A stretch of DNA of 31,103 bases, from assembly GCA_038208905.1 (NCBI GenBank), contig JBBQYG010000032.1, positions 1 through 31,103 of the forward strand, given 5' to 3'. The notes below the pieces were generated by a model. That model was not told where the DNA came from. It was given only the letters and a program-made list of their open reading frames with translations, and made no database searches. Below, piece by piece: positions 1-31,103 of this stretch (the first letter of the stretch is position 1; the number at the start of each line of letters is the position of its first letter). The position numbers were made by a program, and so were the translations under genes. This DNA is from Candidatus Sumerlaeia bacterium (GTDB lineage Bacteria > Sumerlaeota > Sumerlaeia > SLMS01).

Positions 1-1263
1 GTCGCCTACGAATGGCAGAAGGGCTCCCATCTCGGCATCCGTGTCCGCGATGGCGGGCTCCCCGCGCGCGACGAGGCATTCCGCTGGATTGGCCAAACTG
101 CGGACGCCTTGGCGACGCTTCACCGCCAAGGGTCAAGCCACCGCATCTTAAGCCCCGCGTCTATCTTCATCAACGATTTCGGCCAGGCCAAGCTCCTCCA
201 CGCAGGGTGGGGCAGGGTCGTGCGCGCGATAGACGGCGGGCTGCTGAATCCCAACTTGATGTGCATTCTTCCCTTCGCCGCCCCCGAGGTGGCCGCCGGA
301 GAAGCGGGTGACGACGCCGCCGATGTCTTCTCGCTCGGGTCCAACCTCTACTTTCTCCTCACGGGGATGCCCGCCTTCTGGCACGAGGATCCCGCGACCC
401 TGGCCGCGTTGATCGCCAAGGGCGAGGTCGACTTCTCGCCGCTGCGTGGAGAGCTGCCGCCCGAGGCGCTTGCCGCGCTCGAGGAAATGCTGACGCGCGA
501 TCCGGCGGACCGGCAGGTGAACCTTCCCGCGCTTACGGATCGGTTGCTGGCGATCGCGGATTCGCTCCAGCCTGTGCCTGATCAGCAGGCCCCTGCTCAA
601 CCCGAAGTCCGCATCATCGAGGAGCGCATCAGCGCCGCCGCTGTCAAGAAGCCCAAGGCGGACGGCGAGGAGTCCAGCAGCAAGATATCCGCGATCGTGC
701 TGGAGCGCCAGCGCGAGGTGCAGCAGCGCCAGCGCGAAAGCAGCATGGCCGTTTCCAAGACCGTGACTGTTCTTGCGGAGGCGGCAGAGACCTCCAAGGC
801 CAAGCGCAAGCGAACGCTCATCATGGCCGCCGCCGCCGCCGTGCTTATCTTTGCCGTCGTGGTGGGCGGCGGAACCGTCGTGATGGGGTTGTTCTCGGGC
901 GATGATTCAGACACTCTCGCGCCAAAACCAAAGCCCACGCCGACTTCCACCGCGAATGGCGCCGCTCCCGTGGTGGTGGACATCCATACGAAATATGACC
1001 AAACTGCGGAGCGGCTCCGCCAGCTTGGGCAGCTCAGCAAGGGCTATCAGCGCACCAACGGGCGCTGGGCGGCAAAGGTCGAAGACCTTCAGTCCGTCGG
1101 CGCCAAGCCTTCCGAGTTTCTCGACTCTTGGGACAAGGCCATCGACCTGCGCAATGAGTTCGTCATCTCCGCCGGCGCCGATGGAAAGCTCGATACCGAC
1201 GATGACCCCTGGTATGATGCGGATGCGGGAACGCCGGGCGGATACGTTCCTCCGGCAAAGTAG
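1..1263 (+). CDS. Membrane-anchored Ser/Thr kinase-like protein (probable pseudokinase) with C-terminal GspG/pseudopilin-like domain; 5' end outside the window
   Basis: Frame 1 is open from base 1 (VAYEWQKG...ADALATLHRQGSSHRILSPASIFI...KLLHAGWG...AAPE...DVFSLG...LLTGMPAF). Hydrophobic TM segment LIMAAAAAVLIFAVVVGGGTVVMGLF. C-terminal DSWDK...ISAGADGKLDTDDD resembles the GspG C-terminal motif. Confidence 0.75.
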   Translation, partial: VAYEWQKGSHLGIRVRDGGLPARDEAFRWIGQTADALATLHRQGSSHRILSPASIFINDFGQAKLLHAGWGRVVRAIDGGLLNPNLMCILPFAAPEVAAGEAGDDAADVFSLGSNLYFLLTGMPAFWHEDPATLAALIAKGEVDFSPLRGELPPEALAALEEMLTRDPADRQVNLPALTDRLLAIADSLQPVPDQQAPAQPEVRIIEERISAAAVKKPKADGEESSSKISAIVLERQREVQQRQRESSMAVSKTVTVLAEAAETSKAKRKRTLIMAAAAAVLIFAVVVGGGTVVMGLFSGDDSDTLAPKPKPTPTSTANGAAPVVVDIHTKYDQTAERLRQLGQLSKGYQRTNGRWAAKVEDLQSVGAKPSEFLDSWDKAIDLRNEFVISAGADGKLDTDDDPWYDADAGTPGGYVPPAK

Positions 1264-1307
1264 GGAATACCCGAATCCCCGTCCAAACGGGCACCCTGGA
1301 GGCACGA

Positions 1308-1745
1308 ATGGGCTCTCACGCGGTTACCGTTCTCCAGATCGACAAGGGCAGCACCACGCTTCAGATCCACGGCGCCCGGGCGTGGTGGTCGCTGCTGGAA
1401 CTGGAATCACGCGCCATCCATGCGTGGCTGATTCCGGGATCGTTTCGTAACTCGATCCCCCCAGCGGAGGGCGAAATCCTGGAGACCGAACCGCTCCTTG
1501 TAGATCCGTCTGGATTTCAGATCGTCAAGGAACCGCGCGAGGCGCTCGAACCTCTGGGGCCGAAGGGCGCCTTCCGCATCAGCGGGCGCGTCGCCTTTTG
1601 CAGCCCCTCCGGTGGGGCGATTGTATCCGCTTTGGGCCTGCGATTCGATTTGTCTGAATCGGTCCTCCATAAAGTGGAGCCCTCCATCGCCGACCCCGTC
1701 AGCTTTTGCGTCCGCCTTCTTTGCTTTCGCGAAGTGGAGCCATAG
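1308..1745 (+). CDS. Hypothetical protein, 145 aa
   Basis: GGAGG RBS just before the ATG; fills the gap between neighbouring genes; no recognised motif. Confidence 0.55.
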   Translation: MGSHAVTVLQIDKGSTTLQIHGARAWWSLLELESRAIHAWLIPGSFRNSIPPAEGEILETEPLLVDPSGFQIVKEPREALEPLGPKGAFRISGRVAFCSPSGGAIVSALGLRFDLSESVLHKVEPSIADPVSFCVRLLCFREVEP

Positions 1746-1760
1746 CAACGCCGACGCGCA

Positions 1761-2525
1761 TCAGTCCATCAACGACTTGGATCTCTCCAGAAGTGGCTCG
1801 GCGTCGGTGATGACCATGCGATACTTCGCCTCTTGCAAGAGGGGGAGGAGCAGGTTCTTCCCGTCCCGAACCGCCTCCCACTCCGTGGCATTCTTCTCGC
1901 GGAATCCGTTGTAGCGGGCCGTCTCCAAGTTCTTCTCGATCTCTGCAATCAACGCCGTGGCGCGGGCCTTCAGTGCGGTCGCGGACCCTTCGGCCGCCTT
2001 CGCCGCAATGGCGTCATAGCGTTCCTTGCTGGCCCTGTAGTTCCCGTCGGTGTTCGCCGCCTGCATCGCTGCCTCCAACTCCGCGCGTAGCGCCACCAGC
2101 GTTTCGTCGCCTTCGCCCGCCTCCGCGGCCACCGCCGCGATGCCGTCCTGCGCGCGGACCAAGGCCTGCTCCGCCGCCGTGCGCAGGGGCTCCAGCACGC
2201 GGTTTGCCTCGTCGATCACGAACTGGCTCTGGCGGGCCAGCGCGTCGGGCTGCTCCGTGGGCTTCATCGCCGCCGCCGAATCATAGGCCGCCACCAAACT
2301 TTCCCACGCGGTCGGGTCCACCACGCTGATCTCGTTGGCCTGGCACATCGCCATCGCCTGGCCCGCCTGTGCGAAAAGGGATTCCGCCTCGGCGATGCGT
2401 CGCTCGCGGCCGAAGTCCTGCACGGGCGCGGGAGGCGCCTGCAGAATCGCAGGCGGGGGCGACGAACATCCGCCGATCACGCAGGCGGCGGCGATGACGG
2501 CGGCAATCGAGAGGGGACGAAGCAC
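1761..2525 (-). CDS. Hypothetical alpha-helical lipoprotein
   Basis: GAGGAG RBS before GTG at 2525; signal peptide with lipobox-like IGGC followed by SSPPP; Ala/Glu-rich helical body. Confidence 0.7.
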   Translation of the reverse strand: MLRPLSIAAVIAAACVIGGCSSPPPAILQAPPAPVQDFGRERRIAEAESLFAQAGQAMAMCQANEISVVDPTAWESLVAAYDSAAAMKPTEQPDALARQSQFVIDEANRVLEPLRTAAEQALVRAQDGIAAVAAEAGEGDETLVALRAELEAAMQAANTDGNYRASKERYDAIAAKAAEGSATALKARATALIAEIEKNLETARYNGFREKNATEWEAVRDGKNLLLPLLQEAKYRMVITDAEPLLERSKSLMD

Positions 2526-2811
2526 GGGGGCTACTCCTCGGTCGGGATGCGCATTCTCAATTCGCGGTAGCGGTGTGACGCGAGGGGAATTGAAACGCAA
2601 ACCCGCTCCCGTTGTTCCGAGCCCGAAAAGTGATGCCACGACAAGACCCTCACACACCTCATGCGGATTGGTCAGGGACGCCAATCTCCCAATTCGCGCG
2701 AATCCCAGTGCCCCCTCGCCTGAAACGTGGTTCTCCTTTTATTCGCCTTGCCTGCCATGCTGCTTCAACCATCAATGGCGGGCGCAACTCCGACCGGAAG
2801 GCATCGCACCC

Positions 2812-5163
<2,352 letters not shown>

Positions 5164-5168
5164 CCCAA

Positions 5169-5759
5169 CTACCTCGCCGCCGCGCTCGCCGCCTCTGCGC
5201 CAGAGACCAGCAGGCAATAGCCCGCCACCGTTTCTGCCCGATCCACCAGCGGACCATCGATGCGGCCATAATACTGGCCCACCGCCGTCTGCATCACCAT
5301 GCCCAGGATCAACTGCGTAAGAAGCGGCTCGTCCCCCTTGGGAATCTCGCCGCGCTTCATCGCCTCGCGGACGATGCGGCTCAGGAGTTCCACGGGATTT
5401 TTCTCGTCGGCGCGCACCTCCTCCAGCAATTTGTGCCGCACCAGCATGACGAACCGGAAGATGTAAGGGTCTTGATCGTAGAACTCGAAGAACGCCCGCA
5501 CCAGATCCGGGATCAGCACTTGGAATCGGCCATCGGACTTCCACAGGTGCGAGATCATCTTGGCAAACCCCGCATGGTTCTCGAAGAACAGCGCACGCAC
5601 CAGGTCGTCCTTCCCCTTGTGATGGCGATAGAGCGCGCCCTCCGTAACGCCCGCGCGCTCTGCGATGTCGCGGATGCTGGTCCCGTCGACGCCCTTCTCA
5701 ACGAAAAGTTCCAGGGCAGATCGCTCGATCGCCGATTTCTTCAGCGGTGGTCTTCCCAT
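5169..5759 (-). CDS. TetR/AcrR family transcriptional regulator
   Basis: MGRPPLKKSAIERSALELFVEKGVDGTSIRDIAERAGVTEGALYRHHKGKDDL is a typical TetR HTH; starts 4 nt after the thiD stop. Confidence 0.92.
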   Translation of the reverse strand: MGRPPLKKSAIERSALELFVEKGVDGTSIRDIAERAGVTEGALYRHHKGKDDLVRALFFENHAGFAKMISHLWKSDGRFQVLIPDLVRAFFEFYDQDPYIFRFVMLVRHKLLEEVRADEKNPVELLSRIVREAMKRGEIPKGDEPLLTQLILGMVMQTAVGQYYGRIDGPLVDRAETVAGYCLLVSGAEAASAAAR

Positions 5760-5763
5760 GTTC

Positions 5764-6591
5764 TCAGGCCTCTCGCTTTGCGGATTGATCTTCCATCTGC
5801 CACAGGTGGTCCACCGGACCAATTCCCGATCCCAGCGCATAGGCCGCCGCAATGGCGCCTTGCAGGTAATTCTTGGCGCGTTCGACTGCCTGGGGGAGCG
5901 CCAGCCCCTTCCCCAAATTCGCCGCGATCGCCGCGGAGAGAGTGCAACCAGTCCCGTGAGTGTGACGTGCGTCCAGGCGGGGCGCGCTGAATTCGTGCAT
6001 CGCCTCTCCATCCCACAGGACATCCGTGGACAAATCCGACTCCGCCAGATGCCCGCCCTTCACCAGCACCGCCTCGCAGCCCAGCTTCCCCAATTCCCGC
6101 GCCGCATCGCGCATCTGATCAACGGTGCTGGGGCGGGCACCGATCAACTCCTCCACCTCTTCCAGGTTGGGGGTGATGACCCGAGCCAGCGGGACAAGGG
6201 CGCGACGCATCGCCTCCACCGCATCGGCGGCCAGCAAGCGGTGACCGCTTTTGGACACCATCACGGGATCGACGACCAGATTGAGCACGCAATGCTCGCG
6301 GATTTTCTCCGCCACCACGGCAATAATCGCCGCGCTGCCGAGCATCCCTGTCTTCGCCGCGTCGCAGCCGATGTCAGAAAGCACGGCATCCAGTTGCGCT
6401 GCGACAAATTGAGGCGGCGTCTCGTGGACGCCGGTGACCCCGAGCGTGTTCTGGGCGGTCAGTGCCACGATGGCGCTCATCCCATAGCACCGATGGGCCT
6501 GAAACGTCTTCAAGTCAGCCTGAATGCCCGCGCCACCCCCAGAATCGGAGCCGGCAATGGTAAGGATTCTGGGGGGGCGAAACTGGTTCAT
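5764..6591 (-). CDS. thiD: Hydroxymethylpyrimidine/phosphomethylpyrimidine kinase
   Basis: LTIAGSDSGGGAGIQADLKTF, LTAQNT, KTGML, VVDPVMVSKSG, ITPNLEE, HTHGTGCTLSAAIAA. Confidence 0.95.
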   Translation of the reverse strand: MNQFRPPRILTIAGSDSGGGAGIQADLKTFQAHRCYGMSAIVALTAQNTLGVTGVHETPPQFVAAQLDAVLSDIGCDAAKTGMLGSAAIIAVVAEKIREHCVLNLVVDPVMVSKSGHRLLAADAVEAMRRALVPLARVITPNLEEVEELIGARPSTVDQMRDAARELGKLGCEAVLVKGGHLAESDLSTDVLWDGEAMHEFSAPRLDARHTHGTGCTLSAAIAANLGKGLALPQAVERAKNYLQGAIAAAYALGSGIGPVDHLWQMEDQSAKREA

Positions 6592-6667
6592 GGCGCGTGT
6601 CGAGATAATATCGGAGACGAGTCGCCCGAAAAGCTAACGATTTGTGTGCCAATGTTTACGCCCCGCG

Positions 6668-7099
6668 CTAGTGTGATCTGCGGGGGAGCTCCGCCAGAAA
6701 CTGGAGCGGGGTCACGATCGCGATCCCTTGGTGCCTCCCGAGCGCCAGCAGATGCTGGTCCCCAGACACGATCCCATCCACCCGCCCTGCGACCGCCGTG
6801 GCCAGGACCACGTCGTCATCCGGGTCGTTGGGGACGACGCGAGGGATGACCTCAAGGGAGACAATCAGGGCATAGGAGCGGATTCTGAGGACCACGGATT
6901 GAGCATTCTCCACTACTTGGAGCGGACGCTTCAGAAACTTTCTCCGCAGTAGGACCTCCTCCATTTCCTGTATCAGCATCTCGGAAGTGCAGAGGTTGTA
7001 TTGCTCGGCGCGCCACGCCCCCAACACGCGCCCGGGGCCGCCCTCAGGCGTGATCAACGCGCTGACGACGATGTTCGTGTCGAGCACAACGAGCATCAC
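6668..7099 (-). CDS. PIN-domain (VapC-like) toxin
   Basis: VVLDTNIVVSAL, DPDDDVVLATAVAG and IVSGDQHLL acidic PIN motifs; GTGA start/stop overlap with the upstream antitoxin. Confidence 0.9.
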   Translation of the reverse strand: MMLVVLDTNIVVSALITPEGGPGRVLGAWRAEQYNLCTSEMLIQEMEEVLLRRKFLKRPLQVVENAQSVVLRIRSYALIVSLEVIPRVVPNDPDDDVVLATAVAGRVDGIVSGDQHLLALGRHQGIAIVTPLQFLAELPRRSH

Positions 7100-7401
7100 G
7101 AGGCGTCCCTCAACTTCGCGGCGGCGGCGCGCTTTTCCGCCCGGACTTCTGCGATGGCCTCTGCGACTTCGGCCTCGACCTCTTCCGGCGGGATGCCTTC
7201 GAACTCCTTTCGGAATTCATCGACTGCCTTCCAGAAATCGCGACGCGCCTGCTCGTGCTTTTCGAGCATGTAGAGCGGAACCAGCGCCGCCACCGGTTTT
7301 CCCCGCTGATTGACGATGTAGCTCTCCCCCGTCAGCCGCACCCGGTTGACTAGCTCCCCCACTTGGGTTTTCAGTTCCGTGGTTGTGATGGACTTGCTCA
7401 T
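7096..7401 (-). CDS. Phd/YefM family antitoxin
   Basis: MSKSITTTELKTQVGELVNRV...YIVNQRGKPVAALVP; AAGGAG RBS; directly upstream of the PIN toxin. Confidence 0.9.
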   Translation of the reverse strand: MSKSITTTELKTQVGELVNRVRLTGESYIVNQRGKPVAALVPLYMLEKHEQARRDFWKAVDEFRKEFEGIPPEEVEAEVAEAIAEVRAEKRAAAAKLRDAS

Positions 7402-7419
7402 TTGATCGTTTCACTCCTT

Positions 7420-7454
7420 TTGACCTATCGTACCATATGGCCGATTCCGGTCAA
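7420..7454 (-). promoter_or_regulatory. Sigma70-type promoter and probable autorepression operator of the Phd/PIN operon
   Basis: Minus strand TTGACC-16 nt-TACGAT with TG extension; embedded in an inverted repeat TTGACC..ATCG..CCATATGG..CGAT..GGTCAA. Confidence 0.6.
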
Positions 7455-7500
7455 GGGTAGCCCGGCGTCACTCTGCCCTTGCGCGGGCGGACCGATGGCC

Positions 7501-7520
7501 ATATCATCGCATTGTGATGT
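7501..7520. promoter_or_regulatory. 20-bp imperfect palindrome upstream of metH, candidate SahR-like (ArsR family) operator
   Basis: ATATCA-TCGCATTG-TGATGT, ending 33 nt before the metH ATG; AT-rich island in GC-rich DNA. Confidence 0.4.
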
Positions 7521-7553
7521 CTCAATATCGCGTCCCCGCGAAAGGTCTTTCCC

Positions 7554-11279
<3,726 letters not shown>

Positions 11280-11465
11280 TGCCAGCGGCGATTTTCCGCG
11301 AACTCCCCTAGACCTCACTATCGCGACCTAGGACCAATGGCGCGCTGGTCGGATGTCTTATCCTTGGCTCCGCCAGCCCATCTCGGTCAGGGGTCGCGTA
11401 GAGTGGGTCTCGCCAATCTCTGTTCGCTCGCCATGCGGGGAACGGATCTCAGCCCCTAGCCACCC

Positions 11466-12872
11466 ATGCAATTCGATACCTTCGAGTTCGCGGTATTCTT
11501 TGCGCTGGTGTATCTGGCCTACCGCTGCTTTCCCCTGCGCGGGCAGAACGTCCTGTTGCTGGGTGCCAGCTACTTCTTCTACGGATTTTGGGACTGGCGA
11601 TTTCTCTCGCTCCTTCTGATCTCCACTTTCGTGGACTACTTTGCCGCCCACGCCATCGAGAGAGCGGCCCCGGGGAGTCGGCTCCGGCGCGTGGGGCTTG
11701 GCGTGTCGGTGGCCGCAAACCTCGGGATGCTGGGCTTCTTCAAGTACTTCGATTTTTTCGTGGAGAGCTTCCATGGGATGCTGCTGGAGTTTGGGATCGA
11801 GGCAAGCCTGCCGCTGCTTCAGGTCACGCTGCCGGTCGGCATCTCCTTCTATACGTTCCAGACACTCAGCTATACGATTGATGTCTATCGGGGGAACTTG
11901 CGGGCGACACGCGATCCGCTGGCATTCGCGCTCTTCGTATCGTTCTTCCCGCAACTCGTGGCGGGTCCGATCGAACGCGCGGCGAACCTCCTCCCGCAAA
12001 TCGAGAATCCGCGCCGCATCACCTGGGAGGGCACCCAGCAGGGCGCATGGCTGATCTTCTGGGGAGTCTATAAGAAGGTCTTCATCGCCGACAACCTCGC
12101 GCGTTTCGTGGACGCCGCCTACAATTCCCCCTCGGATGTGTCCGGTCCCCAGTTGCTGCTGGCAACCTATGCATTCGCATTTCAGATATACGCGGACTTC
12201 TCCAGCTACACCGACATTGCCCGGGGAGTTTCCCGCATCATGGGCTTCGAGCTGATGGAGAACTTCCGCCTGCCCTACTTTGCGGCGAGCCCAGGCGAGT
12301 TCTGGCAGCGTTGGCACATCAGTCTCTCGCAGTGGCTCCGCGACTATCTGTATATACCGCTCGGGGGAAGTCGGGGGAGCGGATGGTTCACCACGCGGAA
12401 CCTGATGATCACGATGCTCCTGGGCGGGCTATGGCATGGGGCCCGCTGGAACTTCGTCCTGTGGGGCCTCTTTCATGGGCTGCTCCTCGTGGCTTACCGC
12501 TACATCCGCATCCCGGCCCTCCAGGCATTGCCGGAACGATGGAAGCGGCCGCTGGCGATTCTGGTCATGTTCCATTGGACGGTGCTTGGCTGGTTCCTGT
12601 TCAGGGTGGACAGCGCCTCCCAGATCGTGGATTTCTTCCACGGATTCTTCTCGGGGTGGCTCAACGGCGCCTCGTGGTCCGCGGGCGGCAGCCTGCTCGC
12701 CTATGTCGTGCTGCTCCTCGCTGTTCAGATACTCCAGTGGCGCCGCAACGACATGCTCGCGCCGCTTTCGCTTCCGGTCGCAGTGCGGGTGGCGCTCTAC
12801 CTGATCCTGTATTTCTCCATCACGTTTGGGGGTGCGTTCGGTGACAAGCCGTTCATCTACTTCCAATTCTAG
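11466..12872 (+). CDS. MBOAT family O-acyltransferase (AlgI/DltB-like)
   Basis: LPVGISFYTFQ, FFPQLVAGPIERA, QIYADFSSY, FWQRWHISLS, GLWHGA, terminal FIYFQF. Confidence 0.93.
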   Translation: MQFDTFEFAVFFALVYLAYRCFPLRGQNVLLLGASYFFYGFWDWRFLSLLLISTFVDYFAAHAIERAAPGSRLRRVGLGVSVAANLGMLGFFKYFDFFVESFHGMLLEFGIEASLPLLQVTLPVGISFYTFQTLSYTIDVYRGNLRATRDPLAFALFVSFFPQLVAGPIERAANLLPQIENPRRITWEGTQQGAWLIFWGVYKKVFIADNLARFVDAAYNSPSDVSGPQLLLATYAFAFQIYADFSSYTDIARGVSRIMGFELMENFRLPYFAASPGEFWQRWHISLSQWLRDYLYIPLGGSRGSGWFTTRNLMITMLLGGLWHGARWNFVLWGLFHGLLLVAYRYIRIPALQALPERWKRPLAILVMFHWTVLGWFLFRVDSASQIVDFFHGFFSGWLNGASWSAGGSLLAYVVLLLAVQILQWRRNDMLAPLSLPVAVRVALYLILYFSITFGGAFGDKPFIYFQF

Positions 12873-13932
12873 CCGGTGGCCCCTGGCGGCGATCGTCGCA
12901 TTCTGCCTGATTGCGCTTGCTGAGGTGGCAATCCATCGGCACAGGGCGTCACTGCTCGACGACGTCTTTCCGATCATGGTGGACAGGACCGCGCGGCTGC
13001 AGGATCCAGGCGAAAATCCCGACGTCGTCTTCTTCGGCGACAGCACCTATTTCTGTCTTCGCCCGTCTCTTGTCTCCGATTCGCTGGGCGCCGATGTGTC
13101 GGCCGTGAACCAGGCCTGGCCCGCGATGGGCATGGATGCGTGGGAGCTGATGCTCGAAAGCTATGTGTGGGGTAAGGGAAGGCCCCCGCGCCTGATCGTG
13201 GCCAGCTTCACCACCGACGCGATCACCCTCCCCGCGGAATCGAACGAATCCGGCCGTCACGAGATTCTCCGCAGCCGGGCCTTTGCCAGCTTCGCCGCGA
13301 TTCCCACGCTTCGGACCATCCTGGCGGCGGGGCGATACGGTTACGCATGGCTGTACTTTCGCGATCTCGCCATGCCGCCCAGCATGACTTATCGGGCCGG
13401 CATCAAGCGGGGCGCCGAATCGATCCTGCGCGAAGGCGTCTGGCCGTCCCCCAGCGAGAATCAGGCGCGATGGTATTCGGAGTACGCAAGCTCGGGCTCC
13501 TGGGTGCTCTTCGAGAAGCGTGAGTTTTCGCCCGCCGCGATGGAGGAGGCGCTTCTGGCCTTCCCCCGCCGCCCCGTGGATGACCCCGCGATCATTGCCT
13601 ACTACTTCCGGTTTCTTGACCGTGCCAAGGAACTCGGCATTCCTGTCTTCATTGTGACGACTCCACTTCCGGAGGTTGTCATGGACTACTATCAGGAACA
13701 CGGAATCCTCGCCGCCTATCAGGCGCGCGTAGAACAGATACTCGCCCGATATCCCAATGTCGCTTTCTCTTCGGCGCTTCCTCCCCGATATCCCAACGAA
13801 CTCTTCAGCGATTCCTCGCATCTCAATCGTGCCGGCACCGATCGCTACGAATCGGATTTCCGAGATATACTGGGGCGGCTTGCCCGGGAGACTGGCTGGA
13901 GTCGAGAGCAGCCGACAGTCCCTCGGCCTTGA
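12841..13932 (+). CDS. Membrane-anchored SGNH-like protein, probable extracytoplasmic partner of the MBOAT
   Basis: N-terminal TM; FFGDST (GDS) and DSSHLN (DxxH) motifs; start overlaps the MBOAT 3' end (GTG 12841; exact start uncertain). Confidence 0.75.
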   Translation: MTSRSSTSNSSRWPLAAIVAFCLIALAEVAIHRHRASLLDDVFPIMVDRTARLQDPGENPDVVFFGDSTYFCLRPSLVSDSLGADVSAVNQAWPAMGMDAWELMLESYVWGKGRPPRLIVASFTTDAITLPAESNESGRHEILRSRAFASFAAIPTLRTILAAGRYGYAWLYFRDLAMPPSMTYRAGIKRGAESILREGVWPSPSENQARWYSEYASSGSWVLFEKREFSPAAMEEALLAFPRRPVDDPAIIAYYFRFLDRAKELGIPVFIVTTPLPEVVMDYYQEHGILAAYQARVEQILARYPNVAFSSALPPRYPNELFSDSSHLNRAGTDRYESDFRDILGRLARETGWSREQPTVPRP

Positions 13933-13988
13933 CCCGTCGTCCCAACCGGCGCCGCCTCGCGTAGAAGCCGTTTTTCCAAGGGGCGCGA

Positions 13989-14939
13989 ATGAGACCAACC
14001 GAAGCAAGCCAGGCGAGGGAGCATGCGGGGCAAACCCGCTCGCGCTCCGTCGTGCGCGTCCTGTGGATTACGCTGGCGCTGAACTGGGGTGTGGCGGGGA
14101 TCAAGATCGTTGTGGGGATGCTGGCGGGGAATCTGACGGTTGTGGCGGATGGATTCCATAGCATCCTCGACGGCACCAACAACCTGCTCGGCATCATCGC
14201 CATGGCATTCTCGGCCCGCCCGCCGGACCGCGAGCATCCCTACGGGCACCGCAAGTTCGAGCACGTGGCCGCCATGATCATAGGCGGACTCGTGGTTTTG
14301 CTCTGCTACGAGACCCTTCGCGGCGCCGCGATCGCGATGTGGAGGCGCGGAGGTGCGGACGGACTCGTCGCAGCTTCCTTCCCGCCCTGGTTCTTTGGCC
14401 TCTTATTTATTGGGATCGGCGTAAACCTGTTCGTGGCACGGTACGAGCGGCGCGAGGGCGAGCGACTCAACAGCAGCCTGCTGAAGGCCGACGCGAAACA
14501 TACCCTGTCCGACATCGCGGTGACGGCGGTGGGACTCGTCTCTCTGGCGACGAGCCATCTGGCGTGGTGGATCGATCCGCTGCTGGCGGCGGGCGTGGGG
14601 CTGTTCCTGCTCAATGCCGCTTATTCGATCCTGCGCGACAACGTGGCAACGATGACTGACCGCAGCCGCCTCGATCCCGACGCGATCCGTCGCGTGGCGG
14701 AGTCCGTGGATGGCGTCATGGACGCCCATGCAATCCGCAGCCACGGCATGGAGAACGACATCCACGTGGACCTGCATGTGATGGTTCCGGGGAACATGTC
14801 GGCGCGCGAAGTGTCCAATCTGGAGGAGGCCGTCCGCAGTCATCTGATGCAGACGTTCCCTCAAGTGAGCATGGTGGGAGTGCAGCACGAGACGGAAGAG
14901 GAAGCCGCGCCGAAGGACGACCCCGTCTGGAAAACCTAA
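13989..14939 (+). CDS. Cation diffusion facilitator (FieF-like) transporter
   Basis: ADGFHSILD, PPDREHPYGHRKFE, ADAKHTLSD, C-terminal dimerisation domain (HAIRSHG...HVDLHV). Confidence 0.92.
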   Translation: MRPTEASQAREHAGQTRSRSVVRVLWITLALNWGVAGIKIVVGMLAGNLTVVADGFHSILDGTNNLLGIIAMAFSARPPDREHPYGHRKFEHVAAMIIGGLVVLLCYETLRGAAIAMWRRGGADGLVAASFPPWFFGLLFIGIGVNLFVARYERREGERLNSSLLKADAKHTLSDIAVTAVGLVSLATSHLAWWIDPLLAAGVGLFLLNAAYSILRDNVATMTDRSRLDPDAIRRVAESVDGVMDAHAIRSHGMENDIHVDLHVMVPGNMSAREVSNLEEAVRSHLMQTFPQVSMVGVQHETEEEAAPKDDPVWKT

Positions 14940-14941
14940 AA

Positions 14942-14980
14942 AGTAGTAAGCCCGCCTATTGGAAGGGCGGGCTCACTGCT
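14942..14980. terminator. Hairpin, probable terminator after the CDF gene
   Basis: AGTAGTAAGCCCGCC-loop-GGGCGGGCTCACTGCT immediately after the CDF stop. Confidence 0.6.
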
Positions 14981-15190
14981 GCTCAGTCCGGTGGGTCAAC
15001 AATCGCAATCAGATAGAGACTCCAATCTGGATTTGGGGCGGGCAAGGCCAATTTCCGCTCCAAGCGGCGAATCTTGCCGCGCGAAATTAGTTCCGGGAAT
15101 TCCTGATCGGGTTCTAGGGGTTTCGCCCGGGCAAACATCCAACTCCTCGCGACGCAGGCATCAGGAGCGCCTGTGCGCTCCTCTAAGCAC

Positions 15191-15393
15191 TTACAGGCAT
15201 TTGTTCTCCGACTTCGCAAGGATGCGCTTCATCGCCTCCTTCGGCCTCATCGCGGGAGGTTCGGGAGGGGGCGAATCTCAGCCACCCGCTTTCCGTTGCG
15301 CAGGACGACGAAATTTTCGTCGGCTTCCACCTCCTCAAGGATGGCTGCCAGGCTTTTGCCTGCCTGAATATCGCTTACTTCTTTCATGTCCAT
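15191..15393 (-). pseudogene. Frameshifted orphan Phd/YefM antitoxin
   Basis: AGGAGG RBS, then MDMKEVSDIQAGKSLAAILEEVEADENFVVLRNGKRVAEIRPLP and a stop at 15247. A one-base shift gives PAMRPKEAMKRILAKSENKCL*. TTGACG -35 box at 15435-15440. No toxin follows. Confidence 0.6.
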
Positions 15394-15540
15394 GCCTCCT
15401 GACTTGGCGGTATATTCCCACACCCCCCGCTTTCCGTCAAGCCCGACGCGCATCGTGCTTGATTTACGGTCGGGTGCGATGTCTCTTTCTCCCCCTGACC
15501 ACGCCAGATCACCCAATACCGTTCGTATCCCGGACCGGGC

Positions 15541-15882
15541 ATGACCACGAAAGAAAAACCGCAAGACAACCCCTCGGGCGGCCTCGCCACGATGGAGGCC
15601 CACGAGGATCTCTACCAGATCATCCTCTTCGACGACAATGAGCACAGCTACCAGTATGTGATCGAGATGCTGACCACGCTCTTCGACCTCTCGGCCCAGG
15701 ACGCACAGCAGATTGCCTACGAGGTCGATTACGTGGGGCAGGCGACCGTGAAGGTCTGCGAGTTGGAGGAGGCCACGTCGGGACGCGACCGAATTCTGGC
15801 CTACGGTCCCGACCCCCGCGTTCGCATGAGCACCACCAGCATGCACGCGATCGTGGAAGCCGTGGAAGGGCACTCCGAGTAA
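15541..15882 (+). CDS. clpS: ATP-dependent Clp protease adaptor ClpS
   Basis: YQIILFDDNEHSYQYVIEMLTTLF...AYEVDYVGQATV is ClpS-like. Confidence 0.85.
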   Translation: MTTKEKPQDNPSGGLATMEAHEDLYQIILFDDNEHSYQYVIEMLTTLFDLSAQDAQQIAYEVDYVGQATVKVCELEEATSGRDRILAYGPDPRVRMSTTSMHAIVEAVEGHSE

Positions 15883-15891
15883 CACATGGGA

Positions 15892-16143
15892 TCAGAAGTT
15901 GGAGAGAGCCGCCTCAACGGTGCCGATTACGTCGGCGAGGAGTTCCTCCTCCTCCACGGTCAGGTTGCCGACGGTTTTCTCCCGCAGGATTTCAAGGAGC
16001 GCCTGCTCGCGGCGCGCCATCGCGGGATTGGGCGGAATAGGCTTGCCGGTGGCGGGATGCGGCAGCAACCCGAGCTGGAGCATGGCCTGAAGATGGTGCA
16101 ACTGAACGATCATCAAAAAGCTGGGCGGAGGAAGCTCCGGCAT
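15892..16143 (-). CDS. DUF1844 family protein
   Basis: MPELPPPSF...QAMLQLGLLPHPATGK...LLEILREKTVGNLTVEEEELL pattern. Confidence 0.8.
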   Translation of the reverse strand: MPELPPPSFLMIVQLHHLQAMLQLGLLPHPATGKPIPPNPAMARREQALLEILREKTVGNLTVEEEELLADVIGTVEAALSNF

Positions 16144-16199
16144 GGTTCTCACCTATTGGGGACTGGTCCAGCCTCGCGGCTGGGGTGGGCGAGGCTCGC

Positions 16200-18614
16200 A
16201 TGAACGCCCCCGCGTCCGTCAAACAGGCGTTCCAGTTTCTCGCGATTCTTTTCGCGGCGATGCTTCTATGGCACGGATCGCTGATTGCGGGTGGCTCGGT
16301 GCTTTCTGGCGGGGACATGGTCAATCACGCGGCGCCGATCCGCGAGGCCCAGCTTGCAAGGGGCTGGTTCGCGGGATGGCAGCCGGAGAGCTTCAGCGGG
16401 CGGCCCCTCATCGACGATCCACAGTCCGGCACCTTCTATCCTCCCAACCTGATCCATGTATTGGGTCTTTCCGCAGAGCGCGGCATCACGCTGCTGATCC
16501 TGATTCACCTCGCGCTGGGCGGATTCGGTTTCTACCTGCTGGCGCGGGTGAAGTTCCGATTCGAGCCTGCCACGCTCGCCGGGCTGCTCTGGGCATTCGG
16601 CTCCTACCACCTGATGAGGATGTCCAACGGGATCGTGGTTTTTAGCTATGCCTTCGCATGGCTCCCTTGGATGTGGCTAGCGGCGGAACGCCAGTCGCTT
16701 CGTCGCCAAGGCGCTATCGCCTGGGTCGCCGTACTCGCGATGTGCGGCGCGTGCCAACTCCTCGCCGGCGCTCCCCAAGTCTCACAGATCACCTGGTTCG
16801 GCCTGGGACTGTGGACGCTCGGTCGAATTGTCCAGCGGGCGGAGGGGGATCGCCCCGTCGCCGTGGCCGGAGGATTCGCGCTCGCGGGGCTTCTCGCCCT
16901 CGCCGCTTGTGCTCCCTACCTCGCGGGGGTCGTGCGATTCATGGCTGAAGGCATGCCGCGCGAGGAAGGAAGCCTATGGTCCTTCGTCTCCGACGGCTCC
17001 CTCCGGCCTCGGCTCCTGATGCTCTTTCTGGTGCCCGAGTTCTTTGGCCCGGGAAACGACGAGGCGCTCTATTGGGGCTCCAGCATGAGCTTCACCGAAT
17101 CGAGCGGCTTTTTCGGGATCGCGCCGCTAACCCTGTGCGCGATCGCGGTGGCCTGCGGCGCGGCAAGCCTGCCGAGGAGGAGGGACCGGTGGGCGATTTC
17201 CCTCACCTTGCTCTCGGTGCTGGGCTTGCTGATTTCCCTGGGTGGATTCGGTCCCCTGTTTGGCTTGCTGGTGGCGGTCGTTCCAACATTCGACATGTTC
17301 CGCGTGCCGGCCCGATGGCTCGTCTGGCCAGTCATGGGGGGTATCCTTGGCGCGGCGTGGTGCCTGAACCTGCTGCTGGAGAACTCCGAATCCCCCGACC
17401 GCCGACGTGTTTGGGCGGGAGCGGCGGGCATGGCGCTCGTTCTGGTGGGCCTTTCTCTTGCCCGGATCTTGACGCCCGCGCTGCTCGATGGCTTCGGGCT
17501 GGGCGGGATCATTGCCTCTCGTTTTCCCGATCCCACCGACACCGGAGGCGTCGCGCTGGAATCAGCCGCGCGGGCCGGCGCGGAATGGTCGCTGCTGCTT
17601 GCCGCTGCCACCGCCGCCGCGGTCGCGGCGGTCGTTGCGCGCAAGATACCATCCCGGGTGGGCGTCGCGATGGTTCTGGTCCTGACACTCGCGGACCTGT
17701 TTCGCTTCTGGCTTCCATTCTCCGCGCGCATCCCCGAGGGCGCATCCCCCAGCGAGATAGAATCCGAGGCCTCCTTCTCCGCCATCGCCGCCGCCGACTA
17801 CCGGCAGTACTTCTTCCCCGAGTCCCCCACGGTGCAGGCGCTGCGGCGCTTGCCAGGCCGGGGCCGCATTCATTACGACGACTCGCTGAGCAGCCATGCC
17901 TTCGATCAGGAGCAACGCGAACTCCTCTGGGAGCGGCCCGTGGCCCTTGGGCTGGAGATCACCCGCGGCTACCAGCCGATGATCCTCGGCAGCTATGCGC
18001 AGGAGTACTACGCATCGATGATCCCGCTCTCCGACGTGCGGACGGGAGCCTTTCTCTCCCAAGCCGAGATTCGCGACCGCCGGTTCCTGGATGCCTACAA
18101 CGTGACTCACATGCTGGGCTACGAGCTCGATTTCCTGGCCAAGGAGATCGCGGAAGCCGGGCTTGTCGACCCCGAACCGATTGGTCCCGTTGTCGAGGGT
18201 ATGCGCCTGATGCTCTGGCGGAACCCCCACGCGCGGGGATGGGCGTGGCTGTCTCGCGAGGAGCAGTTCCTCGAAGCGGTTCCTGATGTCACGCTCGGCA
18301 GCGTTGCCTTGGAGAAGAGGGAGGCGGACATGTGGATGGGGCGGGTCGCGGCTTCCGAACCCTGCTACTTGCACATCTCCTCTCCCGACTATTCCGGGTG
18401 GCGAATCTCCCTGTCGGGAGAATCTGGAGCCTCCGCAGGCCCGCCAGCCACCTCGCGTACAATCAGGATTCCCGCAGCGGGGGAGTGGCGCTTCGAACGC
18501 CGATTCCACCGGGAGGCGTTGCGCCCCCGCTGGATCGCAATCTCCCTCGCCTCCTTTGTCGCGATGGCGTGCTGCTTCGTGGTTGGGCGTCGCCGATCCG
18601 CGCCCGCGCCGTGA
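16200..18614 (+). CDS. YfhO-like polytopic membrane protein (putative GT-C glycosyltransferase)
   Basis: W..ESFSGRPLIDDPQSGTFYPPN, many TM helices, FDMFRVPARW, C-terminal DYSGWR followed by a terminal TM. Confidence 0.75.
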   Translation: MNAPASVKQAFQFLAILFAAMLLWHGSLIAGGSVLSGGDMVNHAAPIREAQLARGWFAGWQPESFSGRPLIDDPQSGTFYPPNLIHVLGLSAERGITLLILIHLALGGFGFYLLARVKFRFEPATLAGLLWAFGSYHLMRMSNGIVVFSYAFAWLPWMWLAAERQSLRRQGAIAWVAVLAMCGACQLLAGAPQVSQITWFGLGLWTLGRIVQRAEGDRPVAVAGGFALAGLLALAACAPYLAGVVRFMAEGMPREEGSLWSFVSDGSLRPRLLMLFLVPEFFGPGNDEALYWGSSMSFTESSGFFGIAPLTLCAIAVACGAASLPRRRDRWAISLTLLSVLGLLISLGGFGPLFGLLVAVVPTFDMFRVPARWLVWPVMGGILGAAWCLNLLLENSESPDRRRVWAGAAGMALVLVGLSLARILTPALLDGFGLGGIIASRFPDPTDTGGVALESAARAGAEWSLLLAAATAAAVAAVVARKIPSRVGVAMVLVLTLADLFRFWLPFSARIPEGASPSEIESEASFSAIAAADYRQYFFPESPTVQALRRLPGRGRIHYDDSLSSHAFDQEQRELLWERPVALGLEITRGYQPMILGSYAQEYYASMIPLSDVRTGAFLSQAEIRDRRFLDAYNVTHMLGYELDFLAKEIAEAGLVDPEPIGPVVEGMRLMLWRNPHARGWAWLSREEQFLEAVPDVTLGSVALEKREADMWMGRVAASEPCYLHISSPDYSGWRISLSGESGASAGPPATSRTIRIPAAGEWRFERRFHREALRPRWIAISLASFVAMACCFVVGRRRSAPAP

Positions 18615-18700
18615 ACCGGGGCGCTTTTGCGCTCGACCTTCCCGGCGGGGGGCATCACCCTTTGCTCGCCTTCACCTGCCGATCCACGGAGTTCCGCCGC

Positions 18701-20002
18701 GTGACGAAGACCTCGATTGCCATGCTTCTCCTCGCGATCGCCGCGACCACGGCCGCTCCGGCGGCACCGGTCCCCCGAACCTGGGCGGCGACGGACTATC
18801 CCCCGGGAGCCCCCCCTTGGTGGGGAGCGGAGGTGACGCGAGTCCCCTCCCCAATTCTGGCGGAGGGTCTGGCCAAGACGCTTCGCAGCGAGGGTTGGGA
18901 ACCCGTCTATACGCTTCCCTCGGCGGACGGCAAGGTTTCGGTGCTGGTGGGGGAGGAAGCCAGCGAGGGCCGCGCCTGGTTTCTGCTGACTGGCTTGCGC
19001 GCACAGGGCATGGCCGATGGGGATCTCGTCGCGACTCCGGCGGAATCGCGTGCCCCGCGAGGCGGCGACGGACCCGCCGACACGGGGATGGCCGCGAGCG
19101 CCCTGACCGACAAGGAAATCGCGGACCAACTCCACTCCACGATCGCCACCTTCGCTCCCGAGGTGCGTGACTCCATCGTCCACACGATCGAGCTGGTTGG
19201 GAACGGCGACACCCGCCACGCGGATGTCGCTCCGGGCGCGATCGCCGCCTTGCGCGAGTTCTGGCGCCAGAACCGCGAACCGATCCTCGCCCTTGAGATT
19301 GCGCGCCGCGTCGCCACCAGCAAGTGGATTGCCGCCGCAGACAGGCCCGAGCTGCGCGAAAGCGCGGCGGAGCTTTACTTCGAGCTTGCCTATGGCGAGA
19401 AGCGCGATTGGCGCGAGGCATGGTACGCCGCCGATCTGCTGGAGCAGACCCGCGGACCGCGCGCGGTCGCCCTTGCGGAACTCTTTCGTGCCGGCCTCCT
19501 TGTGGAACTCGCGAAGAACGGCCGTCAGCTTCGCGGCGGATTCGCTGCCATCCGTCGCCAGTTGCGCGCCGCCAACGAGGTCGCCCCCGAGGACGACGCC
19601 CTTCTCGCGCGCATCCATTTTCTGTATATGCAGACTTTCGCCTGGGAGGGTGACTGGCCCCGCGTCGAGTCGCTGTCCCGCGAGTTCCGCGCGCGCTTTC
19701 CCGAGGCCCGGGGGTATCGGGCGATGGCCCGCATCCTGGAGGCGCGCAGCCTCGAACGGAATGGCCGGCTCGAAGAGGCCGTGACCATGCTGGAGGAAGT
19801 GCTTTCGCTGCCCGTTCCGCTTGGCGAGCAGCTACGCGTGGGAATGAAGGCCCATGATCCCCATGACCCCGCGCGTGTGGAGCTCGACCGATTCCGCAGC
19901 CTGATCGTCGAGCGCGAATCCCGCCTCGCCGCGCCGACGCCCGCCCCCGAGTCGGCCCCGGCACCGACACCCACCGCCGCCCCGATGCCGGAAACCCCTT
20001 GA
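18701..20002 (+). CDS. Secreted hypothetical protein; SPOR-like N-terminal module and TPR-like helical C-terminus
   Basis: GTG start with signal peptide (MTKTSIAMLLLAIAATTAAPA); beta-alpha-beta pattern AEGLAKTLRSEGW..VSVLVG; TPR-like ARILEARSLERNGRLEEAVTML; Pro/Ala-rich tail. Confidence 0.6.
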   Translation: MTKTSIAMLLLAIAATTAAPAAPVPRTWAATDYPPGAPPWWGAEVTRVPSPILAEGLAKTLRSEGWEPVYTLPSADGKVSVLVGEEASEGRAWFLLTGLRAQGMADGDLVATPAESRAPRGGDGPADTGMAASALTDKEIADQLHSTIATFAPEVRDSIVHTIELVGNGDTRHADVAPGAIAALREFWRQNREPILALEIARRVATSKWIAAADRPELRESAAELYFELAYGEKRDWREAWYAADLLEQTRGPRAVALAELFRAGLLVELAKNGRQLRGGFAAIRRQLRAANEVAPEDDALLARIHFLYMQTFAWEGDWPRVESLSREFRARFPEARGYRAMARILEARSLERNGRLEEAVTMLEEVLSLPVPLGEQLRVGMKAHDPHDPARVELDRFRSLIVERESRLAAPTPAPESAPAPTPTAAPMPETP

Positions 20003-20063
20003 TCGGAAAAGCTGGGGCCGCACACTTCCCCATCGGCAGAGCCTCCACTCGCGGCGCGTCCCG

Positions 20064-21440
20064 ATGTCCCCCATGCCCCGATCCAATTCACCGGTCTTCC
20101 TCGCTTTTTTCGCCGCATTGCTGTGTGCATTCACGTCAGTGGTGCGTGCCAATGCTACTCCCGATGAACTAAAGGCCATGGAGCGGCTCGCCATCCATTA
20201 TATGGCGGGAGAGATTGATGCCATCCGCACAAGCTTTTCCCCGGAACTCGCGGCGTCCCAATCCACGGAGGACATGGCGAAGCAGCGCTCTGCGTTGCTG
20301 GAGAAGGGGGGCGCGCTCCGGCACATCCGCGCCGCCTGGTCGCCACGCTCCCCCGAGGGGCGAACGCCGCCCTTCCTCCAGGCCGTTGTGCCGGTGGACC
20401 TCGAGAAAATCAGCATGGAGATCCTCTTTACTTGGCCGCGTGCCGCGGGGGTCGGGCAGCTCAGCGGCTTCGCCATTCGCGCGGCCACGCGGCGCGATCC
20501 CGCGACGGCGGCGGGCCCCCGCGTCGATCCGCCATTTTCCCCCGCCGACTACGTGGATGCGCGCAAGATCCAGCGCGAGCCGTTGAAGTTGGGGCCCGAG
20601 GCCTATCCCGTGGACGCGGAGTATGTTCGCCCGCGCTCAGCCACGCCGAATTCGCGGGTGCCCGCGGTGATTTTCCTGCCCGACCGCGATACCCTCGGGA
20701 TCGACGGAGCAATCGGTCCCTCCCGCATGTGGAAGGACTTGGCCGACGGCCTCGCCACGGCGGGCGTGGCCTCGATCCGCTATGAGCGGCGCATGGCCCG
20801 CTATTACGAAAAGGCCTTCGAACCATATCGCATCGACGAGGAACTGTATATCGATCTATACGCGGCCCTCCGCGCGGCGGCGGCCCGGCCGGAGGTGGAT
20901 ATGGGGCGCGTGTACCTCCTTGGCCACGGGTTCGGCGCCTGGGCGGCCCCGGCAATGCATAGCCGCGCTCCGCGCGTGCGCGGCCTGATCCTCCTGTCTC
21001 CGCCGGCCAGCTATACCGCGAGGGAGCGACTCGACACTCTCGTGCGCGAGGACGCCCTGCCCGGCGCGAATCTCTCCGCAATCCGTGGCGCCGTCGGCTA
21101 TCTTGAGCAGAGGCGCCTTGATCCCGCCTACATGGTCGTGGACGCGCCCGCGCAGTTTTGGTACAGCACAATGGGGCTCGATCCGATTGCGCTTCTCGCA
21201 AAGTCAAAGACCCCAACGCTCATCCTCATCGGCGGTCGCGACCACCGCACCTCTGAAATCCAGCGTGCGCCGTGGATCGACCTCGCCCGCGCCCGACAGC
21301 GAGTCGCCATCCGGTATCTTCCCAACGCAGACTACTGGCTATTTCCGCGCGACAGCCAGGATTCCGCCGCCGACGAGGCGCTCCGCCATGTTGATCGGGA
21401 GGCCATCGACGCCATTGCTCGATTTGCGGCGTCCCGCTGA
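20064..21440 (+). CDS. Secreted alpha/beta-hydrolase-fold protein with DUF3887-like N-terminus; catalytic residues degenerate
   Basis: Signal peptide; KDLADGLATAGVASIRYERR, RPEVDMGRVYLLGHGFGA, PTLILIGGRD, LPNADYWLF. Confidence 0.8.
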   Translation: MSPMPRSNSPVFLAFFAALLCAFTSVVRANATPDELKAMERLAIHYMAGEIDAIRTSFSPELAASQSTEDMAKQRSALLEKGGALRHIRAAWSPRSPEGRTPPFLQAVVPVDLEKISMEILFTWPRAAGVGQLSGFAIRAATRRDPATAAGPRVDPPFSPADYVDARKIQREPLKLGPEAYPVDAEYVRPRSATPNSRVPAVIFLPDRDTLGIDGAIGPSRMWKDLADGLATAGVASIRYERRMARYYEKAFEPYRIDEELYIDLYAALRAAAARPEVDMGRVYLLGHGFGAWAAPAMHSRAPRVRGLILLSPPASYTARERLDTLVREDALPGANLSAIRGAVGYLEQRRLDPAYMVVDAPAQFWYSTMGLDPIALLAKSKTPTLILIGGRDHRTSEIQRAPWIDLARARQRVAIRYLPNADYWLFPRDSQDSAADEALRHVDREAIDAIARFAASR

Positions 21441-21454
21441 TCCGGGGCGCGCGC

Positions 21455-22879
21455 TCAGAGCAGCGGCGAAACAAGATAGCCGAAGTTCTCCAAGGCCCGC
21501 GTCACCATACCCGGCGCGCGCCGCTCCCGCGGATCATAGATATCCGCCTGCTCGATCAGCTCCCCCACGTGGGCCTCGATGCCGCGAGTCTCCTCGGAGG
21601 AGTAGACAAACAGCGCGAGTTCGTAGTTCAGGTAGAGGCTCCGCATGTCCATGTTGGGCGAGCCCACGGCGGCCAGCTCGCCATCGATGAGGAGCAGCTT
21701 TGTGTGCAACTGCGGGCCCCTATGAAGATAGACGGTCGCCCCCGCCCGGCACAATTCGCGAAGGTAGTATCGCCTCGCCAGATCCACCATGACCTTGTCC
21801 GATTTCGCAGGCACCACCACGCGGACGTCGCGGCCGATCTGTGCCAGCGTTGTCAGCGTGCGCAGGATCATCGCATCCGGGATGAAGTAGGGCGTCACAA
21901 TCCAGACGCGGCGGCGCGCCTGGAACATCGCGCCGAGGACGGTTTCGTGAAAGGCGTCGGCCTCGATGTCGGGCCCGCTGGCAACGGTCTGGATCGTCAC
22001 ATTGCCCGATCGTTCCGGCGCGGTGGGAAGGCTCTCCGCCATGATCCCCTCCGCGTCTTCCTCCGTCGCAAACTCCCAGTCGCTGGCGAATATCTCCTGA
22101 AGCGAGGCGACCACGGGACCCCTCACGACGATCGCGAAGTCGCGCCACAGGCCCGGGTGCGGCGCGGGCGCGATGTACTCCGCCCCGATATTGCGACCTC
22201 CCACCATTGCCTCGCGCCCGTCAACGATCACGACCTTGCGGTGATTGCGCAGGTGTGCCGACCACTTCCATCGCAGCCGAAGCACGGGGAGGAAGGTGCC
22301 CACCTGCCCGCCTGCGTCTCTCAGGGGCGCCAGGAAACTGCCCAGCGCGTTGAAGCTGCCGAGCCCGTCCAGCAGCAGGCGCACCTTCACGCCCTCTGTG
22401 GCCTTGCGCGCCAACGCATCCACGATCGCCTTGGCAACCTCGTCCCGCGTCAGGATGAACGTGGTGATGTGGATCGTTTCCTTCGCGCCGTCGATCATCT
22501 CCATCAGGCGGCGATAATTGTCCACCGCGTCGGGCAGGAGATCCACCGCGTTCCCGCCCGAGAAAGGCGGCGGTTTGCCGACCAACAGCGGTATCTGGGC
22601 CGCTTCGCCAACCCCCTCGATATGGTCCACCGATCGATTGGCCTTCAGGCTCAGCGGTCCCTTGGCGCGCACCAGCCGACGGAGCTTGCGCCCCCCGAAC
22701 ACCAGAAAGAGCGGGACACCCACGTATGGCACGAAGATGATTGCCAGCAGCCACGCAAAGGTCGCCGAAGGCGGATGGTGTCCCGCGCGCAGCCGACTAA
22801 AGAGGATCACGCCGCAGATAACGCCCGCGACCGAGAGCAGGTGCCCAACGACGATCCCCGCCAGGTCGCGCAGTTCCAT
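21455..22879 (-). CDS. cls: Cardiolipin synthase (PLD superfamily)
   Basis: Two N-terminal TMs (AWLLAIIFVPYVG); two HKD motifs NHRKVVIVDG and LHTKLLLIDG; TPYFIPD; NMDMRSLYLNYE. Confidence 0.92.
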   Translation of the reverse strand: MELRDLAGIVVGHLLSVAGVICGVILFSRLRAGHHPPSATFAWLLAIIFVPYVGVPLFLVFGGRKLRRLVRAKGPLSLKANRSVDHIEGVGEAAQIPLLVGKPPPFSGGNAVDLLPDAVDNYRRLMEMIDGAKETIHITTFILTRDEVAKAIVDALARKATEGVKVRLLLDGLGSFNALGSFLAPLRDAGGQVGTFLPVLRLRWKWSAHLRNHRKVVIVDGREAMVGGRNIGAEYIAPAPHPGLWRDFAIVVRGPVVASLQEIFASDWEFATEEDAEGIMAESLPTAPERSGNVTIQTVASGPDIEADAFHETVLGAMFQARRRVWIVTPYFIPDAMILRTLTTLAQIGRDVRVVVPAKSDKVMVDLARRYYLRELCRAGATVYLHRGPQLHTKLLLIDGELAAVGSPNMDMRSLYLNYELALFVYSSEETRGIEAHVGELIEQADIYDPRERRAPGMVTRALENFGYLVSPLL

Positions 22880-22881
22880 GG

Positions 22882-23112
22882 CTAGAACGGTCGGCTTGGT
22901 CGCGGTCGCGCCGGGTCAAGCCGTCGCCAGTAAGTCGGCATGTTGGGGTCGGGGTCGCGTTCGAGCAGATCCCCCATCGCGATCCTCAGGATGATCGAAT
23001 AGGGGCCCAGCACAAGGAAGTAGAAGAGAAAGCTGATCACCCACGCAAGCACCAGCGCCACCGCGCGGAGAACGCGGAGCAGGACGGCCTGGATGCGGCG
23101 TGGTAAGGACAT
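22882..23112 (-). CDS. Small membrane protein, SxtJ-like
   Basis: 76 aa; LFYFLVLGPYSIILRIAMGDLL...TYWRR...RPF resembles the SxtJ-family C-terminus; stop lies 2 nt from the cls start. Confidence 0.6.
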   Translation of the reverse strand: MSLPRRIQAVLLRVLRAVALVLAWVISFLFYFLVLGPYSIILRIAMGDLLERDPDPNMPTYWRRLDPARPRPSRPF

Positions 23113-23293
23113 TCGGAGTTCAGCCTTGCGCCAGAATCTTGAGATTCGCGCCCGATGGGGTTCGCCATCGGCCCCCATCGTCAAGCCAAGAGCGCCGGGA
23201 CGCCTTTTCCGCTTTCCAACCCCGCGCAAATCATGCTACCTCGCGGGCTGTCGGAGGAAGGGCTTCTCAAGAATTCTCGGCGAGGCAACGGCC

Positions 23294-25309
23294 ATGGCGG
23301 ATCCCTACAGGAACGTGAAGAAGGAAATGGAAGTCCTCCTCAAGGTGGAGGGCGGAATGTCCGCCGATGACCTGCGCAAACAGAAGAACAAGCCCGCCAA
23401 CCCGCTCAAGCTTGGCGGCGAAGAGGGGGGCCGGCTCGGTGACGCCCAAGGCTCCATGGCCTACATGCAGGGCGAGGGCGACGAAGGTTTCGATGCCGGA
23501 TCCATCGGAATGCCCACCGTCGGCGACGTCCTCAAGGACCTCGCCGAGCGCCACGGTCTGCGGTTCGCGGACATGCGCGAGTTCGACCTGAAGAACGAGG
23601 AGAAGGTCGCGCGTCTCACCTCCTACATTCCGTCGAGCGTGGCCCGCGAGCGCCGCGTCTTTGCCGTGGACGAGAAGTCCGTCCCCGGCCAAAAGCCGGT
23701 CCTCACCATCGCCATCGCCGACCCGATGGACATCCACGTGGTGGACGACCTGCGCCTGATGCTCCCCGAGCACGATATCGAACCCGTCGTCTGCAACGAG
23801 GAGGATATCGTCGATGCGGTGAACCGCAACTACGGCGTCGGCGACGAAGACCTCGACGACATGATCGACCTCCTCAACGCCAAGGAGGGCGGCTCTGGAG
23901 AGAGCATGGTTCGCGAGGGCGAAGTCGAGATCAGCGTCGAGGACCTCGCCAACCAGCCCGCCGTCATCAAGCTCGTCAACCTTCTTCTCATCCAGGCCAT
24001 CAAGGATCGCGCATCCGACCTTCACATCGAGCCCATGACGGGAACGATCCGCATCCGCTATCGGGTGGACGGCGTGCTGAGGGAGATTCCCTCGCCGCCA
24101 AAGTCTCTCCAGCTCGGCCTCATCTCCCGCATGAAGGTCATGGCGGTGCTCAACATTTCCGAAACCCGCAAGCCCCAGGACGGGCGCATCCGCCTCAACA
24201 TCGACGGGCGGGAAGTGGACCTTCGCGTCGCCTGCGTCCCGACCGTCCACGGCGAATCCATCGTGATGCGCGTGCTCGACCGTTCCGCCATGATGATCGG
24301 CGTCCAGCAACTTGGAATGCAGAAGGAAGTGGTGGAATCCTTCCTCAAGCGCGCCAGCAAGCCCAACGGGCTTATCCTGGTGACGGGGCCCACGGGCTCC
24401 GGCAAGACGACCACGCTGTACGCCACGCTGCGCGAGATCTACGAACCCGGCTCCAAGTTCATCACCACGGAAGATCCCGTGGAATACGAACTCGCCGGCA
24501 TCGTCCAGGTTAACATCAACGCCAAGGTCGGACTCACCTTCGGCGCCTGCCTCCGAAGCATCCTCCGCCAGGATCCCGACGTCATCCTCGTCGGCGAAAT
24601 CCGCGACGTGGAAACGGCCCAGATCAGCATCCAGGCCGCGCTCACGGGCCACTTGGTGCTCTCCACGCTGCACACCAACTCCGCCTCCGCGACCATCACG
24701 CGCCTTGTTGACATGGGAATCGAGCCCTTCCTGCTCACCTCCACCCTGGAGGCCATCGTCGGCCAGCGCCTCCTGCGCACAATCTGCCCCTCCTGCAAGA
24801 CGCCGTATATACCGACCGACGAGGAGCTGACCGAGTTCGGCGTGTCGCGCGACGAGATCGAGGGCGTGGACTTCTATCAGGGCCGCGGCTGCGACGACTG
24901 CAATTTCAGCGGCTACAAGGGACGCCAGGGCATCTACGAGATGATGGAGGCCACCGAGTCCATCAAGGAACTCATCCTCCAGCACGCCACCACCGACGAC
25001 ATCCACGCCATGGCCGTGCACGAGGGCATGATCACCATGCGCCAGGACGGCTGGCTCAAGATCTGCCTGGGCATCACCACCTTCGAGGAAGTCAGCAAGC
25101 ACACGATGCCCGAGACCGAGGACTCCGTGAAGGCCGAGATGGAATCCGTCCGCCGCTCCCTCGCCAAGATATCCAAGGTCCAGCGCGAGCGCGAGGCAGA
25201 GGAGCGCGGCCAGTCCATGGAGGAAATGGAAGCCGAACAGGCCCGGGGATCCCACGGCGTCATCAACGTTGGCCAGCCCGGCCACGACGATCGGAAGTTG
25301 ATCGAGTAG
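23294..25309 (+). CDS. GspE/PulE/PilB family type II secretion / type IV pilus assembly ATPase
   Basis: ASDLHIEP, RYRVDGVL, PQDGRI, Walker A GPTGSGKTTTLY, TEDPVEY, LRQDPDVILVGEIRD, HLVLSTLHTN, Cys pairs CPSC/CDDC. Confidence 0.95.
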   Translation: MADPYRNVKKEMEVLLKVEGGMSADDLRKQKNKPANPLKLGGEEGGRLGDAQGSMAYMQGEGDEGFDAGSIGMPTVGDVLKDLAERHGLRFADMREFDLKNEEKVARLTSYIPSSVARERRVFAVDEKSVPGQKPVLTIAIADPMDIHVVDDLRLMLPEHDIEPVVCNEEDIVDAVNRNYGVGDEDLDDMIDLLNAKEGGSGESMVREGEVEISVEDLANQPAVIKLVNLLLIQAIKDRASDLHIEPMTGTIRIRYRVDGVLREIPSPPKSLQLGLISRMKVMAVLNISETRKPQDGRIRLNIDGREVDLRVACVPTVHGESIVMRVLDRSAMMIGVQQLGMQKEVVESFLKRASKPNGLILVTGPTGSGKTTTLYATLREIYEPGSKFITTEDPVEYELAGIVQVNINAKVGLTFGACLRSILRQDPDVILVGEIRDVETAQISIQAALTGHLVLSTLHTNSASATITRLVDMGIEPFLLTSTLEAIVGQRLLRTICPSCKTPYIPTDEELTEFGVSRDEIEGVDFYQGRGCDDCNFSGYKGRQGIYEMMEATESIKELILQHATTDDIHAMAVHEGMITMRQDGWLKICLGITTFEEVSKHTMPETEDSVKAEMESVRRSLAKISKVQREREAEERGQSMEEMEAEQARGSHGVINVGQPGHDDRKLIE

Positions 25310-25357
25310 GAACGGCAGGGAAAGGCAGGGAAAAGGGAGTTGGCGTGGGGCTGGAGG

Positions 25358-25384
25358 TGCTACAATGTATCACCATTGCGATAC
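25358..25384 (+). promoter_or_regulatory. Extended -10 promoter and palindromic operator of the AbrB/doc cassette
   Basis: TGcTACAAT followed by GTATC-ACCATTGC-GATAC, 15 nt before the antitoxin ATG. Confidence 0.55.
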
Positions 25385-25399
25385 CAGCGCGAGCCTGCC

Positions 25400-25627
25400 A
25401 TGATCAAGACGCTGACGAAGCGCGGGAATAGCTGGGCCCTGATCGTTGATCGCCCGATACTTGATCTCCTGAAGATCGAGGCCGACACGCCGCTGGAAGG
25501 CTCCACCGACGGGACACAGCTCATCATCTCGCCCCAGGTTGCCACCCCACCCGCCGCGAAAGTTCGCAAGGCCGTCGAGAGAGCCAGTGCGCGATATGGG
25601 AAGGCGTTGAAGAAGCTGGCGGAGTAG
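25400..25627 (+). CDS. AbrB/MazE-type antitoxin
   Basis: MIKTLTKRGNSWALIVDRPILDLLKI...DGTQLIISP...RYGKALKKLAE, typical of Doc-associated antitoxins. Confidence 0.88.
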   Translation: MIKTLTKRGNSWALIVDRPILDLLKIEADTPLEGSTDGTQLIISPQVATPPAAKVRKAVERASARYGKALKKLAE

Positions 25628-25631
25628 GCAC

Positions 25632-26030
25632 TTGGAGCCCGACGTTCTTGCTCTGGATGAGGTGCTTGAGATTCACCTCGATCACGTCTCCCGATACAGC
25701 GGCGAGGCTTCCTTGCGCGACCTGGGCCTTCTGGAATCGGCGCTTGCAACAGCCTTTGGCAAGTTTTGGCGGCGCATGGCTCGCAGGTGATCTCTGTGGC
25801 ATGGCCCCAGCCTATCTCTTCCATATCGTTCAGAACCCCCCTTCATTGATGGCAATAAGCGGACAGGCGCGGTGGCCGCGATTGTCTTCCTTGAGATCAA
25901 TGGCTTTCAGGTGGAGGCTTCACACGAAGAACTCGAAGAACTGGTCCCTGGCGTCGCGCGTGGCCTGATTGACAAGGAGGAAGTGGGCGACTTCTTTCGT
26001 CAACATGCGGGGCCGCTCGATTCGCAATGA
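25632..26030 (+). pseudogene. doc: Death-on-curing (Doc/Fic) toxin pseudogene with two frameshifts
   Basis: Hand translation: MEPDVLALDEVLEIHLDHVSRYSGEASLRDLGLLESALA / QPLASFGGAWLAGDLCGMAPAYLFHIVQN / PFIDGNKRTGAVAAIVFLEING...DFFRQHAGPLDSQ*. Frameshifts near 25749 and 25836-25841; in-frame TGA at 25788. Confidence 0.88.
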
Positions 26031-26068
26031 AGCCTCGTTCGTTCCCTCATCCCTGCTTTTTCCTGCCG

Positions 26069-26812
26069 TCAAACTCCAAACCGAAACCCGCCATCCACTG
26101 GCAGAAAAACACCCGTGACATTTGGGCTCTCCAGCAGGAACCGCGCGGCGCGGGCGATGTCCTCGGGCGAGCCCTCCCAGCCGCGGAGCGTCGCGTCGCG
26201 GTCCTTCTGCTTGAGCGCGTCTGGATAGTCCGGCGGATAGAGAATCGGGCCGGGTCCAATCGCGTTCACTCGGACGGCCGGCGCCAGCGCCTTGGCGAGG
26301 CCATAGGTCATCGAGATGATTCCCGCCTTGGATATACAATAGGGAATGCTGTCGGCCCACGGGCGGTCGGCGGTCACGTCGGCGATGCTCACGATGGCGC
26401 CGTGGCCGCGCGCCTTCATCGCCGCGCCCAGATAGCGCGCCCAGAAAAACGGCCCGCGAAGGTTCACCTCGATCGCAAGGTCGAAGTCCTCCTGCGTGCA
26501 CTCCGCGATATCCACATGGGGCCAGATGGCGGCGCTGTTCACGAGCAGCGACACGGGGCCGAGCGCCGCCTCCGCCTCGTCGCATGCGCGCTTGATCGCC
26601 GCCACATCGCGCTGGTCCGCCACCACCACGGCGGCGCGACGGCCAAGCGCGCGAATCTCCGCCGCGGATTCCTCGCCCTCGGCCCGCGACGAATTCACAT
26701 GCACAACCACGTCGGCGCCCGCGCGCGCAAGCTCCAACGCGATGGCCTTGCCGATGCGCTTTCCCGCGCCGGTGACCAGCGCGGTCTCGCCCGAGAGTGG
26801 AAGTTCGCTCAT
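26069..26812 (-). CDS. Short-chain dehydrogenase/reductase, pteridine reductase (FolM/PTR1)-like
   Basis: TGAGKRIG, LVNSAA, YCISK, VRVNAIGPG, VDGG. Confidence 0.88.
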   Translation of the reverse strand: MSELPLSGETALVTGAGKRIGKAIALELARAGADVVVHVNSSRAEGEESAAEIRALGRRAAVVVADQRDVAAIKRACDEAEAALGPVSLLVNSAAIWPHVDIAECTQEDFDLAIEVNLRGPFFWARYLGAAMKARGHGAIVSIADVTADRPWADSIPYCISKAGIISMTYGLAKALAPAVRVNAIGPGPILYPPDYPDALKQKDRDATLRGWEGSPEDIARAARFLLESPNVTGVFLPVDGGFRFGV

Positions 26813-26835
26813 CTTGCTGGGAGTCCTTTTCTAGA

Positions 26836-26979
26836 GGGGGGAAAGACGGGAACGGCGGGAAAGGCGGAAAAGGCGCAAACGGCGAAAAGGATAATCGGAT
26901 AGCTTGTCGCACCGCATGGGTTCTGCTCTCCCCCGTTCCCGCCTTTTCCGTTGTTCCCGTCGTTCCCGCTTTTCCCCCC
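26836..26979. repeat. Two inverted arrays of degenerate 9-bp tandem repeats (consensus about GGAA(A/C)GGCG)
   Basis: Left arm: ggaaagacg ggaacggcg ggaaaggcg gaaaaggcg caaacggcg. Right arm reverse-complemented: ggaaaagcg ggaacgacg ggaacaacg gaaaaggcg ggaacgggg. About 40-nt spacer; G6 and C6 ends. Confidence 0.8.
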
Positions 26980-26985
26980 AAACCA

Positions 26986-27019
26986 CAAGGGCTCCCCTGC
27001 GTCGCAGGAGAGCCCGTTG
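26986..27019 (-). terminator. Hairpin downstream of metK, probable terminator
   Basis: CAAGGGCTCCCCTGC-GTC-GCAGGAGAGCCCGTTG, 23 nt after the metK stop; no clear U-tract. Confidence 0.5.
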
Positions 27020-27042
27020 TATAGACAGTGCCGCGTGATGAC

Positions 27043-28218
27043 TTAGCCCTGGAGCTTCTTGGCCAGGTCCGTCTTCTCCCACGTGAATTCCTTCTCCGTG
27101 CGGCCAAAGTGGCCATAGGCGCTGGTGGCGCTGTAGATCGGCTTGTGAAGCTGGAGGTGCTCGATGATCGCATAGGGGCGCAGGTCGATGCTGTCCACGA
27201 TGCGCTTGGCGATCTCGATATCGGTGATGCCATCCTTGCCCGTTCCGAAGGCATCGACGCGGACGGATGTCGGCTTGGCCACGCCGATGGCGTAGGAGAG
27301 CTGCACTTCGCACCGCGTCGCGAGGCCCGCCGCCACCACGTTCTTGGCCAGGTAGCGCGCCATGTAGGCCGCCGAGCGGTCAACCTTGGACGGGTCCTTG
27401 CCGGAGAACGCGCCGCCGCCGTGGCGACCCATGCCGCCATAGGTGTCCACGATGATCTTGCGGCCCGTCAGGCCCGAATCGCCGTGCGGTCCGCCGATCA
27501 CGAAATTGCCCGTCGGGTTGATGTGAATCTTCATCTTCGCATCCACAAGGCTCTTGGGGAGCGTCTTCAGGATGATCTCCTCCGTCACGGCCTCGCGAAG
27601 GCTCTTCAGGCTGATCGTCGGATCGTGCTGGGTGGAGACCACCACCGTGTCGATGCGGACGGGCTTGAAGCCGTCATACACCATCGTGACCTGGCTCTTG
27701 CCGTCGGGGCGAAGCCAGGGAAGGGTCTTCTTCTTGCGCGCGTCGGCCAGCTTCTTGGTCAGCTTGTGGGCATACATGATCGGCGCGGGCATCAGCTCGG
27801 GCGTCTCGTCGCAGGCAAAGCCAAACATCATGCCCTGGTCGCCGGCCCCTTGCTCCAGCGGGTTCTTGCGATCCACGCCGCGGGCGATGTCGGGGCTCTG
27901 GGAATGCAGCGCCGCCAACACGCCACAGGAATCCGCGTCGAAGCGATAGTCGGGGCTCGTGTAGCCGATGCGGCGCACGGTCTGGCGGACGACTTCCTGC
28001 ACGTCGATATAGGCCTTCGTGGTCACTTCGCCGGCCACAACCACCAGGCCCGTCGTCACCATCGTCTCACACGCGACGCGGCTCAGGTGGGCCTCGCCCG
28101 TCTTGCCGTCCGACTCCAGAATGGCATCAAGGACGGCGTCGCTGATCGCGTCGCACACCTTGTCGGGATGACCTTCCGTCACGGATTCGGAGGTGAACAG
28201 GGAGAGATTCTTGGACAT
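27043..28218 (-). CDS. metK: S-adenosylmethionine synthetase
   Basis: [62 protein letters not shown] at 28218. Confidence 0.98.
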
Positions 28219-28594
28219 CAGGCATTGATCCTTGCATAGGCCCGCCGCGCCGGGGCGGAGAGGTGGATGGCCAACCCAACTGGCCGGAATTCGACCGCCG
28301 AATTGAGGGAGGCGGCGGCGGGCGGTGCAAGGGGATTGCGGAACGGCAGCGGGCCGGCAGGGATGAGTGCGGCGGGGTGAGGCCTGAACGGCAAAGGTGG
28401 CATTTTGCCATTCGTGGTTGAGCCTCACGAATGAAGGTATGCGTGAGAGGTCCGCGATTTCCTGCAAGCCCCTGTCGGGGAACTCTTCGCAGTTTTTCAT
28501 CGTTTTCCCTTGCCAAGCGGGGGGGGGAAAAAGGTACGCCAATGATGTTGTCCTTAGTGGATCAACTCAGACCTTGCAAGGAGCACGATCCCTC

Positions 28595-28849
28595 ATGAAT
28601 CACCTGCTTTGCGCCGCCGCCGTTGGGCTTTTCGCCCTCGCCGCCGCGCCCATATTCGCCCTGAGTGGCAGCGGTGATTCAGAACCCTTCATTCTGGACA
28701 CTCGGACCAACCAACCCAACTCCGGATTCGCCGATTCCACTCCTTTCGTTCTCGACACCCGCTCGGCACCGCTCAACTCCGGCTTCGCGGACTCCACTCC
28801 GTTCGTCCTCGACACACGAACCTCCATTAACGCTTGGGTATTTCGCTAA
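28595..28849 (+). CDS. 84-aa secreted protein with three DSxPFxLDTR repeats
   Basis: AAGGAG RBS; signal peptide MNHLLCAAAVGLFALAAAPIFA; repeats 2 and 3 (28718-28762, 28775-28819) differ only at synonymous positions, which supports coding. Confidence 0.85.
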   Translation: MNHLLCAAAVGLFALAAAPIFALSGSGDSEPFILDTRTNQPNSGFADSTPFVLDTRSAPLNSGFADSTPFVLDTRTSINAWVFR

Positions 28850-28885
28850 ACCAAATCCCGCCAGCATTCTAGTGAAAAGGACACC

Positions 28886-30277
28886 ATGATGAAAAATATC
28901 CTCCTGACTGCCTTCCTCGTCGCCTCCCTCGTGGCGCCCGCGCTCATGTCGGCCCAGCCCGTGGTCGGCAATATCACCGCCAGCCAGCGCTCCTCCGGCG
29001 ACAGGGCCGTGGACATCTCCTACGACCTCTCGAACGGTAACGGTGCGATGACTGTCACTGTCCTTGTCTCCAACGACAACGGCGCTACGTTCTCCATCAC
29101 ACCGCAGGCTCAGTACCTCACGGGTGACATCGGCGCCGGAATCAACAACGGCACCGGTTATTCCATCGTGTGGGATGCGGTGACGGACGTGCCGGAGACT
29201 TTCTGGCCCCAGACCCGCATTCGCATCATCGCAACGGAAGAAGGCACTGGGCCCGGCACCGTTGCCCTCGCGATCTCGAGCAACGTCACCGCTCCCGTTC
29301 ATCAGTCCGCCGCCCAGACGCTCACTTTCACTTTCGCGCAGTCCGTCACCGGCTTCGACGCCTCCGACGTGACCGTGACGGGTGCCACCAAGGGTGCCTT
29401 CTCCGGTTCGGGCGCCGCCTATACGCTAGGCATCACGGGCACGGGAGGCACCATTTCCGTATCTGTACCCGAAAGCGCAACCAACCCGGGCAACCTCGCC
29501 TCCACCTTCTCCAACTTCTACCAGGACACCTGGACGGTGACGCTCCCCGGCGCGGTGCCGATGGAACTGATCCGCATCCCGGCGGGGACGTTCACCATGG
29601 GCTCGCCGGTGACGGAACTCTCGCGCGACGACACCGAAACCGAGCACACGGTCACGCTCTCGCAGGACTTCTACCTCGGCAAGACGGAGGTGACACAGCA
29701 GCAGTGGCAGGCGGTGCGCGGCTCGTGGCCGGGCACCGCGCCCTCGGCGGGCAACGGCCTCGGGAATGCCTTCCCCGCCTATAACGTATCACACAATGAC
29801 ATCCAGTCATTCATGGCGGACCTCGACACGGCGATCACGGAGCCGGGCACGTTCGCCCTGCCAACGGAATCGCAGTGGGAGTACGCGGCGCGCGCGGGAA
29901 CGACGACGCGGTTCAACTTCGGCGACGGCTTCGGCGCCGATGAATTCTGCTCCGCGGAGGCCGAGCGGACGAACAACATGTGGTACTGCGGGAACAACTC
30001 GCCGAGCGGCACGAAGGCCGTGGGCCAGAAGCCGGCCAACGCTTGGGGGCTGCGCGACATGCACGGAAACGTTTGGGAATGGTGCGCCGATTGGTTCGGA
30101 CCGTACCCTGGAACCGTCACCGATCCCACGGGGCCTGTGAGTGGTTCGATCCGCGTGATTCGCGGCGGCAGCTGGTACAGCAGCGCCCAGTACTGCCGGT
30201 CGGCCTTTCGTATCTACATCGACCCGTCGTTCCGGTACGACAGCGTCGGGTTCCGCGTTCTTTCTCCAGTCCAGTGA
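28886..30277 (+). CDS. Secreted FGE-sulfatase (SUMF1/CLec-fold) domain protein with N-terminal Ig-like domains; probable DGR variable protein
   Basis: Signal peptide; beta-rich N-terminal domains; MELIRIPAGTFTMGS, TEVTQQQW, LPTESQWEYAARAG, NAWGLRDMHGNVWEWC, RVIRGGSW...GFRV. Confidence 0.92.
   Translation: MMKNILLTAFLVASLVAPALMSAQPVVGNITASQRSSGDRAVDISYDLSNGNGAMTVTVLVSNDNGATFSITPQAQYLTGDIGAGINNGTGYSIVWDAVTDVPETFWPQTRIRIIATEEGTGPGTVALAISSNVTAPVHQSAAQTLTFTFAQSVTGFDASDVTVTGATKGAFSGSGAAYTLGITGTGGTISVSVPESATNPGNLASTFSNFYQDTWTVTLPGAVPMELIRIPAGTFTMGSPVTELSRDDTETEHTVTLSQDFYLGKTEVTQQQWQAVRGSWPGTAPSAGNGLGNAFPAYNVSHNDIQSFMADLDTAITEPGTFALPTESQWEYAARAGTTTRFNFGDGFGADEFCSAEAERTNNMWYCGNNSPSGTKAVGQKPANAWGLRDMHGNVWEWCADWFGPYPGTVTDPTGPVSGSIRVIRGGSWYSSAQYCRSAFRIYIDPSFRYDSVGFRVLSPVQ
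30149..30259 (+). other. Putative DGR variable region (VR)
   Basis: Invariant RGGSW/CRSA/GFR scaffold interleaved with NNY codons (ATC, ATT, TAC, AGC, AGC, TAC, TTT, ATC, TAC, ATC, GAC, TTC, TAC, GAC, AGC, GTC), all derivable from AAY by changing only adenines. Confidence 0.65.
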
Positions 30278-30399
30278 CGTGGGCCAAGCAGCGCAGGCCG
30301 GGCGGGTGCTGCGTGCCGACGGTCAGGAGGTCGAGCGGAGCGAGAGCATGCACCCACCCGAGCCGAAGCGACCGCGAGCACAGTGCAGTTGCTGAAGGG

Positions 30400-30425
30400 G
30401 TTTGGGGGGCGCAAGCCCCCCAAAC
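30400..30425. other. Perfect 11-bp hairpin with GCAA loop (candidate DGR target-recognition hairpin and/or terminator)
   Basis: GTTTGGGGGGC-GCAA-GCCCCCCAAAC followed by TTTAT. Confidence 0.7.
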
Positions 30426-30450
30426 TTTATAAGAACTGCTGGAAGCCTCG

Positions 30451-30603
30451 GTGCAGTTCCGCATTTTCTCCATCCCCGCAACGGGTTCTCCCGATCTGGA
30501 GGAGGAACTGAATCTGTTCCTGCGGTCGCACCGCGTTGTGACGGCGCAGAAGACATTGCAGGCTGTGGAGGGGGTGCTGCGCGGCTCTCCCTTCCTCGGG
30601 TAA
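30451..30603 (+). pseudogene. Truncated N-terminus of an HRDC-type DGR accessory protein
   Basis: Not in the ORF track. GTG-started MQFRIFSIPATGSPDLEEELNLFLRSHRVVTAQKTLQAVEGVLRGSPFLG*; the EEELNxFLRSHRV pattern matches my recollection of DGR-associated HRDC proteins, but the HRDC domain itself is absent. Confidence 0.7.
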
Positions 30604-30711
30604 GCTTCAGCAGGTTGTGGGCGAGGATCGCGAGGCTGGCCTGCTCGCGGAAGCTTACGCTACCCATGCCCTGACTGTACAACTGTACGGGCGCCGTTGA
30701 TCCCTCAGGCC

Positions 30712-31103
30712 TCATCCCTGGCCTTCCTCCCTGCCCGGCAGCACCGCCTTGTCATGCGCCGTCAACTCCCGCCGCCCCTTGCAGACGGGCCAGCAGGTGC
30801 AGCCCCAGAAGCGGCGTTTGCGCTTGGGGGTTTTGAGGACCGTGGCGGCGCCGCATCGGGGGCATTGGGGCGGGGTGGCTGTGGGGGTGGCGTTGAGGAG
30901 GGCGTTTGCGAGCCAGCCGGTGCTTGGGGGGGCGGTGGCTCGGGCTTTGGCGAGGAGGGTTTGGAGTTTGTCGCCGTCGATGAGGGCGATGTCGCGCTCG
31001 CGGGCGAGGTCGAGGCATTCGGGGTCGAAGGATTCGGTGGAGAGGAAGTAGGCGCACTTCGCGCGGTCTCGGCGGAGCTCGTCGGCAAACTCGCGAAGGA
31101 TGG
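30712..31103 (-). CDS. 3' part of an Mrr-like restriction endonuclease domain protein with topoisomerase-type C4 zinc finger
   Basis: Not in the ORF track. Open frame from 31101: ILREFADELRRDRAKCAYFLSTESFDPECLDLARERDIALIDGDKLQTLL...PQCPRCGAATVLK...RFWGCTCWPVCKG...GQG*. Confidence 0.75.
   Translation of the reverse strand, partial: ILREFADELRRDRAKCAYFLSTESFDPECLDLARERDIALIDGDKLQTLLAKARATAPPSTGWLANALLNATPTATPPQCPRCGAATVLKTPKRKRRFWGCTCWPVCKGRRELTAHDKAVLPGREEGQG

Follow-up and report, generated by a model that had tools for sequence, protein, structure and literature searches.

TvpA of Treponema denticola, a DGR variable protein of the FGE type, is held by a lipid of its own; for bacterial DGR variable proteins without a lipid anchor, the means of attachment to the cell is largely an open question. 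The only worked example of such anchoring found in our literature searches is the type V pilus of Bacteroides, whose DGR-diversified tip adhesins have their genes immediately downstream of those for the anchor and stalk subunits and are attached by intercalation of a beta-strand into an N-terminal domain (bioRxiv 10.1101/2024.11.15.621889). The type V pilus is also the closest published parallel to the gene pair described here. A variable C-type-lectin head lies at the C-terminus in both, encoded by a gene that adjoins genes of cell-linking subunits. The present partner, however, has neither a lipoprotein cysteine nor a pilin fold, the N-terminal domain of the lectin is not a pilin domain but an Ig-like sandwich of generic type, there is no pilus operon, and the host belongs to another phylum. 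Literature searches returned no description of the peptide unit, the C-terminal tail or the type of partner reported below (in the article text of PMC8092238, ‘C-terminal’, ‘retroelement’ and ‘sorting’ occur 0 times). For the components, this agrees with the view in the earlier note that no description of such a module is known; display of a DGR lectin by an upstream-encoded subunit through beta-strand insertion is, however, already described in the Bacteroides preprint.

The window analysed here, a stretch of 31,103 nt from a Candidatus Sumerlaeia assembly, carries a small gene followed on the same strand by a lectin gene. The 84-aa ORF is a functional, constrained gene that is tied to the lectin gene. 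The features of the pair are as follows:

28578..28583, + strand: AAGGAG, likely ribosome-binding site, 11 nt 5′ of the small-gene ATG (inferred by reading the sequence)
28595..28849 including the stop, + strand: small gene for an 84-aa secreted repeat protein (translation, homologues, selection)
28595..28660, + strand: signal peptide of the 84-aa protein, residues 1-22, with probable cleavage between IFA and LS (read by eye)
28676..28705, + strand: unit 1, DSEPFILDTR (translation)
28718..28762, + strand: unit 2 plus lead-in, NSGFADSTPFVLDTR, with the unit core at 28733-28762 (translation)
28775..28819, + strand: unit 3 plus lead-in, the same peptide as unit 2, with the unit core at 28790-28819 (translation)
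28820..28846, + strand: C-terminal W-tail, TSINAWVFR (translation; the motif recurs genome-wide)
28886..30277, + strand: gene for a 463-aa secreted protein with Ig-like, Big_12 and FGE-type C-type-lectin domains (Pfam, AlphaFold, structure matches)
28955..29245, + strand: N-terminal Ig-like domain, residues 24-120, of the ‘ASQR...VDISYDL’ type, proposed docking site (AlphaFold)
29270..29461, + strand: Big_12 Ig-like domain, residues 129-192 (Pfam E 6.3e-6, narrowly missing the curated cut-off; well folded in the AlphaFold model)
29564..30262, + strand: FGE-sulfatase/C-type-lectin domain, residues 227-459 (Pfam E 6.8e-45)
30090..30270, + strand: variable region of the lectin gene (NNC-codon differences from C193 and L144)
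30271..30390, + strand: conserved 3′ flank common to the variable-region genes on C193 and C3 (sequence comparison; identical in L144)

Translation of 28595-28849 agrees with the layout first proposed in the earlier note, a signal peptide followed by three DSxPFxLDTR units and the tail TSINAWVFR, and the coordinates place the end of the gene 36 nt before the lectin gene (28886, same strand), as had also been stated; no terminator-like site was found in this gap. The unit consensus in the three copies is (G/A)DSxPFxLDTR. The two NSGFADSTPFVLDTR blocks (28718-28762 and 28775-28819) encode the same 15 aa and differ at 7 bases, all in third codon positions, giving 7 synonymous and 0 non-synonymous differences over 11.8 synonymous sites (pS = 0.59, dN = 0; P ~1.5e-5 that 7 random differences would all be synonymous). 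This fixes the reading frame and demonstrates selection on the peptide, in keeping with the original reading of the repeats. The 57-nt period was not reported by Tandem Repeats Finder, so the repeat is kept as peptide and not as DNA. The leader, called by eye from its hydrophobic run, ends FALSGS without a cysteine, leaving a mature protein of ~62 aa with no significant Pfam or NCBIfam match (the sole Pfam row, AGA2 at E 0.28, is below the cut-off). The Sec-exported product probably has no fold of its own and consists only of linear motifs plus the W-tail. Close to the same leader, GLFALAAAPIFALSGSGDS, is found in a partner family of ~150 aa. This leader (28595-28663) is conserved to an unusual degree and is similar to that of the C193 lipoprotein lectin, AAAFALSGCGDDS, which has the lipidated Cys where the present leader has Ser.

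The genes around the small gene encode MetK, an SDR and a T2SS-E ATPase; neither a reverse transcriptase nor maturation, protease or export genes were seen nearby. A RiPP or pheromone precursor would have maturation and export genes beside it and a leader other than a Sec signal; given its neighbours and its Sec-type leader, the 84-aa protein was rejected as such. Avd, the DGR accessory protein, is a small cytoplasmic helical bundle encoded beside the template repeat and reverse transcriptase; the 84-aa protein has a signal peptide, the model of a homologue is non-helical beyond the leader and no reverse transcriptase lies nearby, so this assignment was discarded. An anchor or stalk pilin of the type V kind was dismissed given the leader without cysteine, the mature length of ~62 aa and the lack of a significant Pfam/NCBIfam match, and an FGE substrate because homologues do not keep the proline of the unit, which also does not show C/S-x-P-x-R spacing.

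The 463-aa lectin has a signal peptide but neither a lipobox cysteine nor a W-tail, and its C-terminus is the variable region, as previously read. In the AlphaFold model, the Ig-like domain (residues 24-120) has six to seven strands (pLDDT 72-90) and its structure matches are only generic Ig-like ones (Z 7.3-7.8). The C-terminal part matches PvdO (Z 7.5) and TvpA (2y3c, Z 6.9, 28% identity over 149 aligned residues), and Pfam and structure matches together identify the C-terminal C-type-lectin/FGE-type fold of DGR variable proteins. The window lectin therefore shares its variable-domain class with TvpA but differs in having no lipobox, while its paralogue on C193 has LSGC. Compared with that paralogue, NNC codons differ at their first two bases, and the flanks on either side are identical. 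Differences from the near-identical strain L144 within 30090-30270 likewise affect the first two bases of NNC codons, and there at least 130 nt 3′ of the variable region are identical, and P0009 has 99% identity to the lectin over the first 230 aa and differs from it in the variable region with the same codon pattern. This pattern is the signature of adenine-directed DGR mutagenesis: a 3′ variable region with AAC-derived codon changes and conserved flanks, of which the 3′ flank (30271..30390) may act as a homing signal. No DGR reverse transcriptase and, by adenine-tolerant scan, no template repeat was found in the assembly (93.9% complete, 301 contigs), and RVT_1 matches only a maturase of the group II intron kind on C289 (L001:976-2319; TIGR04416 at 349.5 bits, cut-off 300). 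The proposed status of DGR variable protein is supported by the fold and the codon variation; the reverse transcriptase and template repeat may be missing only from this incomplete assembly.

Lectin paralogues on C193 (5877-6830) and C3 (34081-36426) have the same last residues and 3′ flank, and these shared ends depart from the window sequence at scattered codons only. The C193 lectin is a lipoprotein with an LSGC lipobox; that on C3 lacks a signal peptide and has a large P-loop NTPase-like region as its N-terminal fusion partner. A single diversifier would then act on targets in three different cell compartments or anchoring modes. Within the window, 48/101 differences from L144 fall at 29486-29800, outside the variable region, and this block has the look of a mosaic formed by recombination among paralogous lectin genes. 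The cassette also has a second, decayed copy at ~2250-2450 of C102 (L120:1471-1600), comprising a leader start (MKHLVRAVAVG), a deletion, an Ig-like fragment, TASQRPSGDRAVDISYDLANGNGPMTVS (86% identical), and further on an FGE-domain fragment with stops and frame changes. In this genome, the ASQR-type Ig domain is present only in the lectin adjoining the small gene and in this decayed copy, and the FxLDT unit is confined to the small-gene ORF.

Small homologues with the same build as the 84-aa protein include P0002 (84 aa, 60% identity) and P0003 (101 aa); P0033 and P0036 are further small homologues. Relatives of 148-157 aa, one of them from Candidatus Sumerlaeia, have a near-identical leader, then SGSGDSxxGxLDTVAP, an Ig-like body and the end NVADWSLLDQ. 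In the AlphaFold model of the 149-aa homologue P0004, the body (residues ~40-137, pLDDT 70-89) is an FN3-like sandwich, for which Foldseek gave weak FN3 matches only (E >= 2.7e-3), and apart from the leader helix (residues 3-22) and one short turn there is no helix. Neither the unit nor the W-tail is part of the core; both have low pLDDT and look like free linear motifs. Relatives carry the same kind of W-tail, and the layout of the partner family is a signal peptide, 1-4 units at the mature N-terminus, an optional body and a W-tail. With its units directly after the signal peptide, its W-tail (a loose fit to the consensus) and, 36 nt away, a lectin with one of the two Ig-like domain types (ASQR or QQPDG) found beside this family, the 84-aa protein is, judging from sequence, the minimal form of a partner family encoded beside hypervariable FGE-type lectins.

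A unit profile searched against 1.84 billion representatives returned 97 clusters (E<=1e-3) in two groups. Small proteins of 70-101 aa carry 1-4 units and the tail xxxxW(V/I/L)(I/V/T)(R/H/F/Y), and at least nine clusters share the build of signal peptide, units and tail. Large secreted proteins carry N-terminal arrays of up to ~14 strict units, then cadherin, LRR, LamG, TSP3 or PKD domains. The unit is thus not special to the 84-aa protein, contrary to what had been supposed. No Pfam or NCBIfam model covers it, PDB sequence searches found no solved structure containing the repeat, and the ESM Atlas returned nothing above noise (scores of at most 0.80). A unit alignment profile had no match in 4 other genomes, a blank that is uninformative, as one of the four, G073, does have divergent units. 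A further repeat of similar form, GESPPxIIADTR, occurs in two of the large unit-array proteins (P0029, P0032). C-terminal tails of the FYR(L/V) or KAWxKLP type are found on many unit-array proteins and may be motifs that other lineages use as tails. Read by eye, P0016, P0021 and P0026 are dockerin-like at the N-terminus; Pfam gives no dockerin match there.

Several of these results bear on whether the small gene encodes a tether-like protein at all. It could be a functionless, decayed remnant of a gene for a ~150-aa partner, given that the FN3-like body of the larger relatives is missing and that a truly decayed cassette copy does exist on C102. The synonymous-only divergence of units 2 and 3, the retention of the same architecture across the small clusters and a near-invariant gene among the metagenome differences listed (see below) disfavour this explanation, which is extremely improbable. 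Alternatively, cleavage after each DTR could free three ~19-aa signal or ligand peptides from a multi-copy precursor. In favour of such a precursor, the units are identical, end in Arg, are separated by short linkers and vary in number between strains, but proteins of 200-2000 aa begin with the same units, conservation of the last unit extends to the tail and the neighbourhood contains no maturation, protease or export genes, making a precursor very unlikely.

In contigs from four metagenomes of different studies, the differences listed include a single one in the small gene, the synonymous change 28828 T>C (Ile78), and many in the lectin gene. The L143 small gene has two replacements, one at an x position of unit 2 and one in a linker. 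L144 (3001-3312), a metagenome contig representing a natural strain, has four in-frame units instead of three, and the DNA of the extra unit begins as unit 3 and continues as unit 2. Such a unit 3/unit 2 recombinant points to unequal crossing-over, and the natural range of one to four units offers a direct handle on valency.

The earlier note had also taken the tail for a recurrent C-terminal motif, and this is the case in this genome: 28 ORFs carry the strict pattern anchored at the C-terminus, against ~4 expected from the frequency of the pattern anywhere in ORFs. Most are long with signal-peptide-like N-termini. The motif, (S/T)(S/A)Vx(D/G/N)Wx(M/L)(F/Y)x, was noted in at least 28 ORFs, including examples on C12, C18, C34, C48, C124, C135 and C248, and no curated family matches it. 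TSINAWVFR itself just misses the strict pattern and is included by a slightly looser one, its W-V-F-R fitting the genome consensus W-x-M/L-F/Y loosely; in small homologues the C-termini are WFLH, WIIF, WIIR or WTIR. A Pfam scan of 20 tail-bearing proteins matched 9 to a family (including TSP3, FG-GAP, cadherin-like, F5/8-C, lamin-tail (LTD), GSDH and NHL) and 11 to none; TSP3, FG-GAP, cadherin-like, F5/8-C and LTD are typical of surface proteins.

In PEP-CTERM, LPXTG and GlyGly-CTERM signals a motif is followed by a membrane helix and basic residues, and the T9SS CTD is a folded domain of ~80 aa. The W-tail resembles these in being an extreme C-terminal motif common to many secreted proteins of one lineage but, with three to five residues after the W and no helix, basic cluster or ~80-aa domain, it is unlike these known sorting tags. 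As the window tail ends three residues after W and has no NCBIfam match, assignment to any of these four systems was rejected.

Across 41 related genomes, the small protein has 14 matches outside its own genome. Thirteen of these adjoin a match to the lectin N-terminal Ig domain and one lies directly downstream of a long lectin gene, so that 14/14 adjoin a lectin gene and the predicted genomic co-occurrence of units with the lectin is found. In the pairs inspected, a 4-nt overlap between the stop and start codons of the two genes is common. Seven lineages (several genera) have a unit-bearing gene next to an Ig-lectin gene, either upstream or downstream, with partner bodies that are FN3-like, NBR1-Ig, CARDB or PKD/TSP3, or absent, for example:

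L014, Sumerlaeota MAG: 198 aa with three units, an NBR1-type Ig body and a W-tail, upstream of the lectin gene
L151, G043: 82 aa with three units and the tail DWQLYR, downstream of the lectin gene
L159, G047: 1247 aa with two units, CARDB domains and the tail AWVLYR, downstream of the lectin gene
L008, G033: large protein with four units and a hydrolase body, downstream of the lectin gene
L145 = L146, metagenome contigs: 951 aa with four units and PKD plus TSP3 repeats, starting 17 nt downstream of the lectin

Unit type and Ig type go together: FxLDT-type units pair with ASQR-type Ig domains at 8/8 loci (seven lineages), and a single GxLDTxAP-type unit plus FN3 body pairs with QQPDG-type Ig domains at 12/12 loci (six genomes). 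Related loci share labels, so the match fits specific recognition without proving it, and inheritance of entire cassettes, instead of co-adaptation, may account for it. Of 40 Ig-domain places outside the own genome, 18 have a unit-bearing neighbour in the fetched DNA (~4 kb around), 18 do not (two of these, G007:C97 and G007:C185, judged by coordinates only) and 4 are not judgeable. The Ig domain therefore does not need such a neighbour. No ORF with at least two strict units was found within ~4 kb of Ig-profile matches in other phyla (L022, L027, L041, L062), and two tandem lectin genes without the ASQR-type Ig N-terminus have no unit-bearing partner upstream.

The 18/40 places without a unit-bearing neighbour suit an explanation in which the two proteins never bind, the small one being an independent surface or matrix peptide (e.g. 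a spacer or adhesin ligand) that merely shares regulation or a pathway with the lectin. Unit arrays at the head of many large adhesin-like proteins with cadherin, LRR or LamG domains point the same way. Such co-expression is nevertheless unlikely, if worth keeping in mind, since start and stop codons overlap in many relatives, adjacency survives changes of gene order and body domain, and the type of unit follows the type of Ig domain.

The reading that we prefer, tentatively, as its probability falls a little short of the halfway mark, is that the 84-aa protein may act in trans as a tether holding the lectin at the cell surface. Its units would bind the N-terminal Ig-like domain of the lectin, probably by beta-strand addition, the W-tail would supply a sorting or retention signal, and several units could hold several lectin heads. 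The display-adaptor idea of the earlier note is thus partly supported: of its refuting conditions, neither missing co-occurrence nor a tail that fails to recur in this genome applies. The lectin cannot carry a W-tail itself because its C-terminus is the variable region, so that the DGR target would receive the tail in trans. A tether also fits the anchoring of paralogous lectins at the N-terminus, by the lipobox on C193 and by other N-terminal modules elsewhere, and such a module would explain these N-terminal anchoring modules. Against strand addition, the Ig-like domain (residues 24-120) is predicted complete and looks to have no obvious missing strand. The unit may instead bind a general envelope component, given its spread in large secreted proteins.

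Chaperone-usher pili use donor-strand complementation by N-terminal extensions. The units resemble these in forming a short, alternating-hydrophobic N-terminal peptide directly after the signal peptide, but differ in that no usher or chaperone genes were seen here and the acceptor domain is predicted complete. Cohesin-dockerin scaffoldins are alike in that repeated docking sites on one chain, with an anchor at one end, could gather heads; the units differ in being linear motifs of ~10 aa and not folded modules. An actual cohesin-dockerin pair was rejected, as neither the 84-aa protein nor the lectin has such a Pfam match.

The polarity of the tether could also be reversed, with the last unit and the W-tail forming a hairpin that contacts the lectin or carries it, piggy-back, across the outer layer, and the upstream units binding an envelope component or another cell. 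Across five small homologues the last unit plus tail is the best-conserved segment, the first units having decayed in P0033 and P0036, and minimal forms retain only one unit and the tail, in L118 (61 aa) behind a leader, and in L106 (69 aa); units are, moreover, widespread in other proteins. However, as at least 28 ORFs unrelated to one another share the W-tail, its binding site would be a general receptor and not the lectin, and the L145 partner has units but a tail different from the W-tail. Overall, this arrangement seems quite improbable.

A wider extension of the preferred tether, and a doubtful one, is that the FxLDT unit could be an undescribed, widespread peptide docking tag read by ASQR-type Ig domains and the W-tail a new phylum-specific sorting or retention signal. 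If so, this would be a cohesin-dockerin-like system built from 10-residue linear motifs, in which hypervariable heads plug onto scaffolds ranging from a 70-aa tether to multi-domain proteins of >1,200 aa and the number of heads is set by the number of units. A two-gene docking and sorting module of this kind would give a simple, testable answer to anchoring in a little-known phylum, and two uncurated elements, the FxLDT unit and the W-tail, would become searchable in other genomes.

Beyond the cassette, an ORF on the opposite strand (30712-31101, -) runs off the end of the window; it contains a zinc-finger-like stretch rich in Cys and, read by eye, resembles a protein of the restriction-endonuclease type.

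Follow-up and report, generated by a model that had tools for sequence, protein, structure and literature searches.

A DGR variable region in a lectin-fold protein

Our analysis confirms that positions 30143-30247 of the window, which is the whole of contig C32 (31,103 nucleotides) of a Sumerlaeia draft genome (G000; 301 contigs, 4.24 Mb, estimated 93.9% complete), are a genuine hypervariable region written by a DGR. It lies in a predicted secreted protein of lectin fold; two further targets of this kind are found elsewhere in the genome. We consider it quite probable that the three are remote targets, active or recently active, diversified in trans by a cassette outside the bin. The initial annotation had proposed that an FGE-type CLec protein contains a DGR variable region and had found neither TR nor RT in the window; the three-copy and allele data given below support the proposal. 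The peptide on which the proposal was built is indeed coded at 30149-30259 in the ORF 28886..30277 (+). The features that concern the target itself are as follows.

28886..30277, + strand: DGR target gene, an ORF of 463 aa with a signal-like N-terminus, an Ig-like region and a C-terminal FGE-sulfatase/C-type-lectin domain.
30143..30247, + strand: variable region (VR) with 17 variable codons; the first variable base is 30149, the last 30245, and variation is confined to codon positions 1 and 2.
30246..30273, + strand: invariant 3' end of the repeat (IMH-like), the same in all seven VR alleles despite its adenines; the TR-like contig described below is homologous up to about 30273.

The N-terminus of the target is hydrophobic and could be a signal peptide. 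It is followed by an Ig-like stretch whose Big_12 score (26.8 bits) is slightly below the cut-off of 27, and by a Pfam FGE-sulfatase domain at residues 227-459 (E 6.8e-45). The best match among solved structures is 2y3c_A, the Treponema denticola variable protein 1 (TvpA; E 6.8e-30), in an alignment that continues through the VR. The VR would thus be placed by its sequence in the C-terminal part of an FGE-subtype C-type-lectin domain, and TvpA likewise has its VR at the C-terminus of such a domain. FGE-type CLec proteins are reported as the largest category of targets in the survey of Wu et al. (PMC5758913). The findings at this locus stay within the described frame of DGRs, and TvpA is the closest known case.

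The genes around the target (metK, metH, a T2SSE ATPase, a CDF transporter and a PLD-type enzyme) are housekeeping genes, which places it in ordinary chromosome and not in a prophage. Directly 5' of it, at 28397-28849 (+), is an ORF with a signal-like N-terminus and repeated peptide units of the ADSTPFVLDTR type, in which Tandem Repeats Finder gives just a weak 10-nt repeat (28751-28774). At the other end of the contig, the gene at 30712-31101 (-) is truncated by the contig end; it matches the Mrr_cat domain of restriction endonucleases (23.7 bits) and, below cut-off, a zinc ribbon of the Top1 type (25.6 bits). Its continuation past the end of C32 is seen in a metagenome locus, L042.

Three copies of one scaffold

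A DNA search with 30100-30300 revealed two further copies of the VR scaffold in the draft genome, at C193:6672-6853 (84% identity) and C3:36268-36449 (82%); blastn with word size 7 gave no fourth. From GGT TCG (30143) to 12 nt beyond the stop codon, the three copies are identical except at 28 columns. Over these 44 codons, the variable columns are distributed as 15, 13 and 0 among the first, second and third codon positions. Two controls were used for comparison: the best-conserved block of 15 codons directly upstream of the VR has 2/2/4 by codon position, and three tandem paralogs of a complete relative genome (G033) have 17/16/10 in 46 codons. The VR signal is far beyond chance. The 16 codons that the initial annotation had singled out are exactly those that vary between copies, to which a 17th has to be added: TCG at 30227-30229, with T or A at its first base.

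The three targets differ in their N-terminal architecture. The one on C193 is a putative lipoprotein of 309 aa, with a lipobox-like N-terminus and an FGE domain only. The one on C3, at 34096-36426 (locus L053 597-2927), is an ORF of up to 776 aa that joins a KAP_NTPase domain (E 2.2e-34) to an FGE-sulfatase domain. Judging from its domains, this fusion of a KAP-family P-loop NTPase to a diversified CLec could be a cytoplasmic sensor like those of conflict systems. In multicellular bacteria, remote loci are reported to be diversified in trans, with NTPase-CLec targets, KAP among them (PMC10907252). In DGRs of the Thiohalocapsa PB-PSB1 type, STAND and some KAP NTPases fused to FGE/CLec are described as proposed antigen sensors (PMC10907252), and the C3 target is alike.

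Alleles in other populations

An exact 22-mer of the invariant 3' end was searched against collections of metagenome, genome and viral contigs. The metagenome contigs yielded four loci (L041, L042, L043 and L044), all of them VRs; there were no matches in genome contigs or viral contigs, and no TR in any of the three collections. L041 and L042 are C32-like, L043 is C3-like, and L044 resembles the C193 locus. Flank identity is 96-99% for L042 and L043, the latter being 99.3% identical to C3 across 11,812 nt downstream. With the VR included, identity is 92.5% for L041 and, over 546 nt, 84.6% between L044 and the C193 locus. Each of the four loci bears its own VR allele, with the changes in the same columns. 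C32 and L042 differ at 20 positions of the 105-nt VR (11/9/0 for first, second and third codon positions) and at 18 of the other 951 aligned columns.

We compared seven alleles, the three from the draft genome and those of L041-L044, leaving out the rearranged 5' part of L043. They differ at 32 columns between 30149 and 30245, none of them at a third codon position, and adenine is seen at 28. The columns without A among the VR alleles are 30219, 30230, 30231 and 30165, the last being a lone G>C in L041 and the sole exception to adenine-type variation. At the 31 DGR-type columns, the six distinct alleles fill 182 cells with A 76, T 61, G 38 and C 7 times. Immediately 3' of the VR, 30246-30289 is unchanged in all seven alleles, and the adenines there never vary. 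The Logan contigs are blind to within-sample heterogeneity, and the allele data therefore speak only of diversification since the divergence of the strains.

In sequencing runs X2 and X4, the listed contigs end at the borders of the VR (29950-30148; 30259/30260-30443) and cover it little or not at all. Breaks in assembly at a hypervariable stretch would give such a pattern, and we do not count absent cover in contig data as evidence. In the first ~200 nt of L043, which is read on the reverse strand, the VR has an extra 66 nt; the repeat occurs twice, first as a diverged copy and then as one whose start is equivalent to window position 30176. This insertion may be an aberrant 5' integration of cDNA.

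The metagenome loci also bear on whether the three copies might be collapsed or chimeric repeats produced by assembly or binning. A MAG of 301 contigs, in which C193 ends 173 nt past its VR gene, leaves some room for such an artefact. Against it, each copy has a long unique context, with C32 beside metK and metH and C3 internal to a contig of 66.7 kb, and each locus recurs in independent metagenome contigs. We regard an artefact as extremely improbable.

A TR-like contig in the probable source run

Of 22 sequencing runs listed, one (X1) contains all the sampled words and is the probable source run. The Logan contigs of X1-X4 were aligned to 29950-30450 at 80% likeness. Record 8 of X1 is a contig of 204 nt whose gapless alignment to 30184-30273 has 14 differences; differences are listed only away from the alignment ends, which for this record means 8 of the 14. 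The listable columns where C32 has a base other than A are 30215, 30219, 30227, 30230, 30231, 30236, 30239 and 30243. The contig has A at all eight of these predicted sites, at that record's depth; three of them (30219, 30230 and 30231) lack A in every VR allele. The chance that a VR allele carries A at each of the eight is about 0.42^8, or roughly 0.001. Over the whole aligned span 13 differences are predicted versus 14 counted, which leaves one unaccounted for.

The 3' flank of this contig is different as well. It leaves VR homology at 30273, just before the stop codon, and its remaining 112 nt align nowhere in the stretch; by contrast, all seven VR alleles run on identically to 30289 and then into a common module. 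Most likely, the contig represents the 3' portion of the TR. Contig and window stem from one sample, so that the contig is not independent support. The TR sequence predicted in the initial annotation agrees with it at the checkable sites, save for codon 30227-30229, which has A in the template in place of the predicted T.

These data also weigh on an explanation that dispenses with a retroelement altogether, in which gene conversion homogenises the three CLec ends and loop residues change under diversifying selection. This could account for the identical scaffolds and for the common downstream module. It leaves unexplained the NNY form of every variable codon and the lack of third-position change, the presence of A at 28 of 32 variable columns with C in only 7 of 182 cells, and the existence of a contig with A at every listable site. 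We find it very improbable.

The cassette is missing from the assembly

Neither a TR nor a DGR-type RT nor an Avd was found in the 4.24-Mb, 93.9%-complete assembly. The absence of TR and RT that had been pointed out for the window, i.e., for the whole of C32, thus extends to the rest of the 301 contigs. The single PF00078 match in the genome is a group II intron RT/maturase (TIGR04416, 349.5 bits versus a cut-off of 300) at C289 976-2322 (+), locus L009, on a contig of 2.6 kb; its flanks contain, as judged by eye, transposase-like fragments. There were no matches to bAvd (PF22296), and in tblastn searches with the RT and Avd of a related genome (G007, see below) the best E values were 1.1 and 0.99.

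Searches for the TR in the draft genome, by a BLAST-type DNA search and by blastn-short with word size 7, returned just the three VRs. The next-best match, on C135 (62 nt at 71%), was rejected as a TR since it is an ordinary match at the level of FGE paralogs. Scanning for at least nine AAY codons per 40 gave 18 windows, of which 17 were translated and none was CLec-like. The short-word blastn against the whole genome that had been suggested as a way to find a TR beside an RT thus turned up two further VRs and no TR. The cassette is absent from the assembly, and with it the proof that a TR beside an RT would have given. The assembly contains no N, and all its contigs have at least 1,500 nt, so that a short contig bounded by repeats would have been lost. 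The cassette is missing from the draft genome and probably present in the sample: it would belong to the source community, left unassembled or unbinned, and the RT would be found beside the TR-like contig.

These results have practical consequences. A DGR target can be recognized from the codon signature of its VR alone, even when the cassette is absent from the draft genome. Cassette-centered tools would overlook all three targets in this MAG.

Relatives and the possibility of fossil variable regions

The VR query found matches in 8 of 61 genomes, the draft genome included. No closer scaffold and no cognate TR were found in the 61 genomes or in 25 genomes of the order. One relative of the same family (G007) encodes a complete canonical DGR on contig C271 (locus L040 1853-6096), in the order target-avd-RT-TR. 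Its target is a protein of 816 aa with Peptidase_C14 (caspase) and FGE-sulfatase domains, its Avd matches bAvd with 62.5 bits, and its RT of 351 aa matches RVT_1 with 67.9 bits. The RT has an IGSLTSQ stretch, which we take to be a hallmark of DGR RTs. Within the repeat, all 14 mismatches between TR and VR fall on TR adenines. Our targets resemble this DGR in being of the FGE type and in having the RV.RGGSW...GFRV scaffold class, the adenine-only TR/VR differences being those of G007 itself. Unlike what is expected of the cognate cassette, its TR is ~71-76% identical to the C32 VR, its C-terminal tail is different and it has no module, so it is not the cassette that we seek.

Other relatives have the ends without the machinery. 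The VR-like ends of G013, G016, G003 and G033 have synonymous differences, and RVT_1 had no match in the first three. These ends look older or fossil, because of the synonymous differences and the lack of a TR. In G033, three tandem small CLec genes with VR-like ends (C1:5022573-5024599, locus L032) have 10 third-position differences in 46 codons, and the last of them is followed by the conserved downstream module. This genome is complete, and a search for the TR found six copies, none of them TR-like. From their sequences, these tandem genes look like fossil DGR targets.

The relatives raise the question of whether the three VRs of the draft genome could be fossils too. In this scenario a DGR wrote all three and its cassette later disappeared, leaving frozen VRs that change only through ordinary mutation. 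The absence of the cassette from the assembly would fit, as would the occurrence in relatives of VR-like CLec ends that have synonymous differences and no cognate TR, even in the complete G033. Against it, the assembly omits contigs below 1,500 nt and is 6% incomplete. We favor targets diversified in trans over fossils for three reasons. First, the three loci share one scaffold without a synonymous difference (0 third-position differences in 44 codons, versus 10 in 46 for the fossil-like paralogs of G033). Second, contigs from other samples differ at the same VR columns, so that strains with flanks 96-99% identical, those of L042 and L043, have different VR alleles that vary only at adenine-derived columns. 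Third, the probable source run contains the TR-like contig, with A at every listable site and a different 3' flank. Fossil VRs are, in our view, improbable. The initial annotation had left the choice between a frozen product and a remote target in trans; the second is now favored, and the alleles, the shared scaffold and the TR-like contig speak against the first.

Probable diversification in trans of three unlinked genes

How would the three targets be diversified in trans? A TR with adenines at 31 positions would give rise to a transcript, which an error-prone DGR RT would copy into cDNA, misreading the template adenines. This cDNA would replace the VR, anchored by the invariant 3' end at 30246-30273, and the downstream module would probably aid homing. 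One TR would serve three unlinked genes: the secreted Ig-like/CLec protein (C32), the CLec-only putative lipoprotein (C193) and the KAP-NTPase/CLec protein (C3). All three would be remote targets diversified in trans, since the same TR would service genes that are unlinked.

Remote targets have precedents. Non-adjacent or remote DGR targets are documented, with seven reported for the Treponema DGR (PMC5758913). There, as we propose here, one TR serves several unlinked genes. Our case differs in that no target is seen beside a cassette, and the cassette itself is unseen. It also differs in having three N-terminal architectures (Ig-like, CLec-only putative lipoprotein and KAP NTPase) and a conserved non-coding module of ~90 nt behind each VR. 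[quoted passage not shown] The draft genome may thus add a case in which a single template acts on three kinds of protein at once: a surface protein, a putative lipoprotein and a putative sensor of the KAP-NTPase/CLec type.

A conserved module downstream of the variable regions

Two features follow the target gene.

30278..30375, + strand: conserved non-coding module, with a GGGCCAAG box at 30281-30289, a length-variable spacer and an inverted repeat (30296-30364) whose loop is conserved.
30400..30425, + strand: GC-rich hairpin with an 11-bp stem and a 4-nt loop, located by folding and alignment at the end of the module.

The module (~90 nt) is present after all three VRs of the draft genome and in the metagenome contigs, and also behind one VR-like end each in G016, G013, G007 and G033. 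Its layout is constant: the GGGCCAAG box directly 3' of the stop codon, a spacer with 0-31 extra nt, and the inverted repeat. When searched on its own (86 nt), it gave three matches in the draft genome, all at VR loci, and one in each of the four relatives at the same places, besides three weak short matches (E 4.5e-4 to 9.4e-4). The TR-like contig departs from homology before the module. The predicted DNA fold has -37.9 kcal/mol (z -2.06), a value matched by 3 of 200 shuffled sequences, and covariation is weak (term 0.08; a compensatory change in 2 of 21 predicted pairs). We rejected the view of the module as an established secondary structure, for which the z of -2.06 and the covariation of 0.08 are insufficient.

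The compact hairpin is found in C32, L041, L042 and L044 and is indistinct in C3. An Rfam search of 29900-31103 gave four matches at E <=1, none near its gathering score; the match to RT-13 near the hairpin (22.3 bits versus a gathering score of 69.1, E 0.16) was treated as chance.

In phage BPP-1, homing is reported to require the IMH together with a short GC hairpin located immediately beyond the point where TR and VR cease to be homologous (PMC3240598). Our locus is similar in the invariant 3' end of the VR, with its never-mutated adenines, and in the inverted repeats beyond the end of homology. The BPP-1-type hairpins are described as having stems of 7-10 bp and loops of 4 nt, at 4-34 bp from the VR (PMC3240598). 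Unlike these, the nearest inverted repeat here (30296-30364) encloses a sequence-conserved loop of ~40 nt, and the compact 11-bp hairpin lies ~125 nt beyond the end of homology; the roles of both are putative.

By analogy with BPP-1, the module is a candidate target-recognition element that may act in homing. It is the sole element here that might turn out to be new. A bolder reading, which we hold only tentatively and think doubtful, is that this lineage runs its DGR wholly in trans. One unlinked cassette, perhaps on a separate or hard-to-assemble element, would rewrite three architecturally unrelated proteins, and the targets would be marked by the module, with its box and its inverted repeat with a conserved loop, instead of the short GC hairpin of the phage type. 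The module would then be a portable "diversify here" tag, since it is found directly after the ends of VR-type genes in relatives of other families.

Finally, a small ORF of 54 aa lies beyond the hairpin at 30441-30602 (+). We dropped it as an accessory gene because Pfam, NCBIfam and PHROGs assign it to no family and it has neither a longer homolog nor an Atlas match; it may be the remnant of a gene. A piece of it, GSPDLEEEL, recurs 3' of a VR-like gene end on contig C23 of G013.

Follow-up and report, generated by a model that had tools for sequence, protein, structure and literature searches.

A truncated HRDC-type accessory gene downstream of an apparently orphaned DGR target gene

Introduction

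HRDC accessory genes of DGRs are already known; they are treated in sections of two earlier papers (PMC5758913; PMC4891356) and named in a third (PMC3240598). The portion of the survey by Wu et al. (2018) that deals with them distinguishes 11 architectures among 14 HRDC-type DGRs (PMC5758913), while the DGR of Treponema denticola is presented in sections of Nimkulrat et al. (2016) as having its accessory gene between TR and RT (PMC4891356), with an overlap of 47 bp between the accessory gene and the RT (PMC4891356). Sections of the same paper also describe orphan DGR targets in T. denticola and read them as an incomplete loss of the DGR core (PMC4891356). For phage DGRs, the relevant section of Guo et al. 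(2011) gives a hairpin with a stem of 7-10 bp and a GRNA loop, located 4-34 bp past the VR (PMC3240598).

The locus considered here lies near the right end of the window, by which we mean the whole 31,103-nt stretch of DNA that was analysed. From the left end of the cassette to codon 44 of the accessory gene the window is collinear with intact relatives, and these relatives resemble both 'Architecture C' (PMC5758913) and the T. denticola DGR (PMC4891356) as the sections cited describe them, in that their accessory protein of ~160 aa has a C-terminal HRDC domain, their targets are of the FGE/C-type-lectin type and their RT abuts or overlaps the accessory gene. The window itself departs from the T. 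denticola arrangement, as given in those sections, in holding codons 1-44 of the accessory gene only and no HRDC domain (PMC4891356). We propose, with a probability of about 0.85, that the 50-aa ORF found at this position is a dead 5' stump, left over from the HRDC-type accessory gene of a DGR that lay on the chromosome and the rest of which was cut away.

Results

The 50-aa ORF has a GTG start and occupies 30451-30603 on the forward strand in the ORF list of the window. Both the peptide quoted in the initial annotation and its distance of 25 nt from a hairpin are borne out by this list and by an 11-bp stem at 30400-30425. A search of 5.8 billion proteins, considering longer lengths only, yielded six matches among 59 candidates, with E-values from 2.3e-16 to 6.8e-10 and lengths of 137-163 aa. 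The domain PF00570 (HRDC) is present in all six, which align with residues 1-44 of the ORF without gaps at 70-89% identity (the sixth over 39 residues), so that the earlier identification of the ORF as the stump of an HRDC-type accessory gene holds; the homologues are, as had been anticipated, HRDC proteins associated with RT and FGE genes. The seven-row alignment A1 has 22 invariant columns across residues 1-44 and every one of them is kept in the window. The N-terminal signature of the family is likewise retained as far as M-Q-F..., E-E-L-N-x-F-L-R-S-H-R, with the following W-x-F-C-x-E-Y absent, and the presence of half a signature is the state to be expected of a fragment.

The end of the similarity can be placed to the nucleotide. 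After R44 the relatives continue with W-C-F-C-V-E-Y and the window with GSPFLG and a stop codon, which sets the breakpoint between 30582 and 30583, directly before an invariant Trp (alignment A1). The similarity had previously been thought to stop at about 30585, just before the Trp; the relation to the Trp was right and the position is corrected to 30582/30583. This Trp is W45, found in 75 of 75 sequences of alignment A4 and absent from the stump. When the six HRDC relatives were compared with the whole window by tblastn, the match was confined to 30451-30582, with E-values of 3e-22 to 4e-17, and for the sixth relative to its residues 1-39 (30451-30567, E 6e-16); with the same six proteins no HRDC-like sequence was found past 30582 in any frame of the window, nor was the HRDC 3' half found anywhere in its 31,103 nt. 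The restriction of the tblastn match to 30451-30582 rules out a simple frameshift, and it also rules out a 3' half displaced to another place in the 31 kb. The ORF thus consists of two parts, the 5' part of an HRDC-type DGR accessory gene (codons 1-44; 30451-30582, forward strand), identified by homologues, alignment and tblastn, and a junction-derived tail of GSPFLG and a stop codon (30583-30603, forward strand), which alignment A1 and tblastn show to be unrelated to the family.

Taken alone, the 50 aa gave zero matches in Pfam and NCBIfam, the HRDC domain PF00570 included, a silence that is expected of a piece without the HRDC domain. Having no such domain and no adjoining RT, the ORF is better regarded as a fragmentary pseudogene belonging to the HRDC family than as a member protein. 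Just two of the 44 stump residues, A32 and E40, are unlike those of all six relatives, which suggests that the gene was cut recently in comparison with the time at which these lineages diverged. A public predicted protein, P0128, is identical over the 50 aa including the foreign tail and represents a cluster of five sequences on two contigs, the longest contig bearing the cluster having 21,891 nt; the two contigs could be re-assemblies of one data set. Further shortened versions of the accessory gene occur on other contigs from other data sets: P0129 (57 aa) departs from the family after the same Arg44 as the window and then has a different continuation, and in P0130 (37 aa) the family sequence is left after E-E-L-N; either may reflect a frameshift, the end of a contig or a break of its own.

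One scan of genome contigs with an alignment of the six proteins gave 155 relatives of the accessory protein, and the counts reported below for the family rest on the 80 loci fetched from among them. The closest genome-contig relatives show 64-66% identity; the nearest full-length relatives of the stump (P0001-P0004, 86-89% over 44 aa) are known as proteins only. MAGs of Planctomycetota, Verrucomicrobiota, Hydrogenedentota and Proteobacteria predominate among the hosts, which also include one Treponema MAG (L028). An AlphaFold2 model of P0002, built from 75 aligned sequences (mean pLDDT 90.6), presents an N-terminal domain with strands at residues 2-9, 28-39 and 42-52 and a helix at 14-26, followed by a disordered linker and then by HRDC helices at 72-149. 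The modelled C-terminal domain superposes on the HRDC domain of E. coli RecQ (1wud) with a TM score of 0.85 and an rmsd of 0.9 Å, whereas for the N-terminal domain neither a significant PDB fold match nor a usable match in the ESM Atlas was found. Projected onto this model, the stump would code for the first two strands, the helix between them and the initial three residues of strand 3; ending three residues into that strand and without the invariant Trp, it would be predicted neither to fold nor to function.

An FGE homologue lies upstream of the HRDC gene on the same strand in 57 of the 80 loci, these being the loci where a target stop is definable (nine of the other 23 have less than 400 nt of upstream sequence), and the spacer between the two genes measures 2-259 nt with a median of 158 nt. 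The corresponding spacer of the window, 173 nt on the same strand, falls within this range. Downstream, the next ORF 3' of the HRDC gene carries RVT_1 (Pfam) in 29 of 30 tested loci, drawn from the 62 in which the downstream sequence is 2.5 kb or longer; for L019, the sole miss, the ORF compared was probably in the wrong frame. The two genes may overlap, as in L005, with an HRDC gene that runs to 10492 and an RT ORF that begins at 10446. Past the RT, an A-specific TR, in which 90-170 nt from the 3' end of the target are copied, is found in 47 of the 61 testable loci, starting 973-1178 nt after the HRDC end, and 805 of the 870 VR/TR mismatches in these 47 loci fall at TR adenines. The remaining 14 of the 61 loci with enough flank gave no qualifying TR match. 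The family loci are bona fide DGRs. Their order is target-HRDC-RT-TR, and the order target-HRDC-TR-RT given in the initial annotation has to be replaced by this one.

The gene upstream of the stump (28886-30277, forward strand) is an intact DGR target gene of 463 aa, assigned by its Pfam FGE-sulfatase domain and its homologue P0008. The FGE-sulfatase domain, of the C-type-lectin fold, is C-terminal (residues 227-459, E 6.8e-45); it is accompanied by an Ig-like region, for which Big_12 scores 26.8 bits, just below the cut-off of 27, and, at the N-terminus, by a hydrophobic leader resembling a signal peptide. P0008, the nearest homologue, is 91% identical with 41 differences, 14 of which cluster in residues 429-457. 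The comparison also has a mosaic appearance, with one difference and one terminal gap in residues 1-217 and 39 differences in residues 218-463, which suggests that the N-terminal half does not share the history of the FGE-domain half and of the DGR side of the locus.

The VR is placed at the 3' end of the target (30143-30277, forward strand), where the 5' limit is set by homology to foreign TRs and the 3' limit is approximate: the TRs of relatives align to 30142-30264, the homology extends to 30261 and the target stop codon ends at 30277. Against the TR of L014 the window VR is mismatched at 16 of 31 A positions and at 13 of 88 others, against that of L002 at 16 of 29 and 12 of 83, and against that of L047 at 20 of 35 and 12 of 74, so that more than half of the A positions and 14-27% of the other positions differ from these foreign TRs. 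Such a pattern is that of a diversified VR, as judged indirectly against non-cognate TRs. The mismatches at adenines and the 14 differences from P0008 in residues 429-457 both favour the view, put forward in the initial annotation, that the upstream gene is a true DGR target, and the sequence comparisons support the conclusion that 28886-30277 behaves as one.

Two elements are recognizable in the spacer. The first is the conserved motif GAGCGGAGCGAG at 30333-30344 (forward strand), 57 nt past the target stop and the sole exact match in the window. Among the 68 spacers compared, no word is more enriched than the 8-mer GCGGAGCG, present in 26 against ~1.1 expected from flanking DNA, and in 2.0 Mb scanned on both strands 26 of 81 matches of the degenerate form of the motif fall within 260 nt before an HRDC start. 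The core motif lies 0-73 nt past the target stop in 28 of 57 loci. A motif of the GAGCGGAGCGAG type is seen between VR and hairpin, sometimes doubled, for example in the spacers of L001, L002, L004 and L018, and where a locus has a second target the motif can flank that one as well (L025, L061, L069); the per-locus match list of the degenerate-motif scan has none at the TR position. A literal literature search with the 10-nt motif core gave, among the matches listed, none on DGRs.

The second element is the GC-rich hairpin or cruciform mentioned above (30400-30425, forward strand), the perfect 11-bp stem of which is formed by the arms GTTTGGGGGGC and GCCCCCCAAAC around a GCAA loop. Perfect hairpins of at least 7 bp that end 0-59 nt before the HRDC start are present in 22 of 68 loci against ~1.1 in shuffles, and the hairpin of the window, ~125-140 nt past the VR, has a placement typical of the HRDC subfamily. 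Hairpins upstream of the HRDC gene were also noted in L003 and L005. In L015, L018 and L024 a T run follows the hairpin, which makes a terminator role possible; the hairpin may be a terminator of the target gene, besides or instead of a DGR cruciform. With target, VR, spacer motif and hairpin all intact, the target would now be an orphan.

The initial annotation had supposed the HRDC 3' half, the TR and the RT to be deleted or displaced, and all three are indeed absent from the 31 kb of the window. No repeat of the VR that could be the TR of 30143-30277 was found in the 31,103 nt, and no RT was detected there, the best of eight RT queries reaching E 0.065 in tblastn and no RVT domain being present in the scanned ORFs. 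The window extends 520 nt beyond the break. The first 129 nt, from the break to the convergent stop codon (30583-30711), form an apparently non-coding stretch with an imperfect inverted repeat (30600-30611 and 30647-30658). Next comes the 3' part of a convergent restriction-endonuclease-like gene (30712-31101, reverse strand), which runs off the window, combines Mrr_cat with a topoisomerase-type zinc ribbon and is not a DGR gene. The Pfam score for Mrr_cat (E 5.4e-05) is 23.7 bits against a cut-off of 21, that for Zn_ribbon_Top1 (E 1.1e-05) lies below its cut-off, and one weak plasmid match of the gene is annotated as 'restriction endonuclease'.

Comparison of 30583-31103 with the 80 DGR loci by blastn and tblastx gave chance or compositional matches only. 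A clean internal deletion reaching to the cassette's own 3' flank is unsupported, as 30583-31103 matches none of the 80 loci. An IS remnant at the junction was considered on account of a minus-strand peptide (30583-30715) with the look of a transposase tail, and was rejected because the searches came back empty: the peptide matched nothing in Pfam, in NCBIfam or, by tblastn with E up to 10, in 72,556 plasmids, and phmmer against 1.84 billion representatives gave one unrelated match, a 1747-aa repeat protein with ~30 weak repeats. A structured RNA at the junction was also dismissed, the fold being no better than that of shuffles (z = 0.48). Rfam families were not detected in the window, no tRNA was found, and 30100-31103 contains no terminator-like or promoter-like sites. 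The G+C content is 0.63-0.69 on either side of the junction, with no shift, and no IS end, mobile-element end, integrase, target-site duplication or significant repeat was seen there. An exact 10-nt direct repeat, GGGTGCTGCG, is found at 30304-30313 and 30572-30581, the second copy ending 1 nt before the breakpoint; as microhomology at the break it was discarded, a repeat of this kind being at about chance level in 854 GC-rich nt. A 17-nt inverted repeat, 82% complementary, spans the break (30569-30585 and 30733-30749).

Several other features of the window were recorded. The small protein encoded just upstream of the target (28397-28849, forward strand) begins with a hydrophobic leader, contains three repeats that each end in P-F-(I/V)-L-D-T-R, and belongs to no Pfam family. 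A broken Fic/Doc-type toxin-like gene (25635-26030, forward strand; Pfam Fic E 7e-4, below cut-off), with in-frame stops upstream, brings the decayed genes of accessory type in the window to two. The region between an SDR gene and metK, at the 3' end of the latter, contains an imperfect palindrome (26819-26996) with 76-nt arms that are 74% complementary and 26 nt apart and with purine-rich and pyrimidine-rich runs, followed by a GC-rich hairpin (~26990-27020). A PIN-domain gene (6671-7099, reverse strand; PIN_3 E 4e-20) is probably a toxin-antitoxin module. Housekeeping genes of the chromosome make up the rest of the window, among them those for MetH (7554-11279), MetK (27043-28542, reverse strand), a type II/IV secretion ATPase (23093-25309) and a PLD-family protein (21455-22879, reverse strand).

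Discussion

If the 50-aa ORF is the dead stump of an accessory gene, the ancestral cassette would have resembled that of the intact relatives, in which an FGE-type target with its VR is succeeded on the same strand by ~160 nt of spacer, an accessory gene for ~160 aa, an RT and a TR. The spacer holds a GC-rich hairpin as well as a motif like GAGCGGAGCGAG, and the RT abuts or overlaps the accessory gene. A rearrangement would then have joined codon 44 to unrelated DNA downstream of the convergent restriction-endonuclease-like gene, and the stump would have lost the Trp strand and the whole HRDC domain and gained six foreign residues. Going by the geometry of the relatives, the lost part would amount to ~1.5 kb, to which the accessory gene would contribute ~354 nt, the RT ~1.0 kb and the TR ~130 nt. 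Unless the genome has a compatible RT and TR in some other place, the VR would be frozen. As to the nature of the event, a simple deletion appears the most likely, an opinion that we hold with some confidence and no great firmness.

Next in likelihood after deletion, and tentative at best, comes displacement of the rest of the cassette beyond the window end. An insertion that brought the restriction-endonuclease-like gene, or an inversion, would have split the accessory gene, and the rest of the HRDC gene, the RT and the TR would survive past 31103, perhaps in active form. The window stops 520 nt past the break, which leaves room for such an arrangement, and restriction-endonuclease-like genes such as the one to the right of the break are of a type common in mobile islands; yet the G+C content is unchanged across the junction (0.63-0.69), and tRNA, integrase, IS end and target-site duplication are none of them seen. 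The 17-nt inverted repeat across the break would suit an inversion or insertion, but it is one of nine alike in 854 nt and hence at chance level. An RT standing apart from its accessory gene would, moreover, be unlike 29 of the 30 relatives tested, where the two abut.

A bolder reading, and a rather improbable one in our estimation, is that the locus is alive. The orphan target, which has kept its VR, the GAGCGGAGCGAG motif and the distal hairpin, would be diversified in trans by an RT and a TR located elsewhere in the genome, and motif and hairpin would form a new recognition module specific to HRDC-type DGRs. If this were true, the module would replace the VR-adjacent GRNA hairpin of phage DGRs and would perhaps be bound by the N-terminal domain of the accessory protein.

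A related and still less probable idea is that of a partial duplication, in which a remote target was copied together with its 3' flank and 44 accessory codons, so that an intact DGR elsewhere might serve the VR in trans. The cis elements past the VR are intact in the window, and the family often has extra targets that were duplicated together with their 3' flank, 25 cases being counted in the 80 loci; several DGRs in one genome are reported, in the section of the survey that counts them, for ~10% of DGR-bearing genomes (PMC5758913). However, the 25 duplications stop 8-144 nt short of the HRDC ORF, and not one of them extends more than 7 nt into it. A search of the 80 loci for second targets bearing a stump likewise came up with none, and no duplication past +7 nt of the HRDC ORF. 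Nor do the genome contigs, a collection that may lack the species, contain an intact copy of high identity, the best reaching 64-66%.

The VR and TR repeats in DGR loci disturb short-read assembly, and the junction at 30582/30583 might for this reason be a chimera of unrelated pieces, the real cassette being intact. We regard this as very unlikely, for the accessory gene is broken internally, at a point 300 nt beyond the VR and not at a repeat, and P0128, junction tail included, represents five sequences on two contigs; other shortened accessory genes, P0129 and P0130, are moreover present in other data sets. Hardly credible is a functional mini-protein, with the 50-aa ORF as a complete small gene, even though its start codon is at the family start position and an ORF caller predicted P0128, when all 75 relatives extending past residue 44 continue to the Trp and the HRDC domain, residues 42-52 make up the third strand of the only sheet in the P0002 model, the six C-terminal residues have no counterpart in the family, and P0129 and P0130 end differently from each other.

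We therefore retain the reading of the ORF as a dead stump. Its presence marks the FGE-family gene at 28886-30277 as a former or remote DGR target and not as a sulfatase-maturation enzyme, and it places one end of the rearrangement at a single nucleotide position. The locus is a clean example of DGR decay, of a kind already reported in Treponema denticola. Two by-products of the analysis may be more useful than the stump itself, namely the uniform order target-HRDC-RT-TR across many phyla (47 of 61 loci) and the conserved motif and distal hairpin of the target 3' flank, which are candidate recognition signals.

Among the closest described systems are the orphan targets of T. denticola, as the sections cited portray them, since there too an intact target whose VR mismatches lie mainly at adenines has no adjoining RT or TR (PMC4891356). 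The window differs from those orphan targets, so far as they are described there, in that it keeps a fragment of the accessory gene and one breakpoint exact to the nucleotide, and in that the absence of RT and TR is known within the window (PMC4891356). Compared with the complete T. denticola DGR as presented in the same paper's sections, the position of the TR is different as well, for it follows the RT in the 47 family loci where it could be placed (PMC4891356).

The spacer invites comparison with the BPP-1 DGR and its IMH and GC-rich hairpin or cruciform, as the corresponding section describes them (PMC3240598). Common to both is a GC-rich inverted repeat with a 4-nt loop that lies 3' of the VR and not of the TR, and in multi-target relatives of the window locus the hairpin-bearing flank has been copied along with the target. 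The dimensions differ from those given in that section, the hairpin of the window being ~125-140 nt past the VR in place of 4-34 bp, with a loop of GCAA in place of GRNA and a stem of 11 bp in place of 7-10 bp (PMC3240598). Set against the BPP-1 arrangement described there, the window also has the GAGCGGAGCGAG motif between VR and hairpin, and some of its relatives have a T run after the hairpin (PMC3240598).
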